From positions 16,596-80,595 of the forward strand of contig JACZJT010000017.1 of the NCBI GenBank assembly GCA_014860445.1: DNA of 64,000 bases, in the 5' to 3' direction. Source of the DNA: Burkholderiales bacterium. Its GTDB lineage: Bacteria > Pseudomonadota > Gammaproteobacteria > Burkholderiales > SG8-39. Of this stretch, positions 1 through 64,000 are shown one piece after another. How positions within the stretch are numbered: position 1 is the first letter of the stretch; each line of letters opens with the position of its first letter. A program made the position numbers and the translations under genes. The notes beneath the pieces were generated by a model, which saw only the letters and a program-made list of their open reading frames with translations, had not been told where the DNA came from and made no database searches.

Positions 1-199
1 CCGGCAGCGCCGCCTTGACCGCTGCGAGCGCCTTCGGCGAAATTCCGCGCGGATTCTCGTTCGAAGCCAGCTTCACGATCGAGCGTTCGTCGAGCCCGAA
101 TTCGCGCGCGAGTTCCGTGATCGGCTTGCCCGGTTGATACGGCGCGATCGCGCGCACGTAGGCTGGGGAAATTTCGCAAAGATCGGTGATGTTCGACAT
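1..199 (-). CDS. hisC: histidinol-phosphate aminotransferase, N-terminal part (gene runs off the window start)
   Basis: Not in the ORF track. Reverse-strand ATG at 197-199. The translation [66 protein letters not shown] stays open to position 1. YQPGKP...KLASNENP is the HisC-type aminotransferase N-terminal signature. It lies directly downstream of pheA. Confidence 0.8.
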
Positions 200-230
200 A
201 TCGCGCAGGGCCGCTTCAGTTTGCCGGGTA

Positions 231-1298
231 CTAGAGAACCGCGGCGGGGTAGGAACCGAGTATTTTCAGGAAAGGCGCAAGCTTCTCCAGCGCGACGAGG
301 GCTTTCGCCACCTTGGGATCCTCGCGATGGCCCTGCACATCGACGTAGAACATGTATTCCCAGCGTCCGGTGCGCGCAGGCCGCGATTCCAGCCGGGTCA
401 TGCTGACCCCGTAACGGGCGATCGGCGTCAGCAGCGCGTGCACCGCGCCGGGCCGGTTGGGCGCGGACATGACGATGGACGTCAGGTCCTTGCCCGAGGG
501 CGCGGCATCATGATCGCCGAGTACCAGGAAGCGCGTCGTGTTGTTCGGATCGTCTTCGATATTTCTCGCCACCAGCTTGAGACGGTGACGCTGCACCGCC
601 GTGTCGCCGGCGATGGCCGCCGCTGCGGCGTCCTGCGCAGCCAGGCGCGCCGCCTCGGAATTGCTCACTACGGAGACGCGCTCGACATCGGGCAGCTTGC
701 GCGAGAGCCACTGATTGCACTGCGCCAGCGACTGCGGGTGCGAATAAACGCGTGCGATCTTCTTCAGCGAACCGGATTTGGACATCAGGTTCTGGCGCAC
801 TCGCAGCACGGTTTCGGCGCAAATCTTCAGCGGCGTGCTGAGCAACAGGTCATGCGTCCTTCCGATCGCACCTTCACTGGAATTTTCCACCGGCACGACG
901 CCGTAATTGGCGCCACCGGTCTCGGTCTGACGAAACACCTCGTCTATGGATGCGCAGGCTTGCGGCCGCACGCCGCCGCCGAACATCTTCAGCACCGCCA
1001 TCTCGCTGAAGGTGCCCGCGGGACCGAGATAGGAAACGACCAGCGGCTGCTCCAGCGCGCGGCAGGCGGAGATGATTTCCACATACACGCGGGCCAGCGC
1101 TTCCTTGCCCAGAGGGCCGGCGCTTTGCGCAAGCAGCCGGCGCAGCACCTGGGCCTCGCGCTCGGGCCGGTACACCTTGACCCCTTGCTTGAGTTCCCCA
1201 ACCTCATGCGCGAGCCGGGCGCGCTCGTTCAGGGCCGTCAGCAGACGCGCGTCGAGCGCGTCGATTTTTGCGCGCAGTTTTGCGAGTTCCTTGTTCAT
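231..1298 (-). CDS. pheA: bifunctional chorismate mutase / prephenate dehydratase
   Basis: ORF 231..1397(-) trimmed to the internal ATG ([20 protein letters not shown]...) just below the serA stop at 1306. It has a chorismate-mutase helix pattern, a prephenate dehydratase core ([12 protein letters not shown]) and a C-terminal ACT region ([18 protein letters not shown]...ESRP). Confidence 0.9.
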
Positions 1299-1305
1299 CG
1301 CCACC

Positions 1306-2502
1306 TTAGCCCCGCAGCGGCAGATAACGCACGGCGAGCACACCTTCGATCGCGCCAAGCTGCGCCACCAGCTTGCTGGTCGCCGCACTGTCCACATCGA
1401 CCAAAGTGTAAGCCATCTCGCCCTTGGACTTGTTCAACATGTTATGGATGTTCATTCCCGCTGCCGCGATGGTGGCAGAAATCTGCGCCACCATGCTGGG
1501 CACATTCGCGTTGGCGATGGCAATGCGGTAGGGCGACTCGCGCGGCATGCTCATGTCGGGAAAATTGACGGCGTTGGTCACATTGCCGTGCTCGAGGTAG
1601 TCGCGCACCTGGTCCGCCACCATGACCGCGCAATTGTCCTCGGCTTCGCGCGTGGAGGCACCGAGGTGCGGCAGCGCAATCACACCGGAAACGCCCGCCA
1701 GCCGGCTGTCGGGAAAATCGGTGACATAGTATTTCAGCCGATTCGCGGCGAGCGCCTGCACCACCGCCTCGCTGTCGACGATGCCTTCGCGCGAAAAATT
1801 GAGCAGTACGCCGCCGGCGCGCATCAACTCGATGTTTTTCGCGTTGACCATATTGCGCGTCTGCGCCACCAGCGGAACGTGCAGCGTTACAAAATGGCTC
1901 GCCTTGAGCACCTCATCGATCGAATGCGCCTTCTTCACCTGCGCCGGCAGACTCCAGGCCGATTCGACGGTGATTTCCGGGTCGTAGCCGAGCACGTTCA
2001 TGCCGAGTTTGATCGCCGCATCCGCCACCAGGCAGCCGATCTTGCCCAGTCCGATGACCCCCAGCGTATGCTGCGGCAGTTCCAGGCCGGCAAACTGCTT
2101 CTTGCCTTCCTCTACGCGCTTGGCCAAGTCCTCGTCCTCGCTCTTGATCGCACGCACGAATTCCATCGCCGGCGCGAGGTTGCGCGCGGCGATCAGCATG
2201 CCCGCGAGCACCAGTTCCTTCACCGCGTTCGCGTTGGCGCCGGGCGCATTGAAAACCGGCACGCCGCGCTCGCCCATTGCCTTCACCGGGATGTTGTTGG
2301 TACCGGCGCCGGCGCGGCCTATGGCCTTCACCGAGTCCGGGATATTCATTTTGTGCAGATCCTGCGAACGCAACAGGATCGCATCCGGGTGCGCCGCGTC
2401 CTTGTGGACGCTGTAATGCTCCGCGGGCAGGCGCTTCAAGCCTACCTGCGCGATATTGTTGAGTACCAGTATTTCGAATACCTTGGAATCAGGCATGCTC
2501 AT
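1306..2502 (-). CDS. serA: D-3-phosphoglycerate dehydrogenase-type 2-hydroxyacid dehydrogenase with C-terminal ACT domain
   Basis: ORF 1306..2829(-) trimmed to the ATG at 2500-2502 ([16 protein letters not shown]...), which overlaps the serC stop (ATGA). NAD-binding motif [13 protein letters not shown]. The ACT-like tail is ...[35 protein letters not shown]. Confidence 0.75.
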
Positions 2503-3584
2503 TTTCCATGCTTGCTCTCGAACTCGCGCATGTAGGCGACCAGGTGCTGCACGCCTTCGATGGGCATCGCGTTGTACATGGAAGCGCGCATGCCGCCGAC
2601 TGAGCGGTGGCCCTTCAGCTGCACCATGCCGTTCGCTTTCGCGCCCTTGAGGAAATCCTCGTCCAGCGTATCGTTTTTGAGCTTGAACGGCACGTTCATG
2701 CGCGAGCGGTCGCGCGGCTCCACGGGGCTGATGAAAAATTTGCTCTGGTCGAGATAGTCGTAAAGAAGTTTCGCCTTGGCGATATTGCGCTGCTCGACAC
2801 TGGCAAGACCGCCTTGTTCCTTCACCCATTTGAACACCAGGCCCGCAATGTAGACGGCATAAGTCGGCGGCGTGTTGTACATGGAGTCCGCATCGGCCTG
2901 CTGCTTGTAATCAAACGCCGACGGCGTAAACGCCGCCGCCTGGCCGATCAGGTCTTCGCGCACGATCACCAGGGTCAGCCCGGCGGGTCCGATATTCTTC
3001 TGCGCCCCGCCGTAAATCAGCCCGTACCTCGCCACGTCCACGGGACGCGACAGGATATGCGAAGACATATCGGCGACCAGGGGCACTGCACCGGTGTCCG
3101 GCACCCAATGGTATTCCAGGCCGCCTATGGTTTCATTGGAACAGATATGGACGTAAGCCGCGTCCTTCGACAACTTCCAGCATTCCTGCGGGGGAATGTA
3201 GGTGAAGTTCTTGTCTTCGCTCGTCGCGGCGACGTTCACACTGCAGTATTTCTTCGCTTCCTTGATCGATTTCTTGGACCATTCCCCGGTATTGACGTAG
3301 TCGGCCACCTTGTGGCCGCGCAGCAGATTCATGGGGACGATGGCATTTTCCGCGATCGCGCCACCCTGCAGGAACAGCACCTTGTAGTTCGCCGGCACGG
3401 CCAGCAGTTCGCGCAGGTCTTTCTCCGCCTCCGCGTGTATGGAAACGAACTCCTTGCCGCGATGGCTCATTTCCATCACCGACATGCCGCTGCCGTGCCA
3501 GTCGAGCATTTCCGCCGCAGCCTGCTGCAAAACTTTCTCCGGCAAAACGGCCGGGCCCGCGCTGAAATTAAAAACTCGTGCCAC
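2499..3584 (-). CDS. serC: 3-phosphoserine / phosphohydroxythreonine aminotransferase
   Basis: 361 aa. [46 protein letters not shown] is the canonical SerC N-terminus. It sits in the usual position next to gyrA. Confidence 0.92.
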
Positions 3585-3629
3585 GATTATCCTTTCGCAT
3601 TCTGGACGCGCAATGGACGGCGTTCCGCG

Positions 3630-6260
3630 TCACTCGCCTTCGGGAATATTTTTCCCGTTGACATCGTCGGCGTCGCTACCTCCGCCGTGCCCGTTTCCGT
3701 TTCCGTTTCCGTTTCCAGAATCGTCATCCGACTCCAGCACCTTCTCGATGCCGGCCAGCCGCGTGCCTTCATCGAGGTTGATCAGGGTCACGCCCTGGGT
3801 CGAGCGGCCCTGCTCGCGGATTTGTGCCACCTTGGTGCGTATCACCACGCCGCCGGTGGAGACCAGCATGACCTCGTCACGCTCTTCCACCAGCACCGCA
3901 CCGACCAGACTGCCGTTCCGGTCGCCGGTATGGATCGCGATCATGCCCTTGGTACCGCGTCCGTGCCGAGTGTACTCGGAAATCGGCGTGCGCTTGCCGA
4001 AGCCGTTTTCGGTTGCCGTAAGCACGGTCTGGCGTTCGTTGTCCGCCACCAGCATGGAGATCACGCGTTGATTCTTGTCGAGCATCATGCCGCGCACGCC
4101 ACGCGTGACCCGCCCCGTTGGCCGGACATCGTTTTCCTCGAAGCGCACCGCCTTGCCCGCATCGGAAAACAGCATGACGTCATGCTTGCCGTCGGTAATG
4201 GCGACGCCGATGAGGAAATCACCCTCGTCGAGCTCGGCCGCGATGATGCCTTTACCGCGCGGATTGGCGAACGCCGACAGCGGCGTCTTCTTCACCGTGC
4301 CCTGGGCGGTCGCCATGAATATGAAATGCCCGTCGTCGAACTGCTTCACCGGCAGGAGCGCGGTGATTTTCTCGCCCTCCTCCAGCGGGAACATGTTGAC
4401 CACCGGCTTTCCGCGACTGTTGCTGCTGCCCTGCGGCACCTGGTAGACCTTGATCCAGTAGACGCGGCCGCGGCTGGAAAAGCACAGCACGTAGTCGTGG
4501 GTATTGGCGATGAACAGCCTCTCGATAAAATCGTCTTCCTTGGTGGCGGTCGCCTGCCGGCCGCGCCCGCCGCGACGCTGCGCACTGTAATCGGCGAGCG
4601 GCTGCGACTTGATATAGCCCGTGTGCGAAAGCGTCACCACCATGTCGGTCGGTGTGATCAGGTCCTCGTCGTCCAAGTCCTGCGGGTTGAGCTCGATTTC
4701 GCTCTTTCGCGCGTCGCCGTACTGCTGCTTGATCGCGTTCATTTCGTCGACGATGATGGCGGTGATACGCGCAGGCTTGGCGAGAATGTCGAGGTAATCG
4801 GCGATCTGCAGCATCACCTCCTTGTACTCCGACACGATCTTGTCCTGCTCCAGGCCGGTCAGGCGCTGCAGGCGCATTTCCAGGATCGCCTGCGCCTGTG
4901 CGTCGGACAAATGGTAAGCGCCTTCGAGCAGGCCGAAATTCGCGGCCAGGCCGTCCGGACGCGAAGCGTCCGCCGCCGCACGCTGCAACATCTCAGCCAC
5001 CAGGGGTGAGCGCCAGGCCCGCGCCATCAATGCCTGCTTCGCCTCGGGCGGGGTCTGCGATTGCTTGATCAGCGCGATGATCTCGTCGACGTTCGAGAGC
5101 GCCACCGCCAAACCTTCGAGTATGTGGCCGCGCTCGCGTGCCTTGCGCAACTCGTATACGGTGCGCCGCGTCACCACCTCGCGCCGGTGCGAGAGGAACG
5201 CGCCGAGCATCTGCTTCAGGTTCAGCAGGCGCGGCTGGCCGTCGACCAGCGCCACCATATTGATACCGAAGCTGTCCTGCAGCTGGGTTTGCTTGTACAG
5301 ATTGTTGAGCACCACTTCGGGCAGTTCGCCGCGCTTCAACTCGAACACCATGCGCATGCCGGATTTGTCGGACTCGTCGCGAATCTCGCTGATGCCTTCG
5401 ATTTTCTTGTCGTTGACCAGTTCCGCAATGCGCTCCAGCAGGCTCTTCTTGTTGACCTGGTAGGGCAGTTCGTCGACGATGATCGACTGGCGGTTGCCCT
5501 TTTCCATGTCCTCGAAATGCGTGCGCGCGCGCATGATCACGCGCCCGCGTCCGGTGCGATAGCCCTGGTGCACGCCGGCGAGGCCGTGGATGATCCCGGC
5601 GGTGGGAAAATCCGGCGCCGGAATGATTTCGATCAGTTCGTCTATGCTGATCTCGGGATTCGCGAGCAGCGCCAGCCCGGCGTCCACCACTTCCACGAGA
5701 TTGTGCGGCGGAATGTTGGTGGCCATGCCGACCGCGATTCCGGAAGAACCGTTGATGAGCAGGTTCGGGATGCGCGTCGGCAGCGCCGTCGGCTCCATTT
5801 CCTTGCCGTCGTAATTGGGCACGAAATCGACCGTTTCCTTGTCGATATCGGCCAGCAATTCAGAGGAAATCCGCTCCAGCCGGCACTCGGTATAGCGATA
5901 CGCCGCCGCCGAATCCCCGTCGATGGATCCGAAATTGCCCTGACCGTCGATGAGCGTGTAGCGCATGGAAAAATCCTGCGCCATGCGCACCAGTGCCTCG
6001 TAGGTGGCGGAATCACCGTGCGGGTGATACTTGCCCAGCACCTCGCCGACAATGCGCGCGCACTTCACATAGGGACGGTTCCACACGTTGTTCGATTCGT
6101 GCATCGCGAACAGCACGCGCCGGTGCACCGGCTTCAGGCCGTCGCGCACGTCCGGCAGGGCGCGACCGACGATCACGCTCATCGCGTAGTCGAGATAGGA
6201 GCGCCGCATCTCCTCTTCGAGGCTTACCGGCAGGGTTTCTTTTGCGAACTGTTGTTCCAT
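3630..6260 (-). CDS. gyrA: DNA gyrase subunit A
   Basis: 876 aa. [37 protein letters not shown] and the active-site region [11 protein letters not shown] are present, plus C-terminal beta-pinwheel repeats. The tail is acidic and Gly/Asn-rich ([24 protein letters not shown]). Confidence 0.97.
3691..3716. repeat. hexanucleotide tandem repeat (ccgttt x4) inside the gyrA 3' end, encoding GNGNGNGN
   Basis: Read directly: ccgtttccgtttccgtttccgtttcc. It is in frame with gyrA on the minus strand. Confidence 0.8.
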
Positions 6261-6524
6261 GAGGCGCTGATATTCTGTGTATTGGCGAGCAAATCGAAGA
6301 GACTAAAAATGCCGCCTCCCGCTTCGTCACGACCCCAAAAAAAGTGCCGCAAATCGCGGCTAAGAAAAGCATTGAATTTTAGCACGCGGCGCCGCATTCT
6401 GACCATAAAAACTGCGGGTTTTTCGGCTGTTGACAACCCGCCCGCTTGACCCCGGAACACCGTTCTGCTGTATCCTGCGTGCGAACTGACGCCTGAAAGC
6501 GCGAACGAATCACCTGGTGCGAAC

Positions 6525-7850
6525 GTGCAAGCCATAGATCTTCTGATAGACGCGCGCTGGGTCATCCCGGTCAATCCGGCCGGCCGCGCGCTCGACCACC
6601 ATAGCGTCGCCGTGCACGACGGCCGGATTCTGGCCGTGCTGCCGACGGCGCAAGCGCATACCGCCTACGTCGCGGGCGAGTTCGTGTCTCTGCCCGCGCA
6701 CGCGCTCATCCCCGGTCTGGTCAATCTGCACACGCACGCCGCCACGGTGCTGATGCGCGGCTTCGCGGAAGACATGGCGCCGATGCAATGGCTGCAGGAG
6801 CGTTTTTGGCCGGCAGAAAGCAGAAACGTGTCACCCCAGTTCGTCTACGACGGCACGCTGCTCGCCTGCGCGGAAATGCTGCGCGGCGGCATCACTTGCT
6901 TCAACGACATGTACCTGTATCCAGCCGAGACGGCGCGTGCCGCCATCGAGATGGGCATGCGAGCGGCACTGGGATTGGTGGTAGTCGACACGCCGACCAC
7001 ATACGCCACCGACGCGGACGACTATGTGGCGAAGGGACTGGCGCTGCGCGATGCAATGCGCGAACATCCGCTGCTGTCTTTTTGCATGGCGCCGCACGCG
7101 CCCCACACCGTAGGGGACAAGACCCTTTCGCGCCTGATTACCCTGGCGGAGGAACTCGATCTGCCCGTGCATATGCAAGTGCACAAAACCCTGGACGAGA
7201 TCGCGCAGAGCGTCGCCCGGCACGGCGTGCGGCCGCTCGAGCGGCTGCGCGCTCTAGGCATGGTCGGTCCAAATCTGATCGCGGCGCACGCGATCCACCT
7301 CGCTCCGGAAGAAATCACCCTGCTCGTGAAAAACGGAAGTTCGGTCGCGCATTGCCCTACCTCCAATCTAAAGTGCGCCAACGGCATTGCACCGGTAGCG
7401 CAGATGCTCGCCGAGGGCGTCACCGTCGGTTTGGGAACCGGCGGACCGGCAGGCAATGATCGCCTGGACATGTTCCAGGAAATGCGCCTGGCGGCACTGC
7501 TGGCCAAAGCGGCCAGCGGCGACGCAGGTACACTGCCCGCGCATCGGGCGCTTGCCATGGCGACGCTCGACGGCGCCCGCGCGCTACGGATCGACCACGC
7601 GATTGGCTCGATCGAACCTGGCAAATTTGCCGATCTGACGGCGGTCGAATTTAACGCGCTTGAAATGCTGCCCTGCTACAATCCTGTTTCGCACCTCGTC
7701 TACAGCGCTGGACGCGAAAATGTCAGCCATGTATGGGTCGCGGGGCGTCTGCTGGTCGAAAACAGGGGGCTGAAAAACGGACAAAAAAATGATTTGGAGA
7801 AGCTGGCGCTTTTGTGGCAAAATAGGCTATCAATGGAAACAAAGGCTTAA
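6525..7850 (+). CDS. amidohydrolase family protein, TRZ/ATZ or MTA/SAH-deaminase-like
   Basis: 441 aa with a GTG start. It has the metal-binding HxH motif (LIPGLVNLHTHAA) and later His/Asp motifs (AHAIHL, TGGPAGNDRLDM) typical of the cytosine/guanine/MTA deaminase clade of amidohydrolases. Confidence 0.8.
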   Translation: MQAIDLLIDARWVIPVNPAGRALDHHSVAVHDGRILAVLPTAQAHTAYVAGEFVSLPAHALIPGLVNLHTHAATVLMRGFAEDMAPMQWLQERFWPAESRNVSPQFVYDGTLLACAEMLRGGITCFNDMYLYPAETARAAIEMGMRAALGLVVVDTPTTYATDADDYVAKGLALRDAMREHPLLSFCMAPHAPHTVGDKTLSRLITLAEELDLPVHMQVHKTLDEIAQSVARHGVRPLERLRALGMVGPNLIAAHAIHLAPEEITLLVKNGSSVAHCPTSNLKCANGIAPVAQMLAEGVTVGLGTGGPAGNDRLDMFQEMRLAALLAKAASGDAGTLPAHRALAMATLDGARALRIDHAIGSIEPGKFADLTAVEFNALEMLPCYNPVSHLVYSAGRENVSHVWVAGRLLVENRGLKNGQKNDLEKLALLWQNRLSMETKA

Positions 7851-7910
7851 CTGAGGCTTGCAAGGAAGTTTCCGTGGTTGGGTAACATCGAACTTTATCG
7901 AGGGGAAAAC

Positions 7911-8576
7911 ATGAACAAAATCGCAAAACAATTCGGAATGGTCGTAGTCGCCGCGCTGGTGCTCGGCATGGGCGCGACCACTGCCACCGCAGCAGACAAC
8001 GGCTACGTAATGGGCGGAGCCTCGGACAACGTCGTGGTCAAGGACCCGTTCGGCCTTTGCTGGCGCACGGGATACTGGACCCCGGCCATGGCGACCACGG
8101 AATGCGACCCGGATCTGGTACCGAAGAAACCGATGGCACCGAAGCCGATGGCAAAGCCGGCAATGAAGCCTGCGCCGATGGCCAAACCTGCTATGAAACC
8201 CGCTCCCAAGCCGGTCAAAGAAAAAGTAACCATGGCCGCGGAGACGAACTTTGACTTCGACAAGTCTTCACTGAAACCAGAAGGCAAGGCCCGGCTCGAC
8301 GACCTGGTCGGCAAGCTGAAGGCCGTGAATCTGGAAGTCGTGATCGCCATCGGCCACACCGATAGCATCGGCAGCAAGGCGTACAACCAGAAGCTGTCAA
8401 TGCGTCGCGCCGCTTCGGTCAAGGACTATCTGGTCAGCAAAGGCATTCAGGCCAACCGCATCTACACCGAAGGCAAGGGTGAGACGCAGCCGATTGCCGA
8501 CAACAAGACCAAGGAAGGTCGCGCCAAGAACCGTCGCGTCGAAATCGAGGTGGTGGGAACCCGCGAAAGCCACTAA
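7911..8576 (+). CDS. OmpA-family peptidoglycan-associated outer-membrane protein
   Basis: ORF 7878..8576 trimmed to MNKIAKQFGMVVVAALVLGMGATTATA (signal peptide). A Pro/Lys/Ala linker carries a duplicated PMAKPAMKPAP unit. C-terminal OmpA-like domain: NFDFDKSSLKPEG...GHTDSIGSKAYNQKLSMRRAASVKDYL...NRRVEIEV. Confidence 0.88.
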   Translation: MNKIAKQFGMVVVAALVLGMGATTATAADNGYVMGGASDNVVVKDPFGLCWRTGYWTPAMATTECDPDLVPKKPMAPKPMAKPAMKPAPMAKPAMKPAPKPVKEKVTMAAETNFDFDKSSLKPEGKARLDDLVGKLKAVNLEVVIAIGHTDSIGSKAYNQKLSMRRAASVKDYLVSKGIQANRIYTEGKGETQPIADNKTKEGRAKNRRVEIEVVGTRESH

Positions 8577-8600
8577 GCGGGCTTCAGCAATCCTTCAAAA

Positions 8601-8627
8601 AGCCCTGCGCAAGCAGGGCTTTTTTAT
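8601..8627 (+). terminator. intrinsic terminator after the OmpA-family gene
   Basis: agccctgc-gcaa-gcagggct hairpin followed by tttttat. Confidence 0.75.
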
Positions 8628-8634
8628 TTAGACT

Positions 8635-9339
8635 ATGCACACAATGAACGCCGACCCTCAGGAACTAGCCAAGTTCAGCGACCTCGCCCACCGCTGGTGG
8701 GATCCGAGCAGCGAATTCAAGCCGCTGCACGAGATCAACCCGCTGCGACTGCGCTGGATCGACGGCATTGCGGCATTGGCGGGAAAGTCCGTGCTGGACG
8801 TAGGTTGCGGCGGTGGCATCCTGGCCGAAGCGATGGCCGTGCTCGGCGCACGCGTCAAGGGAATCGATCTATCCGAAAAAGCACTTAAAGTCGCCATGCT
8901 GCATTTGCTCGAATCGCGCGTCGACGTGAACTACGAAGAAATCAGCGCCGAAGCCCTGTCGCAACGCGACGCCGGGCAATATGATGTTCTAACCTGTATG
9001 GAAATGCTGGAACACGTCCCGGATCCGGCCAGCACGGTCGCCGCCTGCGCCAAACTCGTAAAGCCGGGCGGGCATGTGTTCTTTTCCACCATCAACCGCA
9101 ACCCGAAGTCTTATTTGTTCGCGGTCATCGGCGCCGAATATATTCTGCGCATCCTGCCGCGCGGCACGCACGACTACGCGAAGTTTCTCAAGCCTGCCGA
9201 GCTTGCGCGGCACTGTCGCACAGCAGGCCTCTCGCTGGAATCGGTGATCGGCATGAGCTACAACCCGCTGACAAAGATCTATTCGCTCAACGACGACGCG
9301 AGCGTCAATTACCTGATGCACTGCGTGCGTGATGCCTGA
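8635..9339 (+). CDS. ubiG: ubiquinone biosynthesis O-methyltransferase
   Basis: 234 aa. [33 protein letters not shown] is the UbiG N-terminal signature. It has the canonical SAM motif [14 protein letters not shown]. Confidence 0.9.
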
Positions 9340-10000
9340 ACAGCGTGTGCGGGCGGTGCTGTTCGATCTGGACGGTACGCTCGCAGACACGGCGCCCGAT
9401 CTCGCGCGCGCCCTCAATCGCGTGCGCGCGGCCAATCTGCTGTCTCCAATGCCGCTTGAGACTACGCGGCCCTACACTTCCAGCGGCGCACGCGGCCTGC
9501 TCAAAATCGGTTTCGATCTGAACCCGGGAGACGAGCGCTACGAAGCGTTCAAACTGCAGTTTCTAGAGTTCTACGCCGCCGAGATTTGCATCGATACCTG
9601 TTTATTCGACGGCATGGCCGACTTGCTCGATTGCTTCGACAAGGATCGACTCCCCTGGGGGGTGGTGACCAACAAAGCGGAGCGTTTCACCTTGCCTCTG
9701 CTCCAGGGCCTGCGTTTGGACGAGCGCGCGGCCTGCATCGTCGGCGGCGACACGACGACGCGCTTGAAGCCGCACCCGGATTCGCTGCTGCACGCTGCTG
9801 CTGCGCTGCAGCTACCGCCCTCTGCCTGCCTGTACGTAGGCGACGATCTGCGCGACATACAGGCGGCGCGCGCCGCCGGCATGCCGGTGCTGGCGGCGAA
9901 ATATGGCTATCTGGGCGACGGCGGGCCGATTGAAACCTGGCAAGCCGACGCCGTCATCGAGCATCCGAGCGAAATACTCGAATTTCTACAGGCTGCTTGA
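9329..10000 (+). CDS. gph: phosphoglycolate phosphatase (HAD superfamily)
   Basis: HAD motif [14 protein letters not shown] and motif [18 protein letters not shown]. It overlaps the ubiG stop, as in the conserved ubiG-gph pair. The start could be the GTG at 9329 or the ATG at 9332. Confidence 0.8.
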
Positions 10001-10112
10001 TTTCCGCCTGATCTCGCCCCATATGCGATAATGTATTCGCAGTTTCGGAATGGCGGGCATGTCGCGGTGAAATTCCTCTCCGTTTCTTGCTTTCCGTTCC
10101 GCACCAGATACC

Positions 10113-10474
10113 GGGGGCGACCTGGTTTCGACGTGGGTTACAAAGCAGCGCAGTGCATACCGAGGCTCAGCTACCTCGTAAATCCAACTGAAACGCAATA
10201 ACCGCGAACGACGAACGTTTCGCACTAGCCGCTTAATACCGGCTAGCTCTGCACCGGTTGGTTCATGGGCCGGGTAACGCAAGTTACAGCAGAGTCATTC
10301 ACATGAGCTCGCGTGTTGCAGGGTCACTTTGCAGTACGCTAAAAAATAGGTGACTCGCCGTTTGCCAGCCTGCCGGTTGGCGGGTAAGCGGTCAAATCAA
10401 ACAACCTGGCTAAGTATGTAGATCTGTCTGTAGAGGGCTTGCGGACGGGGGTTCAATTCCCCCCGCCTCCACCA
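10113..10474 (+). ncRNA. ssrA: tmRNA (SsrA)
   Basis: 5' GGGGGCGACCUGGUUUCGACG pairs with 3' ...CGCCUCC-A-CCA, giving a 7-bp acceptor stem with the G3:U wobble. The T-arm is GGGGGUUCAAUUCCCCC. The tag reading frame at 10204-10236 (gcg aac gac gaa cgt ttc gca cta gcc gct taa) encodes ANDERFALAA*. Confidence 0.95.
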
Positions 10475-10477
10475 TCA

Positions 10478-10513
10478 AATGAAAATGCCACCCTCGCGGT
10501 GGCGTTTTCATTT
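10478..10513 (+). terminator. intrinsic terminator after ssrA
   Basis: aaatgaaaatgccacc-ctcgc-ggtggcgttttcattt forms a long stem with a U-rich 3' side. Confidence 0.7.
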
Positions 10514-10529
10514 GAAGACGCAGGTTCGC

Positions 10530-10569
10530 GGGAATTGAAGCCCCGTCTGGAACGGACGGGGGGTTCGAA
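10530..10569. repeat. inverted plus direct degenerate copies of the tmRNA T-arm / 3' region
   Basis: The reverse complement of 10530-10547 is gacggggcttcaattccc, matching tmRNA gacgggggttcaattccc at 17/18. 10554-10569 reads ggacggggggttcgaa, against tmRNA ggacgggggttcaatt. Confidence 0.6.
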
Positions 10570-10649
10570 AGGACACGAGGCCTGAACTGCTTCAGGCCTC
10601 GCGCCTTGAGAACGGCGAGCGCCTGCAGGCGCGAGCGCGCCCTGCAAGG

Positions 10650-10666
10650 GCAATTCCCCACGCCTC
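10650..10666 (+). repeat. direct near-copy of the last 17 nt before the tmRNA ACCA end (att-like scar)
   Basis: caattccccacgcctcc versus tmRNA 10454-10470 caattccccccgcctcc (16/17). Confidence 0.6.
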
Positions 10667-10684
10667 CGTCATACAAGCGCGCTT

Positions 10685-11050
10685 CTACATGACGAGTTTG
10701 TTGAGCGTCTCGGCGCAGGCCGCCGCAACTTCGCGGCGTGGTTCGGTAGTACTCCCCGGCATCGTCGCCCATCCACCTTTGCGCACATAGTCGCCCCGAT
10801 TCCAGCTGTCGGTTTTCTTGAGAAGCGCAAGCTTGGCTGGCGCATCGACACTTTTCTGAAACTGTGCCACGCACACCGGCGCGAGCACCGATACGATCGC
10901 CGCATCAGCGCGCAGAGTGGCAAGCCGATCAGCTGTCGGCCCTCTCACCCAACCGCCTATATTGAATCCGAAAATTGATATCGCGATCGCGCCCACTGCC
11001 GCACCCCAGAGAAAAGAGAATGTCGCTGCGGGAAGTTTTGGAATTTTCAT
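10685..11050 (-). CDS. hypothetical small membrane-anchored protein
   Basis: 121 aa. It has one N-terminal hydrophobic helix (FSFLWGAAVGAIAISIFGF) and G/C-rich third codon positions like neighbouring genes. I recognised no family. Confidence 0.55.
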   Translation of the reverse strand: MKIPKLPAATFSFLWGAAVGAIAISIFGFNIGGWVRGPTADRLATLRADAAIVSVLAPVCVAQFQKSVDAPAKLALLKKTDSWNRGDYVRKGGWATMPGSTTEPRREVAAACAETLNKLVM

Positions 11051-11217
11051 GTTTCGTCCTCGATTGGCTCATAAAACGATTCAGCGAATGATCCTTCCAG
11101 TATCCTCCGTCTCGCGGGATCGTCAGTGCGGCGTCGTACATAGTGCGCAGATTTGGGAGAAGCAGTATGCGGGCATGCAGTCAAACATGGGAACTCGCGC
11201 CAGAGCCTCACTGGCTG

Positions 11218-11442
11218 TCAATCCGCGGCGAACAGTATTTGCGACTGATCCTCCGCCTCAAGCGCGAGGCCGCATCCGCGCGCAACGCAGGTAGAGGATT
11301 TTCGGCGACGCGGACAGGGCAGCCCCGTTTCCTCCATCAGCAAGCGATCGATATCGCGCAATAGCGCTCCACCGCCCGTAAGCACCATACCCTTTTCGGC
11401 GATGTCCGCAGCCGGTTCGAAGGCGACAACGACCTGCTCGGC
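11218..11442 (-). pseudogene. mreB: truncated, frameshifted C-terminal fragment of rod-shape protein MreB
   Basis: The reverse-strand translation after a TAA stop reads [50 protein letters not shown] is then only readable in the +1 frame, and [24 protein letters not shown] back in the original frame. Compare the E. coli MreB C-terminus [49 protein letters not shown]. No MreB-like sequence appears upstream in any frame. Confidence 0.65.
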
Positions 11443-11568
11443 TTAGCCTCGCACCAATCACGCCGAGTATAATCAGCGTGAAAATACCCGCCGTAGTCGC
11501 GACTCAGCGGCGGCATGGACCGCCCTGCGCAGTCCCGCATCAACATCGCTACCCTAAGGGAGTTAATC

Positions 11569-12453
11569 ATGGCAAGACCGATCAGCATCCAGTTCACCCG
11601 ATTCTCTGCGTTCTACTCGCCGCTCATCGCCACCATTGCCGGCGGCTTCCTGCAGGAGGAAGGTCTGGACCCGACGCATTCGGTCGCGCCGGTCGGCAAA
11701 TCCGCGATCGCAGGCTTGCTCGACGGCAGTGTGCAAGTCGCGCAATCCGCGCCTTCGCAGGGATTCACGCCGCTGGAGAAAGGCCAGCAGCCGCCTGCGG
11801 TGCATTTCGCGCAGGTCAACGAAAAGGACGGTTTTTTCATCACCGCGCGCAAGGCCGATCCCGGTTTTACCTGGGACAAGCTCAAATCGGGCAAGGTGCT
11901 GGTCGATCACGGTGTCCAGCCCATGGTCATGTTCAAGTACGCGTGTTTCAAGAAGGGCGTGGACTGGAAATCCCTGTCCATCGTCGACGCCGGCATGGAC
12001 AAGATGGACCAGGCGTTTCGCGACGGCACCGGAGACTACATCCATCAGCAAGGCCCGGCGCCGCAGCAGTTGGAGCACGACGGAGTCGGGCATGTCGTCG
12101 CCTCGCTGGGCGACGCAATCGGCCCGCTCGCGTTTTCCAGCCTGGCGGCGACACGCGAATGGCTCGCGACGGATGATGCAAAACGCTTTACGCGCGCTTA
12201 CCGCAAGGCGCGCGCCTGGCTGATCGCCACACCTGCGGCAAAAGTCGCCGAGGTCGAAACGTCCTTTTTTCCCAATATCGATCGCGCGGTGCTTACGCAG
12301 ACCATCGCGACCTACCAGAAGCTGGGCAACTGGACGCCGCACGTGGAAATCACCCGGCCCGCCTTCGAGGTGACGCTGGACGCGTTCGAATATTCCGGCT
12401 TGATTACCAAACGCCACAAGTACGAAGACGTGATCGCCCAACCGCCCGCCTGA
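11569..12453 (+). CDS. NMT1/THI5-like (NitT/TauT-type) substrate-binding-fold protein, no obvious signal peptide
   Basis: ORF 11515..12453 trimmed to MARPISIQFTRFSAFYSPLIATIAGGFLQEEGLD, which has an aagggag RBS upstream. The overall pattern is that of periplasmic-binding-protein type 2 / NMT1 proteins. The assignment is by eye only. Confidence 0.7.
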   Translation: MARPISIQFTRFSAFYSPLIATIAGGFLQEEGLDPTHSVAPVGKSAIAGLLDGSVQVAQSAPSQGFTPLEKGQQPPAVHFAQVNEKDGFFITARKADPGFTWDKLKSGKVLVDHGVQPMVMFKYACFKKGVDWKSLSIVDAGMDKMDQAFRDGTGDYIHQQGPAPQQLEHDGVGHVVASLGDAIGPLAFSSLAATREWLATDDAKRFTRAYRKARAWLIATPAAKVAEVETSFFPNIDRAVLTQTIATYQKLGNWTPHVEITRPAFEVTLDAFEYSGLITKRHKYEDVIAQPPA

Positions 12454-12500
12454 CCCCCGTGGCAATAAACGCAGCGCTTCCTGCACCGGCGCGAGCCGGT

Positions 12501-13412
12501 TCAGGGCACGTCGACGATATCGCCCTCGGGACCTTCGTGGTGCGGATGGGGCTCGTGTGCCGGCTGCAGCGGTGCCTGCCCCACCGGCACGGTGCGGGAA
12601 AGAAATTCAATTACCGCATTGCCGAAGACGTCATTGCGGTCGCCCGCCACCATGTGCGCAGCACCGGTGACGTTGACGTATTCGGCGTGCGGACACAATT
12701 GCAGAAATTCCTGCGCGCCTTCTTCGCTGAGCACATCCGACAGGCCGCCGCGCACCAGCAGCGTCGGTAAGGCCAGATTTTTCGCGCAAGCTACCAGTCG
12801 TGCGTGGCGTTTTTCCAGATCGCGTTTCGCCGGACGAAAGCGCGGGTCCCAATGCCAGCGGTACTTGCCATCCGCCGCCAGGCGCACATTCTTCGCAAGG
12901 CCGTCGAGGTTTCTGGGGCGCTTGCGATGCGGCTGGTAATTGCCGATGGCCTCGGCCACCTCTTCCAGGGAACTGAATCCCTCCGGCTTCTGGCTCATGA
13001 ATGCCTGAATCTTGTCGACCCCCTGGATCTCGATGCGCGGCGCAATATCGACCATCACAAACGCGGTCGCATCGACGTGATCCTCACCGATCGCCACCAG
13101 GCTGGTTCCGCCCCCCATCGACGCCCCCACGAGTACGGGACGCCGCCCGCCCAGCGCGGCAACCACGCACTTCAGATCCTCGACCATCACGTCCTGGCCG
13201 TAAAGCCCGTCGGGGGCCCAATCCGAATCGCCATGGCCGCGCGCATCGAAGGCGACGGCATGGTAGCCAGCGGCACCCAAGGTTTCGCCCGCGCCTTTCC
13301 AGGCATGGCGGGTTTGTCCGCCGCCGTGCTGCAGCAGCACCAGCGGTCCGTTTGGATTACCCCAGGAATCGCCGGCGATACGGACGCCGCCCACGCCCAC
13401 CCAGAAGTGCAT
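12501..13412 (-). CDS. alpha/beta-fold hydrolase
   Basis: ORF 12501..13643(-) trimmed to MHFWVGVGGVRIAGDSWGNPNGPLVLLQHGGGQTRHAW. It has an HGGG oxyanion region, the nucleophile elbow GASMGG, and a C-terminal GAAHMVAGD catalytic His region. Confidence 0.8.
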   Translation of the reverse strand: MHFWVGVGGVRIAGDSWGNPNGPLVLLQHGGGQTRHAWKGAGETLGAAGYHAVAFDARGHGDSDWAPDGLYGQDVMVEDLKCVVAALGGRRPVLVGASMGGGTSLVAIGEDHVDATAFVMVDIAPRIEIQGVDKIQAFMSQKPEGFSSLEEVAEAIGNYQPHRKRPRNLDGLAKNVRLAADGKYRWHWDPRFRPAKRDLEKRHARLVACAKNLALPTLLVRGGLSDVLSEEGAQEFLQLCPHAEYVNVTGAAHMVAGDRNDVFGNAVIEFLSRTVPVGQAPLQPAHEPHPHHEGPEGDIVDVP

Positions 13413-13452
13413 AGGCTCGGGCGTCCCCGGCAGTCTCGCGCCGGCACTCACC

Positions 13453-13686
13453 CTAGTTCGCGCCGAATGCGCAAGCGCCGGGGCCGCCCGGATTGCCGCA
13501 GGACTGGCAGGCTTCGGGCATTTGCGCCTGTGACGAAGCGGAAGCCGAGATCGTGGCGAACGCCGACAATTTCTTGCGCAACTCGGCGCCACCGCATTGC
13601 GGGCACTTGGTCGCAGGCGATGAACTGCGCACCAGGATTTCAAACTCCTTTGCGCAGCTGGCGCACTGATACTCGAATATGGGCAT
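13453..13686 (-). CDS. FmdB-family zinc-ribbon protein (CxxC_CxxC_SSSS type)
   Basis: MPIFEYQCASCAKEFEILV...KCPQCGG is the family-defining N-terminus. A second Cys pair (CQSCG) lies in the tail. Confidence 0.8.
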   Translation of the reverse strand: MPIFEYQCASCAKEFEILVRSSSPATKCPQCGGAELRKKLSAFATISASASSQAQMPEACQSCGNPGGPGACAFGAN

Positions 13687-13769
13687 GACTTCTCTCCGAT
13701 GAACTGATATGTTTTCCGAATGCTGTGTTCGGCGAGGCGCTATTGGCCAACCGCCAGTCGCCGCGAAAA

Positions 13770-13949
13770 CTATTTACCGCGGGAATCGCGCACGACTTTC
13801 CTCAATGCGAGAACGCGCTTGAAGCAGTCCGGGCAAACATAGCGGATGCCGCTGCCCAGCTGGTTGCGCGACAGCGGACGCATGGTCGCAGCCTCGATCA
13901 GGCGCCGACACTCCGGACATACCTTGATCTTTGACGGGTCCTTACCCAT
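13770..13949 (-). CDS. possible 59-aa zinc-ribbon mini-protein
   Basis: Below the ORF-track size cutoff. The reverse-strand ATG at 13947-13949 gives MGKDPSKIKVCPECRRLIEAATMRPLSRNQLGSGIRYVCPDCFKRVLALRKVVRDSRGK*, with two CPxC pairs. Only sequence-pattern support. Confidence 0.4.
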   Translation of the reverse strand: MGKDPSKIKVCPECRRLIEAATMRPLSRNQLGSGIRYVCPDCFKRVLALRKVVRDSRGK

Positions 13950-14151
13950 CAGTTCTGTCCGGCCGCGCCTGGCACTATTCCCATAATGCGTATCTTATCC
14001 CTTTCCTGCCGCGCCCGTACTCCCGGCAGGACACATAAATGCAAACGATTCCTGCTAAAACACGCGGCTATTTTCGCTATGCGAGCGATAGCGGTACTAT
14101 AGGGATATCCGCGTTAATTCAGCGCAATCCGGATGCATATGGAGGAATCCC

Positions 14152-15417
14152 ATGCCCACAGATACCCTGGCCAGACTGCAGCTACCCAAGCGGGTTTTCG
14201 CCGTCGTGCTCGCTGGCGGCCGCGGTACGCGCCTGAAACAACTGACCGACCACAGAGCCAAACCCGCGGTGTATTTTGGCGGCAAATTTCGCGTCATCGA
14301 TTTCGCGCTCTCCAACTGCCTAAATTCCGGCATCCGGCAAATCGGCGTCGCGACCCAGTACCAGTCCCACAGCCTGTTGCGCCACCTGCAGCGCGGCTGG
14401 TCGTTTCTGAAAACGGAAATGAACGAATTCATCGACCTTCTGCCGGCGCAACAGCGCATCGATGAGACCAGCTGGTACCGCGGCACCGCAGACGCGGTCT
14501 ATCAGAACCTGCACATCATCCGCCGCAAAAGGCCGCAATTCATCGTCGTGCTTGCGGGCGACCACGTCTACAAGATGGACTATTCGCTGCTGCTGACCGA
14601 TCACGTCGAGCGCGGCGCCCAATGCACGGTCGCGTGCATTGAAGTCCCAGTGGCGGATGCAACCGGCTTCGGCGTGCTCGCCACCGACCGGTCGCGCCGC
14701 ATCACCGACTTTGTCGAAAAACCAGCCAACCCACCCGAGATGCACGATAAACCTGGCCGCGCTCTCGCCAGCATGGGCGTCTACGTGTTCAACGCGCAGT
14801 ATCTGTATGACATGCTGGAGCAGGACATCTCGGACCCCGGTTCCAGGCATGATTTCGGAGGGGATATCGTTCCTCGCGCCGTGCGCAACGGCGAGGCGGT
14901 GGCGCACCCGTTTAGCCAAAGCGGAATCGTCAGTGTTGAGGGCCAGGAACCCTACTGGCGCGATGTTGGTACGATCGATGCGTACTGGGAAGCCAATATC
15001 GACCTGACCGCCGTCGAACCCCTGCTCAATATGTATGACAGCGGCTGGCCCATCCTGACCTATCAGGAGCAGCTGGCCCCGGCCAAATTCATCTTCAATG
15101 TGGAAGGCCGCCGCGGCATGGCGCTCAATTCCCTGGTATCCGGCGGCTGCATCATCTCCGGCGCCGCGATCGAAAACTCACTGTTGTTTTCAAAATGTCG
15201 CGTCAACTCCTATTGCAAACTGGAAGGAGCCGTGCTTTTGCCGGAAGTCACCGTCGGCCGGCACTCGCGCCTGACGCGCGTGGTGATCGATCATGGCTGT
15301 CATATTCCCGAGGGAACCGTGATCGGCGAGGACCCGGCCGAAGACGCCAGGCGATTCGAGCGCACGGAAAAGGGCATCACCTTGGTTACCCGGGACATGA
15401 TCACAGCGCTCGCCTGA
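14152..15417 (+). CDS. glgC: glucose-1-phosphate adenylyltransferase
   Basis: 421 aa. [45 protein letters not shown] and the C-terminal left-handed beta-helix region are typical of GlgC. Confidence 0.93.
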
Positions 15418-15525
15418 GCGCAAGTCCCATCCCGCAATCGCGCTCACCGCACCCAGGCTACGCTATGATAGTCGCAGTATCCGCAGTCTGTTGTGCCTTG
15501 ACTACGGCACTCAAGGAGCGCACCC

Positions 15526-16314
15526 ATGCCGCATGAACTGATCGAGACCGTCACCGACCGCGTCGCAACGCTGACGCTCAACCGCCCCGAGCGCCTCAAT
15601 GCACTATCGACGCCGATGCTCGACGGACTGCTCGAGGCCTTGCCCCGGCTTGCCGCTGACCCGGATGTCGCAGTGGTGGTATTGACGGGTGCCGGGCGCG
15701 GCTTCTGCGCCGGCGGCGATGTCAAGAGCATGGCCGACGGCACGAGCCAACTCGGCGCGCAGGACGCAGTAAAGCGCCTGCGCGGCAGAATGGAAGTCTC
15801 GCGCCTGTTGCACGAGATTCCGAAGCCGACCATTGCCATGGTGAACGGGCCTGCCGCGGGGGCCGGATTCGCGATGGCGCTCGCCTGCGACCTGCGCATC
15901 GCATCGGAGTCGGCGCGCTTCATCACCGCCTTCGCCAAAGTGGGGTTCTCCGGCGACTTCGGAGGCAGCTACTTTTTGTCCAAGCTGATCGGCACGGGCA
16001 AGGCGCGCGAACTTTACTACACCGGCGAACCCCTGGACGCCGCGCAGGCGCTGGCGCTCGGCCTGGTCAACGACGTGGTGCCCGAGTTCGAACTCCTCGA
16101 AGCGACCACCGCGCTCGCACAGCGCCTGGCCCGCGGACCCGGCCTCGCGCTGGGCATGATGAAACAGAATTTCAACGCGGCAGAATCCGGCAGCTTGTCC
16201 GAACTTTTCGATCTCGAAGCTTTGAACCAGATCGCCGCCGCCAAAACCGAGGATCATCAGGAGGCGACGCGCGCCTTTGTCGAGAAACGCCCACCGGTTT
16301 TCAAAGGGCGCTAA
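15526..16314 (+). CDS. enoyl-CoA hydratase/isomerase family protein
   Basis: 262 aa. VVVLTGAGRGFCAGGDVK, the oxyanion-hole region and the ...EDHQEATRAFVEKRPPVFKGR tail are present. Confidence 0.9.
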   Translation: MPHELIETVTDRVATLTLNRPERLNALSTPMLDGLLEALPRLAADPDVAVVVLTGAGRGFCAGGDVKSMADGTSQLGAQDAVKRLRGRMEVSRLLHEIPKPTIAMVNGPAAGAGFAMALACDLRIASESARFITAFAKVGFSGDFGGSYFLSKLIGTGKARELYYTGEPLDAAQALALGLVNDVVPEFELLEATTALAQRLARGPGLALGMMKQNFNAAESGSLSELFDLEALNQIAAAKTEDHQEATRAFVEKRPPVFKGR

Positions 16315-16323
16315 CCGGAGCGT

Positions 16324-17592
16324 CTAGACTTTGCTCGGGCTCTGCGACACGATGCGCCGCGCCTCGAGCGCGGCGATTTCCGCCGCGTCATAGCCCGCCT
16401 CGCGCAGAATTTCCCCGGTGTGCTGCCCGAGCAACGGCGCCTGCAATCGCACCGTGGCCGGGCTCGCTGCAAAGCGGATGGGCGGATCGATATAGCGGAT
16501 GGCGCCCTCGCTCGGATGCTCGGCGCGCCGAATCAAGCCTACTGCCTTGATCTGGGGGTGATCCGGCAATTCATCGAGCGCATAGATCGGCGTCGCGGGA
16601 ATGTCGCGCGAAGTACAAATCTCCATCAACTCCGCGGTCGTGCGCTGGCACGTCAGTTGCACCATGTCTTGGTACATCTCGACCAATCTGGCGTTACGCG
16701 TGGGTCGGTCCGCACCCCCGTATTTTTGCGCCAGATCGGCGCGGCCCATGCCATTGAAGAACCCGCTCAGCTGAGCGCCTGTATAAGGCAGGATCGCAAT
16801 ATAGCCGTCCTTGGTCGGAGCCGGCCTGCGCCCGCCGGCGAGCAGTCGCGCGTAACCGGCTTTGCCCGGCACATTATGGGATGTGAGTCCGCCGAAGGTG
16901 AGTCCGCCCATATGTTCGGACAATAGAAACGCGACCATGGTTTCGAACATCGGCACCTCGACATACTGGCCGCGGCCGCTGCGCTCGCGAAAAAACAGCG
17001 CCGCGAGCACCGCATTGACCAGCGCCATGCCGGTCGTCTTGTCCGCAATCAGCGTCGGAACATAGTCCGGCTGATCGCGTCCCAGGCTGTTCACGCTGGC
17101 AAGCCCGCAGGCCGCCTGAATGATGTCGTCGAAAGCCGGCTTGTCCCGGTCAGGTCCGTCCTGGCCGAATCCGGTCGCGGCGCAATAGACGATATCCGGT
17201 TTGAGTTCGGCGACCGCGCCATAGCCGAATCCCAGCTTTTCGATCGCCGCAACGCGCATATTGTGCACCAGCGCATCCGCACCGCTTATCAGTCGCCTCA
17301 ATACCTCCTTGCCTTCCGGAGATTTCAGATCGACGGCGATCGAGCGCTTGTTGCGATTGATCGCCAGAAAAATGGAACTCATGCCCTGGTGCAGCGATGC
17401 GCCGCTGTCACGGGCGAGGTCGCCCTCCAGATTTTCGACCTTGATGATCTCGGCGCCATAGTCGCCGAGTATCTGCGTCGCGAGCGGGCCCAGCACCACC
17501 GAGGTCAGGTCCAGAATGCGTACGCCGGCGAGCGGCCCGCGTGCGGCCTTGGATGACCCCAATTCCACCGAACCCTGCTCCTTGCCGTTCAA
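16324..17592 (-). CDS. family III CoA-transferase (CaiB/BaiF type)
   Basis: PLAGVRILDLTSVVLGPLATQILGDYGAEIIKVE is the N-terminal signature. It overlaps the upstream ACAD gene by 4 nt. Confidence 0.9.
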   Translation of the reverse strand: MNGKEQGSVELGSSKAARGPLAGVRILDLTSVVLGPLATQILGDYGAEIIKVENLEGDLARDSGASLHQGMSSIFLAINRNKRSIAVDLKSPEGKEVLRRLISGADALVHNMRVAAIEKLGFGYGAVAELKPDIVYCAATGFGQDGPDRDKPAFDDIIQAACGLASVNSLGRDQPDYVPTLIADKTTGMALVNAVLAALFFRERSGRGQYVEVPMFETMVAFLLSEHMGGLTFGGLTSHNVPGKAGYARLLAGGRRPAPTKDGYIAILPYTGAQLSGFFNGMGRADLAQKYGGADRPTRNARLVEMYQDMVQLTCQRTTAELMEICTSRDIPATPIYALDELPDHPQIKAVGLIRRAEHPSEGAIRYIDPPIRFAASPATVRLQAPLLGQHTGEILREAGYDAAEIAALEARRIVSQSPSKV

Positions 17593-18641
17593 AGTCCGCT
17601 CAGCATGGGCCAGAGCGCATCTGCGCCGTGCGCAGCGACGAGTCGGCCAAGGCGGCGCTGCCAGTGCGGCTCGTTGCCGAATTCGTCGCGCCAGGACCAG
17701 AGCCGGCGCGTCACGTAATGCAAATTGTGTTCGCGCGTGTAGCCCATCGCGCCATGCACCTGGTGTGCGATTTCGGCACCCTTGCCCGCCGCCTCGCCCG
17801 CTCGCGACTTGGCCACGGCGACGGCAAACTCGTCGGGCGCAAGAGCGGACGCCTCGACCGCAGCGTCTGCGGCGGCGCTGGCCGCCGCCACCTGGCCGGC
17901 CAGTTGCGCAAGCATGTGCTGAATGGCCTGGAATTTCGCGATCGGGCGACCGAATTGCACACGTTCGTTCGCGTACAGCAGCGAATACTCCAGCGCCCGC
18001 TCCAGCGCGCCGGCCATCTGCACACTGCGGCAGAGTGCACCCCCAGCCTGCAAGCGAGCCAGTCCGCCCGGCAAGGCAGCAAACGTGGTCAGCTGTGCGT
18101 GATCAAAACCGAGCAGCGCGCGCGGTTCGCCCGCCAGATTCTGCTCCACGCCGCGCACGGAGCCGGAGGTGGAGACCATGCCCACGATGTCCTTCCCGTC
18201 GAGTTCGCCGACCACCACGACCTGCGCGCACAGATTGCCCCAGGGCACGCGATGTGCGACGCCCACTACACTCGTCCTGGTACTGCCGTGCACGAACTCA
18301 AGCCGGTCGCTGGTATTGACAGGCGCCACGCTCAGCGCACCCTGCGGAACCGCCAAGCCGGCAGCGGCCAGCAAGCTGCCCGCGAGCATGGTCTCGGCCA
18401 GCGGTACGGGCGTCGCATGATAGGCGCTGCGCCGCAGGGCCAGCATCGCATCCTCGAACGCGAGCCCCGATCCGCCCGCCTCCTCCGGCAAAGCTGCACG
18501 GTCCAGGCCGACCGCTTCCAGCGCGCGCCACAAACCGGCGGGCCACTCGCCCGCTTCTGCGGACTCGCGTAACGGTCGCGCGCAATGCTCGTCGATGATC
18601 CGGTCTACGGTATTCAGCAGATCGTTGCGGTTTTCGCTCAT
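17589..18641 (-). CDS. acyl-CoA dehydrogenase family protein (short, about 350 aa)
   Basis: ACAD C-terminal helical domain (RVQFGRPIAKFQAIQHMLAQL...HGAMGYTREHNLHYVTRRLW). It overlaps the stop of the upstream ACAD by 4 nt. Confidence 0.85.
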   Translation of the reverse strand: MSENRNDLLNTVDRIIDEHCARPLRESAEAGEWPAGLWRALEAVGLDRAALPEEAGGSGLAFEDAMLALRRSAYHATPVPLAETMLAGSLLAAAGLAVPQGALSVAPVNTSDRLEFVHGSTRTSVVGVAHRVPWGNLCAQVVVVGELDGKDIVGMVSTSGSVRGVEQNLAGEPRALLGFDHAQLTTFAALPGGLARLQAGGALCRSVQMAGALERALEYSLLYANERVQFGRPIAKFQAIQHMLAQLAGQVAAASAAADAAVEASALAPDEFAVAVAKSRAGEAAGKGAEIAHQVHGAMGYTREHNLHYVTRRLWSWRDEFGNEPHWQRRLGRLVAAHGADALWPMLSGL

Positions 18642-19786
18642 CGCAATCCCAGTCCGCGCGCAATCATGCCGCGCAGGATTTCGCGCGTGCCACCGCGTAT
18701 GGTGAATCCCGGTGCGCGCAGGATGCTCATGCCCAGCAGTTCCGCGTAGCTGGTGCCTGCGCCCAAAGACGGCTCGGTCGGAATCAGCTGGCGGAAGGTT
18801 TCCGGAATTTCGCGCTCGAACGCCGTGCCGACGTCTTTCACCAGCGCCGCCTCGACCGTCGGCTGCTCGCCGCGCTCGAGCATGCCCGCGACCGAAATCG
18901 ACATGCGCCTCAGGGTCGCCAGATGCGCGACAAAGCGGCCGATCTCGTTGGCCGAGCGCGCGTCGGGATCGGTCCCGATGGCGCGGATGGATTCGAGCAG
19001 CAACTGGTAGGTGCTCAGAAATCGATCCGGGCCGGAGCGCTCGAACGCGAGTTCGCTCGTGACCAGCGTCCAGCCCATGCCGGGTTCGCCCATGACCATG
19101 TCATCGGCGACGAAAAACTCGTCGAACACGACTTCGTTGAAGTCGTGGCCGCCATAAAGGTTATAGATCGGCCGCACGCTGACGCCGGGGTGCGAAAGAT
19201 CGACGATGAACTGGGTCAACCCCGCATGGCGGTCGTCCTCTTTCGGCGCGGTGCGCGCAAGGGCGATCAGATAGTTCGTCATATGCGCGCCGCTGGTCCA
19301 GACCTTGGTTCCGCTGATTTTCCAGCCGCCCTCCGTTTTGGAGGCGCGTGTACGCACCGCAGCGAGGTCGGATCCTGAATCCGGCTCGCTCATGCCTATG
19401 CTGAAATAGCAGACCCCTGCGGCGATCCTGGGCAGGATGGTGCTTCTTGCGCGCTCGCTGCCATAACGCAGGATCTGCTGTCCGCTTTGCCGGTCTGCGA
19501 TCCAGTGCGCACCGACCGGCGCGCCGCCGGCAAGCATCTCTTCCGTGACGACATAGCGCTCCAGCGCAGAGCGCTCGTGGCCACCGTACTGTTTCGGCCA
19601 GCGCATGCCGATATAGCCCTGCTCGCCGCATTTGCGGCTGAAATCCGGGTCGAACGAAGACCAGGAATTCCGGCTCGGCGTGAATGCGCCGCGGGCTACT
19701 TCGCCTGCGATGAACGCGCGCACCTCGCTGCGCAACGCCTCTGCCGCCGCCGGCATTGCAACCGGATCGAACCTGAATTCGTGCAT
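18638..19786 (-). CDS. acyl-CoA dehydrogenase family protein
   Basis: ORF 18638..19810(-) trimmed to MHEFRFDPVAMP. It has the middle beta-domain motif GMSEPDSGSDLA and the C-terminal ...TIRGGTREILRGMIARGLGL. Confidence 0.85.
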   Translation of the reverse strand: MHEFRFDPVAMPAAAEALRSEVRAFIAGEVARGAFTPSRNSWSSFDPDFSRKCGEQGYIGMRWPKQYGGHERSALERYVVTEEMLAGGAPVGAHWIADRQSGQQILRYGSERARSTILPRIAAGVCYFSIGMSEPDSGSDLAAVRTRASKTEGGWKISGTKVWTSGAHMTNYLIALARTAPKEDDRHAGLTQFIVDLSHPGVSVRPIYNLYGGHDFNEVVFDEFFVADDMVMGEPGMGWTLVTSELAFERSGPDRFLSTYQLLLESIRAIGTDPDARSANEIGRFVAHLATLRRMSISVAGMLERGEQPTVEAALVKDVGTAFEREIPETFRQLIPTEPSLGAGTSYAELLGMSILRAPGFTIRGGTREILRGMIARGLGLR

Positions 19787-19984
19787 GTCTACTCCCACAT
19801 GGGCGCGCAATTGCGCGCTTTGTCCCGGCGCTAGCCTGACGCGGCCAATATATCCGAGACAACGCGGGCGCGCAAAAGGTAAAATTCGATCGCGCAGTGC
19901 AGTACCTCTGCGGCAACCGAACTGTCACGGCATGGTTTGCGCGAACCTGCCATTCCCCCGGAACACCAGAAAGGACATCGAGCC

Positions 19985-20788
19985 ATGAGCCACAGTCATC
20001 CGGTGCTATACGAGCAGGACGGTGGCGTCGTTGTCCTGACCTTGAACGAGCCCACGACGCGCAATGCGATATCGCCGGCCATCGTGAAGGCGCTGGTCGA
20101 ATGCACCGAACGCATCAATTCCGACCTGAGCGTCGGCTGTGTGATCCTGACCGGCGCAGGCAAGGGGTTTTCCTCCGGCGGCAACGTCAAGCACATGAAA
20201 GGCCGCTCCGGCCTGTTCGGCGGAAGCCCGGCGGATATCCGCCGCAGCTATCAGCAGGGCATCCAGCGCATTCCATTGGCGATGTACGGCCTGGAAGCGC
20301 CCTCGATTGCGGCGGTCAACGGTGCCGCGGTCGGCGCCGGCTGCGACCTCGCCTCCATGTGCGACATTCGCATTGCGGGACGCAGCGCCAGTTTTGCCGA
20401 GAGCTTTCTGCGTGTCGGCCTGGTTTCCGGCGATGGCGGCGCCTGGTTTTTGCCGCGCGCCGTGGGCATGTCCAAAGCCTGCGAGATGACCTTTACCGGT
20501 GATTTTGTCGAGGCCGATGAAGCGCTGCGCATCGGCCTGGTATCGAAGGTGGTGGATGACGAGAAGTTGATGGACGAAGCGCTCACGCTGGCACGTCGCA
20601 TCGCCGCCCAGCCGGTGCATTCGCTGCGCCTGACCAAGCGCCTGCTGCGCGATTCGCAGCAGGCCAGTCTCGCGACCGCGCTCGAAATGGCGTCCGCGAT
20701 GCAGGCGCTCGCGCAGCATACCGAAGACCAGCATGAAGCGGTGCTGGCATTTTCCGAAAAACGACCGCCGAAATTCAAGGGGCGCTGA
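19985..20788 (+). CDS. enoyl-CoA hydratase/isomerase family protein
   Basis: ORF 19937..20788 trimmed to MSHSHPVLYEQDGGVVVLTLNEP. VILTGAGKGFSSGGNVK and the tail EDQHEAVLAFSEKRPPKFKGR mark it as a paralog of 15526-16314. Confidence 0.88.
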   Translation: MSHSHPVLYEQDGGVVVLTLNEPTTRNAISPAIVKALVECTERINSDLSVGCVILTGAGKGFSSGGNVKHMKGRSGLFGGSPADIRRSYQQGIQRIPLAMYGLEAPSIAAVNGAAVGAGCDLASMCDIRIAGRSASFAESFLRVGLVSGDGGAWFLPRAVGMSKACEMTFTGDFVEADEALRIGLVSKVVDDEKLMDEALTLARRIAAQPVHSLRLTKRLLRDSQQASLATALEMASAMQALAQHTEDQHEAVLAFSEKRPPKFKGR

Positions 20789-20829
20789 TCGCGCAGGGCG
20801 AGCGAGCATCCGGTGCGATGCGGCGGGGG

Positions 20830-21564
20830 TCAACCGGCCGTTTTCCGAACCAGGCAGTAGATCAGCGCGCGAGCACGCTCGTCCAATCCCGGCGCATCAT
20901 CCCCTGCCAAGAAATGCAGCTTGAATGCCCGGACCGCTGCAGCCAGGTCATCGGTATCGTAGCCCAGCGCGCGCAGTCCAAGCGCCGCGTCGAACGAGAG
21001 CGGCACATCGAAGTTGGGCGCGTCGCACCACAAGCCAAATCCGCGATCGGCGAGCGTCTTCCACGGAAAATACAGGCTGGGATCGACTTTGCGCCCGGGC
21101 GCCACGTCCGCATGGCCGAGAAAATTTGCCGCAGGGACGCGATAGCGCGCCTTGATGTCGGCTAACAGGCGCAGCAGAGCCTCGATCTGGGCATCCGGGA
21201 ACGCTTCGCGGCCGTTGTTGTCTAGTTCAATACCCAGTGACGCTGAATTGATGTCGGTGTCCGAACCCCATTTGGATTCGCCGGCATGCCAGGCGCGGGC
21301 CCGCTCATCGACCAGTTGGAGGATGCGTCCGTCCCGGCCGATCAGATAATGCGCACTCACCGATCGCAGCGGATCGGTCAGCGTGCGCAATGCCTGTCCG
21401 ACGGTGTCGTCGCTGGTGTGATGAAGAATCACGAAGACGGGCTTCCTGTCGTTGAAATTCGGCGAGGCCTGCCAATCGGTCGGAATGCCCGCTCTCTGCA
21501 CCACGGGCGCACATGCCGCAAGCGAGAGCAGCAGTGGAACGAAAAGCGAGCGTATCAATATCAT
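20830..21564 (-). CDS. N-acetylmuramoyl-L-alanine amidase (amidase_2, AmpD/AmiD-like) lipoprotein with C-terminal peptidoglycan-binding domain
   Basis: ORF trimmed to MILIRSLFVPLLLSLAAC (lipobox). Motifs FVILHHTSDD, AHYLIGRDGRILQLV...AWHAGES and LGIELDNNG are present. The C-terminal LGLRALGYDTDDLAAAVRAFKLHF looks like PG_binding_1. Confidence 0.85.
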   Translation of the reverse strand: MILIRSLFVPLLLSLAACAPVVQRAGIPTDWQASPNFNDRKPVFVILHHTSDDTVGQALRTLTDPLRSVSAHYLIGRDGRILQLVDERARAWHAGESKWGSDTDINSASLGIELDNNGREAFPDAQIEALLRLLADIKARYRVPAANFLGHADVAPGRKVDPSLYFPWKTLADRGFGLWCDAPNFDVPLSFDAALGLRALGYDTDDLAAAVRAFKLHFLAGDDAPGLDERARALIYCLVRKTAG

Positions 21565-21634
21565 GCAATGCCGTGCATCATGATCGAATCCAAATTGTAC
21601 CGCCATGCCGGCATACAATATCGGTGTCCACTGA

Positions 21635-21683
21635 ACGGAGCGACAAAAGGAGCAACGAAAGGAGCAACAAAAAGGAGCAACAC
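21635..21683 (+). repeat. tandem 11-13 nt repeat carrying three full Shine-Dalgarno-like AAGGAG cores, directly upstream of the DUF1330 start codon
   Basis: acggagcgac aaaaggagcaac gaaaggagcaac aaaaaggagcaac ac ATG. That is three full copies and one degenerate copy of (A)AAGGAGCAAC. Confidence 0.75.
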
Positions 21684-22058
21684 ATGGCCGGACCAAAGGA
21701 AATCAACACAGACTTGATCGCGAAGCTGCCGGACGCGGGTCCGGTGGTCATGGTGAATATGCTGCGCCTGCGCGATCGCGCGGCCTACAAGCGTTACAGC
21801 GAACTGACCATGCCCCTGATCAAGGCGCGCGGCGGCACCGTGCTATGGGCGGGTGACGGCGACGCCGTGGCCTTCGGCGATGCACAGGCCGACCACTGGG
21901 ATTATGTGGTACTCGTGCGCTACCCCACGCGCGCAGCGTTTCTCGACATGATGCAATCGCCCGAATACGCCGCGGCAAATGCGCATCGCGAGCAAGGCGT
22001 GTCGAAGCACGTCATCCTCGCCAGCACTGAAACCTATTCGAAAATGAAACCCGCCTGA
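21684..22058 (+). CDS. DUF1330 domain protein
   Basis: ORF 21513..22058 trimmed to MAGPKEINTDLIAKLPDAGPVVMVNMLRL.... The length (124 aa) and the pattern ...WDYVVLVRYPTRAAFLDMMQSPEY... fit DUF1330, recalled from memory. Confidence 0.65.
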   Translation: MAGPKEINTDLIAKLPDAGPVVMVNMLRLRDRAAYKRYSELTMPLIKARGGTVLWAGDGDAVAFGDAQADHWDYVVLVRYPTRAAFLDMMQSPEYAAANAHREQGVSKHVILASTETYSKMKPA

Positions 22059-22109
22059 GGAGAATGGCCGGGGATTGAATAGCCTGAGATACGGAAAGCC
22101 CATCACACC

Positions 22110-22772
22110 ATGCGTTTATTGCTAGTCGAAGACGACACCATGATAGGCGAAAGCGTTCAGACCGGACTGCGGCAAGACGGCTTTGCCGTCGATTGGGTGC
22201 AGGACGGGCGCGCCGCCGAACTCGCGCTGGAGACCAACCCTTACGACATGCTGCTGCTCGACCTCGGCCTGCCGCGCAAAGCCGGTCTGGACGTGCTCAC
22301 AGCACTGCGCCGGCGCGGCGCCTCCCTCCCGGTCCTGATCCTGAGCGCCCGCGATGCGATAGCCGACCGCGTCCAGGGGCTGGACGCAGGCGCAGACGAC
22401 TATCTGGTGAAACCCTTCGACCTGGAAGAACTGGCGGCGCGGATACGCGCTTTGCTGCGCCGGCAGTCCGGCCGTGCCGATCCGGTGTTGCAGGTGGGCA
22501 GTCTGAGCATCGACCCCGCAACCCACCAGGTTTCGCTGGAAGGAAAATCGATCGCGCTATCCGCGCGCGAATTCGCTCTGATCCACGCCCTCGCCGCCCG
22601 GCCCGGCGTGGTGTTGTCGCGTGCGCAGCTGGAGGAGAAACTCTACGGCTGGGGTCATGAAGTGGAAAGCAACACGGTCGAGGTCTACGTGCATTCCCTG
22701 CGGCGCAAGCTGGGCACAGAATTCATACGCAACGTGCGCGGCGTCGGCTATATGGTTCCGAAGCAGGCATGA
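22110..22772 (+). CDS. OmpR-family response regulator (QseB/BasR-like)
   Basis: Receiver domain (MRLLLVEDD...DMLLLDLGLP...KPF) and winged-helix output (EFALIHALAARPGVVLSRAQL...VEVYVHSLRRKLG). Confidence 0.9.
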   Translation: MRLLLVEDDTMIGESVQTGLRQDGFAVDWVQDGRAAELALETNPYDMLLLDLGLPRKAGLDVLTALRRRGASLPVLILSARDAIADRVQGLDAGADDYLVKPFDLEELAARIRALLRRQSGRADPVLQVGSLSIDPATHQVSLEGKSIALSAREFALIHALAARPGVVLSRAQLEEKLYGWGHEVESNTVEVYVHSLRRKLGTEFIRNVRGVGYMVPKQA

Positions 22773-24073
22773 AATCGATACGGCGCCAGCTGCTGCTCTG
22801 GTTGCTCTCGGGCCTGGCGCTCGCCGTCGTTGCCGCCGGCGCGCGGATCTATACGCAGACACTGGCCGAAGCCAATGACCTGTTCGATTACCACCTGCGG
22901 CAGATGGCGGCGTCCTTGCCGGACGACTCGTTCAATCCATTGCCCCGGTCCAACGCGCACACGCTGGAAACCGAAGACGGACTGGTGGTTCAGATCTGGG
23001 ACCGCAACGGCCTCGAACTGTATTTCTCCCGCCCGGCGTCGAAACTCCCGCAACGCGCCGAACTCGGCTTTTCCACTTTGGAAACCTCGCGCGGCAACTG
23101 GCGCGTCTACAGCGCGATCGAACAGAACACGGTCGTTCAGGTCGCGCAGCCCATGAGTGTCCGGCAAAACCTCGCGGCCGGGATGGCCTTGCGTGCGCTG
23201 ATCCCGCTGCTCGCCCTGCTGCCAGTACTCGGCGTGCTGATCTGGCTCACCATCGGACGCGGCTTGCAGCCATTGGTGCGAATGACGGAAGCGCTGGGGC
23301 GGCGCACCCCGGACTCGCTCGAGGCCCTGCCCCAGGAGGGCGTGCCATTAGAAATCCAGCCTCTGGTCCAGGCCCTGAACGAGTTGCTGGAACGGCTTGC
23401 GCGCGCGCTCGAATCGCAGAAGGCCTTCGTCGCAGATGCCGCACATGAGCTGCGCACGCCGCTCACCGCGGTGCAGTTGCAGATTCAGCTGGCCCAGCGC
23501 GCCGCGACCGCCGAGGAGCGGGAGGCAGCCTTCGCCCAGCTCAAGCGCGGGCAGTCTCGCGCGGCGCATCTGGTCCAGCAGCTGTTGACGCTTGCGCGAC
23601 AGGAACCCGGGGTGGCGCCGCCGCCGCATTCCAAGGTGGAACTGTCCGAAGTCTTGCACACGGTTGTAGCCGAGCATTCCCCTTTGGCGGCCGCCAGGAA
23701 TATCGCCCTTGGCCTTAGCCATGAAGCCGTGGCGAATATTTCGGGCGACGCAGACGCGCTGCGCGTCATGCTCGGAAATCTGCTCGACAACGCGATCCGC
23801 TACACGCCGGCCGGCGGAAGCGTCGACGTCGCGCTGCGCCTGCGCGACGGCGGCGCGACCATCGAGATCTCCGACACCGGACCGGGAATCCCGCCCGAAG
23901 ACCGCGCCCGCGTGTTCGACCGGTTCTACCGGCGCGAGGCTACGCGCGCATCGGGAAGCGGACTGGGCCTCGCCATCGTCAAGAACATCGCGGATCGCCA
24001 CCGCGCCTCCATCCTTCTAGAAGACCGTACGCCCGATCCGGGACTGCGCGTAACGGTTTCCTTCCCGCTTTAA
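22769..24073 (+). CDS. sensor histidine kinase (QseC-like, two TM segments)
   Basis: Its start overlaps the regulator stop. H-box FVADAAHELRTPLTAV, N-box LLDNAIRYTP, and G-boxes DTGPGIP and GSGLGLAIV are present. Confidence 0.9.
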   Translation: MKSIRRQLLLWLLSGLALAVVAAGARIYTQTLAEANDLFDYHLRQMAASLPDDSFNPLPRSNAHTLETEDGLVVQIWDRNGLELYFSRPASKLPQRAELGFSTLETSRGNWRVYSAIEQNTVVQVAQPMSVRQNLAAGMALRALIPLLALLPVLGVLIWLTIGRGLQPLVRMTEALGRRTPDSLEALPQEGVPLEIQPLVQALNELLERLARALESQKAFVADAAHELRTPLTAVQLQIQLAQRAATAEEREAAFAQLKRGQSRAAHLVQQLLTLARQEPGVAPPPHSKVELSEVLHTVVAEHSPLAAARNIALGLSHEAVANISGDADALRVMLGNLLDNAIRYTPAGGSVDVALRLRDGGATIEISDTGPGIPPEDRARVFDRFYRREATRASGSGLGLAIVKNIADRHRASILLEDRTPDPGLRVTVSFPL

Positions 24074-24150
24074 GTTTGTCTTAAGTCTGCGCGCCCACAG
24101 TGTCGGTCATGACGGGGATATTCCCCGGCAAGCCACAGAAGGAGCGCAAG

Positions 24151-25614
24151 ATGAAACCCAACGTTCTAGCTCGAAGCCTGATCGCAACAGCAGTCATCTC
24201 GGCAGTGGGCGCCGGCGCATTCTCCGCCGGACATTGGTTTCCGCAGGAAGCCCATGCGGCGGCAGCGCCCGTAGCCGTCGCGAGCGCACCGGCCGCCGGC
24301 GCGCTGCTCCCGGACTTTACCGGCATCGTTGAGCGCAACGGACCAGCTGTCGTCAATATCAGCGTGACACACGAGGTCAAAACGGCGGCTAACGCGCCGC
24401 AATTCGAGGGTCTGGATCCGAACAGCCCGTTTTTTGAGTTCTTCCGCCAATTCCCCGGCGCCGTGCCGCACGGTTCCGTACCGGAACACGGCATGGGGTC
24501 CGGATTCATCGTCAGCCCGGACGGCGTCATCCTGACAAACGCCCATGTCGTCGCCGACGCGACCGAGGTAACGGTCAAGCTCACAGACAAGCGCGAATTT
24601 CGCGCCAAGGTCATCGGCAGCGACAAACCCAGCGACGTCGCCGTGCTCAAGATCGATGCAAGCGGCCTGCCTACAGTCAAGCTGGGCAGCAGCACCAATG
24701 AAAAAGTCGGCGAATGGGTGCTCGCCATCGGGTCCCCATTCGGATTTGAAAACTCGGTGACTTCCGGCATCGTCAGCGCGAAATCGCGTTCGCTGCCGGA
24801 CGGCACCTATATCCCCTTCATTCAGACGGACGTCGCCGTCAATCCGGGAAATTCCGGCGGGCCGCTGTTCAACATGAACGGTGAAGTCATCGGCATCAAT
24901 TCGCAAATATTCACGCACACCGGAGGCTATCAAGGCCTGTCCTTCGCGGTTCCCATCGACCTGGCAGTCAAGGTAAAAGACCAGCTGCAGCAATTCGGCA
25001 AGGTCAGCCGCGGTCGGCTCGGGGTAACGATCCAGGAAGTCAACCAGCAGCTTGCCAATTCCTTCGGATTGAAAACCCCCGGCGGCGCACTGGTGGCCTC
25101 GGTCGACGAAAACGGCCCCGCAGCCAAGGCCGGAATCAAGCCGGGCGATGTCATCCTGAAATTCAACGGGCGCGCGATATCGCGTTCCTCCGAACTGCCG
25201 GCGCAGGTTGCGGATGTAAAGCCCGGCACCGCGGCGACGTTGCAGATCTCGCGCAATGGCACACCCAAGGAAATCGAAGTAAAGGTCGGTGAATTGAAGG
25301 GCGCAAAACTGGCTTCGGCAGGCGCACCGAATCAGGAGCACGGCCGTCTGGGTCTTGCGGTACGTCCGCTCACCCCCGACGAGCGCGAACAGGCAGGCGC
25401 GAAGGGTCTGCTGGTCGAGGAAGCAAGCGGCCCGGCTGCACGCGCCGGAATCCAGTCGGGAGACCTGGTACTCGCGGTCAACGGAACGCCGATTCAGTCT
25501 GTGGCGCAGTTGCGGGCGCTGGTGGCGAAATCCGGGGAAACCCTTGCCCTGCTGGTCCAGCGCAACGACGGGAAGATCTTCATCCCGGTGAATCTTGGCA
25601 ATAAGCAGGGTTGA
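24151..25614 (+). CDS. Do/DegP/MucD-family periplasmic serine endoprotease with two PDZ domains
   Basis: ORF trimmed to MKPNVLARSLIATAVISAVGAG, with a ggag RBS 7 nt upstream. Catalytic triad motifs TNAHVV, DVAVLKI and GNSGGPLFN are present, followed by two PDZ-like regions. Confidence 0.92.
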   Translation: MKPNVLARSLIATAVISAVGAGAFSAGHWFPQEAHAAAAPVAVASAPAAGALLPDFTGIVERNGPAVVNISVTHEVKTAANAPQFEGLDPNSPFFEFFRQFPGAVPHGSVPEHGMGSGFIVSPDGVILTNAHVVADATEVTVKLTDKREFRAKVIGSDKPSDVAVLKIDASGLPTVKLGSSTNEKVGEWVLAIGSPFGFENSVTSGIVSAKSRSLPDGTYIPFIQTDVAVNPGNSGGPLFNMNGEVIGINSQIFTHTGGYQGLSFAVPIDLAVKVKDQLQQFGKVSRGRLGVTIQEVNQQLANSFGLKTPGGALVASVDENGPAAKAGIKPGDVILKFNGRAISRSSELPAQVADVKPGTAATLQISRNGTPKEIEVKVGELKGAKLASAGAPNQEHGRLGLAVRPLTPDEREQAGAKGLLVEEASGPAARAGIQSGDLVLAVNGTPIQSVAQLRALVAKSGETLALLVQRNDGKIFIPVNLGNKQG

Positions 25615-25617
25615 AGC

Positions 25618-25923
25618 GTGACGGCGCGACGGACATTCCTGCGGCATCTGCGCATTGCGCGTGGCAGCGGCCCCGAGCAACTCGCCACGCGCCCCTCCGG
25701 CGGCGACGGTGCCATATCGCGGTCACGCCAAGGCCTGTCCCAATCGCCTTTCGGAGCTGCGGGCGGCGCAGCGGCGGCTCTCGTGGCCGTCGCCTGCGCA
25801 TTCGGCCAGATGCCGGATCAGGCGAGCCTGCGCGACACACGCGCCGGGGAAGCCGGTGCCGGGACCTCGCGCAGCACGATAGACAGTTTTCTGAGCGATT
25901 CCAGACGCTTCCTGGATCTGTAG
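25618..25923 (+). CDS. possible hypothetical protein (101 aa), very uncertain
   Basis: A GTG lies 3 nt after the degP stop. This frame has clearly G/C-enriched third codon positions by eye, unlike the other frames of the 340-bp gap. I recognised no family. Confidence 0.25.
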   Translation: MTARRTFLRHLRIARGSGPEQLATRPSGGDGAISRSRQGLSQSPFGAAGGAAAALVAVACAFGQMPDQASLRDTRAGEAGAGTSRSTIDSFLSDSRRFLDL

Positions 25924-25954
25924 TCTGCAGCAGACGCGGTGAGGCAGGCAGGCG

Positions 25955-26377
25955 ATGATACCGGCCATCGTCCTGAGCATTCTATTGTGCGGCTCTTCGA
26001 CCCTGCTGCACTACGAATGCCTGAAGCTGCTCAACGATACGCTTCCGCGCGCGACGGCAATCGAAAATCGGGCGAAGGTGCTGGCGGCCCTGGGCGGCGC
26101 GATGCTCAGTCACCTGTCACAGATCCTGCTCTTCGCCGGCGCCTATTATCTGCTGCGGGACAAATTCGGCCTGGGCGGATTCGGAGGACAGTTCAAGGAT
26201 GCGTTCTCGAGTTTTCTCTATTTTTCGTCGGAAACCTATACCACGCTCGGGTTGGGCGACATCTATCCCGCCGGCAGCCTGCGCATGCTCACAGGCATCG
26301 AGGCGCTGACCGGCTTGCTCATGCTGAGCTGGACCGCTTCATTCACCTATCTTGAAATGCGCCGCTACTGGAAATAA
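25955..26377 (+). CDS. small two-TM ion-channel (Ion_trans_2-like) protein with atypical pore motif
   Basis: 140 aa. It shows a TM, pore helix, SETYTTLGLGDIYP, TM layout. The filter-like motif TTLGLGD deviates from the K+ consensus T(V/I)GYGD. Confidence 0.7.
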   Translation: MIPAIVLSILLCGSSTLLHYECLKLLNDTLPRATAIENRAKVLAALGGAMLSHLSQILLFAGAYYLLRDKFGLGGFGGQFKDAFSSFLYFSSETYTTLGLGDIYPAGSLRMLTGIEALTGLLMLSWTASFTYLEMRRYWK

Positions 26378-26392
26378 CGCGGCGCGGTCGGA

Positions 26393-29209
26393 TCAGCGCG
26401 ACTGTTCGACTTTCGCGAGTATGCGCTCGCAGCGCTGCCGGTCCAGCGCGTCGGCAACGCCCGCCTGCACGCACCACTCGAGCAGGCGCTCACCCGCAGT
26501 CGCGCCGCCGGCGCTCGCCGAGCTGCTGAAACGTTCCTTCAGTTTCCTGACCTGCAGGGCGAGCCGCTGCTGTTGAAATTCGGGCGGGCTGTCCAGACTC
26601 AGCAGCAACTCCAGTTCGAGCAGACCTTCGCGCCGCGCCTGCGCGCCCTGCTCCATGCGCGCCAGATAGTCCGCCCCTACGCCGGCATCGGACAAGGCGA
26701 CTAGCGCCGCGTCGCGGCGCGCCAGCATTTTCTTCTCCCATGCAGCCGGCAGGGCCGGCAGTGCCGCCCATCGCTCGGCCACGCCCGACTGCGCTTCGAT
26801 CGGATTCTCCCCGGTCGCGGCAGGCGCAACACCGGCGCGCAGCGCTGCGTCCAGTTCTTCGCACAGGCGCTCTTTCGCCGCCAGGGTTTGCCAGACCGCT
26901 GCTTCACGGGAACGCACGCGCGCCGACAGCATCGATTCAACCGCCTCCCTGCCCTTACGGAAGCGCGATTCGAGTTCGCGCAATTCAGGGCCTGGGCCTC
27001 CCGCTTGCTGTTTCCATTGCTCCTGCAGATCGCGCATCGTTGCGCGCAGGTCCTGGTCGCCCTTGTCCACGGACTGCGCGAGTTGCTCGAGTTGCACGCA
27101 CAATTCCTTCAGGGCATGACGATGCTCGTTCCTCCGACCGTCCTCCTCCTTGCGCTTGCTCTGGCGCGCCTCGAACACCGCGTCGCAGGCGGCGCGAAAT
27201 TGCTTCCATAGCGCGCGCTCGTCGCGTTGCGCCAGAGGTAACTCCTTGGCCTCGGCCTGCCACCTGGCCTGAATCGCCTTCACCTGCGAGGGCAGCTCGC
27301 GCTCGGTCGCCTTGGATAGCAGCGCCGCGACTTCATCGATCAAACCCTGGCGCCCGGCCTTGGCGCGATGGCGTGTTGCGGCCAGAGCCTCTCGCAGCGG
27401 CGCAAGCGCCGTCTTGAAGCGCAGGTCGAGCTTTTTCCATGCGCCCGGATCGACGCTGCCGAGATCGCCTTCGCGCCATCCGCGCTCGGTTTCGCGCATC
27501 CAACGCTCGATCGCGCGCCAATCCAGCGGCTCCGCAAGCATGGCCGGAACTTGCGCTCCCGCGGCTGCGATAAACTCATCGCGCCGTTTGCGCGCTTCCT
27601 TTCTTTGCGCCGCGAGCTCGGAAAAATATCTGGCCGCCGGGGCGTAGGCCTTTTCGCAGGCGCCGTCGAAGCGCTCCCAGAGCGCCTTGGGCACACCAGC
27701 ATGCTGTTGGTCCAGCGCCTTCCATTCGTTGCGCAGCTTCTGGACTTCGAGCGCGAGTTGCGGCGGATCCAGCGTCTGCGCAGCCGCTGCTTCGGCGCGT
27801 TCGCATAGTTGGACGCGCGCGTTCTGCTGGCCGAATGACTCCCAGCGCTCCAGATCCACCAATTGCTGCACCAACCGGCTCAGTCGCTGCGTGGTCGGTT
27901 TCGGCAATACACCCGCTCCGCTCTTCAGCGCCTTGATCTGGTCGGCGGATGCGCGCGCAGTCTGCACCTGACCCGCGGCAAGCGCCAGCTCCGCGGCATG
28001 CAGGAGCGCATGCACCTGCTGCCGCGCTGCATTCGCTTCCAGCTGCGTGGCCTGGATTTGCGACAGCCGGCGCTGCTCCACGGTCGTCATCGCCGCTTCG
28101 AAGCGCCGCGTCAGGTCCGCTGTGCGTATCGCGCGCGGGAGCGCCTGCCAGCGCGCCGGCAGTTCAGCGTGGTCAATCGAGGTTCCCGCCGCGAGCTGCT
28201 CGGCTTCGATCGTCAGCGCCAGCGCGGCGGCGAGCCCTTCGAGCTCCTCTTCCCGCCGCGCAATGCCGCTCTCCGCCTGAGCGAGTCGCGCGAGCGCCGC
28301 CGCATCGCCGCGCTCGCGTGCTTCGTCGCGCAGGATTGCGAGTTCGGCGCGTTTGGTGCTCAGCGCGTCCTGCGCCTCCGGCGCCAGCGCCGCAAGCGCC
28401 TCCAGCCATTCGTTCAACTTGCGTTCGAATTGCAGGCGAGCGCGCTGTTCTGCCTGCTCGCGCTCGAACCTCGCCTGGATGGCCTGGCGCGCGCGCTCGC
28501 AGCGCTCCAGGCGCGCGGCCTCCCCGTCTTGATCCAGCGCCTGCCAGCGGCGATTGAGTTCGACCACCGCGGTGAGTATCGGGCCGGGCTCGGTCGCCAG
28601 CGCTTCGAGCTGCGAAATAATCGCCTCCGCTTCGGCATCCTGCTCCTGGCGATGCTTGATCGCATCCATCCGCTGCCGCGCCAGGCGCGCAACGCCGTGG
28701 TCCTTGTTCTTGGCCGCGTCAGCAAGCCGGCGCAGTCCGTCTGGCGCCTGCACGCGCTGGGCCGCCGCCATGCGTGTCTCCGCGTGTTCGGCGACCAGGG
28801 CAAGTTCGACCAGCGCGGCATCGTCGCGGATGGCTGCGATCGCCGCGCGGCGCCGCTCCGGGTCTGGTGCGCGACGCACCACTTCGATGCGTATCGCGTC
28901 CGCGCACCGGTCCGAAGCCAGCAGTGCCAGCGTGCGCTCGCCGTCCTGCGACTGCGCGATCGCATCGCCCAAAGCGGCGGCGAGTTCCAGCCGCACCTTC
29001 GCGTCGGTTTCGGTTTCCCAGGCGGTCGCGAGCACCTCCAGAATCTTGCAGCGTCGCACCGCGGCCATACGCACCTGCGGTGCGGGATCCGAGGAGATCA
29101 GCTGCGCGAATTCACCCGAATCCTGCGGCAACGCCTCGACGCCGATTACCCGCTGGGCCGGATCGGCGTGAAGGTGCAAGGCGGTACGCGAAAACGGATT
29201 GCTGATCAT
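26393..29209 (-). CDS. large Ala/Arg/Glu-rich helical-repeat protein, DUF349-like
   Basis: 938 aa. It has repeated modules of the type ...RWQALD..., ...EWKALDQQ..., ...RWQAEAKEL... separated by coiled-coil-like stretches. The DUF349 name is from memory of that repeat pattern. Confidence 0.65.
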   Translation of the reverse strand: MISNPFSRTALHLHADPAQRVIGVEALPQDSGEFAQLISSDPAPQVRMAAVRRCKILEVLATAWETETDAKVRLELAAALGDAIAQSQDGERTLALLASDRCADAIRIEVVRRAPDPERRRAAIAAIRDDAALVELALVAEHAETRMAAAQRVQAPDGLRRLADAAKNKDHGVARLARQRMDAIKHRQEQDAEAEAIISQLEALATEPGPILTAVVELNRRWQALDQDGEAARLERCERARQAIQARFEREQAEQRARLQFERKLNEWLEALAALAPEAQDALSTKRAELAILRDEARERGDAAALARLAQAESGIARREEELEGLAAALALTIEAEQLAAGTSIDHAELPARWQALPRAIRTADLTRRFEAAMTTVEQRRLSQIQATQLEANAARQQVHALLHAAELALAAGQVQTARASADQIKALKSGAGVLPKPTTQRLSRLVQQLVDLERWESFGQQNARVQLCERAEAAAAQTLDPPQLALEVQKLRNEWKALDQQHAGVPKALWERFDGACEKAYAPAARYFSELAAQRKEARKRRDEFIAAAGAQVPAMLAEPLDWRAIERWMRETERGWREGDLGSVDPGAWKKLDLRFKTALAPLREALAATRHRAKAGRQGLIDEVAALLSKATERELPSQVKAIQARWQAEAKELPLAQRDERALWKQFRAACDAVFEARQSKRKEEDGRRNEHRHALKELCVQLEQLAQSVDKGDQDLRATMRDLQEQWKQQAGGPGPELRELESRFRKGREAVESMLSARVRSREAAVWQTLAAKERLCEELDAALRAGVAPAATGENPIEAQSGVAERWAALPALPAAWEKKMLARRDAALVALSDAGVGADYLARMEQGAQARREGLLELELLLSLDSPPEFQQQRLALQVRKLKERFSSSASAGGATAGERLLEWCVQAGVADALDRQRCERILAKVEQSR

Positions 29210-29536
29210 GGGATGCTTGTACGTAGGCGTGACTCAAGTAGCAACGGAGGTGAATATTGCGCGTCAATCGAGAAATCTTTTTTCCCGGCAGCGTGATGGT
29301 AACCAAATTTCGCGTCGTCGGTGAATAATTCGGTACGGCGCTTGCGCTCAATCAAACCGTGACTTATGACCTGGAATCCTTCGACCGGAATGATCGCCTT
29401 ATCGCGGGAAACCGTCGCGGCAAATTTGGCGGCTCAGAGCGCATTACAAAACGAGGGGATACGCCCCGAAGGTCTCGATCCCGCTTGACGGGAAAGTCCC
29501 CTTGGGGGACATCCCCTCGCGCTCCCCTAAATCAGG

Positions 29537-29563
29537 GGCCATTTCGGTAATTCTGAAATGGCC
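29537..29563 (-). terminator. hairpin immediately downstream of the TspO gene (weak terminator candidate)
   Basis: ggccatttc-ggtaattct-gaaatggcc is a perfect 9-bp stem. There is only a weak U-tract on the minus strand. Confidence 0.4.
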
Positions 29564-29565
29564 TC

Positions 29566-30051
29566 TTAGTTAAGACGCCAAAGTGCGGCGTTGAGGACGG
29601 CGGCGAAACCGACCCAGCCGACGTAAGGGATAAACAGCATCCCGGCTACACGGTCGCGCTTCCAGAATACGACCGTAGTCGCCACGATCGCGAGCAGCAA
29701 AACGAAGATCTCGACGAGCGCTCCGCCGATAGAACGAAGTCCGAAGAACAGGATGGACCAGCAAAGATTCAGTGCCAACTGGAGCGCAAACAGCGTCAGA
29801 GGCCAGCGCGCGGCGCGCAAGCCCTCGCGTCGCCACACCCTCCATCCTGCTATCGCCATCATGAAATAGAGCGCGGTCCAGACCGGCGCGAAAATCCAGT
29901 TGGGTGGATTGAACGAAGGCTTCGCAAGCGTCTGATACCAGGTGCCGACGCTGCTCGCGGTCGCCGCGCCGCCGATGGCGGAAACGGCCAGGCATAAGGC
30001 GAGAAAAACCGCGAATCCGATCGTGTCGCGCTTGCGCGTCGACGCGCTCAT
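29566..30051 (-). CDS. tspO: TspO/MBR family tryptophan-rich sensory protein
   Basis: 161 aa with five hydrophobic segments and a Trp-rich pattern: WYQTLAKPSFNPPNWIFAPVWTALYFMMAIAGWRVW. Confidence 0.88.
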   Translation of the reverse strand: MSASTRKRDTIGFAVFLALCLAVSAIGGAATASSVGTWYQTLAKPSFNPPNWIFAPVWTALYFMMAIAGWRVWRREGLRAARWPLTLFALQLALNLCWSILFFGLRSIGGALVEIFVLLLAIVATTVVFWKRDRVAGMLFIPYVGWVGFAAVLNAALWRLN

Positions 30052-30617
30052 TTTTTCGGCTTGAGAAAGGTCACGACCTTCGATCCCGGCTCATTCTTGG
30101 TCGCGCAGCTGCCCTCGCCCACACCTGCCTCCTGCTCTGCTTCATGCAGGAGATTGATGACGTCGACATAGTGCTTTTGCTTGACCATCATCAGCGCAGT
30201 CAGCCCGCCTTCGTTGCGCGCCAGCACGTCTGCGCCCGCTTTAAGCAGGGATTCCACGACGGCCGTCTCGCCATAGCCCGCTGCGAGCATCAACGGTCGT
30301 ACGCCGAATCCGATCGGCGCCTCCAGATCTGCGCCGGCGTCGATGAGTATCTGCACGATATCTGCAAAACCGCGATCCAGGTCCGCGTTGTAGACGGCTT
30401 TCGTCAAGGGACCCCAGCCGCGCTCGTCCGTGGCATTCACGTCCGCGCCCGCCGCAATCAAGGCATTCACCAACTCGAGATTGCCGGCATGCGCTGCCAG
30501 CATCAGCGCCGTTGCGCCGTCAGCGTTGCGCTGATTGCAATCGGCGCCGGCCGCCAGCAGCTTGCGCGCACGGTCGACATCGCCTGCGACAACGGCATCA
30601 AACAGCAAATCGGACAT
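30048..30617 (-). CDS. ankyrin-repeat protein
   Basis: ATG at 30615-30617 (MSDLLFDAVVAGD...); the ORF track extends to a TTG at 30632. There are at least four ANK repeats (DGATALMLAAHAGNLELVNALIAAGADVNA etc.). The stop overlaps the tspO start (ATGA). Confidence 0.85.
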   Translation of the reverse strand: MSDLLFDAVVAGDVDRARKLLAAGADCNQRNADGATALMLAAHAGNLELVNALIAAGADVNATDERGWGPLTKAVYNADLDRGFADIVQILIDAGADLEAPIGFGVRPLMLAAGYGETAVVESLLKAGADVLARNEGGLTALMMVKQKHYVDVINLLHEAEQEAGVGEGSCATKNEPGSKVVTFLKPKK

Positions 30618-30639
30618 ACGAACCCCCGTCAAAACGTTC

Positions 30640-30697
30640 GATTGTAAGATTGTAATTTAGGCTATCCTGAACCCGTCAATCAGTTAGCGAGTTAGCG
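30640..30697. repeat. two different tandem octamer duplications in the ankyrin / HD-GYP divergent intergenic region
   Basis: gattgtaa-gattgtaa at 30640-30655 and agttagcg-agttagcg at 30682-30697, read directly. Confidence 0.7.
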
Positions 30698-30753
30698 GAC
30701 TTTTTCGTTATGGTAACGACTATGCAGCATTCTAGCGCACCGTCATACGCCTG

Positions 30754-33150
30754 ATGCGCCCAAAGCAATCGAAAACCGCCGCACCCGTAGCCAAGGCGCG
30801 TTCGAAGCGCCCGGTTGCCAAACGCGCCGGCCGGCGCGTCGATGCGGGAGACGCGTTGCGTGAAAGCGAGGCGCGCTTTCGGGCACTGACGGCAATGTCG
30901 TCTGATTTCTACTGGGAAACCGACGCCGAGCACCGGATCACGCAGCGCATAGCGAGCAGCGGCCCGAACGCATTGTCGGCTGCACGCGCGCGTTCCCAAA
31001 TCGGCCATCGCCGCTGGGAGGTACCGTATCTTTCGCCCGATGCAGCCGGGTGGCAGGCGCACCGCGCGGACCTGGACGCGCACCGCCCATTCCGAAATTT
31101 CGAACTTTCGCGCGCAGACATCGACGGCACCGAGCGTTTCGCGTCCATCAGCGGTGATCCGGTGTTCGATCGCGCGGGACAATTCACAGGTTACCGCGGC
31201 GTCGGTACCGACATTACCGAGCGCAAGCGGGCCGAACAGGCACTCCAGGCGAGCGAAGCGCGCTACCGCTCGGTAGCGGATTCTGCCAAGGCGGCCATCG
31301 TGACCTGCGACGCTGCCGGCAACATCGTATCTTGGAATCCTGCGGCCGAGCGCATGTTCGGCTACACGGAGTCCGAGGTCGTCGGAATGGCGATTGCTGT
31401 GCTCATACCGCGGCGGTTCCAGGCAGGGCATGAGGCGGGCATGCAGCGCATGCGATCCGGTGGCGAGAAGCGCGTTGTCGGAAAGACTATCGAATTGGCG
31501 GGGCGACGCAAGGACGGCAGCGAATTCCCGCTGGAACTTTCCCTGTCCGAGTGGACCGCTGGAGCAAACCGGTTCTATACCGGCTACATCCGCGACATTT
31601 CCGAGCACAAGACAGCCGAGGCCAACATCCGGCGGATGACCCAGCTTTACGCCGCCTTGAGCCATTGCAACCAGGCCATCGTGCGATGCGACAAGGAAGA
31701 GGAATTGCTGGAACAGATTTGTGGCATCGCGGTGGCGTTCGGCGGCATGGAAATGGCCTGGATAGGCTTTATCGACTCCGACACCGGCCTGATCCGTATC
31801 GCAGCCAGTGAAGGCCATCGCGCCGAAGAGTATCTGCAGGAAATCGAAATCTCGGTGGACGCCGGCAGCCGCCTCGGGCACGGCCCTTCCGCAGTTGCCA
31901 TTCGCGAGAAGCGGCCGGTATGGCTGCAGGACTTCCAGAAGGAGCCGCTCACGGCCCCGTGGCACGAGCGCCGCACGCGCTTCGGTTGGGGCGCCTCTGC
32001 GTCGCTGCCGCTTTATCGAAACGGCATCCCGGTTGGTGTGTTCACCTTGTACGCGGCGCAGGTCGACGCCTTCGATGGCAAAGTGCGCGAGCTGCTGACC
32101 GAAATGGCGACCGATATCAGTTTTGCGCTCGACAACTTCGCGCGCGAGGCAGCGCGCTTGCAGGCATCAGTCGAGTTGCACGCAAAGGAAGAGCAGTTCC
32201 GCGGCCTGGTAGAGCAGTCGATCGCCGGGATAGTCATTATTCAAGACGACAAACTCGCCTATATCAACCCGCGCTTTGCCGAGATTTTCGGTTATGACTC
32301 AGTCGACGAACTGATCGGTCGCGAGTCGATTTCGCTGGTCGTTGAGAATGGGCGCAGCGCCGTGATGGAACAACGCCGGCGGATTGAAAGCGGAGCGCAA
32401 AGCATAAGCTACAGTTTCACCGCACTGCGCAAGGACGGCTCGACGATAGAGATTGGCGTGCACATCGCGCGCGCAACCCACAACGGCCGACCCGCGGTCA
32501 TCGGTCTGCTGCAGGACATTTCCGAGAAAAAGCGCGCCGAAGACCAGATCCAGCGCTATCTCAAGCAGCTGGAGACCGCGTTCATGAGCACGGTCGAGGT
32601 CGCGACCGCTTTGAGCGAAATGCGCGATCCCTACACCGCAGGCCACGAGCGGCAGGTGGGCAAAATTGCCGCCGCGATCGGCGCCGAGCTCGGCTTCGAT
32701 GCCCAGCGCATGGAAGGCCTGCGGGTCGCCGGCTACTTGCACGACATAGGCAAAATCACCATTCCTGCAGAAATTCTCTCCAAGCCGGGCAAGCTCAGCG
32801 CGATCGAATACGAGTTGATCAAAGGCCATCCGCAGTCCAGCTACAACGTCTTGAAGGACGTCGAATTTCCCTGGCCCGTGGCGCAAGTCGCTCTGCAGCA
32901 CCACGAGCGCATGGACGGCAGCGGTTATCCCCAGGGCCTGAAGGGCGAGGCGATCCTGCTGGAGGCACGCGTCATGGCGGTGGCCGATGTAATGGAGGCA
33001 ATGTCCTCGCACCGCCCCTATCGCCCGGGGTTGGGTATCGAGACGGCGTTGGCCGAGATCCGGCGTGGACGCGGTAGCGCATACGACCCCGTCGTTGCCG
33101 ACGCCTGCATCAAGCTGTTCCTCGAAAAAGGCGAGGAACTTCTCGCCTAG
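30754..33150 (+). CDS. multi-sensor PAS/PAS/GAF/PAS HD-GYP domain protein (putative c-di-GMP phosphodiesterase)
   Basis: 798 aa. Three segments are each preceded by SEARFR / SEARYR / EEQFRGLVEQS-type PAS openings, with a GAF-like middle region. The C-terminal HD-GYP has YLHDIGK and HHERMDGSGYPQGL. Confidence 0.88.
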   Translation: MRPKQSKTAAPVAKARSKRPVAKRAGRRVDAGDALRESEARFRALTAMSSDFYWETDAEHRITQRIASSGPNALSAARARSQIGHRRWEVPYLSPDAAGWQAHRADLDAHRPFRNFELSRADIDGTERFASISGDPVFDRAGQFTGYRGVGTDITERKRAEQALQASEARYRSVADSAKAAIVTCDAAGNIVSWNPAAERMFGYTESEVVGMAIAVLIPRRFQAGHEAGMQRMRSGGEKRVVGKTIELAGRRKDGSEFPLELSLSEWTAGANRFYTGYIRDISEHKTAEANIRRMTQLYAALSHCNQAIVRCDKEEELLEQICGIAVAFGGMEMAWIGFIDSDTGLIRIAASEGHRAEEYLQEIEISVDAGSRLGHGPSAVAIREKRPVWLQDFQKEPLTAPWHERRTRFGWGASASLPLYRNGIPVGVFTLYAAQVDAFDGKVRELLTEMATDISFALDNFAREAARLQASVELHAKEEQFRGLVEQSIAGIVIIQDDKLAYINPRFAEIFGYDSVDELIGRESISLVVENGRSAVMEQRRRIESGAQSISYSFTALRKDGSTIEIGVHIARATHNGRPAVIGLLQDISEKKRAEDQIQRYLKQLETAFMSTVEVATALSEMRDPYTAGHERQVGKIAAAIGAELGFDAQRMEGLRVAGYLHDIGKITIPAEILSKPGKLSAIEYELIKGHPQSSYNVLKDVEFPWPVAQVALQHHERMDGSGYPQGLKGEAILLEARVMAVADVMEAMSSHRPYRPGLGIETALAEIRRGRGSAYDPVVADACIKLFLEKGEELLA

Positions 33151-33159
33151 CCTCGCGGC

Positions 33160-33888
33160 TCAGGCGTCCAGTTCCGGATAACGCCGGAATATGCCGTCGT
33201 TGTTGAACGCCAGCCGTCGTCCAGACCTGACATAGCGCTTGACGCGCGGACGCGCAAACACTGCGTCGTGCAGCGCACGCAACCTGGGGCAGGGACGCAG
33301 CGCTTTCCTGCTGGCCAGCGGAAACGCATAGCGCAGCCCCGCGACCACCTGCGCCGCGGAAAGATCGACGTAGCTCAACCGCTTGCCGACCATCCATCTG
33401 TCGCCATCCGGGTTGCGCTCGATCACGCGCTCGAAGTAGCCGAGGAATTTGGGCAGGCGATAGTCCAGAAAATCGCGACTGCGGCGTTTGGCTTCCGCCT
33501 TCTGCTGCTGGTAGTAAAGCCCTCCGCCGATTGGATGATGGGTATCGTGAATCTCGTTCACGAAATCGGCCAGGGTGAGCTGCAATTGATGCGTCCACAG
33601 GCGGCCGGCGGCATCGCGCGGCGCGAGCGACAGCCGCGCGCCGAGAAACAGCAGGATGTTTGCGGTTTGTGCAATGAGCCTTCTGCCGGCCTTCAGAAAA
33701 GGCGGCGCGAACGGCGGATGCGCGAGCGCGGGGTCATCGAGGAGTTTCATCATCGCCGACACGCCGCCGCCCTGCTCCTCCGGCAGGAGCGCGACATCGA
33801 CGTATTGCGCGCCCGCTTCCTCCAGGACCAGGCGCACGAATTCGCCGCGACCTTGTATGCCGGGCCAATAATAGAGTTCATAGATCAT
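33160..33888 (-). CDS. glutathione S-transferase family protein
   Basis: 242 aa. It has a thioredoxin-like N-terminus (MIYELYYWPGIQGRGEFVRLVLEEAG) and a helical C-terminal domain. The assignment is by overall pattern only. Confidence 0.65.
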   Translation of the reverse strand: MIYELYYWPGIQGRGEFVRLVLEEAGAQYVDVALLPEEQGGGVSAMMKLLDDPALAHPPFAPPFLKAGRRLIAQTANILLFLGARLSLAPRDAAGRLWTHQLQLTLADFVNEIHDTHHPIGGGLYYQQQKAEAKRRSRDFLDYRLPKFLGYFERVIERNPDGDRWMVGKRLSYVDLSAAQVVAGLRYAFPLASRKALRPCPRLRALHDAVFARPRVKRYVRSGRRLAFNNDGIFRRYPELDA

Positions 33889-33974
33889 GCTCGCACCTCG
33901 AATTTAAGCAGCCGCCCGCATGTGATTCTACCTGCGCGCGTTCCGCGCCGCGCCGCTGTCCGCGCAAGCGCGCG

Positions 33975-36869
33975 TCAGTGCGGTTCCGGCGGAAGGACAC
34001 AGACCAGGTTGCGGTCGCCGTAGACATTGTCGACACGCCCTACCGCCGGCCAGACCTTGTGCACGCGCAATCCCGCGAGCGGATAGGCCGCAGTTTCGCG
34101 CGTATAGCGGTGTGGCCAATTGTCTGCGCACGCCATGGCGGCCGTGTGCGGGGCGTTCCTGAGCGGATTGTCGTCGCGATCCAGGCGGCCGTCCGCGACC
34201 GCGCGGATTTCCTCGCGTATGGCAATCATGGCGTCGATGAACCGATCGAGTTCCACCTTGGTTTCGCTTTCGGTGGGCTCGACCATCAGTGTGCCCGGAA
34301 CCGGAAATGACATCGTGGGCGCGTGAAAGCCGTAGTCCATCAGCCGCTTGGCCACATCTTCGACGCCGATACCGCTCCCCTCCTTCAGGGGTCGCAGGTC
34401 AAGTACGCACTCGTGCGCAATCCATCCGCCCGGCCCGGTGTAGAGCACCGGATAATGCGGCGCCAGGCGCCTGGCGACATAGTTTGCATTCAGGATTGCG
34501 ACTTCACTCGCGGCGCGCACGCCGTCGCGCCCAAGCAAGGCGATATACATCCACGCGATCGGCAATATACCCGCGCTGCCGCAAGGCGCTGCCGCCACAG
34601 GGCCAATGCTGTGCTCCCCGACCTTCTGCGAGCACCGCGCGGGCAGGAACGGCACGAGATGCGCGGCAACCGCCAGCGGGCCCACACCCGGGCCGCCGCC
34701 GCCGTGCGGAATACCGAAGGTCTTGTGCAGATTCAGGTGGGACAGGTCGCCGCCGAATTTTCCCGGCGCGCACAGCCCGGCCATGGCGTTCAGGTTGGCG
34801 CCGTCGATGTAGACCAGGCCGCCGTGCTTATGCACGATGTCGCAGATCTCGGTGACGCCGGGTTCGAATACGCCATGGGTGGAAGGATAGGTCAGCATGA
34901 TCGCGGCAAGCTCGTGGCTGTGCAGAGCCGCTTTCGCGCGTAGGTCCGCGATATCGACATTGCCACCGGCATCGCAGCCGACGACCACCACCCGCATCCC
35001 GGCCATGTGCGCTGAAGCCGGATTGGTGCCGTGTGCAGACGCAGGAATCAGGCACACGCTGCGCTGACTCTCGCCGCGCGATCGATGCCAGGCACGGATC
35101 ACCAACAGCCCCGCAAACTCCCCCTGTGACCCAGCGTTCGGCTGCAAGGATACTGCCGCATAACCGGTGATGGCACACAGCATGCGCTCGAGCGAGTCTG
35201 TCAATTCACGATAGCCCCCGGTCTGCTCCGCCGGTGCAAAGGGATGGATTTGTGCGAACTCGGGCCAGGTGATCGGCAGCATTTCGCTGGTCGCGTTGAG
35301 TTTCATGGTGCAGGAGCCCAACGGGATCATCGAGCGGTCGAGCGCCAGATCTTGGTCAGCAAGCTGACGCAAATAGCGCAGCATCGCGGTTTCCGAGTGG
35401 TACGCGTTGAATACGCGGTGCGCCATAAAACCGCTGCTGCGCCTTAGCGCGGATGCAAAGGTATCGCCCGCACCGCGCAAGAGGGCGTCGAACTCGGGAA
35501 TCGTCTCGCCGCAATGCGCGAAGATCTCCCATAACAATTTCACATCCGCAGCAGTGGAGGTTTCGTTCAGCGACACGCCGATCCTGTCCTCATCGATGTG
35601 GCGCAGATTGACGCCGCGAGCCGCGGCGGCCAGGTGTGTCGCCTGCGTTCGCCCGCCGGTGCGCAGCGTCACGGTATCGAACCAGGAGGCATTTTCGACC
35701 GTGATACCAAACTGCCGCAGGCCCGCGGCCAGCACACCGGTCAAGCGATGGACTCTCTGCGCGATGCGGGCCAAGCCGCGCGGACCGTGATAGACGCCAT
35801 ACATGCCGGCGATCACTGCGAGGAGCACCTGCGCGGTGCAGATGTTGCTGGTCGCCTTCTCGCGCCGTATGTGCTGTTCGCGCGTCTGCAGCGCGAGCCG
35901 GTACGCCGGTCCGCCCTGGCTGTCCCGTGTCAGTCCGACCAGGCGCCCGGGCAACTCGCGTTTAAGCTCCTCGCGGGTGGCGAAGTAGGCTGCATGCGGG
36001 CCGCCGTAGCCCATGGGCACACCAAAACGCTGAGCCGAGCCCAGCGCTATGTCCGCGCCCCACTCCCCCGGGGGAATGAGCAGCGCGAGCGCAAGCAAAT
36101 CGGCCGCAACGGCGACCAGGCCGCCGTGCGCGTGCACTGCCTGCACCAGGTCTCGGTAATCTTGCACTTCGCCGTTCGCGGTGGGGTACTGCAGCAAGGC
36201 GCCAAAACATCCGCTGGCCGCGGCGGTCTGCGCGGCGCCGCATTTCACCTCGATGCCCAGCGGCTCGGCGCGCGTGCGCACCACCTCCAGGGTCTGAGGA
36301 AACACGGAATCGGCGACGAAGAACACGCGGCTCTCTACTTTGCTGCTGCGCCGGCACAAGGCCATCGCCTCCGCCGCCGCGGTCGCCTCGTCCAGCATGG
36401 ACGCATTGGCAATGGCCATGCCGGTGAGATCGCACACCATGGTCTGGAAATTGATCAGCGCTTCCAGCCGGCCTTGAGAGATCTCCGGTTGATAGGGCGT
36501 GTAGGCCGTATACCAGGCGGGGCTCTCCAGGATGTTGCGCTGGATCACGGCGGGAAGAAGCGTGTCGTAGTAACCCTGCCCGATGACGGAACGCGCTATC
36601 CGGTTTTGCGCGGCAATCTGCCTGAGTTCGGCCAGCGCCGCGGCTTCGCTCCGACCCGGCGGCAGATCCACTAGCGACTTGGCGCGTATTGCGGCGGGAA
36701 TGACGGCGTCTATCAGGGCAGCAAGCGTGGGATGACCGAGCTCGGATAGCATGGCAGCCTGGTCCGCGGCATCGGGACCGATGTGGCGTCGTGCAAATGT
36801 GTCCTGCTGCTCCATGTCCGCCGGCGTAGCCTGCGGTTTTCTAATGCTGCGCGTCACTGTATCCAACAT
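33975..36869 (-). CDS. gcvP: glycine dehydrogenase (decarboxylating), single-chain P protein
   Basis: 964 aa. [32 protein letters not shown] and the PLP-lysine region [16 protein letters not shown] are present. Confidence 0.96.
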
Positions 36870-36878
36870 CTCACTCTC

Positions 36879-37259
36879 CTAATTCGCGGCGTGACCGGCG
36901 TAAGCGGCCGCGTCCATGAGACTGTCGAGGTCGCCTGCGTTGTCAGGTTTGATTTTGAACATCCAGGCCGCGTAGGCGTCGGCATTGACCTGCTCCGGCG
37001 CTTTCGCCAGATCGTCGTTGACGGCGACCACCACACCCGCGACCGGCATGTTGATGTCGGACGCGGCTTTTACCGATTCGATCACCGCGCAGGCTTCGCC
37101 TTGCGCATAGCGTTTGCCGATCTGCGGCAATTCCAGAAACACCATGTCGCCCAGCACCTCCTGGGCGTGATCGGTGATGCCGACGGCGAGCGTGCCGTCG
37201 GCCTCGCTGGAGACCCATTCGTGCGTTTCGGTGTATTTCAGTTGTTCCGGCGTTTTCAT
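36879..37259 (-). CDS. gcvH: glycine cleavage system H protein
   Basis: This is the C-terminal 126 codons of track ORF 36879..38417(-), starting MKTPEQLKYTETHEWV. Lipoyl-lysine motif: ESVKAASD. Confidence 0.93.
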   Translation of the reverse strand: MKTPEQLKYTETHEWVSSEADGTLAVGITDHAQEVLGDMVFLELPQIGKRYAQGEACAVIESVKAASDINMPVAGVVVAVNDDLAKAPEQVNADAYAAWMFKIKPDNAGDLDSLMDAAAYAGHAAN

Positions 37260-37276
37260 ATTCTCTTTTTCCCTCG

Positions 37277-38362
37277 TTAGTTGACCAGTATCTTTCCCTT
37301 GCGCACGAACGGCGGCTGCACCAGCTTGGCCTCGAGTTGCTTGCCCCGCACCGACACCTGCGCCAATGCGCCGGTTTCGACTTCCATCGGCACGCGTGCC
37401 AGTGCAATCGAGCGCTGCAATGTGGGCGAAAACGTGCCGCTGGTGACCTCCCCTACTCCGTGCGCCGTGGCGAGCTTCTGGTGGCTGCGCAGCACGCCGC
37501 CCGGTTCGGTGAGCACCAGCCCCAGCAGGCGCAAGCGCTGCGGGTGCGCGAGCAGCGCCGCCTTGCCGACGAAATCGCGCCCGCTGGCGAGATCCACCGT
37601 CCAGGCGAGCCCCGCGTCCAGCGGCGATACCTGCTCGTCCATGTCCTGCCCCCACAAATTCATCCCGGCCTCCAGGCGCAGCGTGTCGCGTGCGCCCAGG
37701 CCGCAGGGTTTCACGCCGCAGCCGAAAAGTTGCTGCCACAATGCCTCCGCGCGAGGGCCAGGGAGCATGATTTCGTATCCGTCTTCGCCGGTGTAGCCGG
37801 TGCGCGCCAGAGTCAACTCGCCTATTTGCGCGCAATGGAAGGATTGCAGCGCTTCGGTAGGCACACGCGTCCCCGGCAGCGCCTGCCATACGCGCTCGCG
37901 TGCTCGCGGCCCCTGGACGGCGATCATGGCAAGATCGCGCCGCGGCAACAATTCCGGCGCCGCACCCTGGCGCTCCTTCATGGACTCGAGCCAGGCGAGG
38001 TCGTCCTCCGCCCGGCCCGCATTCACCACCAGCCGAAAGAATTCCTCGGCGAAAAAGTACGCGATCAAATCGTCGATGACCCCGCCCGCGCGGTTGAGCA
38101 TGCATGAATAGAGCGCTCGCCCCGGGGTGCGCAATCTGTCTACATTGTTCGCGAGGCTGCGGCGGAGGAAATCGCGCGCGCCGGGGCCGCGCACGTCGAT
38201 CGCAAGCATGTGCGACACATCGAACATTCCTGCGTCGCGTCGCACCGCATGATGTTCCTCTATCTGGGAACCGTAATTGACCGGCATATCCCACCCGCCG
38301 AAATCGACCATGCGCGCGCCCAGAACTCTGTGGGCGGCGTTGAGCGGCGTTGTTTTGAGCAT
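37277..38362 (-). CDS. gcvT: glycine cleavage system aminomethyltransferase T
   Basis: 361 aa. [52 protein letters not shown] is the canonical GcvT N-terminus. Confidence 0.95.
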
Positions 38363-38380
38363 ATTTTCTCCGGCAGCATT

Positions 38381-38612
38381 GAAAAAGGGGCAACGCCGGC
38401 TTTTCAGTCCGCGTCACCCCTCTGTCCCTGATACCTGAGAGATTACAGCCCTATCCCGCCCGGCTGTGCGCCCCTTCGGTGGCCGCCTGCATAGGCGGCT
38501 GCTCTCCAGAGTAACGAAAGCATCGCTTCCGTCCGACCGGTCCATTTGCCTGAGCGTTTCTGGGTATTGCGCCTTCGGCGGCCGCCTCGCAACAGCGGCA
38601 CTCTCCAAGTCG
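38381..38612 (-). promoter_or_regulatory. tandem glycine riboswitch plus terminator-type expression platform in the gcvT leader
   Basis: On the minus strand, aptamer 1 is cuuGGAGAGugcc...ggcCGCCGAAGGcGCAA...CUCAGGCAAauGGAC. Aptamer 2 is CUCUGGAGAGcagcc...ggcCACCGAAGGGGCgca...CUCUCAGGuaucaGGGACAG. They are followed by the hairpin aggggugacgcgg...gccggcguugccccu and UUUUU (38381-38421). Confidence 0.85.
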
Positions 38613-38621
38613 GTTGGATGG

Positions 38622-38650
38622 ATTCTATGCCCGCATGGCGGCGCTGTCGT
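38622..38650 (-). promoter_or_regulatory. candidate sigma70 promoter for the glycine riboswitch / gcvTHP operon
   Basis: Minus strand reads ACGACA-17 nt-TAGAAT, placing the transcription start a few nt before the first aptamer. Confidence 0.35.
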
Positions 38651-38683
38651 TGCGAAATATCAAACAAGTCGGGTATCGGCGCC

Positions 38684-38712
38684 TTGACAAGCAGATCGAC
38701 GCTCAAGATACT
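38684..38712 (+). promoter_or_regulatory. candidate sigma70 promoter for the Fe-ADH gene
   Basis: TTGACA-17 nt-GATACT lies about 90 nt upstream of the ATG at 38805, which is preceded by an aggag RBS. Confidence 0.4.
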
Positions 38713-38804
38713 GGCTCGAACATAGACGTAGCGGATTCCCTCTGTCCGCCGCAATCGCATTTGTGCAGAAAACTCGCGCAAGCAGAACCCCGATAGGAGC
38801 CCAC

Positions 38805-40115
38805 ATGTCCTGCTGCCACAACTACTACGTCACGACCGAAGGCGGCGAAAGCGTTTTTTCGGTCGACATCTCAAGCATCAGCTTCGGCCATGGTGTACTC
38901 AAGGAGGCTGGCGAACAAGCGAAGACCCTGGGTATGAGCCGCGTCGCGCTGTTCACCGACAAGCGGCTGGGCAGCCTGCCCTACGTGGCGCAGGCGCGCG
39001 ATGCGCTCAAAGCGGCGGGCATGGACGTGGTGATCTATGACGAGGTCAAGGTCGAGCCGACCGACCAGTCCTTCATCGCAGCGGCGAAATTCGCGGCCGA
39101 AGGCAAGTTCGACGGCTATGTTTCCGTAGGCGGCGGCTCGGTCATCGACACCTGCAAGGCGGCCAATCTCTACGCCACCTGGCCGGCCGACTTCCTCGAT
39201 TACGTGAACGCTCCCATCGGTGCTGGAAAACCTGTGCCCGGGCCGCTAAAACCGCATATCGCCTGCCCCACCACCTGCGGCACCGGTTCGGAGTGCACCG
39301 GCATCACCATTTTCGACCTGCTGGCCATGCAGGTGAAAACAGGCATCGCCTCCAGACGCCTCAAACCCTCGCTCGCCCTGATCGATCCTGCCACCACCTA
39401 CACGCTGCCCAAGAACGTGGTTGCGGCCAGCGGCTTCGACGTGCTGTCGCACGCGCTCGAATCCTATACCGCCAAGCCCTACACGCGCCGCAAGGCATCC
39501 GCAAATCCCTTGCTGCGCCCGATGAGCCAGGGCGCCAATCCATGGAGCGACGTCGGCTGTGTAGCGGCGCTGACTCGCCTGGGCCAGTACCTCGAGCGTG
39601 CGGTGAATGACGCGAGCGACCACGAAGCGCGCGACGAGATGATGTACGCTGCGACACTGGCCGGCATCGCGTTCGGCAATTCGGGCGTGCATGTGCCACA
39701 CGGCATGGCCTACTCGGTGGCGGGACTGGTGCGCGATTTCCGACCCGAGGGTTATCCGCAGGAAGAACCCATGGTGCCGCACGGCATGAGCGTAATCGTC
39801 AACGCGCCCTCGGTGTTCCGCTTTACCGCAAGCGCCTGTCCCGAACGTCATATTCACGGCGCGGCCTGCCTCGGCGCCGATACCAAGGGCGCGAGCGACG
39901 CTGATGCAGCCGAAATCATTGCCGGACAGTTGATCAAAATGATGAAAGCCACGGGCATACCAAACGGCGTAGGCGGCGTTGGTTACGGCGAAGCGGATGT
40001 TGCGGGTCTCACAAAAGGCGCCTGGGCGCAGCAACGACTGCTGACCAATGCGCCGCGCGCCGTCAGCGAAAATGATTTGAGCGATCTATACCGCGGCGCG
40101 ATGCATTACTGGTGA
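38805..40115 (+). CDS. iron-containing alcohol dehydrogenase family protein (hydroxyacid-oxoacid transhydrogenase-like)
   Basis: ORF 38763..40115 trimmed to [14 protein letters not shown]. It has the Fe-ADH motif [14 protein letters not shown] and metal-ligand His regions ([19 protein letters not shown]). Confidence 0.85.
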
Positions 40116-40136
40116 ACGGCCCGGATTCGCGCGACC

Positions 40137-41387
40137 TTAAGCGCGCATCTCGCTCACTGAAATTTCCGTCCGAATATCGAATTCCAGCAGTCGGTGCGCT
40201 TCGCGCAAAGCGGAATCGACGGCGTCGACCGACTGGCCCTGTGCAAAGATAAACCCGAGGTAGCTTGCGCCCTCGGGTGGCGCAGATATCAGCTGGCCCG
40301 CGCCGGCCGTGATCCGGATATCGCTGATGCCGGCAACAGCCCGGGCCTGTTCAATCCCGCTCACGCCCTGGAAAAGCCCGTGCCGCGGAATCGGGATCAT
40401 CATCACGCCGTTCGCCGCGGCCTGCCTCGCCTCCGGCAACGGGAGCTGCAGCGCATCGCGCAGGATCAGTTCCTCCAGGCTCATGCCCAAGGCGGGGCGC
40501 AGCATTCTGCCGCACAGCCCGCCGATGGAACGCGCGGCAAGTTCCAGCAGCCATACGCCTTGCGCGTTCAGGCGCATTTCGGCGTGGACGGGACCGCTTT
40601 TGAGTCCGGCCAATACGCAGGCGCGCTGCACGGACTGTACGATCGCATCCTGCTGCTCCGGCGTCAGGCGCGAAGGCGTGAGATATACGGTCTCCTCGAA
40701 ATACGGGCCGTCCAGCGGATCGGGTTTGTCGATCAGCGCCAGCAGGCGCAACGCTCCGTCCTGCAGCAGCCCTTCGAGTGCATGCTCGCTGCCTGGAATG
40801 AAGTCTTCCACGATCAAGCCCAGTGCGGCTGCGTCGCGGTCGGCCTTGGCCTGGATGGCACGCACCCAGTTCACCGCTCGCGCATAAGCTTGCGGTGTGT
40901 CGGCGCGGACCACGCCGCGACTCGCGCTCAGGCGGCGCGCTTTGACCACGACCGGAAAGCGCAGCGGCTGCGGCAAGGCGTTCGCATCCGCATCGCGCGC
41001 GAGATGAAAAAAGTCCGGGCAGTTCAGACCGGCGTCGTGGAGCAAGCGTCGAAACGCGAGTTTGTCGCGGGTCAGCCGCACCGCCTCCGGCGAATTGCCT
41101 GCCAGCCCCAGGCGCTGGCGCAACAGCGCCGCCAGATCCAGGCCGCTGTCGTCCACGGCTAGCACCGCGTCCGGCCTGCGCTTGAGCGCATTCAGCACCC
41201 GGTTCAATGCGCGTTCGGGCTGATCAAAGGGTACCGATTGCATCGGACCTTTGCCCCAGGAGGGTGCAAGCCGGCGGCAGTAATTGGCGACGCTGATAAT
41301 CTGAATATCGAGTTGCCCGGCCGCCTCCAGAAAATCGTCGTTGCGATAGCCGGTGGTGGGCAGCAGCAGCAGAACGCGATTCACCAT
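40137..41387 (-). CDS. ATP-grasp domain protein of unknown substrate
   Basis: ORF trimmed to MVNRVLLLLPTTGYRNDDF, 7 nt after the radical SAM stop. The layout is a pre-ATP-grasp Rossmann-like N-terminus, then DKLAFRRLLHDAGLNCP...FPVVVKARRLSASRGVVRAD, then a C-terminal EMRLNAQGVWLLELAARSIGG Mg-ATP site pattern. Confidence 0.8.
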   Translation of the reverse strand: MVNRVLLLLPTTGYRNDDFLEAAGQLDIQIISVANYCRRLAPSWGKGPMQSVPFDQPERALNRVLNALKRRPDAVLAVDDSGLDLAALLRQRLGLAGNSPEAVRLTRDKLAFRRLLHDAGLNCPDFFHLARDADANALPQPLRFPVVVKARRLSASRGVVRADTPQAYARAVNWVRAIQAKADRDAAALGLIVEDFIPGSEHALEGLLQDGALRLLALIDKPDPLDGPYFEETVYLTPSRLTPEQQDAIVQSVQRACVLAGLKSGPVHAEMRLNAQGVWLLELAARSIGGLCGRMLRPALGMSLEELILRDALQLPLPEARQAAANGVMMIPIPRHGLFQGVSGIEQARAVAGISDIRITAGAGQLISAPPEGASYLGFIFAQGQSVDAVDSALREAHRLLEFDIRTEISVSEMRA

Positions 41388-41394
41388 CCTTGCC

Positions 41395-42858
41395 TCAAAA
41401 GCTCTGCAATTGCTGCTCGGTGGGCTCTGCACAGCAATACCAGGGCTCGGACAGGTGCGCGACGGGTTCGCCGAAATCTGCCCGCGTCAGCGGCGGCGCC
41501 TGCAGTCCCAGTGCATCGTGGGCAAGCCGCCACATCTGCTCGAAGATTTCGCTGCGCGGCCTGGCCTCCTGATCGCCTTGCGCGGCCAGGGACTGCAGCG
41601 CCTGCTGCAGGTCGTCCACGCGCGGATCCGCATGCCGCCACGGATAGCCCAGCAATTTCGGATCGAAGGCCCCGATCATTTCCGGAAAACCCTGCAATTG
41701 CAGCAACCACGAGCCTTCGGGCACGAGCAAGCGTATGCAAAGCTGAATCGCCGGCACGGCCTCCACCAGGCGCAGGCGCACCAGCGTACGCAGCAATTCG
41801 AGGTAGCTCTCGAGGCTGGTCCAGGGAGTAAACGGGACAAAGGTCGGCGCCATGGCGATGCCTGCGTCGCGGCACAGTTGTAGCGCGCGCTCGAAATCGG
41901 CCGGCGTATGGTTCTTGGCGAGGTGCTGCAGCACCAGTGCGTCGACCGACTCGACCGCCGCAGTGATGAACAGGCAGCCCGCCGACTTGAGCGCCGGCAG
42001 CAGTTCGGCGTGGGCAATGATGTGCTGGATCTTGATGGTGGCGTCGAAACTCAGTGCGGGATACTTTGCGTGCATGGCCGCAAGCACGTTCATGGCATGG
42101 GTACTGCCATTGAAAAAATCCGGGTCGCCGAATGATATATGCGCCGCGCCCGCATCGACCTGCTGCGCGATGTCCGCCATCACCACCGGCACCGGCACGA
42201 CACGGAACTTGCCCTGGTACACCGGCACCACAGGACAATGGCGGCACAGGTGCTTGCATCCCCTGCTCGCCTCGATGAACCCGAGCCGCTTCTTGCCGCC
42301 TTCCGACGTGAGCAGATGTGCGTAGCGCTCCAGCCCGGGGAGCCCGGAACGATCCGGGGTCAGAAAATCGATTTTGGCCAGATTGACCACCGGCCCGGTT
42401 TGTATGTCGCAGTTTTCACCCGCGCGCAGCCGCCGCGCAAGCTCCGCGAGTCCGGGCTCGAATTCGCCGCCCAGTATTGTTTGCACGCCGAGGCCGCGCA
42501 GCAATTGCTGGTTCATCGGCGCATACAGGCCGTACACGCACAGATGCGCATGCGGCGCGAGTGCGCGGATGCGGGGTAGCGCTTCGACCGCGATGCGCGT
42601 CGCAGTGTGCATGCCGACATAAACCGCCACCAGTCGCGCACCGGAAAGCGGAACCGAATCGAGTTGCTGCAGCGACAGGTCGATGCAGTGCACATCGAAT
42701 CCGTCCCGTTTCAGCCACGCAGCGGGTTCCGCCAGCGCGAACGGCTGCCGGCCGAGTTCATAGGGATTGATCAGCGCGACCGTGAACCGCGCCGGCGCGC
42801 CGGTTTGTGTTTCGACCCCGGCTGCTTCGATCAGGCGGGCTTCACTGCCGCTGTTCAT
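41395..42858 (-). CDS. B12-binding-domain radical SAM protein with C-terminal CCAEP tail
   Basis: 487 aa. It has an N-terminal Rossmann-like B12-binding-type domain (VALINPYELGRQPF...VAVYVGMHTA) and a radical SAM cluster motif SRGCKHLCRHCPV. The C-terminus is ...EPWYCCAEPTEQQLQSF. This tail matches what I recall as the CUAEP/CCAEP-tail radical SAM (seleno)protein family; here both codons are Cys. Confidence 0.85.
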   Translation of the reverse strand: MNSGSEARLIEAAGVETQTGAPARFTVALINPYELGRQPFALAEPAAWLKRDGFDVHCIDLSLQQLDSVPLSGARLVAVYVGMHTATRIAVEALPRIRALAPHAHLCVYGLYAPMNQQLLRGLGVQTILGGEFEPGLAELARRLRAGENCDIQTGPVVNLAKIDFLTPDRSGLPGLERYAHLLTSEGGKKRLGFIEASRGCKHLCRHCPVVPVYQGKFRVVPVPVVMADIAQQVDAGAAHISFGDPDFFNGSTHAMNVLAAMHAKYPALSFDATIKIQHIIAHAELLPALKSAGCLFITAAVESVDALVLQHLAKNHTPADFERALQLCRDAGIAMAPTFVPFTPWTSLESYLELLRTLVRLRLVEAVPAIQLCIRLLVPEGSWLLQLQGFPEMIGAFDPKLLGYPWRHADPRVDDLQQALQSLAAQGDQEARPRSEIFEQMWRLAHDALGLQAPPLTRADFGEPVAHLSEPWYCCAEPTEQQLQSF

Positions 42859-42864
42859 GCGCGC

Positions 42865-43275
42865 CTATTTCGATTTGGGGCGCTGTGCAAACTCGCCCGT
42901 CGCCGCTTCGCGGCTTGCGCCGGCCTCCTGCATGCGTTCCAGGTAGTGTTTCCACATCGAATCCTGGTTCACGCCGAGGTTGTACAGATAGTCCCAGGAA
43001 TAAAGACCGCTGTCGTGCCCGTCGGAGAACGTCAACTGTACCGCATAGGAACCCACCGGTTCGATATGCGTGAGATCCACGTTTTTCTTTCCGACCTGCA
43101 GGACCTCCTGTCCCGGCCCGTGGCCGCGCACTTCCGCCGAAGGGGAATAGACGCGCAGAAACTCGAACGGCAGCGTAAAGCACTTGCTGTCCTCGAACGA
43201 AATTTCCAGCATGCGCGATTTCTGGTGCAGTTTGATTTCCGTCGGGGAAGGGGTGGTCTTGTCTAACCCTGCCAT
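42865..43275 (-). CDS. DUF971 (gamma-butyrobetaine hydroxylase N-terminal-like) protein
   Basis: ORF trimmed to MAGLDKTTPSPTEIKLHQKSRMLEISFEDSKCFTLPFEFLRVYSPSAEVRGHG...LTFSDGHDSGLYSWDYLYNLG, which is the typical bacterial DUF971 pattern. Its stop is 6 nt before the radical SAM start. Confidence 0.8.
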   Translation of the reverse strand: MAGLDKTTPSPTEIKLHQKSRMLEISFEDSKCFTLPFEFLRVYSPSAEVRGHGPGQEVLQVGKKNVDLTHIEPVGSYAVQLTFSDGHDSGLYSWDYLYNLGVNQDSMWKHYLERMQEAGASREAATGEFAQRPKSK

Positions 43276-43591
43276 GAGTTCTCCTTTGTATGCTGTAGAC
43301 GCCAAGACTGCTTCGATAGACGCAAACAGCCTCCAAAACCGGGGGGTGCCGGGGAGCTTTCGCCCCCGTTCGCACAAGGCCCAATGGTAACGGTATTGTC
43401 GGTTCCGGTGGCGGCTGGATTCAGGCGGGCCGGCTCGCCTTCAGCCATTGCCGCGCGCTTGATATACATCAAAATGCCCGATCGCCGCTCCTCCATCATG
43501 ATGCCTGGCTGAAATTCGGCTTGATGGGACCGGAAAAAGCCACGATACTAAGGGGCAGCATCTTGGATCCACACTGTATTAAGGAAATGCG

Positions 43592-44383
43592 ATGAATTCG
43601 TGGATGATCAACGGGTTTTTTGCCATATTCGCGCTCTTGGCAGCCACAGGCTTGTTTTTCTTCGTGGTAACGCGGGGAGCGCTGGTAGTGCGCGGATTGT
43701 CGCCGGGCTCCCAGAGCGAGAAATCGCATGTATATCCGATTTACTCGAACATGCGGCTGATCAAGATGGTCGATTTTCAGCCCATTATCTCCGCGATTCT
43801 GCTGTTTCAGTACAGCCACCTGGTCTCGAAAATCGTTTCCGAACTGAAACGGATGGACCTGAAAAACAAGAAAGTGCTGATCACCTCATGCGCGTTCGGG
43901 AACGTGATTCCGCGCGTGGTGAAAGCATCGATCGATTCTGGCGCCGAACGCGTTCTGATCGCTGACATCATCCAGAACGAGCTCGTGCATGCAAAGAGCA
44001 AACTGCGCGAGTTCGGCGGGAAGATAGAGTATGTCGAGGATAACGCGACCTCGATGCAGTTGAAGGACGACGCGGTCGCCGCGAACGTCATATTCTTTCT
44101 GCTGCATGAATTGCCGCACCATCTGAAAGGACAAACTCTGGACGAGGCGGGGCGCATGCTCGCACCCGGTGGCAAGCTTTTTCTTGCGGAATTTCACCGG
44201 CCGCAGCTGTGGGTGTTGCGCGCACTGAGCTGGACTTACTTCAAAGTGTTCGAACCCCTGGGCCTGGCGCTCTGGGATACGCATGACCCGCTCCACTATC
44301 TGGAAAAGTCGGGCGGATGGACCTGCGAGCGCACCACCTTCTTTTTCGGAAACTTTCAGATCATTACCGCGACCAAACAGTAG
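43592..44383 (+). CDS. class I methyltransferase-fold protein with degenerate SAM motif I, RquA-like (candidate rhodoquinone biosynthesis protein)
   Basis: 263 aa. Motif I reads VLITSCAFG instead of h-h-D/E-h-G-x-G-x-G. The post-I acidic residue (IADI) and motif II-like FFLLHELPHH are present, and the tail HRPQLWVLRALSWTYFKVFEPLGLALW resembles my memory of RquA. GC content is visibly lower than in flanking genes. The N-terminal 30 aa are hydrophobic. Confidence 0.7.
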   Translation: MNSWMINGFFAIFALLAATGLFFFVVTRGALVVRGLSPGSQSEKSHVYPIYSNMRLIKMVDFQPIISAILLFQYSHLVSKIVSELKRMDLKNKKVLITSCAFGNVIPRVVKASIDSGAERVLIADIIQNELVHAKSKLREFGGKIEYVEDNATSMQLKDDAVAANVIFFLLHELPHHLKGQTLDEAGRMLAPGGKLFLAEFHRPQLWVLRALSWTYFKVFEPLGLALWDTHDPLHYLEKSGGWTCERTTFFFGNFQIITATKQ

Positions 44384-44401
44384 CCGGCAGGATTGGCATA
44401 C

Positions 44402-44430
44402 AAAAAAAGGCTCCGGACGGAGCCTTTTTT
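44402..44430. terminator. bidirectional intrinsic terminator between convergent genes
   Basis: aaaaaaaggctcc-ggac-ggagcctttttt, with A/T tracts on both sides. Confidence 0.75.
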
Positions 44431-44431
44431 G

Positions 44432-45583
44432 TCAGATCCGCAGCCAGCCGCGCTGCGCCGCGTGATGCGCCAGAATTCCGAACAACACCGCCGTACCGAC
44501 GTTCCATATCGCGAACGCCGCCGTCGCCAGCACCACGAAACGATCGGTTTTTTCCGCGCCGCTGTCGCGGCTGCCCAGGGCGAGTTGCAATCCGGCCATG
44601 AAAAGGATCACGCCGAGTATGCTGGGCGGAAACATTTTGAACACTGTGACGATCGACGCCGACAGAAACAGCCCTGCGCACAAAAGTAAGCTGCCAAGAA
44701 TGATGGACGATCCGCCCGTGCGCGCGCCGAACTGGACGTGCCCCGCCATGCCTCCCGCCCCGTGGCACATCGGTATGCCCCCGATCATGCTGGCGCCGAG
44801 ATTCATCAATCCGGTCGAGTAGGCGACCGCGCGTTCGGTGACCGGCCGGTCAGGAAACAGGCGATTGTTCTCCTCGGTGATGGCGATGTAGGCGTTGCCG
44901 AAGGTCAGCGGCAGTTGGGGAAGCGCCAGCAGGATGAACCCCGTCCAGAGATCATTCATGGAAAGTGATTCCCACGCGAAACCCGGGAGCTTGAACTCGG
45001 GTTTGAGCGCGCCAAGTTCGCTTGCCAGGCCAGGCTGGGCAATCAGCGCGATCAACGCACCGATAACGAGCAGCACCAGCATCGCGGGCATGCGCGGTCG
45101 GCCCAGCAGCACCAGCGTCAGCGCAAGCAGCGGACCCGCGATCCAGAGACTGGTGGACATCATGCGAATTCCCTGCAGCATGAACGTAAAACCCAGGCCC
45201 ATGACGACGCCCAGGAGTGCGGAGCGCGGCACCCAGTTCGCCGCACGCTTGCCCAGACCGGTCACTGCGAGGAGCAGCCACAGGAGCCCCGTCGTCAATC
45301 CTGCACCGATCACGGTCCCGGCGCCCAGGCCCGCTGCCAGCGTGCTCTGGCTGACTGCCGCAGCGCCGATGGCCTTCATCGGCTGCACCGGGAAAGGCGT
45401 GCGATAAATGGCCCCGGCCAGGATCAGTGCGACGCCGAACGCAACGAGCAGGCCGTTTGCATCCATTTTCAGTATCGATACATATGCGGCGACGAAGGGA
45501 ATCAACGTTCCCAAGTCGCCGAACGCCCCGGCCCACTCGGGGAGGTCGAAGCGATTCGGCGGACGCGCGCTCTGTTCATGCAT
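44432..45583 (-). CDS. putative sulfate/molybdate transporter (SulP/MOT1-like membrane protein)
   Basis: ORF trimmed to MHEQSARPPNRFDLPEWAGAFGDLGTLIPFV. It is polytopic and hydrophobic throughout, and the N-terminal motif resembles the molybdate/sulfate permease family. Confidence 0.6.
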   Translation of the reverse strand: MHEQSARPPNRFDLPEWAGAFGDLGTLIPFVAAYVSILKMDANGLLVAFGVALILAGAIYRTPFPVQPMKAIGAAAVSQSTLAAGLGAGTVIGAGLTTGLLWLLLAVTGLGKRAANWVPRSALLGVVMGLGFTFMLQGIRMMSTSLWIAGPLLALTLVLLGRPRMPAMLVLLVIGALIALIAQPGLASELGALKPEFKLPGFAWESLSMNDLWTGFILLALPQLPLTFGNAYIAITEENNRLFPDRPVTERAVAYSTGLMNLGASMIGGIPMCHGAGGMAGHVQFGARTGGSSIILGSLLLCAGLFLSASIVTVFKMFPPSILGVILFMAGLQLALGSRDSGAEKTDRFVVLATAAFAIWNVGTAVLFGILAHHAAQRGWLRI

Positions 45584-45813
45584 ATGCCGGGAATAATACA
45601 AGACTCCGGAATGGACAGGTGGACATGGATTGCGTCCAATCAGATTTCGCATGATGCGCATGAATGGTCAATATTTGATCAGAATCAAGCATAATGACGA
45701 TCTTTCTGCAAAGATGTCGTTGTGCCGGGGCATCGATGCCCCTTGTGTGCGCCGCCCTCAGGGATGTGCGCGTGCCCCTATTTCAAGAATTTTCACAAAG
45801 AGGAGTTCTCCCA

Positions 45814-46773
45814 ATGAAACGATTTTACAAATCCATCGCAGCCGGTCTCATCGGCGCCACCGCGATCGCGGCCGGCATAGCAGTCGCCGCCTATCCGGAG
45901 AAAACGATCAACTACATCATTGCGTTTGGCCCGGGCGGCGAATCGGACATCTCCGCGCGTCTGCAGGAGCCGTATTTCAAGAAACTGACCGGACAGCCAG
46001 TGGCGATCCAGTACAAGGCCGGCGCCGGTGGCGCCGCGGCCTGGTCGCAGATCAACTCGACCCCAGGCGACGGTTACACGATTATCGGCACCAACATACC
46101 GCACATCATTCTGCAACCACTGCAGAAGGACGTCGGCTACAAGACCGCTGATATCGCCACCGTCTACTGGTTCCATTACACGCCCGACGCCATCATCGTC
46201 ACCGCCGACAGCCCGTACAAGACACTGGACGATCTCGTCGCCGCGGCGAAGAAATCGCCAGGCGCGCTGACCTTCAGCGGCTCGGGCACGAACTCGGCCA
46301 ATCACCTGGCACAGCAGCGCTTCGGCAAGCTCGCCGGGATCAAGACGACCTATATCCCGGCGAAAGGCACGGGCGCGTCGAACGCGGCGCTCTTGGGCAA
46401 GCACGTATCCGGCGCGTTCAGCTACTCCACCGTCGGCACGCAGCTGGGCACGCAGGTGCGCTGCCTCGCGATCGCGCTGGAGAAACGCCACCCGGCGCTG
46501 CCGGACTGCCCGACGTTCAAGGAAAAAGGCTACAACCTCGTTAGCGGCGCCTACCGCGGCATCGGGGTACCCAACACCACGCCCAAGGCCACGCAGCAGG
46601 CGGTCTCCGACCTGATAGGCAAAATCAACCATGACCCGGCCTTCATCAAGGCGATGGAGGACAAGGGTTTCGCGATGGTTGATATAGGGCTGGCAGACAT
46701 GCCCGCATTCATGGCCGAGAAGCAAAAGGAATACGAGGAACTCGCCCGCGACATGGGCATCACGAAGAAGTAG
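45814..46773 (+). CDS. tctC: tripartite tricarboxylate transporter substrate-binding protein (Bug/TctC family)
   Basis: ORF trimmed to MKRFYKSIAAGLIGATAIAAGIAVAAYPEKTINYIIAFGPGGESD (signal peptide plus the Bug-family opening), with an aggag RBS. Confidence 0.85.
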   Translation: MKRFYKSIAAGLIGATAIAAGIAVAAYPEKTINYIIAFGPGGESDISARLQEPYFKKLTGQPVAIQYKAGAGGAAAWSQINSTPGDGYTIIGTNIPHIILQPLQKDVGYKTADIATVYWFHYTPDAIIVTADSPYKTLDDLVAAAKKSPGALTFSGSGTNSANHLAQQRFGKLAGIKTTYIPAKGTGASNAALLGKHVSGAFSYSTVGTQLGTQVRCLAIALEKRHPALPDCPTFKEKGYNLVSGAYRGIGVPNTTPKATQQAVSDLIGKINHDPAFIKAMEDKGFAMVDIGLADMPAFMAEKQKEYEELARDMGITKK

Positions 46774-46783
46774 GTCTTAGGGC

Positions 46784-46820
46784 CGTCGCGGCGCCGCCAC
46801 GCGCGGGGCCGCGACGCTTT
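46784..46820 (+). terminator. intercistronic hairpin between tctC and tctA (possible attenuating terminator)
   Basis: cgtcgcggc (46784-46792) pairs with gccgcgacg (46808-46816), followed by cttt. The U-tract is weak. Confidence 0.3.
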
Positions 46821-46883
46821 CCATCGGCGCGCTACCCTGCCATGGCGACGCGCGCCACATGACATAAAACCAGGATTTACACG

Positions 46884-48386
46884 ATGCCAGGCATTGAGTT
46901 CCTGCTTGCGGCACTTACGCCGTACAACATTATGCTTGCCGTTGCCGGCGTAGTCGCCGGAACGATGATCGGCGCGCTGCCGGGGCTCACCGCCACGATG
47001 GCGATCGCAGTGCTGATACCTTTCACCTTCGGCATGCCGCCCGCGTCCGGACTGATTGCATTGGGCGCCATCTACACGGGCGCCATCTATGGCGGCGCTT
47101 ACTCCGCGATTCTGCTGAACACGCCCGGTACCCCCTCGGCCATTGCGACGACCTTCGACGGATACCCCATGGCCAAGCGCGGCGACGGCGATCTCGCCGT
47201 CACGCTCGCGTGCATCGCCTCGGTCATGGGAGGCCTCGTGGGCGCAGCCTTTCTGCTGATGCTCGCACCGCCGCTGGCGCGTTTCGCGCTCGCCTTCGGA
47301 CCGGTCGAATACTTCTGGCTGGCCGTATTCGGGCTCAGCCTCATCGCGAGCCTTTCCGAAGGCAGTTTGCTCAAGGGCCTGATCGGCGGTGCAGCCGGGC
47401 TCCTGCTGGGGACCGTGGGTCTGGCCGAGGTGGGCGGCGACATCCGCTACGTCGGCGACTTCAACGCGCTGCTGGGCGGCTTCGACGTGATCGCGGCCCT
47501 GATCGGGCTGTACTGCGTGCCGGTGCTCATCGATCTCGTGGCCACACCCGACCCGCATCTCAAGCTGACGCACCAGGTGGCCGGCTTCCGCTTGCGCGAG
47601 GCAGCGTCGATCGCCTGGCGCTCGCGGTTTAATCTCATCCGCAGTTCCGTCATCGGCACCCTGGTCGGCATCCTGCCAGGCGCGGGCGGTTCGATCGCCT
47701 CCCTGGTCTCCTACTCGGAAGCCCGCCGCGTCGCCAAGGATCCGAAGCGCTTCGGCACCGGCGAGCCCGACGGCATCCTCGCTACGGAATCCGCGAACAA
47801 TGCGACCGTCGGCGGCGGCTTCATTCCGACGCTGGTGCTCGGTATTCCCGGTACGCCCGCCGACGCGGTGATTCTGGGTGCGCTCCTGGTGCAGGGCATA
47901 CGCACTGGCCCCACGCTCTTCCTGCAACAGGGCCAGATCGTCTACACCTTCATCTACGGCTTGTTCATCGCGACCGTGCTGATGCTGCCCATCGGGCTGG
48001 TCATCGGCCGCTACGCATTCAAGTCCATCGTCAGTATCCCCAAGGCGATGCTGGTGCCGTCGGTGGCGATGCTCACCATCCTGGGCAGCTACGCGGTCAA
48101 CAACAACGTGGAACAGGTCCAGCAGATGGTGATGATCGGCATCTTCGGTTGGATCGCCGCGCGCTTTGGCTTCACCGCTTCGCCCATCGTACTCGGACTC
48201 ATCCTCGGGACCATTGCGGAGTCGGGGTTCGTGCAGGGCTATCTGATCGGCAACGCCCGCGGCCAGCCCATCTCCGAATTCTTCACGCGGCCGATTTCAA
48301 TCGGAATCATCGCCTTTACTCTGCTCGGGCTCGCCTATCCGCTGATCACCGCGCGCAAGCACAAACGGAGCCCTTCAAATGAATGA
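46884..48386 (+). CDS. tctA: tripartite tricarboxylate transporter permease, large subunit
   Basis: 500 aa, polytopic. LPGLTATMAIAVLIPFTF and GILPGAGGSIASLVSYSEA are typical TctA motifs. Confidence 0.9.
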   Translation: MPGIEFLLAALTPYNIMLAVAGVVAGTMIGALPGLTATMAIAVLIPFTFGMPPASGLIALGAIYTGAIYGGAYSAILLNTPGTPSAIATTFDGYPMAKRGDGDLAVTLACIASVMGGLVGAAFLLMLAPPLARFALAFGPVEYFWLAVFGLSLIASLSEGSLLKGLIGGAAGLLLGTVGLAEVGGDIRYVGDFNALLGGFDVIAALIGLYCVPVLIDLVATPDPHLKLTHQVAGFRLREAASIAWRSRFNLIRSSVIGTLVGILPGAGGSIASLVSYSEARRVAKDPKRFGTGEPDGILATESANNATVGGGFIPTLVLGIPGTPADAVILGALLVQGIRTGPTLFLQQGQIVYTFIYGLFIATVLMLPIGLVIGRYAFKSIVSIPKAMLVPSVAMLTILGSYAVNNNVEQVQQMVMIGIFGWIAARFGFTASPIVLGLILGTIAESGFVQGYLIGNARGQPISEFFTRPISIGIIAFTLLGLAYPLITARKHKRSPSNE

Positions 48387-48837
48387 GAACCCGCGTCGCG
48401 ACATTCCCGGAATTGCCGGATCGGCGGCGTTCATCATCGTCGGCATACTTGCTTTCTGGGGTGCGCGCGATTTTTCGCCCCTGGGCTCAGTCTTCCCGCG
48501 CACGATGGCCGTCGCAATGATCGTGTTTGCAGCCGCCTATATCGCGATGGCACTGCTGCGCCCGACGGCCCCGGCCGCGATGCCGGCTGGATCACCCTGG
48601 CGCCGCGGCGCCGTCATGGTGGTGCTGATCGCGTGGTCGTTTCTACTCGGGCACGTCGGATTTCTCACCACAAGCGTCATCGCCTATACCGCGCTACTGA
48701 TCATTGCCAATTATGATCGCTGGACGCCGCGCATGGCCGTCATCTACTCGGTGGTAGGCGCACTGGTGCTCGGCGGCCTGTACTGGGTTTTCCACGAGGT
48801 GCTGCAGGTGCCGCTGCCAGCAGGGATGCTGCTCTAG
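48379..48837 (+). CDS. tctB: tripartite tricarboxylate transporter small membrane subunit
   Basis: 152 aa with four hydrophobic segments. It overlaps the tctA stop by 8 nt. The assignment is mainly by context and size. Confidence 0.65.
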   Translation: MNENPRRDIPGIAGSAAFIIVGILAFWGARDFSPLGSVFPRTMAVAMIVFAAAYIAMALLRPTAPAAMPAGSPWRRGAVMVVLIAWSFLLGHVGFLTTSVIAYTALLIIANYDRWTPRMAVIYSVVGALVLGGLYWVFHEVLQVPLPAGMLL

Positions 48838-51134
48838 GCGGGGCTCTGCGCTGCGCGCAATGCGCGCCAAAGCTTCTCGCGGGTCGCCGGCATGTCGATG
48901 TGCTTGAGCCCGGTCGCCGCATACAGCGCATCGACCACGGCGTTGATCACGGCCGGCGGTGCGCCCACCGCGCCGGCCTCGCCCGCACCCTTCACACCGA
49001 GTGGATTGCTGGTGCCGGGGCTATGGTGAAAACCGCAGTCAAACGAAGGCACGTCGTCCGCGCGCGGCATGGCGTAATCCATGAACGAGCCGCTGAGCAG
49101 TTGCCCCGACTCCACATCGTAGTGCGCCACCTCCAGCAAGGCCTGTCCGATGCCCTGTACCGTGCCACCATGCACCTGGCCCTCGAGCAACAGCGGGTTG
49201 ATCGCGCGCCCGAAGTCGTCGACGACGCTGTAGCGCACGATGCGCACCTCCCCCGTTTCGGTGTCGACTTCGAGTTCACATACGTGGCAGCCGTTGGGAT
49301 AGGTGAACGCTTCCGGGGTGCGCGTGTGCGTGGCTCCGAGTCCGTCGCCGTGCTTCGCCACTTCGAACAGCGACACGGCGCGGTCGGTGCCCGCGATGCG
49401 GTATTCCCCGTCGCGGTATTCGATATCGGCCGGCGCCGCCTCGAGCAGGCCGGCCGCAGCGTCCCTGCCCTTGTCGATCACTTCGTCGGCGGCGCTCATG
49501 GCGGCGACGCCGCCGATCGCGAGAAAGCGCGAGCCTCCGGTTAGTCCCGATGGCACGACGTCGGTGTCGCCCTGCACCACGCGGATTCGGCTTGCGTCCA
49601 GCCCGAGCCGGTCCGACAGCAGCTGCACGAACGTCGTGACGTGGCCCTGGCCGTTGTCCTGCATGCCTGAAAACAGCGTGACGCTGCCCGCAGGGTCGAC
49701 TTTGAGAATGACGGTATCGCCTTCGCCGCCACCGCAGCGTTCGATATACATGGCGAGGCCGATGCCGCGCAGCTTGCCCTGCAGTTTCGACTCTGCGCGC
49801 CGCGCGGCGAAGCCCGCCCAATCAGCCCTCTGCATCGCGCGCTCCATCACGCCCGCGAAATCACCGGAGTCATAGAGGCTTTCCACCGGCGTCTGATACG
49901 GCAAGTCTGCAGGCCTGACGAAATTGCGCCGGCGCAGTTCGTCGGGCGCGAGCCCGAGTTCGCGCGCCGCAACGTCGATGACACGCTCGACCAGATAGAT
50001 CGCCTCGGGCCGGCCGGCGCCGCGATATGCGTCCACCGGCACGGTATTGGTGACCACGCCGCGTATGTTGGCGTAGATGGACGGGATGCGGTACACCCCG
50101 GAGAGCATGGGCACGGCGAGCTGGGGAATGAAAGGCGCGTAGTTGGAAAGATACGCGCCCATGTTGGCATTTGTGGTGACGCGCAGCGCAAGAAACCGCC
50201 CTTCCGCGTCCAGTCCGAGTTCGGCTACGGAAACGTTGTCGCGGCCCTGCACGTCCGAGATAAAACTCTCGCTGCGATCGGCGGTCCAGCGCACCGCGCG
50301 CTTGAGCCGGCGCGAGGCCCACACCACCAGGGGCTGCTCCGGATGCAGGAATATCTTCATGCCGAAGCCGCCGCCGACATTGCCCGAAATCACGCGCAAC
50401 TGGTCCTTGTCGATCTTGAGCACGGCCTCGGCGATTTGGCCGTGAATGACGTGCGGCCCCTGACTCGGCGTGTAAAGCGTGGAGCGTCCCGTCGTCGTAT
50501 CGAAATCCGCCAGGGCCGCTCGCGGCTCGATTGGATTGGCGATGACGCGGTTGTTGACGAGCTCGAGCCGGGTAATATGTGCGGCGCGCGCGAGGGCCGC
50601 CTCGACTTCAGCCTTGTCCGACCCGGCACCGAGGTCGAAGCAAAGATTGCCGGCGATGTGATCCCAGGCGAGCGGCGCGCCCGGCAGCACGGCGCCCTTC
50701 GTATCGACTGCCGCGGGCAGCGACTCGTACTCGATCGCGATCAGTTCGGCCGCGTCCTTCGCCTGCTCCAGTGTCTCGGCGACCACCAGCGCGACCGGGT
50801 CGCCGACGTGACGCACGCGTTTCCCGGCCAGCACCGGGCGCGGCGTGTCCGCGCGCTGCGTACCGTCGATATTGGTCACCGGGATCAGACAGGGAATCTC
50901 GCCCAGCCCGTCGGCCTCCGCGTCCGCGGCACTCAGCACGGCGAGCACGCCGGGGGCTGCGCGCGCCGTTGCGGTATCCATGCCGAGGATCGCTGCGTGC
51001 GCGTAGGGCGAGCGCAGCACGTAGGCGTGCGCCGCTCCGGCGAGCGCGATATCGTCGGTATAGCGCCCGGCGCCCTGCACGAGCGCGGCGTCTTCGATGC
51101 GGGTGACCGACTGGCCTAGGGCGAATTTGGACAT
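48834..51134 (-). CDS. xanthine dehydrogenase / aldehyde oxidase family molybdopterin-binding subunit
   Basis: 766 aa. It has an a/b-hammerhead opening ([23 protein letters not shown]), the GGGFGMK motif and C-terminal MoCo-binding domains. The 3' end overlaps the convergent tctB by 4 nt. Confidence 0.88.
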
Positions 51135-51196
51135 GTGGGCAGACTCGATGCGGAAGGCATGGGGCAGATGCGCGCGATTCTACCCCTGTATTTCGC

Positions 51197-52861
51197 TCAG
51201 CTTCCGAAGCCGTCGGCGACCATCACTTCGATCAGGCGCGTGCCGCCCGCCTGCATCGCGGCACGCAGCGCAGGCGCGAAGCCTTGCGGTTCCGTCACGC
51301 GCTCCGCCGGCACGCCCATCGAACGAGCCATCGCGGTAAAGTCGATTTCTGGATCGCGTATGTCCATGCCGGTAAACCGGTCGGTCGCGCGCATGGACAC
51401 CAGCCTTTCCTTGAGGATGCGGTAGCTGCGGTTGTTGGCGACGACATAGGTAATCGGCAGCTTCAGATGCGCCGCGGTCCATAGCGCCTGCACCCCGTAC
51501 ATCATGCTGCCGTCGCCGATGATCGCCACCACCGGCCGCCCCGGCTGGGCCAGGCTGACTCCCACTGCGCCGGGCACGCCGAAGCCGAGGCCGCCGCTCG
51601 AGAGTCCGTAATAGCAGCGTCGATCGCGCAAATGCATGAACGCCGGCAACATGGTCGTGGACGTCAGCGCCTCTTCCACCACGATTGCATCCTGCGGCAG
51701 CGTTTCACTGAGCGAAAGCATCAGGTAGCGCGGATCGATCGGCTTCGTTTCGGCGGCAGACAGAAGCTCGGCGCGCGCCTGTTCGCGCTGCGCCGTCCAA
51801 TTGCGCAATTTGAGTGCGTCGAGCCGGCCGCGGGCCGCTTCGGCCTGGGCGCCGCTGCGCCGCTCGCGCAGCAGTGGCAAAAGGGCGCGCAGCGTCTCCT
51901 TCACATTCGCGCGCAGCGCCAATTCGGTCGGGTAGTTCTTGCCCAGTTCCCAATCGCGTTCGCTGATATGCACCACCGGCATGCCTTCGGGCAGCGGCGC
52001 GACCGGGCTGTAGACCGACATGCGCAACAGGTCCGCTCCCAGGCACAGCAACAGGTCGTAGGGTTCCAACGCGGCGCGCACCTGCTTTTGGGTGCGCGTC
52101 AACGCGCCCAGATAAGCCGGATGCGCGCTCGGAAACTGCGCGCAATAGTGAATCGGCTGCTGATACACGGCGGCGCCGAGCAACTCGGCAAGCTCGGCCG
52201 CTTCGGCGAACGCGTCGTGAATTGCGAGTTCCTGGCCCGCGACGATCACCGGATTCTTGGAGGCCAGCAGCTTTGCAGCAAGCTGCGCCAGCGCCTCGTC
52301 CGACGGCCGTACCCGTGCGTCCACCCGGGTCGGCTTGCCGAAATCAAGCTCCGCCTCGGCATCCAGCACGTCGCCCGGCAGACTGATGAATACCGGCCCC
52401 GTGGGCGGGGTCAGCGCCACCTTGGCTGCGCGGCGCAAAATGCGCGGCAGGTCTTCGACGCGCGTGACTTCGACCGCCCACTTGACCATGGGCTGCGCGA
52501 TCGGCACCAGCGGATCGTAGAGCAGCGGTTCGAGCAGTCCGTGCCCCTGCTCCTGCTGGCCGCAGGTCACGATCAAGGGCGACCCGGAGAATTTGGCATT
52601 GTAGAGGGCGCCCATCGCATTCCCCAGGCCCGGGGCCACATGCAGGCTGCAGGCCGCAAGCCGTCCGGACGCTCGCGCGTAACCGTCGGCCATGCCAACG
52701 ACCACGGCCTCCTGCAGTCCGAGCACGTACTTGAGCTCGGGAAAATCCGGCACCACTTCCATCAGCGGCAATTCGGTGGTGCCCGGATTGCCGAACAAAT
52801 GACTCACGCCCTCGTCGACGAGGAGTTTCAGAAATGCCGTGCGGCCGCTCAGCTTCGCCAT
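51197..52861 (-). CDS. thiamine-diphosphate enzyme, benzoylformate decarboxylase-like
   Basis: 554 aa. VSHLFGNPGTTELPLM...LGLQEAVVVGMADGYARASG...GLGNAMGALYNAKFSGSPLIVTCGQQ is present, plus the ThDP motif IIGDGSMMY...NN. Confidence 0.88.
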   Translation of the reverse strand: MAKLSGRTAFLKLLVDEGVSHLFGNPGTTELPLMEVVPDFPELKYVLGLQEAVVVGMADGYARASGRLAACSLHVAPGLGNAMGALYNAKFSGSPLIVTCGQQEQGHGLLEPLLYDPLVPIAQPMVKWAVEVTRVEDLPRILRRAAKVALTPPTGPVFISLPGDVLDAEAELDFGKPTRVDARVRPSDEALAQLAAKLLASKNPVIVAGQELAIHDAFAEAAELAELLGAAVYQQPIHYCAQFPSAHPAYLGALTRTQKQVRAALEPYDLLLCLGADLLRMSVYSPVAPLPEGMPVVHISERDWELGKNYPTELALRANVKETLRALLPLLRERRSGAQAEAARGRLDALKLRNWTAQREQARAELLSAAETKPIDPRYLMLSLSETLPQDAIVVEEALTSTTMLPAFMHLRDRRCYYGLSSGGLGFGVPGAVGVSLAQPGRPVVAIIGDGSMMYGVQALWTAAHLKLPITYVVANNRSYRILKERLVSMRATDRFTGMDIRDPEIDFTAMARSMGVPAERVTEPQGFAPALRAAMQAGGTRLIEVMVADGFGS

Positions 52862-52863
52862 GA

Positions 52864-54027
52864 TCAGAACGAGCGCGGCATGCCAAGCACATGCTCACCG
52901 ACGTAGGACAGGATCAGGTTGGTCGAAATCGGTGCGATCAAGTACAGCCGCGTCTCGCGGAATTTGCGCTCGACGTCGTATTCGCAGGCAAAGCCGTAGC
53001 CGCCATGGGTCTGCAGGCAGATATTGGCGGCCTCGAACGAGGCCTTGGCCGCAAGATGCTTCGCCATGTTGGCCTCTGCGCCGCAGGGCTGGTGCTGATC
53101 GAACAATCCGCAGGCCTTCCAGCGCATCAGGTTCGCGGCCTCGGTCTCCATATAGGCTTCCGCAATCGGGAATTGCACGCCCTGGTTCTGCCCGATGGGC
53201 CGGTCGAACACGACCCGCTCCTTTGCGTAGGCGCTCGCGCGGTTGACGAACCAGTATGCGTCGCCTATGCATTCGGCCGCAATCAGGATGCGCTCCGCGT
53301 TCAGGCCGTCGAGAATGTATTTGAATCCCCTGCCCTCTTCGCCGATCAGGTTTTCCGCCGGAATCTCCAGATTGTCGAAGAACAGCTCGCAGGTATCGTG
53401 GCTGACCATATTGCGTATCGGTTGCAGCGTAAGCCCCTTGCCGATGGCCTCGCGCAAATCGACGATGAATATCGACATGCCTTCGGACTTGCGCTTTACC
53501 TCGGCAACCGGCGTCGTGCGCGCGAGCAGGATCATCAGATCGGAATGCTGAATGCGCGAAATCCACACCTTCTGCCCGTTGACGACGTAGCGGTCGCCCT
53601 TCTTGACGGCCGTGGTCTTGAGTTTGGTGGTATCGGTGCCCGTGGTCGGCTCGGTCACGCCCATGGACTGCAGCCGCAATTCGCCCGACGCGATCTTGGG
53701 CAGGTATTTGCGTTTCTGCGCTTCGGAGCCGTGGCGCAACAGCGTGCCCATGTTGTACATCTGGCCGTGACAGGTGCCGGAATTGCCGCCGCACAGATTG
53801 ATTTCTTCCATGATCACCGAGGCTTGCGCAAGTCCCAGGCCAGAGCCGCCGTATTCCTGCGGAATCAAGGCTGCCAGCCAGCCGGCTTTGGTCAGCGCGT
53901 CGATGAACTCCACCGGAAATTCGCGCGCGTAATCGAGCTTGCGCCAGTATTCGTCGGGAAAGCCGCGGCAAAGATCGCGCAGCGCTTCGCGCAGCTCCTG
54001 GTGTTGATCGGGAGCGGGAATGTCCAT
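52864..54027 (-). CDS. acyl-CoA dehydrogenase
   Basis: 387 aa. GVTEPTTGTDT, the FAD/substrate domains and the C-terminal HGGYGFACEYDVERKFRETRLYLIAPISTNL are present. Its stop is 2 nt before the ThDP gene start. Confidence 0.9.
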   Translation of the reverse strand: MDIPAPDQHQELREALRDLCRGFPDEYWRKLDYAREFPVEFIDALTKAGWLAALIPQEYGGSGLGLAQASVIMEEINLCGGNSGTCHGQMYNMGTLLRHGSEAQKRKYLPKIASGELRLQSMGVTEPTTGTDTTKLKTTAVKKGDRYVVNGQKVWISRIQHSDLMILLARTTPVAEVKRKSEGMSIFIVDLREAIGKGLTLQPIRNMVSHDTCELFFDNLEIPAENLIGEEGRGFKYILDGLNAERILIAAECIGDAYWFVNRASAYAKERVVFDRPIGQNQGVQFPIAEAYMETEAANLMRWKACGLFDQHQPCGAEANMAKHLAAKASFEAANICLQTHGGYGFACEYDVERKFRETRLYLIAPISTNLILSYVGEHVLGMPRSF

Positions 54028-54242
54028 GATGTTGTTCTCCGGAAATACCTTGTTGAGATAGACGACAGCAAGCGGATCGGCTGCGCTCCGGAGGCAGAAG
54101 ATGCAACCTCCCTGCGGTGTTGGCTGCTTCTTGGTGTCTCTGGCGCGCGACTTGGTTGCGCCAAGATAGGGTCGTATTCATAATACCCAACGATGCAGAA
54201 CTAGACAATGACCCAGAACAAACCGGACAGGAAAAGCAGATC

Positions 54243-55031
54243 ATGGAATTCAAGAACATCCTCTACACCGAACAGGCCGGTGTCGCGACCATCACCATCA
54301 ACCGGCCGAAGGTCTACAACGCTTTCGACAGCGGCACCTGCGAAGAACTGATCCAGGCGTTCGGAAAGGCGGGATGGAACCGCGATATCGGCGTCGTCGT
54401 ACTCACCGGCGCCGGCGACAAGGCGTTCTGCACCGGGGGAGACCAAAGCGCCGATGCCGAGGACGGCGGCTACGGCGGGCGCGGCACCATCGGCCTTCCG
54501 GTGGAAGAGCTGCAGAGCATTATCCGCGACATTCCCAAGCCGGTGATCGCGCGCGTCAACGGTTACGCCATCGGCGGCGGCAACGTGCTCGTGACGCTGT
54601 GCGATCTTGCGATCGCCTCGGACAAGGCGCAGTTCGGCCAGGTCGGTCCCAAGGTAGGCTCGGTCGACCCCGGATTCGGTACTGCCTTGCTCGCGCGCGT
54701 CGTGGGCGAGAAGAAAGCGCGCGAAATCTGGTACCTGTGCCGACGCTACAGTGCGCAGGAGGCCCTGGGCATGGGCCTGGTCAACGCCGTGGTGCCCCAC
54801 GACGCCCTCGATGCGGAAGTCGCGAAGTGGTGCGCCGAGATACTGCAGATGAGCCCGACGGCGATCGCGCTGGCGAAGCGCTCTTTCAACGTCGACACCG
54901 AAATGATCCGGGGCATTTCCTCGTTTGCGATGCAGGCTCTGAAACTCTACTACGACACGGACGAATCGAAGGAAGGCGGCAACGCATTTCGCGAAAAGCG
55001 CAAACCCGATTTCCGCAAATACGCGAAGTGA
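54243..55031 (+). CDS. crotonase-superfamily enzyme of the MenB / BadI subfamily (naphthoate synthase or 2-ketocyclohexanecarboxyl-CoA hydrolase-like)
   Basis: ORF 54117..55031 trimmed to MEFKNILYTEQAGVATITINRP. Subfamily hallmarks are AFCTGGDQS, GYAIGGGNVL, FGQVGPKVGSVDPGFG, KKAREIWYLCRRYSAQEA and the tail FREKRKPDFRKY. Confidence 0.85.
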   Translation: MEFKNILYTEQAGVATITINRPKVYNAFDSGTCEELIQAFGKAGWNRDIGVVVLTGAGDKAFCTGGDQSADAEDGGYGGRGTIGLPVEELQSIIRDIPKPVIARVNGYAIGGGNVLVTLCDLAIASDKAQFGQVGPKVGSVDPGFGTALLARVVGEKKAREIWYLCRRYSAQEALGMGLVNAVVPHDALDAEVAKWCAEILQMSPTAIALAKRSFNVDTEMIRGISSFAMQALKLYYDTDESKEGGNAFREKRKPDFRKYAK

Positions 55032-55170
55032 ACATTGACGCGAAGTGAAGATTGCGCAGAACCACAGCGATGCCGATATTTGGCAGGCGGCGCATCGCGA
55101 GGCACGAGCCTTTAAGCAGCCCGCGGTAGGGTCACCCGCGGGCGGTCCCTATAGTGCGGTCCCTAAATAA

Positions 55171-55200
55171 AAAAAGCCGGGCTGAGCGCCCGGCTTTTCT
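55171..55200 (-). terminator. intrinsic terminator after the cold-shock gene
   Basis: On the minus strand, agaaaagccgggcg-cuca-gcccggc is followed by uuuuuuu. Confidence 0.7.
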
Positions 55201-55218
55201 AAAGGGAAACTGGTCTGG

Positions 55219-55422
55219 TCAAGCGGCTTGAATCTTCGCGGCCTGCTTGCCTTTTTTACCGTCTACGATCTCGAAGGAAACTTTCTGTCCTTCTTTGAGA
55301 GTTTTGAAGCCCTGCATGTTGATTTCAGAGAAATGTGCGAACAGATCTTCGCCGCCGCCATCCGGGGTAATAAAGCCAAAGCCCTTCGAGTCGTTAAACC
55401 ATTTCACTGTACCGGTTGCCAT
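55219..55422 (-). CDS. CspA-family cold-shock protein
   Basis: 67 aa. [32 protein letters not shown] carries the RNP1 and RNP2 motifs. Confidence 0.95.
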
Positions 55423-55546
55423 GTTGCGTTCCTTTAAAAAATGAGAATTTCGGGACTATCCCGATGAATGTTTGAATCTCAAGACTGAAAAGGACGTACC
55501 GCTCAGGGAACCGCTCTCAAGCACTTGAAACTAAACACTTGTGCGC

Positions 55547-55575
55547 GTTATACCTGCTAAATGCCCCCCCGTCAA
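55547..55575 (-). promoter_or_regulatory. candidate sigma70 promoter of the cold-shock gene with a long (about 115 nt) leader
   Basis: Minus strand reads TTGACG-17 nt-TATAAC. A long 5' UTR is typical of cspA-type genes. Confidence 0.45.
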
Positions 55576-55670
55576 GAGGGGCATCAAAGTCGCTGAACCG
55601 TCAGGCTGGTATCTAGCTCACAAACTGAAATCCGCGCCTCTAGGCACGTGTCCTGCAAAGCGCTGGCGGC

Positions 55671-56225
55671 TCAAACCCGCCGCTTGTATTCACCGGTGCG
55701 GGTATCGATCTCGATCTTGTCGCCCGTGGCGCAGAACAGTGGAACCTGCACCGAAAAACCGGTGTTGATTTTCGCCGGTTTGAGCACCTTCCCGGAGGTG
55801 TCGCCGCGTATCGCCGGCTCGGTGTAGATAATTTCGCGTACCACCGTATTGGGCAATTCGACCGAAATCGCGCGTTCGTCGTAGAACACGACCTCGCACT
55901 GCATTCCGTCCTCGAGGAAGTTGATCCCCTCACCCATGTTTTCTTTTTCCACTTCGAACTGGTTGTACTCCTCGTCCATGAACACATACATCGGATCGGC
56001 AAAGTACGAGTAGGTGGACGACTTGCGCTCGAGCACGACGACATCGAATTTTTCGTCGGCCTTGTACACGTTCTCGCTGATCGATTCGGAGAGCAGGTTC
56101 TTCAGTTTCATTTTTACCACCGACGCGTTGCGGCCGGATTTGCTGAATTCGGCCTTCTGCACCACCATCGGGTCACTGCCGAGCATGATCACGTTGCCCG
56201 CGCGGAGTTCTTGTGCGATTTTCAT
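55671..56225 (-). CDS. efp: elongation factor P (Arg32 type)
   Basis: 184 aa. [44 protein letters not shown] has loop residue 32 as Arg (KSGRN), the EarP-modified type. Confidence 0.95.
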
Positions 56226-56313
56226 ATCCGTAGTCCTAGACTGTTTGAGTTATCCGTAGCTTTGACCGAACGAAGGGAAATATCACCCCGTTCGCGGCGA
56301 GCTATAAAGCTTT

Positions 56314-57459
56314 CTATTTTAACAAATTTTCGCAAAACTGCGCAAGATTGTTCGCAAGATTGCCGCCTGCCGCCAGCTTTTCGGACCAACGCCGGGCATG
56401 CGCATCGAGTACGGGCCGGTGCCGCCAGAATTCCGGCCAGACCGATTCGACCCCGGCAGCGTCGCCCCGGTTCCAAGCCTGCCAAAAGCGCGTCAGGGCG
56501 GCGGCGGTCTCAGGCGGCAGGCCGGCGCAGTACAGATCGAGAAAAGCCTGCAGTTTGGGCAAATGCACGCCTTCGGCCTGCGGGTAGATCTGCCAGAGCA
56601 TCGGCCGTGCCGCCCACTGTCCGCGGACGAATGAATCCTCTCCGCGTACCAGGTTCAGGTCGCAGGCCCACAACAGACGATCGTATCGATCCTGATCGAG
56701 AAACGGAAAAATCCGGACTTCGAGTCCGGCCTTGCGCAGGACGGTGCCGGGCGCGAGCGCGTCGGTATCAAAGAATGCGCTCAAGGCCGCGCTCGCGATG
56801 CCCTCCGGAACCAGGCAACGCAAGGGCGCACCGCCGGCGGCCCAGGCCCGTAGCAATCCGCCCACCCCGCCATCCGGATAACAGAACATTGAAACCTGTG
56901 TTTCGCCCGCGCGTGGCGCGGGAAGACCCAAATCCTCCCAGAAGCGCGCCTGCTCGACCGCAGCGTTCTGAAATCGTCCGCGCGCTTCGAGCAAACCCGG
57001 CTCCGCGAGCAAACCTCCGGTCGCTTCGTCGAATCCGGGAAAAAAGAAATATTTCACCAATGGAAGGGAAGGATGCGGCGAAGGCAGACCGTGACAGCCC
57101 AGCACCCAGTTCTCGGCGCTCAGGAATTCGAGGTTGATCCACACCGGCTTGGACTGCCGCCGCGCCATCGCCGCGACATAGCTTGCGGGCGGATCGCAGG
57201 CGAAAGCTTCGATCACCACATCCGCGGGTTCGGCTGCGGGGAATGGCTCGCGCCACCAGCGGATTTCCACGCCGCGGCTGGTCTGTGCGTCCACGCCACA
57301 GGCGATGTCCGGACAAATCCTGCGGAAGCTGGCGAGATCGTCTATCCAGAGGCGCACACGCCGGCTCCGGTCCAGGGCCAACTGGCGCGCCAGGCGCCAG
57401 CAAACCCCGATGTCACCGTAGTTGTCGACCACGGTGCAGAAAATGTCCCAGCTGCGCAT
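56314..57459 (-). CDS. earP: EF-P arginine-32 rhamnosyltransferase
   Basis: 381 aa. MRSWDIFCTVVDNYGDIGVCWRLARQLA is the EarP (DUF2331) N-terminal signature. It lies directly upstream of efp. Confidence 0.85.
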   Translation of the reverse strand: MRSWDIFCTVVDNYGDIGVCWRLARQLALDRSRRVRLWIDDLASFRRICPDIACGVDAQTSRGVEIRWWREPFPAAEPADVVIEAFACDPPASYVAAMARRQSKPVWINLEFLSAENWVLGCHGLPSPHPSLPLVKYFFFPGFDEATGGLLAEPGLLEARGRFQNAAVEQARFWEDLGLPAPRAGETQVSMFCYPDGGVGGLLRAWAAGGAPLRCLVPEGIASAALSAFFDTDALAPGTVLRKAGLEVRIFPFLDQDRYDRLLWACDLNLVRGEDSFVRGQWAARPMLWQIYPQAEGVHLPKLQAFLDLYCAGLPPETAAALTRFWQAWNRGDAAGVESVWPEFWRHRPVLDAHARRWSEKLAAGGNLANNLAQFCENLLK

Positions 57460-57526
57460 CGACTTTCAGACCATAAGAATGACGGGCCGGCGACGGACCC
57501 GGACCGACGCGATTATGCGCCCGGCA

Positions 57527-57554
57527 CAAAAGAAACGGGGCGCTCGCGCGCCCC
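57527..57554 (-). terminator. intrinsic terminator ending the CHAT / cyclase / FecR-like operon
   Basis: On the minus strand, ggggcgc-gcga-gcgcccc is followed by guuucuuuu, about 25 nt after the stop at 57579. Confidence 0.65.
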
Positions 57555-57578
57555 TGATCCTGCCTGGCCCCTGATGGG

Positions 57579-58235
57579 CTAGATGCGGCTTTTCACGTAG
57601 GCCGCCAATTCCTTCGCTTCCACGTTATCCGGCTGGCGCTTGAGCATCTCGTCGGTTACCGTTTTCATTTCATCGTATAGGAGGTGGTCCTGCAGCACTG
57701 TATAAAAGTAGAGCTCAGGCGTGATGTCTTCGGGCGTCGCTTTCTGCCGCATCTGGGTATAGACCACTTTCGCCTGGCTTACTTCGGCCTGCTGTTCGGA
57801 TGACAGTCGACCGGGCTTGCCCCCACCGCGCACGGCGATACCACCCGAGCGGCCCAGCTTGGCGATCTGCACCAGATTGGGCACCTGCGCGATTTTCTGC
57901 GCCACACCGGACGGCAGTTGCGTCGCCTGCGCGGCCTGACCGCTGAGGGCTTCGCTTTGCTGGGTGCCAGCCTTGAAACTCGCCGGACCTTTCCAGGTTT
58001 CCTGACGACTGCCGTTGAAATACACCATCCGCAGCTGCGCGCCGGCTGGCAGCGTAAACCGGTCGCCCTGGCGCACCTTCATGTACGGCTGCGCCTTGGA
58101 CTCGGTTCCGCCCCTGCCCGCGTAACTCACCTCACCCGACAGCTGATTGATCAGACCTACATCGCTGGACTGGGCGTTAGCTCCCAGCGCCACGCCCAGG
58201 AGCAGAGCCGCAGAAATCGATTTCAGCAGTTTCAT
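57579..58235 (-). CDS. secreted FecR-like protein of unknown function
   Basis: 218 aa. Signal peptide MKLLKSISAALLLGVALGANA. The segment VRQGDRFTLPAGAQLRMVYFNGSRQETWKGPASFKAG resembles the FecR beta-sandwich pattern (GD..T..ga...l.f.dGs). The C-terminal third is helical and TPR-like. Confidence 0.6.
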   Translation of the reverse strand: MKLLKSISAALLLGVALGANAQSSDVGLINQLSGEVSYAGRGGTESKAQPYMKVRQGDRFTLPAGAQLRMVYFNGSRQETWKGPASFKAGTQQSEALSGQAAQATQLPSGVAQKIAQVPNLVQIAKLGRSGGIAVRGGGKPGRLSSEQQAEVSQAKVVYTQMRQKATPEDITPELYFYTVLQDHLLYDEMKTVTDEMLKRQPDNVEAKELAAYVKSRI

Positions 58236-58355
58236 ATGGATACCTCGTTCAGTGTGCCGCTATATGTTTAGTCTTGATTCCGGGAAAGCAGATTTTCTAC
58301 TTTATTCCGCTTTATACCCGTTTCACAGGTATTTTGTCACACTGGAGGGCCAGCT

Positions 58356-60263
58356 TTATCCGGCGCTGGGATCCAGCCCCAGAATTTCGAGCACCTCGAT
58401 TGCCTCGTCCTTGCCCTTGACCTTGATCGTTTCCACCTTGCCCGTGACGACCCCTTCCCCCGCCGCATCCACGCAGGCCTTGCTTGCGACGAGCACGCAC
58501 TTCATTTCCTTGGTCACCCCTTCCAGCCTGGAGGCGGCGTTGACGGTATCGCCGATCGCCGTAAATTCGGTGCGCTTGACCGAGCCGATGTCGCCGATCA
58601 CGGCTTCGCCGCTGTGCACGCCGATGCCGATGCCGAATTCGGGCAGGCCGCGATCGGGAAAACGCTCGCGCATCCACTGCTTGAAATCCTCGGCCTCGCG
58701 CGCCATCTGCAAAGCGGCCCGGATCGCGCGCCGCGCATGGTCCGGGTAGCGTACCGGCGAGCCGAAAATCGCCATCACGGCATCACCGATGAACTTGTTG
58801 ACCATGCCACCCTCGACCAGAATGGGCTCGGTCGTGCGGCTGAAATAGGCGTTGAGCATTTCCACGACTTCGCGCGCGTCTAGCTTCTCCGAAATGGTGG
58901 TGAAATTGCGAATGTCCGAAAACAATACCGTCACCTGCACGGATTCCCCGGCCAGATCCGGGCGTTCACCCTCGGTCAGCACCTTGACCACATCGTCCGA
59001 CACATAGCGGCCGAACATTTTCTTCAGGCGCGCGCGCTCGCGCTCCTCGCCGGTGAGCCGCAGTCCCAGCGTGGTCAGAAAGCCGATGGCCAGTGCCACC
59101 TGCATTCTGCCCGCAGGCACGATCCAGTCGTCCAGAAACATGAACCATGCAGGCGCAAGGCACAGCAGGCTCAGCGCCACCGCCACGAACAGGCCGCCGA
59201 CCGGGTGCAGGCGCAGGTAAAGCGCTGCAGCAACCGCGATCAGCGCCAGCACATAGAGCCACTCCGCCGTGAGCGGAATGCGCCGCGGATACTTTCCGGT
59301 GAGTATCGTCTCGACGATGTTCGCGTGGATTTCCCCGCCTATCATCTGGTCGCTCTGTTTGCCGAACGCCGCCCGGGAATAGGGGCTGGGATGGCGGTCC
59401 TGGGTGCCGCGATCGTTGGCGGCGATAATCACGACACGCCCGTTCAGTTTCTGCACCTCGGGATCGGCCAGGGCATCAGGCCCCAGCAGTTTGCTCATCG
59501 ACACCGTCAAAACGGTCCCGGGCGGGCCGGCATAGCCGATCAACCGCGGCCGTGCATCGCGCAACAGTTTCTCTCCTGCGATGTCCCATTCCTTCAGACT
59601 CGCGTCGAGCCCGGCCGCGCGCAGCGCGAGCTGCATCCCGAATCCCATGGCCGGTTTTTCCGGATCGGGATCGAACACCGGTAAATAGCGCCGCACCGAA
59701 TTGTCATCGTCGGGGTTCAGGTTGGCGATGCCGAGGTCGTTGATGCCCTGCGGCAGCAGGTACAAGTGGTCGCGCGGCGGCAGCAGCAGCCGCCCCTCTC
59801 CGTTCGACAGCTCGACCAGTTGCGTAATGAGTATTTTGTTGCCCGCGGCAAGCTGCGCGCGAAACGGTGAATCGTAGCTGCGGCTGCTTTCGTTTCCGGG
59901 AAGGTTCAGTTTTTTCAGCCAGTCCTCGGCGCTTACCTGGTAAAGATAGTCCAGGCCGATGACCTTGACCCCGGCACGCGTAAGCGTTTCCATCGCGCGC
60001 GCAAAGTGCGGTTGCCAGAATGCGAGCGGGTCATCCTTGTATTGGTCCAGTGTCTGCTCGTCCACGGCGACGACCGCGGTGTGGAGGGCATCGCGGCGCT
60101 TGCCGGCAAACTGGTGCCAGTAGTCGTAGTAGACGTTTTCCAGCGGGTCCAGCCATCCCAGACGCGACATCGCCTCGCTGCAGCCGAAGGCGACCGCCAG
60201 CACGAGGACAAAGCGCCAGGTGCTGCGCAGGCGGAACGACAGACTGGGCTTGTTCGCGTTCAT
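58356..60263 (-). CDS. CHASE2 sensor domain / class III adenylate cyclase
   Basis: ORF trimmed to MNANKPSLSFRLRSTWRFVLVLAVAF. The layout is one TM, an extracytoplasmic region of about 300 aa with the CHASE2 pattern, three TM, then the cyclase domain (VTVLFSDIRNFT, NKFIGDAVMAIFG, GIGVHSGEAVIGDIG, TAIGDTVNAASRLE). Confidence 0.88.
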   Translation of the reverse strand: MNANKPSLSFRLRSTWRFVLVLAVAFGCSEAMSRLGWLDPLENVYYDYWHQFAGKRRDALHTAVVAVDEQTLDQYKDDPLAFWQPHFARAMETLTRAGVKVIGLDYLYQVSAEDWLKKLNLPGNESSRSYDSPFRAQLAAGNKILITQLVELSNGEGRLLLPPRDHLYLLPQGINDLGIANLNPDDDNSVRRYLPVFDPDPEKPAMGFGMQLALRAAGLDASLKEWDIAGEKLLRDARPRLIGYAGPPGTVLTVSMSKLLGPDALADPEVQKLNGRVVIIAANDRGTQDRHPSPYSRAAFGKQSDQMIGGEIHANIVETILTGKYPRRIPLTAEWLYVLALIAVAAALYLRLHPVGGLFVAVALSLLCLAPAWFMFLDDWIVPAGRMQVALAIGFLTTLGLRLTGEERERARLKKMFGRYVSDDVVKVLTEGERPDLAGESVQVTVLFSDIRNFTTISEKLDAREVVEMLNAYFSRTTEPILVEGGMVNKFIGDAVMAIFGSPVRYPDHARRAIRAALQMAREAEDFKQWMRERFPDRGLPEFGIGIGVHSGEAVIGDIGSVKRTEFTAIGDTVNAASRLEGVTKEMKCVLVASKACVDAAGEGVVTGKVETIKVKGKDEAIEVLEILGLDPSAG

Positions 60264-60338
60264 CTGATATCGAAGGGAACCTCCCCTCACCCCCATATAT
60301 TGGCCCGCTGCATATTCGTTGCGCAGCGGGCCGTTGGA

Positions 60339-63300
60339 TCAATCCCCGACGTAGACGAATGCAGCCCAAAAGAACGGGTTGCTGCGTGAAAACTGATACT
60401 GTCCGCTCGCGTAAGTGCCGTCACGCAACTCGCGCTGCGCATCGCTGACGGCCTTGAGCGCCGTATCGCCCTTCTTGATGTTGCGGAAGGTCGAAGTCAT
60501 CAAGGCCTCGGTCGACAGGCTGTCCACGCTCCAGTGCGAAACCAGCAGGCTCTTTGCGCCCGCGAACATGAACGCGCGCGTCAGCCCGGCAAAACCCTCG
60601 CCGTTGTTCGCCTGCGCAGTGTCTCCCGCGGTATTGCACGCGGACAACGCCACCAGGTCGGCGTTCAGTTCCAAATCCTCGATCACCTCTTTCATGGTGA
60701 GCATGCCGTCCTCACCGTCCAGGTTGCCGACCAGGGTAAGTGCGAGCGCGGGCTGGGAGCGTAACTTCGCGCGCGGCGCGCTGCCGGCGCGACCGGCGGC
60801 CGGATCGAGGCCGATCAGGAATTCCCCGCCGAGAAACCCGTGGGTGGCGAACAGAACATAGATGCTGTCCCTGAGTTTGCCCGACTTCGCCATTTTCTCC
60901 TGCGCCGCGTCGCCGATGTAAAGATGGTTCCCGCCGCCCAGGATGGCGGCGATGCTGCGCGCTTCGTCCGCGGTTTCTTTCAGGCGCGGAATGTCCGGCG
61001 CGCCCTGGCGATCGACGCGGTAATTGCCGGCGAGCAGATCCAGCGCCACGCGCGTGGCCGGCGAATAGCTTTGCCCGGGCGGCGGTGCGAATACCGGATC
61101 GGCGAACGCGGTGAATTCCTGGCGCAGCCCCGTTACCGTCTTGGGATACAGGCGCTGCGACGCCAGCGCCGACAGGCTGGGCAGGTAGGCAAAGCGATGG
61201 TCCTTGCCCAGATAGGCGAGTGTGCCGTATTCACCGAGGAAAGGCCGCGCAGCGCTGCCATCGCTTGCCGCGCGCACGGATTCAAACACCTGCTGCTCGG
61301 CCTGGCCGTAACGCGTGACCAACAGTTCCAGCGGCACGGTGAGCAGCGGTCCGTCGGCCACGACAATGACTTTCTGCTTTCCGCCAAGTTCGGCAGCCAG
61401 CGGCTCGACCAGATCCCGGTAAAGCGAATTCAGATTGTCGGGCTCGATGTCGCGCAAAAACAGCACCGATTCGCCCACTGCCACTTTTTCGATCGCGTGG
61501 CGGATCGCGCGCACCCGCAGGCCCACGTCCTCGCGCTTGATGGCGACATTGACCATCCGGAAGTGATCGCGCGTCACCGCGAATATGGCCAGTTCCTGCG
61601 GCAGCAGCACATAGGAGAGCAGCACCTCGTCGGCACGCAGCAGCTTCTGCTGCAGATTCTGCACAGTCACCGGACGCGGATTGGTCAGTTCCATGAACCT
61701 CGGATAGTCGCGCCATAGCGCGTCTTCGAGCGCCGCCAGTTCCGCGTTCGCAGCCGCGAGCTGGGCGGCGAGATCGCTGCGGCGCGCCTCCAGACCGGTT
61801 TGCTTCAGCGGCAAGGTGGCGACGGACAGACGCAGGTGTTCTATTTGCTCCTGCAGCGTTTCCCGTTTGCGCTTCACGCGCAGAAACGCCGGATCACTGG
61901 AGAATTTCGCAACGTCCGCCTGGCGCATCATTTCGGTAAATGTCCGGCTCTGGTTGCGTGAAGCGATTTCCAGCACCTCGCGGTCATAGCCGGCCTGGGG
62001 CGCGCTCCGATGCAAATGCAGCAGCACCTTGATCGTTTCGAGGTAAATATTGCCGTACTGCCCGAGAAAAGCGGCGCGCGTTTCCTCGGACAGTCCGCGG
62101 GTGCGCACGTAAAGATAGTCGAGCGTGTCCACCGCCTCCTTGTAGAACGGCAGGGCCTCGCGATAGCGACCGCGCTTGGCGAGCGCGTAACCCAGCCGGC
62201 TGCTGTTGAGCAGCAGGATGCGCGGGTTGCCCGCCTGGCGCGCGATTTCCACCGCCCTGCGGTACAGGGCTTCGGACTCGGTCAGTTTGCCCTGCCGGTC
62301 GAGCATCACCGCCAGCGTGGTCAGCATGGCAGCCGTATCCGGGTGCAGGGGACCCAGGCTCTTTTCCAGGATGGCGAGCGCGCGCCGCTGCAGCGGCTCG
62401 GCCTCCTCCGGCCGGCCGCGGCGGTCGAGGTAGGTGCTGAGGTTGTTGAGGGTGTTCGCCGTGGCCGGATGCTCCGGCCCGAGGGTGTGCTCCTGGATCG
62501 CCAGCGCCTTGCGGAACAGGCGTTCGGTTTCCGTGTAGGCCTGCAGGTTGGACTGCGCCTGCGCGCGCGCCTCGCTGGGCGCGAGCAGTTCGTCTTTGGC
62601 CTGCTGCTGCAGCACGTTGGCGAGATTGTTCATGCTGGTCGCGGTGTCCGGATGCTCGGGTCCCAGCACCTTCTCGCGTACCGCGAGCGCACGCCGGTGC
62701 ACGGCCTCGGCTTCCTTGAATTTGCCCTGCAGATAAAGCACGTTGCCAAGGTTGGACAGACTGGTCGCGGTGGTCGGGCTATCCGGGCCCAGTGTTTTCT
62801 CGTGTATCGCGACCACCCGATAATGCAGGGTCTCGGCTTCACGATACTGACCGCGCTCGATCAGTTCCTGTGCGCGCACGCTCAACTGCTTGGCGTCTTC
62901 GCCGGGAACCGGCGTCGCGCCCGAGGTGGTTTCGCCGAACTTGCCCTGCAGATCGAGCACCCGCCCGAGGTTGGACAGGGTGGTGGCGGTGTCCTGATGC
63001 GCCCGCCCCAGCGTTTTTTCGAGTATGCGCAGCGAGCGGCGCAACAGCGATTCCGCACTCGGATAGTCCCCCAGTTTTTCCAGCACCAGCGCGAGATTGT
63101 TCAGCGCCGCCGCCGTGCTCACATGGTCCGGCCCCAGCCGCTGTTCATAAATATTCAGCGCAGCACTGAAATTCTTCTGCGCTTCCGCGTACTTGCCCTG
63201 ACGCAGCTGGGCATCGGCAATCACGTTGAGGCTGGTCGCGGTGTCCGGATGGCTGTCGCCGAATATTTTTTTCGCCTCATCGACCAGCAGGCGCGCGGAT

Positions 63301-63524
63301 TCTTCGCCGCGCGCGTACTCGCCCTTGGCGATCAGGGCTTCGGACTGATCCATGAGTTCCTGCCAGTGCCGGTCGTCGACGCGCGCGGCCTGCTGTGCAG
63401 CACGCGGCGCCTTCGCGCGTTTTTTCTGCTGCGTCTGGCCGTACGCCGACAGGTCGGCGCACAGCGCGAGCACGGCGGCAAGCACGGTCAGCAACAATCG
63501 GGCGGCAGGCGTACGCAGCTTCAT
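60339..63524 (-). CDS. signal-peptide TPR-repeat protein with C-terminal CHAT (caspase-like) protease domain
   Basis: ORF trimmed to MKLRTPAARLLLTVLAAVLALCADLSAYG. There are at least 8 TPR units with the recurrent LGP(E/D)HPDTA(T)SLNNLA motif. The C-terminal CHAT domain has an intact His (FATHGF) and Cys (LSACNTA). Confidence 0.88.
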   Translation of the reverse strand: MKLRTPAARLLLTVLAAVLALCADLSAYGQTQQKKRAKAPRAAQQAARVDDRHWQELMDQSEALIAKGEYARGEESARLLVDEAKKIFGDSHPDTATSLNVIADAQLRQGKYAEAQKNFSAALNIYEQRLGPDHVSTAAALNNLALVLEKLGDYPSAESLLRRSLRILEKTLGRAHQDTATTLSNLGRVLDLQGKFGETTSGATPVPGEDAKQLSVRAQELIERGQYREAETLHYRVVAIHEKTLGPDSPTTATSLSNLGNVLYLQGKFKEAEAVHRRALAVREKVLGPEHPDTATSMNNLANVLQQQAKDELLAPSEARAQAQSNLQAYTETERLFRKALAIQEHTLGPEHPATANTLNNLSTYLDRRGRPEEAEPLQRRALAILEKSLGPLHPDTAAMLTTLAVMLDRQGKLTESEALYRRAVEIARQAGNPRILLLNSSRLGYALAKRGRYREALPFYKEAVDTLDYLYVRTRGLSEETRAAFLGQYGNIYLETIKVLLHLHRSAPQAGYDREVLEIASRNQSRTFTEMMRQADVAKFSSDPAFLRVKRKRETLQEQIEHLRLSVATLPLKQTGLEARRSDLAAQLAAANAELAALEDALWRDYPRFMELTNPRPVTVQNLQQKLLRADEVLLSYVLLPQELAIFAVTRDHFRMVNVAIKREDVGLRVRAIRHAIEKVAVGESVLFLRDIEPDNLNSLYRDLVEPLAAELGGKQKVIVVADGPLLTVPLELLVTRYGQAEQQVFESVRAASDGSAARPFLGEYGTLAYLGKDHRFAYLPSLSALASQRLYPKTVTGLRQEFTAFADPVFAPPPGQSYSPATRVALDLLAGNYRVDRQGAPDIPRLKETADEARSIAAILGGGNHLYIGDAAQEKMAKSGKLRDSIYVLFATHGFLGGEFLIGLDPAAGRAGSAPRAKLRSQPALALTLVGNLDGEDGMLTMKEVIEDLELNADLVALSACNTAGDTAQANNGEGFAGLTRAFMFAGAKSLLVSHWSVDSLSTEALMTSTFRNIKKGDTALKAVSDAQRELRDGTYASGQYQFSRSNPFFWAAFVYVGD

Positions 63525-63665
63525 CGACCCCCACAGACGGGCTTGGAAGTGATCGATTATAGAGAACTGCGGCGCGCCGCGGGCCGTCATTCGGCGCAGG
63601 CGCCGCTTACATGCCGAACGCGAATGTGTCCGCGGAAATGCCCCGGGGCCGGGCCGCCCCGTCTG

Positions 63666-64000
63666 CTAATGCCCGCGCGCGATCAGGATGCTGCAGGGCG
63701 CATAGTCGAGCAGGGATGCGCCGACCGAACCCTTCCACCAACGCGCTGCAAATGAAAGCTTCTGACGGTGTCCGAGCACGATCAGGTCCGCCCCCAGGTC
63801 GGTGGCGACGCGGCAGATTTCTTCGACCGGTTCACCCACCGTCAGGTGGCCGATCGTGTTGAAACCCTGGTCCTTGAGCAATTGAATCCCCTCGTCGAGG
63901 ATTTCCTGAGTACGCTTTTTTTCCTCTTCCAGCAGTTCCTCGGGCAAAAAGCCCTCCGTCAGGAACAGGCTCGGCGGCATCCCCGCCACCGCCAGCAGAT
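63666..64000 (-). CDS. universal stress protein family, C-terminal part (gene runs off the window end)
   Basis: ...VEEICRVATDLGADLIVLGHRQKLSFAARWWKGSVGASLLDYAPCSILIARGH is the USP C-terminal ATP-binding pattern (G-2x-G-9x-GS). The frame stays open to position 64000. Confidence 0.75.
   Translation of the reverse strand, partial: LLAVAGMPPSLFLTEGFLPEELLEEEKKRTQEILDEGIQLLKDQGFNTIGHLTVGEPVEEICRVATDLGADLIVLGHRQKLSFAARWWKGSVGASLLDYAPCSILIARGH

Follow-up and report, generated by a model that had tools for sequence, protein, structure and literature searches.

A three-gene operon of a Burkholderiales bacterium encoding a CCAEP-tail radical SAM relative of ArsL and a predicted L-amino-acid ligase

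Described relatives and operon layout

ArsL, the radical SAM enzyme in the biosynthesis of the arsenic antibiotic arsinothricin, splits SAM into MTA and an ACP group, and its C-terminal cysteines are required to bind the acceptor, the three cysteines of its RCCLKC tail binding arsenite. The enzyme has been reconstituted in vitro with SAM and dithionite alone. Its fold and SAM binding mode are fully canonical, yet the other C-S bond is cleaved. ArsL is the only canonical-fold radical SAM enzyme so far known to cleave this 'wrong' C-S bond of SAM. In known pathways, L-amino acid ligases couple an unusual amino acid to a proteinogenic residue, as BacD does with anticapsin, and tabtoxin and rhizocticin are made by further pathways in which such ligases perform this step. 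Another ligase, BL00235, yields the Met-X dipeptides Met-Gly and Met-Met, methionine being the amino acid ACP-S-CH3.

Relatives of these enzymes are encoded side by side in the window, by which we mean the whole stretch of 64,000 nucleotides of Burkholderiales DNA that was analysed. As the first-pass annotation had described, three minus-strand genes are packed with gaps of 6 and 7 nt. The first gene (43275 to 42865), with AAGGAG ahead of its ATG and TAG as its stop codon, encodes a DUF971 protein of 136 aa (PF06155, GBBH-like_N, E 4e-32). Its stop is separated by GCGCGC (42859 to 42864) from the ATG of a gene for a CCAEP-tail radical SAM protein of 487 aa (42858 to 41395), which ends in TGA, and GGCAAGG (41388 to 41394) separates this stop from the ATG of the last gene, which encodes an ATP-grasp protein of 416 aa (40137 to 41387; PF13535, E 2.5e-27; PF18603, LAL_C2, E 4e-14). 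The ATG at 41387 is favoured over an upstream GTG at 41432 as the start of this last gene, since orthologs begin MKRVLLLLPTT. That the DUF971, radical SAM and ATP-grasp genes form one operon is supported.

The radical SAM protein and its tail

The radical SAM protein scores 591.7 bits against the CUAEP/CCAEP-tail family model NF040546 (cut-off 500), with residues 27-485 aligned to positions 1-467 of 468, and the HMM check thus confirms the family named in the earlier reading. No published function was found for this family, which was called uncharacterised in 2022 and still bears a descriptive name in the NCBIfam release of June 2026. ArsL is the sole strong second match and the sole characterised family nearby in the profile search (NF040542, 239.6 bits, under the cut-off of 450), the next family reaching 38 bits. 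A database search with the radical SAM sequence returned at least 8,000 matches at E<=1e-10, ArsL-type relatives included. The relationship to ArsL, which the first-pass annotation had missed, is the main lead that the sequence of this protein offers.

Over 401 aa the window protein is 30% identical to ArsL of P. amygdali. The two have the same domain architecture and share motifs around CxxxCxxC, DPDFFN, PTF-x-PF-x-PW and IRLL-x-P-x-GS, and in both a vicinal CC in the tail follows a common W-x-H-x-D-x-R-x-D-x-L motif. L-amino-acid-ligase-type ATP-grasp genes are also present in ArsL loci of Pantoea and of the Firmicutes Bacillus, Priestia and Alicyclobacillus, plasmid loci among them, although their products are only 21-25% identical to the ATP-grasp protein of the window. 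There are clear differences as well. The tail W-Y-C-C/U-A-E-P-T lacks the third cysteine of the RCCLKC type, leaving a vicinal pair only, and comes with about 45 additional linker residues; many CUAEP/CCAEP-tail members use Sec; and their loci are chromosomal, in housekeeping surroundings rather than in resistance islands. Apart from one ArsM-like gene (locus L019), no ars operon, ArsM, ArsN or ArsQ was found in 80 related loci, two of which (L042 and L071) hold ArsR-family regulators. There are no ars homologs near the operon either, the sole match in the window being a weak ArsM-like one at 8785-9132, about 30 kb away. With no more than two conserved tail cysteines and hardly any ars genes in the 80 loci, the analogy to metalloid binding may not hold, and at 30% identity the same mode of SAM cleavage is not guaranteed.

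In the protein, an N-terminal Rossmann-like domain precedes the radical SAM barrel, and a C-terminal domain and a flexible tail follow. The CKHLCRHC cluster seen in the earlier reading is present as C201, C205 and C208 (42235 to 42258, minus strand), the CxxxCxxC ligands of the radical SAM [4Fe-4S] cluster, which are invariant in an alignment of 23 sequences and lie in a PF04055 match. An AlphaFold2 model (pLDDT 92) gave AprD4, TsrM, OxsB, MgmA, CysS and TokK as top Foldseek matches; AprD4 was the best, and the matches to AprD4, TsrM and OxsB span 400-510 alignment columns.

The tail motif C475-C476-A-E-P, within WYCCAEPT (residues 473-480), lies exactly where it had been placed, at 41422 to 41436 on the minus strand. 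Outside the cluster ligands C475 is the only invariant cysteine of the 23-sequence alignment, and C476 alternates with selenocysteine, which takes its place in about a third of relatives. An in-frame TGA stands at the second cysteine (WYC-TGA-AEP) in 26 of 82 loci, with AEPT kept after it, and a hairpin follows the Sec codon in these relatives. Selenocysteine therefore replaces the second cysteine, and not the first as stated in the earlier reading.

The predicted ligase, its pairing and the putative Fe-S helper neighbours

The ATP-grasp protein is predicted to be of the L-amino-acid-ligase type. Its closest solved relative is the L-amino acid ligase BL00235 (3VOT, E 6e-33), followed by BacD (E 1e-9), and with BL00235, BacD, RizA and TabS it shares the ATP-grasp_4 and LAL_C2 domains and an E-x-A/G-x-R variant of the metal site. 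This Mg/ATP-site motif reads E282-L-A-A-R286 in the window protein (40530 to 40544, minus strand), ESAAR in BacD and EVGAR in BL00235; alanine occupies the usual asparagine position in nearly all of 39 locus orthologs, and one has glutamine. The complete Mg-ATP site pattern of the earlier reading thus holds as the BacD-like form E-x-A-x-R, but not as the canonical E-x-N-x-R. Unlike the four named ligases, those of the window clade go with radical SAM and Fe-S helper genes and not with an antibiotic cluster, and some of them lack the radical SAM gene. Five loci (L099, L108, L133, L135 and L159) have the ligase ortholog next to DUF971 or YggX but no radical SAM gene in the vicinity, and the ligase may therefore have a function of its own, apart from the radical SAM enzyme.

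The arrangement of the radical SAM and ATP-grasp genes is not a product of chance, since the two adjoin each other on the same strand in 42 of the 57 genome loci with adequate flanking DNA and, reciprocally, a radical SAM gene adjoins the ligase gene in 23 of 36 ligase-centred metagenome loci. This conserved pair spans Beta- and Gammaproteobacteria, Acidobacteriota, Methylomirabilota and Dormiibacterota, and distant members, at 33-37% identity, keep it in the opposite gene order; cultured carriers of the two-gene core are Sulfurirhabdus autotrophica, Polaromonas, Thermomicrobium roseum and Actinopolyspora xinjiangensis. The adjacent partner is missing in about a quarter to a third of loci. Where the ATP-grasp gene is absent, the radical SAM gene adjoins other amino-acid enzymes or transporters. 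For example, L042 has an adenylation-thiolation didomain, L071 a PLP decarboxylase and a permease, L083 a PLP aminotransferase and an MFS transporter, and L029 an EamA exporter. The genes around the loci are housekeeping genes and do not resemble a typical secondary-metabolite cluster.

In 15 of 57 genome loci and 16 of the 80 metagenome loci of the ligase-centred set, all of betaproteobacterial type, the gene immediately upstream of the radical SAM gene encodes DUF971, a partner in Betaproteobacteria only, not in other lineages. The window protein is a stand-alone form that matches an unannotated Shewanella NMR structure (2L6N, E 2e-38). The zinc site of GBBH in the PF06155 domain has Cys3-His ligands. 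The window DUF971 lacks the three cysteine ligands, and its single cysteine, C32, is not conserved (glutamine in the Shewanella homolog), which corrects the zinc-binding type assumed before. Transposon fitness data describe DUF971 as an 'FeS cluster maintenance protein', with Mrp, BolA and YggX as its cofit partners, and a factor that maintains Fe-S clusters is a better reading of the protein than a zinc protein. In other lineages the pair is flanked instead by YggX (25 of 57 loci; NF003817, 128 bits, cut-off 74) or by an NfuA-like protein (L089 and L092-L095). DUF971, YggX and the NfuA-like protein are all linked to Fe-S cluster maintenance. These nearby helper genes could also reflect the physiological theme of the pathway rather than service to the radical SAM enzyme.

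Possible chemistry of the pair and competing interpretations

Beyond the gene structure, the family membership, the conservation of the pairing and the Sec use in relatives, which are established here, the best joint reading is an ArsL-type ACP transfer followed by dipeptide ligation, with DUF971 as an Fe-S helper, and we would give it a probability of roughly 0.4. By homology, the CCAEP-tail enzyme would act like the sister family ArsL, and the ACP group would go to a soft nucleophilic atom which the vicinal Cys475-Cys476 pair (or Cys-Sec) of the flexible tail holds, yielding a gamma-substituted 2-aminobutyrate amino acid. Free arsenite is probably not the acceptor, since the tail offers two ligands and that of ArsL three; a two-coordinate species, with a sulfur, selenium or organo-metalloid centre, would be more likely. 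Judged by its family and context, the co-translated L-amino-acid ligase would then use ATP to activate a carboxylate and join the product amino acid to a second one in a dipeptide. The context and the published fitness data suggest that DUF971 may keep the Fe-S cluster of the enzyme loaded or repaired in an aerobic host, and perhaps YggX or an NfuA-like protein takes its role in other lineages. Such a sequence of events would resemble that of Dph2 and Dph6 in diphthamide synthesis, where an ATP-dependent ligase likewise acts on a carboxylate once radical ACP transfer from SAM has taken place. However, Dph2 has another fold without CxxxCxxC, Dph6 is not an ATP-grasp protein, and the acceptor is a protein histidine. 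Against the ArsL-type reading, a redox or hydrogen-atom-donor function of the Cys-Sec arm would be just as conceivable.

Alternatively, the tail may donate hydrogen atoms and act as a redox relay, and the ligase would then couple the modified product. The canonical CxxxCxxC motif and barrel, the fold matches led by AprD4, TsrM, OxsB and MgmA, and the presence of two tail cysteines rather than the three that bind arsenite in ArsL are consistent with this; moreover, enzymes mostly use selenocysteine as a redox residue, and a Cys-Sec pair on a C-terminal arm is a redox device in thioredoxin reductase. We nevertheless regard this as unlikely, as the similarity to ArsL is far above that to any 5'-dA-type family, and the fold matches do not discriminate because ArsL itself is canonical in fold and SAM binding yet cleaves the other C-S bond. 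Only rather unlikely, by comparison, is that the genes belong to an Fe-S or oxidative-stress module that makes a protective small molecule (for example a thiol or selenol of low molecular weight, or a metal-binding dipeptide) or services Fe-S proteins. This proposal concerns the role of the product and is compatible with ArsL-like chemistry; it takes DUF971, YggX and NfuA to be functional co-workers instead of helpers of one enzyme. It would fit the recurrence of these unrelated genes beside the pair in different phyla, the persistence of YggX or DUF971 beside ligase orthologs that have no adjacent radical SAM gene, the housekeeping surroundings, a GST-like gene translationally coupled downstream of the ligase in Sulfurirhabdus, and an Rv0495c-like gene, in L093 overlapping the radical SAM gene at its end and in L089 following closely after it, Rv0495c reportedly controlling redox homeostasis. 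However, no product of such a kind is known, a YggX gene was not found in the window, and many YggX loci belong to a single acidobacterial clade whose members share synteny (aconitase on the upstream side, G6PD and glucokinase on the downstream side), so that there are fewer independent observations of YggX than loci.

The first-pass annotation had favoured a B12 radical SAM enzyme, hence methylation or rearrangement, possibly in a RiPP pathway. In its N-terminal Rossmann-like domain followed by the barrel, the window protein does have the architecture of class B (cobalamin-dependent) radical SAM proteins and AprD4, and it weakly matches B12 radical SAM families, RiPP methylases included, at E 1e-10 to 1e-3, with scores of at most 38 bits. 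The likeness of the N-domain to a B12-binding domain extends to the fold found by Foldseek but not to Pfam, where PF02310 gave no match at E<=0.01; there is no sign of methyl transfer, no cobalamin riboswitch was found, and AprD4, a diol dehydratase, is not known to use cobalamin. The nearest characterised relative by far is ArsL, an ACP-transferring enzyme that was reconstituted with SAM and dithionite only. A search of 81 loci from -2.5 to +4 kb for conserved small ORFs (18-69 aa) found no precursor peptide, just as none had been seen before; every recurring small ORF is either a shadow frame of YggX or DUF971 or the tail past the Sec codon. The ligase, with its LAL_C2 domain, resembles dipeptide ligases and is not of the graspetide type, and the housekeeping surroundings also speak against a RiPP role, which altogether makes the B12 and RiPP proposal very improbable. 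The other earlier suggestion, that the operon and the divergent RquA-like methyltransferase (43592-44383, opposite strand, 316 nt from DUF971) jointly modify a quinone or cofactor, seems scarcely probable at all. RquA is the closest family to this protein, but its score of 112 bits is under the cut-off of 175 (NF038261), and none of the 57 genome loci has the gene, nor do 78 of the 80 ligase-centred metagenome loci; only the two closest metagenome relatives (L097 and L098) keep the arrangement. A MOT1-family transporter gene and an Fe-ADH gene are likewise not conserved.

A more far-reaching scenario is that the CUAEP/CCAEP-tail enzymes form a second class of C-gamma-cleaving radical SAM enzymes that, in contrast to ArsL, make a carbon-chalcogen bond. 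The ACP group would pass to sulfane sulfur or selenium borne by the Cys-Cys or Cys-Sec arm, from which the vicinal residue would free a (seleno)homocysteine-type amino acid, and the dedicated ligase would build this into a hitherto unknown dipeptide thiol or selenol for Fe-S and redox protection. We consider this quite improbable, but if true it would explain why DUF971, YggX, NfuA, GST and Rv0495c-like genes recur as neighbours. As to the ArsL-type reading itself, its wider interest is that a large sister family of ArsL often bears Sec at the tail predicted to hold the acceptor. If the same chemistry is directed at a different atom, the mechanism would reach well beyond arsenic, and the products would probably be non-proteinogenic amino acids or dipeptides of a new family. 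The flanking of the pair by DUF971, YggX or NfuA-like genes in separate lineages would also provide these small Fe-S maintenance proteins with a concrete client or partner.

Operon layout and conservation of the gene pair

The operon lies on the minus strand of the window, where ORF listing and junction reading place a DUF971 gene (43275 to 42865, 136 aa, AAGGAG before its ATG), a radical SAM gene 6 nt after it (42858 to 41395, 487 aa) and, 7 nt further on, an ATP-grasp ligase gene (41387 to 40137, 416 aa), whose start is assigned because orthologs begin MKRVLLLLPTT. The close packing of three minus-strand genes described in the first-pass annotation is thus confirmed at the junctions, and the position it gave for the CCAEP motif (41422-41436) is exact. 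A protein of a Burkholderiales MAG matches the window at 100% identity. The GC content of the operon is unremarkable relative to the window, no promoter-like sites turned up in a sigma-70 scan, and the number of terminator-like sites does not exceed the shuffled expectation. The sole match of an Rfam search is a tandem glycine riboswitch (38412-38618, minus strand), whose two RF00504 aptamers score 62 and 45 bits. It lies upstream of gcvT (37277-38362), which gcvH and gcvP follow; this is the regulation expected for a glycine cleavage operon.

For conservation, 80 genome loci were compared, in which the radical SAM protein shares 48-78% identity with that of the window, together with Sulfurirhabdus. 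Neighbours within 4 kb were counted in the 57 of these that extend at least 1.5 kb upstream and at least 3 kb downstream. The ligase gene is near the radical SAM gene in 42/57, always on the same strand, and the pair occurs in Betaproteobacteria (Burkholderiales, Thiobacillus, Sulfurirhabdus), some Gammaproteobacteria, Acidobacteriota, Methylomirabilota and Dormiibacterota. Other neighbours are YggX (25/57, same strand in four), DUF971 (15/57, betaproteobacterial without exception) and DUF169 (7/57, same strand in all and, if a ligase is present, between the two core genes), while a MOT1-family transporter and Fe-ADH are each found in 0/57. Hence, of the partners whose co-occurrence had been proposed for checking, the ligase is widely retained and DUF971 is retained in Betaproteobacteria only, but the RquA-like methyltransferase is absent from all of these loci (0/57). 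In distant members (32-37% identity, including a CCAAPI tail variant) the order is reversed, ATP-grasp then radical SAM, and adjacency in both orders down to this level of identity argues for functional coupling of the two enzymes. Reciprocally, among 80 metagenome loci centred on ligase orthologs, the radical SAM gene adjoins the ligase in 23 of the 36 that are covered on both sides and in 34 of the 51 that are covered upstream. The module and its components are solid.

Some ligase orthologs that lack a radical SAM gene in the surrounding 4 kb lie beside DUF971 (loci L099, L108), YggX (L133, L135, L159) or DUF169 (L154). At L099 (3506-5233) and L108 (1759-3472) the ligase ortholog comes directly after DUF971, and these loci are natural variants whose operon lacks the radical SAM gene. 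A replacement enzyme was considered for such loci and discarded, the neighbours being unrelated housekeeping genes (UvrC, DinB, Lon, PPDK-like, FMN dehydrogenase).

The radical SAM protein and its tail

The radical SAM protein, with its CxxxCxxC motif at C201/C205/C208, scores 591.7 bits against the NCBIfam model NF040546, 'CUAEP/CCAEP-tail radical SAM (seleno)protein' (cut-off 500), which bears out the family assignment of the first-pass annotation. Its only other strong NCBIfam match is NF040542 (239.6 bits), the model for ArsL, the radical SAM enzyme of arsinothricin biosynthesis; all remaining families, every B12-type radical SAM model included, stay at or below 38 bits, and ArsL of Pseudomonas amygdali is 30% identical to the window protein over 401 residues. 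The AlphaFold2 model, for which 23 sequences were aligned, is of high confidence (pLDDT 92, and 71-76 for the tail residues), and its fold matches, AprD4 (top), TsrM, OxsB, MgmA, CysS and TokK, indicate a class B architecture, with a Rossmann-like N-domain preceding the radical SAM barrel. AprD4 is a member not known to use cobalamin. In the PDB copies searched, neither the sequence matches nor the fold matches included an ArsL structure. The B12-binding-like N-domain noted in the first-pass annotation stands as a Rossmann-like domain, but the protein has no match to the Pfam B12-binding domain. Radical SAM ORFs of 700-970 aa at four related loci (L020, L036, L063, L065) were rejected as fusions, since they arise artefactually from the long open frames of GC-rich DNA; that of L065 is a wrong-frame read-through into the methyltransferase downstream.

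By reductive cleavage of SAM, ArsL yields MTA and an ACP species, and it makes hydroxyarsinothricin's C-As bond. It is canonical in fold and in the way it binds SAM, and the cysteines of its C-terminal RCCLKC motif bind arsenite and are required. In both the ArsL tail, ...PPEEGVFKRCCLKC, and the window tail, ...LSEPWYCCAEPTEQQLQSF, a shared conserved motif is followed by a vicinal CC; the window tail lacks the third Cys and its linker is about 45 residues longer.

In many other family members the tail has a selenocysteine codon. Many 50%-identity cluster representatives stop at ...EPW[FY]C, and in 26 of the 82 fetched loci the DNA reads W-[Y/F]-C-TGA and then a conserved A/V-E-P. A conserved hairpin with an AGUU(G) loop, about 13-35 nt past the in-frame TGA in CUAEP members (L034-L082), begins 13-16 nt 3' of the TGA and looks like a SECIS element. 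Together these features place Sec at the second Cys (the CU motif), not at the first as the first-pass annotation had it, since the TGA occupies the second Cys codon in all 26; the window itself has TGC-TGT at the pair. RNAalifold gives 3 pairs only. A hand-specified 7-bp hairpin outscores shuffles, but its covariation support is modest because the registers of two sub-families differ by one base.

The ligase and the Fe-S helper genes

The ATP-grasp protein combines PF13535 with the L-amino-acid-ligase C-terminal domain PF18603, and among solved structures it is most closely related to the ligases BL00235 (E 6e-33), whose products are Met-Gly and Met-Met, and BacD. Its metal motif is E-L-A-A-R as against E-x-N-x-R, with Ala at the Asn position in nearly all 39 locus orthologs and Gln in one. 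A reading of this motif as the mark of an unusual or inactive enzyme was given up, since BacD (ESAAR) and BL00235 (EVGAR) carry the same variant. Plasmid ArsL loci of Bacillus cereus, Alicyclobacillus, Priestia and Pantoea likewise contain ligase-type ATP-grasp genes, with ArsM, MFS transporters and ArsN; these ATP-grasps are only 21-25% identical to the window ligase, and the parallel is thus functional, not orthologous. In these RCCLKC-tail loci (L085 447-1670, L086 2442-3674, L087 2744-3967, L088 7473-8789) the ATP-grasp is L-amino-acid-ligase-like; a GTP-binding protein gene is also present in each, and a carboxymuconolactone-decarboxylase-family gene in the three from Firmicutes. The ligase-like gene suggests that some arsinothricin-type clusters produce a peptide derivative; the literature searches found no paper on this.

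The window DUF971 protein matches PF06155 and is similar to Shewanella and Pseudomonas proteins with unannotated NMR structures. It had been taken for a Zn-binding-type protein, but it has one Cys only, which is not conserved, and it is therefore not the zinc-binding form. In published transposon fitness data DUF971 is named 'FeS cluster maintenance protein' and shows cofitness to Mrp, BolA and YggX. The YggX neighbour (NF003817, 128 bits, cut-off 74) precedes DUF971, radical SAM gene and ligase in L005, L010 and L014, and the radical SAM gene directly in L012, L019, L035, L055 and L067; it is convergent just past the ligase in Acidobacteriota (L008), and convergent past the radical SAM gene in L037 (just past) and L080 (at about 0.8 kb). 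In the distant clade an NfuA-like gene is divergent from the ligase (L089, L092-L095), and a gene like Rv0495c, which is linked in published work to redox homeostasis, follows the radical SAM gene in L089 and L093, overlapping its end in L093. The Sulfurirhabdus locus has an extra coupled GST-like gene. The acidobacterial loci represent few independent events, since many share wider synteny; given the variety of arrangements in other phyla, the association with Fe-S helper genes is real. The DNA-repair genes Fpg, UvrD, UvrC and DinB recur beside the module or the ligase (L053, L092, L094, L095, L133, L159). As yggX tends to sit with repair genes such as mutY, this recurrence may simply mirror that habit.

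What the module may do

Two roles proposed in the first-pass annotation can be set aside. A search of ORFs of 18-69 aa in 81 loci found no precursor peptide, all its recurring clusters being alternative frames of YggX or DUF971 or the post-Sec remainder of the radical SAM protein; this agrees with the earlier failure to find one nearby and, with a ligase of the L-amino-acid-ligase type, speaks against a RiPP role. A quinone or cofactor role with the RquA-like gene fails because that gene is not conserved: among the 80 ligase-centred loci only L097 and L098, the two closest relatives, keep it, beside DUF971. Its presence here is local synteny, and it does not belong to the conserved module. The gene (43592-44383, plus strand) encodes a methyltransferase closest to RquA (112 bits, under the cut-off of 175); a hydrophobic helix is predicted at the N-terminus, and SAM motif I is degenerate (VLITSCAFGNV). 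The gene adjoins a putative molybdate/oxyanion transporter of the MOT1 family (PF16983; 44432-45661, minus strand), kept only in L098.

For the cleavage mode, acceptor atom and product of the module, we infer a combination of ArsL-type ACP transfer, dipeptide ligation and DUF971 support of the Fe-S cluster, to which we give a probability of roughly 40%. The radical SAM enzyme would transfer ACP from SAM to a soft atom held on the two-residue tail, the ligase would join the resulting amino acid into a dipeptide, and DUF971 would support the cluster of the radical SAM enzyme. CUAEP genes without a ligase often have amino-acid-handling neighbours: L042 has an adenylation-thiolation didomain, L071 a PLP decarboxylase and an ArsP_1-family permease, L083 (Thermomicrobium) a PLP aminotransferase and an MFS transporter, L029 an EamA exporter coupled upstream, and L065 a methyltransferase. 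Arsenic itself is disfavoured as the substrate, since tblastn with 14 ars-island proteins across 80 loci found almost nothing near CUAEP loci. One main rival retains canonical 5'-dA chemistry and makes the tail a redox or hydrogen-donor arm. The other has the whole module serve Fe-S or redox maintenance, as its YggX, NfuA-like and DUF971 neighbours would suit, and is compatible with ArsL-type chemistry.

A Pyrinomonadaceae MAG (L082, 8758-14675) carries, in order, a Sec-type CUAEP radical SAM gene, DUF169, CpaM (245 bits, cut-off 180), an HgcAB-like fusion (332 bits, cut-off 285) and a B12-type radical SAM gene, a context that points to a possible organometal(loid) cluster; in Nitrospina, DUF169 has been recorded beside HgcAB-like genes. 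In the window, far from the operon, a methyltransferase ORF (8779-9132, plus strand) shows weak similarity, at E 3e-4 and 8e-8, to CpaM and an ArsM-like protein.

The CUAEP/CCAEP family has been named since about 2022, then as uncharacterised, and its name in NCBIfam release 20 is still purely descriptive; the literature searched contained no functional work on it and described neither the radical SAM-ligase pairing nor the link to Fe-S helpers. The operon in the window is one typical example of a module that is widespread; its kinship is with ArsL-type pathways, and it makes a good experimental target.

Follow-up and report, generated by a model that had tools for sequence, protein, structure and literature searches.

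The closest studied system to the locus described here is NsrA–CyaK of Sinorhizobium. In S. meliloti, the CHASE2 cyclase CyaK needs the adjacent NsrA, a protein with FecR, TPR and beta-barrel parts, to perceive a protease-sensitive protein signal (PMC7529298; PMC13001267), and NsrA has been described with the CHASE2 adenylate cyclases CyaK, CyaD1 and CyaD2 (Tian 2012; Garnerone 2018; Sorroche 2020, PMC7529298). Within the window, by which we mean the whole 64,000-nucleotide stretch analysed, a minus-strand locus encodes a TPR-CHAT protease (gene 1), a CHASE2 receptor cyclase (gene 2) and a small secreted protein (gene 3). As in S. meliloti, an inner-membrane receptor with CHASE2 and class III cyclase domains is encoded beside an extracytoplasmic accessory, and this accessory has both a beta-rich domain and TPR-type helices (FecR at 85-179 and TPR at 430-606 in NsrA). 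However, NsrA, at 1209 aa, forms a beta-barrel in the outer membrane and carries a genuine FecR domain, whereas gene 3 encodes a soluble protein of 218 aa for which no relation to NsrA could be detected (hhalign probability 0.4%). Sinorhizobium plasmids yielded no CHAT protease, and the window no NsrA homologue.

The Burkholderia BiofilmReg operon, which consists of a response regulator, a LysM-FecR protein and a CHASE2 histidine kinase (PMC5192318), likewise joins a CHASE2 receptor and a small secreted accessory in one operon in Betaproteobacteria. Its output is a histidine kinase, unlike the cyclase of gene 2, its accessory does not belong to the gene 3 family, and it has no protease gene. 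Clan CD proteases are repeatedly found with CHASE2 in cyanobacteria, as in a Trichodesmium metacaspase-CHASE2 fusion (PMC3501461) and on a Calothrix plasmid, where POTRA-TPR-CHAT, DUF928 and CHASE2 occur together. The Trichodesmium caspase is cytoplasmic (PMC3501461), unlike the exported gene 1 product, the Calothrix CHASE2 protein has no cyclase, unlike gene 2, and the small DUF928 protein is no relative of gene 3 (hhalign probability 0.2%). Craspase (type III-E CRISPR Cas7-11/gRAMP with the TPR-CHAT protein Csx29 and the substrate Csx30) also has a TPR-CHAT protease with a caspase-like His/Cys dyad, encoded beside a small partner protein, and uses proteolysis as a signalling switch; it is cytoplasmic and RNA-guided, whereas gene 1 carries a signal peptide. 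No cas genes were present among the identified neighbours of the locus (uspA, earP, efp and metabolic genes). We found no published description in the literature of a CHAT link to CHASE2-cyclase and gene 3.

Organization of the locus and products of genes 1 and 2

The ORF list contained three minus-strand frames, 60339-63590 (1083 aa), 58356-60296 (646 aa) and 57579-58235 (218 aa), with intergenic spacings of about 75 nt (60264-60338) and about 120 nt (58236-58355), in agreement with the closely spaced same-strand genes reported by a first-pass annotation. For gene 2, the gene caller run on the source contig takes the start at 60263 (635 aa), and an alternative upstream ATG lies at 60296 (646 aa). 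For gene 1, homologue alignment favours the ATG at 63524 (MKLRT...) over the first ATG of the 1083-aa frame (Table 1).

The terminator and the perfect TATAAT claimed for the two ends of the locus were both present. The hairpin GGGGCGC-GCGA-GCGCCCC at 57554-57537 carries a U-rich tail, and its RNA fold was estimated at -31.5 kcal/mol (z = -2.4). TATAAT is read at 63561-63556 and would fall inside the ORF if the 1083-aa start of gene 1 were used. Insulation from uspA, which had been deduced from this hexamer, is at most weakly suggested: the hexamer stands, but a promoter scan did not pair it with a -35 element, the window has only two exact copies against 3.9 expected by chance, and no terminator was found in the interval between uspA and gene 1.

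Table 1. Positions of genes, domains, catalytic residues and flanking signals in the window.
Feature	Position	Strand	Evidence
Gene 1, secreted TPR-CHAT caspase-like protease	60339..63590	-	ORF list, Pfam, homologue alignment
Gene 1 signal peptide MKLRTPAARLLLTVLAAVLALCADLSAYG↓Q, residues 23-51 of the 1083-aa ORF	63438..63524	-	Hydrophobic peak, residues 25-51
Gene 1 TPR array, about residues 110-491	62118..63263	-	Pfam TPR_12 (8 stretches), TPR_10 (7 stretches)
Gene 1 CHAT domain, residues 720-1083	60342..61433	-	Pfam CHAT, 7.4e-46
Gene 1 catalytic His917	60840-60842	-	
Gene 1 catalytic Cys985	60636-60638	-	
Gene 2, CHASE2 receptor adenylate cyclase, 635 aa	58356..60263	-	ORF list, gene call, Pfam
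Gene 2 periplasmic CHASE2 domain, residues 45-356 (646-aa numbering)	59229..60164	-	Pfam CHASE2, 1.5e-32
Gene 2 cytoplasmic class III cyclase domain, residues 453-632	58401..58940	-	Pfam Guanylate_cyc, 2.4e-24
Gene 3, small secreted partner, unnamed family, 218 aa	57579..58235	-	ORF list; no Pfam or NCBIfam match
TATAAT hexamer, candidate -10 element	63556..63561	-	Seen in sequence; 32 nt upstream of likely gene 1 start
Intrinsic-terminator-like hairpin and U-rich tract	57527..57554	-	Terminator scan; 25 nt past gene 3 stop

The analysis strongly supports gene 1 as an exported clan CD caspase-like TPR-CHAT protease that is catalytically intact. The Pfam TPR_12 match covers eight stretches (9.5e-102), the CHAT match scored 157 bits against a cutoff of 24, and the motifs FATHGF (914) and LSACNTA (982) supply the His and Cys, which were invariant in the alignment of 43 homologues (43/43). 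This bears out the signal peptide, the at least eight TPR units and the intact dyad seen in the first pass. A sequence search of gene 1 against PDB chains gave no match. An equivalent signal-like N-terminal segment of the AxA↓Q type was also found in all 43 homologues, and the catalytic Cys985 is the sole cysteine of the mature 1031-residue protein; both support the periplasmic placement proposed for the protease.

Gene 2 has four hydrophobic segments by hydropathy (29-43, 347-361, 366-380 and 400-414), so that CHASE2 is flanked by TM1 (29-43) and TM2-4 (347-414). Because of this four-TM arrangement, CHASE2 is placed outside and the cyclase inside, as had been claimed. The segment between the TMs, which holds CHASE2, has no Cys. 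The predicted cyclase residues are the metal-binding D461/D505, the substrate-binding K501/T579 and the transition-state N586/R590, with the KFIGD motif at 501, in line with the metal Asp pair and the Lys before FIGD noted earlier. D461, K501, D505, N586 and R590 were invariant in 67/67 cyclase homologues and T579 was found in 66 of them, and the best PDB relatives of the domain are adenylate cyclases. Taken from sequence, these features strongly support an inner-membrane receptor with a periplasmic CHASE2 domain and an intact cytoplasmic cyclase of the class III K/T type (class IIIb-like). Judged by the K/T residues only, its probable product is cAMP.

Gene 3 and its family

Gene 3 begins with a classic signal peptide at residues 1-21 (MKLLKSISAALLLGVALGANA↓Q), as first annotated, followed by a beta-sandwich (25-106), a loop with GGxxVRG (129-145) and a TPR-like helical domain (146-217). 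It has no Cys. The AF2 model reached a pLDDT of 85; confidence was low at residues 129-145, between the two well-folded domains, where the loop is presumably flexible. G131, G132, V135, R136 and G137 of this loop are near-invariant in the whole family. GGxxVRG was conserved equally in loci without an adjacent CHAT gene and is therefore no mark of a CHAT-specific cleavage site.

The same protein had been called FecR-like, and this assignment was rejected. The Pfam and NCBIfam profile search gave no match, none of 58 diverse family members matched FecR at E<=1, the hhalign comparison with the genuine FecR domain that NsrA carries gave a probability of 0.4%, and FecR structures were absent among the best 50 matches listed in both Foldseek searches. 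The family, with about 513 cluster representatives, is distinct and previously unnamed, and gene 3 holds the accessory position that FecR-domain proteins take beside other CHASE2 receptors.

Conservation of the gene neighbourhood

Synteny was counted over 69 related loci with enough upstream DNA. A CHASE2-cyclase gene lies directly upstream of gene 3 in 68 of them, and in four loci (L068, L074, L075 and L086) the stop of gene 2 shares a 4-nt overlap with the start of gene 3. Being directly downstream almost everywhere, and often overlapping the cyclase stop, gene 3 is strongly supported as a secreted partner dedicated to this subfamily of receptors. TPR-CHAT is additionally found upstream in 43/53 loci, at identities down to about 50%. 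In three loci of Thermodesulfobacteriota the order is permuted to cyclase, gene 3, TPR-CHAT, the last being confirmed by Pfam in L077 and L078 and by a tblastn CHAT match only in L075. Moreover, three metagenomic proteins (P0163, P0185 and P0358) carry the gene-3 module and a caspase (Peptidase_C14) domain in one chain. Each is encoded directly downstream of a CHASE2+Guanylate_cyc gene, and TPR-CHAT genes come after two of the three fusions. On Sphingobium pMSHV, Crp/Fnr, CHAT, CHASE2-cyclase, a small unannotated protein and ShlB form a row. Synteny, cross-phylum permutation and gene fusions together strongly support one extracytoplasmic signalling unit, as the first-pass annotation had suggested.

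Eight loci, each with 5.6 kb or more of DNA upstream, had no full CHAT gene in the sequence covered; among them, L010 is also without the cyclase and L058 has only a short C-terminal CHAT remnant. In three loci unrelated genes are inserted between gene 1 and gene 2, and therefore co-transcription with the protease is not universal. Gene 3 and its cyclase form the conserved core of the locus, which the protease often joins as a third, dispensable component. Upstream uspA is also conserved, in 16/43 loci. All close relatives are uncultured MAGs.

Proposed working of the module and its alternatives

We favour, with moderate confidence, a reading in which the locus is one extracytoplasmic sensory module controlling cAMP synthesis. 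The three genes are probably one device because they are kept together across distant bacteria, and the protease may gate cAMP synthesis. Acting as a co-receptor or adaptor, gene 3 would bind the CHASE2 domain and bring the caspase-like protease to it; this link is covalent in other lineages, where the gene-3 module is fused to Peptidase_C14. The TPR array may capture a periplasmic or envelope protein, whose cleavage would create or remove a species read by the CHASE2/gene-3 complex, and the changed input would switch cAMP output. Since an adjacent CHAT gene is not required for the cyclase/gene-3 pair to work, the protease would be an upstream modulator and not the core transducer. The lone catalytic Cys of the mature protease, with none in gene 3 or CHASE2, fits periplasmic proteins with a free thiol, as expected.

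It is possible, if unlikely, that gene 3 is instead the protease substrate and keeps the CHASE2 cyclase switched off (or on) as long as TPR-CHAT has not cut the exposed conserved loop, by analogy with Craspase and Csx30. The low-confidence, presumably flexible segment between folded domains and its near-invariant residues would suit such a cut, many clan CD proteases cleave after Arg, and the Craspase logic pairs TPR-CHAT with a small neighbouring substrate. However, the loop is no less conserved where an adjacent CHAT gene is absent, the stop/start overlap with the cyclase suggests a stoichiometric subunit and not a consumable substrate, and the covalent module-caspase fusions fit an adaptor better. 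Reversed signal flow is less probable still: here the CHASE2/gene-3 complex would activate or inhibit the protease in a ligand-dependent way, and the protease would act as a periplasmic output beside cAMP, for example in envelope remodelling or regulated cell death. Such flow would agree with Trichodesmium, in which CHASE2 is fused to a caspase domain as apparent output (PMC3501461), and with the Calothrix plasmid, where a stand-alone CHASE2 protein without a cytoplasmic output domain lies beside CHAT, DUF928 and CHAT-TIR genes. On the other hand, the CHASE2 protein has an intact cyclase in every gene-3-family locus examined, so that the cytoplasmic output is always kept, and it is CHAT that a locus can lack.

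Least probable of all is an anti-phage or conflict operon, Pycsar-like or caspase-type, with the cyclase raising a cyclic nucleotide alarm and the protease as effector. The cyclase domain is recognised by PADLOC PycC models (best 4.1e-30), caspase-like proteases function in bacterial immunity, and TIR and PycTM-like genes occur near related CHASE2 loci of Calothrix and S. meliloti. But PADLOC gave no effector, nothing for gene 3 and a generic TPR match only for gene 1, and general class III homology explains the PycC matches; in the PDB, the domain has ordinary adenylate cyclases as its best relatives. The protease is exported and would therefore be out of reach of a cytoplasmic nucleotide; moreover, the GC content of the locus is uniform with its flanks, and the locus sits between housekeeping genes with stable synteny. 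We also consider it very improbable that the cyclase/gene-3 pair functions alone, with TPR-CHAT a lineage-specific neighbour in an unrelated periplasmic role. The loci without a full adjacent CHAT gene (one also lacking the cyclase) and those with inserted genes would agree with this, as would upstream uspA, which indicates that plain synteny persists in the clade. However, CHAT returns on the opposite side of the pair in Thermodesulfobacteriota, follows caspase-fused gene-3 modules on unrelated metagenomic contigs, and is a neighbour of CHASE2 in Sphingobium and Calothrix, whose small proteins differ; inherited gene order does not explain such independent re-association in several phyla.

Operon layout and flanking sequence

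Genes 1, 2 and 3, encoding the TPR-CHAT protein, the CHASE2 receptor cyclase and a small secreted protein, follow one another in tandem on the minus strand. The public assembly of the same contig, a Burkholderiales MAG, carries identical genes, called at 1083, 635 and 218 residues. The intergenic gaps were about 75 nt (measured from the 635-residue gene 2 start at 60263) and 120 nt. The first-pass annotation was largely correct, but its FecR label for gene 3 was wrong. The three closely spaced genes, the TATAAT hexamer and the terminator-like hairpin that it had described were all recovered.

Coordinates of the operon features in the window
Feature	Position	Strand	Source
Gene 1 ORF, 1083 aa	60339-63590	minus	ORF list
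Gene 2 ORF, 646 aa	58356-60296	minus	ORF list
Gene 3 ORF, 218 aa	57579-58235	minus	ORF list
G+C-rich hairpin with U-rich tail, 3′ of gene 3	57554-57537	minus	terminator scan
TATAAT hexamer	63561-63556	minus	sequence match

The operon had also been regarded as insulated on both sides. Downstream of gene 3, the terminator-like hairpin was predicted to fold at -31.5 kcal/mol (z = -2.4). Upstream the case is weak: the promoter scan gave no -35 partner for the TATAAT, and the terminator scan of the window gave no terminator between uspA and gene 1. Because of this missing terminator, transcriptional read-through from uspA is possible. The window holds two exact copies of TATAAT, where chance would give 3.9, and the hexamer is a weak candidate for the gene 1 promoter. 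Its placement 32 nt ahead of the probable gene 1 start is suggestive; this start is probably ATG 63524, since conservation in the alignment begins at MKLRT. A scan for CRP boxes showed no site near the operon. The GC content was even across the operon and its flanks, which rules against a genomic island.

In the gene calls of the public assembly a Usp gene lies just upstream of gene 1. It occupies 63666-64000 (minus) of the window and 441-875 of the related locus L001, on the same strand as gene 1 and about 75-140 nt upstream. In 16 of 43 related loci, among them lineages at 65-75% identity, the TPR-CHAT gene is immediately preceded by a Usp gene. On the other side, no more than 15 of 68 loci had earP close to gene 3. 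Several long ORFs, the largest of 581 aa, lie antisense to genes 1 and 2 (e.g., 62010-63755 and 60840-61718 of the window, plus strand) and are most probably by-products of high G+C content, not genes.

Predicted activities of the three proteins

Gene 1 matched Pfam TPR_12 in eight stretches (9.5e-102) and Pfam CHAT (PF12770, clan CD) at residues 720-1083 (7.4e-46; 157.3 bits, cutoff 24). Homologues were compared in an alignment of 43 proteins: 41 full-length ones from related loci, to which the gene 1 product of the window and one protein from Sphingobium were added. The catalytic dyad, His917 (FATHGF) and Cys985 (LSACNTA), was invariant in all 43, and every one of them carried an N-terminal hydrophobic segment ending in an AxA|Q-type site. 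The signal peptide, TPR units and intact CHAT dyad read in the first pass are thus borne out, and the profile together with the dyad place gene 1 among the CHAT domain proteases as a predicted protease. Once cleaved, the protein has about 1031 residues and a single cysteine, the catalytic Cys985, and the same holds for 38 of the 43 homologues; no cysteine occurs in gene 3 or in the CHASE2 ectodomain. This pattern would fit proteins that work in the oxidising periplasm and keep the active-site thiol free. A PDB sequence search with the CHAT half of gene 1 returned no matches, and hence no solved close relative. Immediately past the predicted cleavage site, a Gln/Lys/Ala/Pro-rich low-complexity stretch, QTQQKKRAKAPRAAQQAAR, spans residues 52-77 (window 63360-63437, minus), and relatives show comparable stretches there, either basic or Pro-rich.

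Gene 2 (646-aa numbering) matched Pfam CHASE2 (PF05226) at residues 45-356, with 113.6 bits against a cutoff of 26.3, and Guanylate_cyc at 453-632. Hydropathy peaks at 29-43, 347-361, 366-380 and 400-414 mark transmembrane segments, so that CHASE2 is flanked by one N-terminal segment and by C-terminal segments. This arrangement puts CHASE2 outside and the cyclase inside; placement of all three sensory or protease parts outside the cytoplasm is strongly supported. The metal residues D461 and D505, the substrate residue K501 and the transition-state pair N586/R590 were invariant in 67/67 homologues, while the second substrate residue, T579, was conserved in 66 of them. These results agree with the domain order, the two metal Asp and the Lys reported previously for gene 2. 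A Lys/Thr substrate pair is read as ATP-specific, and Linder and Schultz reportedly described it in 2003, in place of Lys/Asp, as the class IIIb signature. Gene 2 is therefore predicted to encode a class III, adenylate-specific, class IIIb-like cyclase with cAMP as product, and its best PDB relatives were adenylate cyclases, including CyaC (1wc1). For CHASE2, the PDB sequence search gave no solved relative, as matches covered only residue 347 onward (transmembrane/linker region and cyclase).

Gene 3 has a clear signal peptide (ANA|Q), as annotated in the first pass, but its assignment as FecR-like fails. The profiles for CHAT, CHASE2, Guanylate_cyc and TPR found their expected proteins in the HMM searches, whereas gene 3 matched nothing in Pfam (E<=0.01) or NCBIfam. 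None of 58 diverse family members matched FecR (PF04773) at E<=1, hhalign of the family profile against the FecR region of Sinorhizobium meliloti NsrA gave a probability of 0.4%, and no FecR structure appeared among the top 50 Foldseek matches listed, either for the whole model or for the beta domain alone. DUF928 (PF06051) was likewise rejected, with no Pfam match and an hhalign probability of 0.2% against the Calothrix DUF928 protein, and kinship with a 239-aa Sphingobium protein was rejected too, at an hhalign probability of 5.9%. An exhaustive HMMER search collected representatives of 513 clusters formed at 50% identity; almost all are about 220 residues long. Gene 3 belongs to a distinct, unnamed family of about 513 clusters, defined here as new.

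The AlphaFold2 model of gene 3 (pLDDT 85, pTM 0.78) consists of a beta-sandwich (residues 25-106), a low-confidence loop (129-145) and a four-helix TPR-like domain. The helical part had only TPR/Fis1-like Foldseek matches. The beta domain modelled alone (pLDDT 87) had a sole confident match among those listed, 5ix9, a 76-residue 'cell surface anchoring domain' (probability 1.0, TM 0.78 on target). Within the flexible loop, G131, G132, V135, R136 and G137 are near-invariant. Two tandem gene-3 paralogues stand between the cyclase and the downstream gene in 27 of 79 related loci (L006, L008, L009, L014, L065 and 22 others; e.g., L065:9263-9874 and 9923-10591), while the window has one copy.

Linkage of the three genes across bacteria

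Relatives of gene 3 were scanned in one genome per GTDB species, giving 79 loci; the scan used the closer 13-sequence gene-3 alignment, and the loci are therefore biased toward Betaproteobacteria. A CHASE2-cyclase gene lay directly upstream of gene 3 in 68 of the 69 loci with at least 2.2 kb of upstream sequence, and TPR-CHAT was also present upstream of the cyclase, with identities as low as about 50%, in 43 of the 53 loci where upstream sequence extended to 5.6 kb or more. The end of the cyclase gene runs 4 nt into the start of gene 3 in several lineages. In three Thermodesulfobacteriota loci the genes are rearranged to cyclase, gene 3, CHAT; Pfam confirmed a signal-peptide TPR-CHAT protein in two of them (L077, L078), and the third (L075) has a tblastn CHAT match only.

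The strongest evidence for linkage is a gene fusion. In three metagenomic proteins, P0163, P0185 and P0358, the complete gene-3 module, including the loop motif, is joined to an active-looking Peptidase_C14 caspase domain. All three fusions are encoded directly after a CHASE2+Guanylate_cyc gene, and in two cases TPR-CHAT genes follow. The synteny in relatives and co-occurrence across phyla that the operon proposal called for are thus found, in conserved order, in permuted order and in fusions. This linkage is strongly supported, and that genes 1-3 form a functional unit is well supported.

Eight loci had no full adjacent CHAT gene; of these, L010 also lacked the cyclase and L058 retained a short CHAT remnant. 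In three loci, unrelated genes were inserted between gene 1 and gene 2. Because of these CHAT-less and insertion loci, the cyclase/gene-3 pair is taken as the core and the protease as a frequent third part. In L010 (10001-10654), a close relative at 83% identity, gene 3 adjoins earP with no cyclase or CHAT in the 10 kb upstream; either a deletion or an error in assembling the MAG could account for this.

Further genes of protease type were seen around CHASE2-cyclase/gene-3 pairs. In L065 (418-1929, minus), some 5 kb upstream, one encodes a Peptidase_C14-DUF4384 protein with a signal peptide; in L087 (2-1792), the gene directly upstream encodes a TPR protein that includes a Peptidase_M48-like stretch; and L086 (10114-10833) has a separate DUF4384 protein.

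Annotated plasmids repeat this theme with other small proteins. Sphingobium herbicidovorans pMSHV encodes Crp/Fnr, CHAT, CHASE2-cyclase, the 239-aa protein without Pfam match and ShlB. A Calothrix plasmid encodes POTRA-TPR-CHAT, DUF928, a stand-alone CHASE2 protein and CHAT-TIR. Tblastn searches of the window and the 79 loci for cAMP-receptor or transport partners, with Crp/Fnr, ShlB, NsrA and Peptidase_C14 queries, matched only the source locus of each query. The Calothrix cluster (L088, Calothrix sp. 336/3 plasmid, 3959-11502), with a POTRA-TPR-CHAT protein of 1415 aa and a CHASE2 protein of 439 aa with no output domain, suggests a wider, undescribed CHAT-CHASE2 association. On Caballeronia grimmiae plasmid p1 (L090, 5186-14345), a CHAT protein adjoins a ShlB/FhaC transporter and a filamentous-haemagglutinin-type protein, and this group sits beside a type VI secretion cluster. 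Together with ShlB after the Sphingobium CHAT-CHASE2 operon, this is a hint that two-partner secretion handles some of the CHAT proteins.

Possible mechanism and comparison with known systems

Protease gating of cAMP synthesis, as first proposed for this operon, is a plausible candidate mechanism. Gene 3 would serve the CHASE2 ectodomain as a stoichiometric co-receptor or adaptor and would recruit the clan CD protease; the protease would process a periplasmic or envelope protein, by which a signal would be created or removed, and cAMP output would follow this change. A more specific form, which we hold only tentatively and consider rather unlikely as it stands, is a bacterial protease-activated receptor, in which gene-3 modules would be dedicated adaptors for docking clan CD proteases, either CHAT in trans or Peptidase_C14 in cis, on CHASE2 cyclases, and cleavage at the receptor would be the long-sought CHASE2 input. 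The protein cut might be a captured envelope or foreign protein, the adaptor or the receptor ectodomain, and periplasmic proteolysis would be converted into cAMP.

Other arrangements of the same parts were considered. Gene 3 itself could be the protease substrate; conservation of its GGxxVRG loop was no different with or without an adjacent CHAT gene, and this loop as a CHAT-specific cleavage site is not supported. The protease could also be a periplasmic output. That the operon is a defence system is poorly supported, as PADLOC gave only generic cyclase and TPR matches, and coincidental adjacency of CHAT is poorly supported as well, given the contigs with fusions and the Sphingobium and Calothrix plasmids.

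The CHASE2 sensor domain is widespread and received its name in 2003. As late as 2023 its ligands were called unknown (PMC10581220). Among CHASE2 cyclases only those of Sinorhizobium have been studied, and these respond to a protein signal via an accessory protein. In the present data, genes for CHASE2 cyclases are coupled in a conserved way, across phyla, to genes for an unnamed family of secreted partners and for exported caspase-like proteases. This coupling yields a concrete, testable hypothesis for the CHASE2 input, namely a proteolytic event or the product of one, and would extend caspase-fold proteases, beyond immunity and cell death, to signalling in the bacterial periplasm. No paper linking CHAT with CHASE2 came up in full-text searches.

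Membership of known systems was also assessed. A Pycsar system combines PycC with an adjacent cNMP-activated effector; in PADLOC the gene 2 cyclase matched PycC models, but no effector model matched gene 1 or gene 3. Gene 1 has its TPR-CHAT architecture in common with Craspase, but Craspase is cytoplasmic and CRISPR-linked. Gene 1 has uspA, earP and efp as neighbours, a signal peptide in all homologues and only a generic TPR match in PADLOC, which argues against a Craspase-type (Csx29) protein.

The closest studied system is NsrA-CyaK. On S. meliloti pSymB, a plasmid whose record is almost unannotated, NsrA (1209 aa), with FecR, TPR repeats and an outer-membrane barrel, is encoded directly upstream of the CHASE2 cyclase CyaK, and a protease-sensitive protein signal (ribosomal protein uL2) is perceived only with both NsrA and CyaK (PMC7529298; PMC13001267). 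Tblastn with NsrA found nothing in the window or the 79 related loci, so genes 1-3 are not of NsrA-CyaK type. In the Burkholderia BiofilmReg operon, the partner of the CHASE2 kinase is a LysM-FecR protein (PMC5192318). SMb20495 is unlikely to be a CHAT protein; Sinorhizobium was absent from the top organisms among plasmid CHAT matches. The ORF immediately upstream of nsrA-cyaK on pSymB (L083:3189-3797, minus) matched Pfam PycTM, a Pycsar effector, at 1.2e-11.
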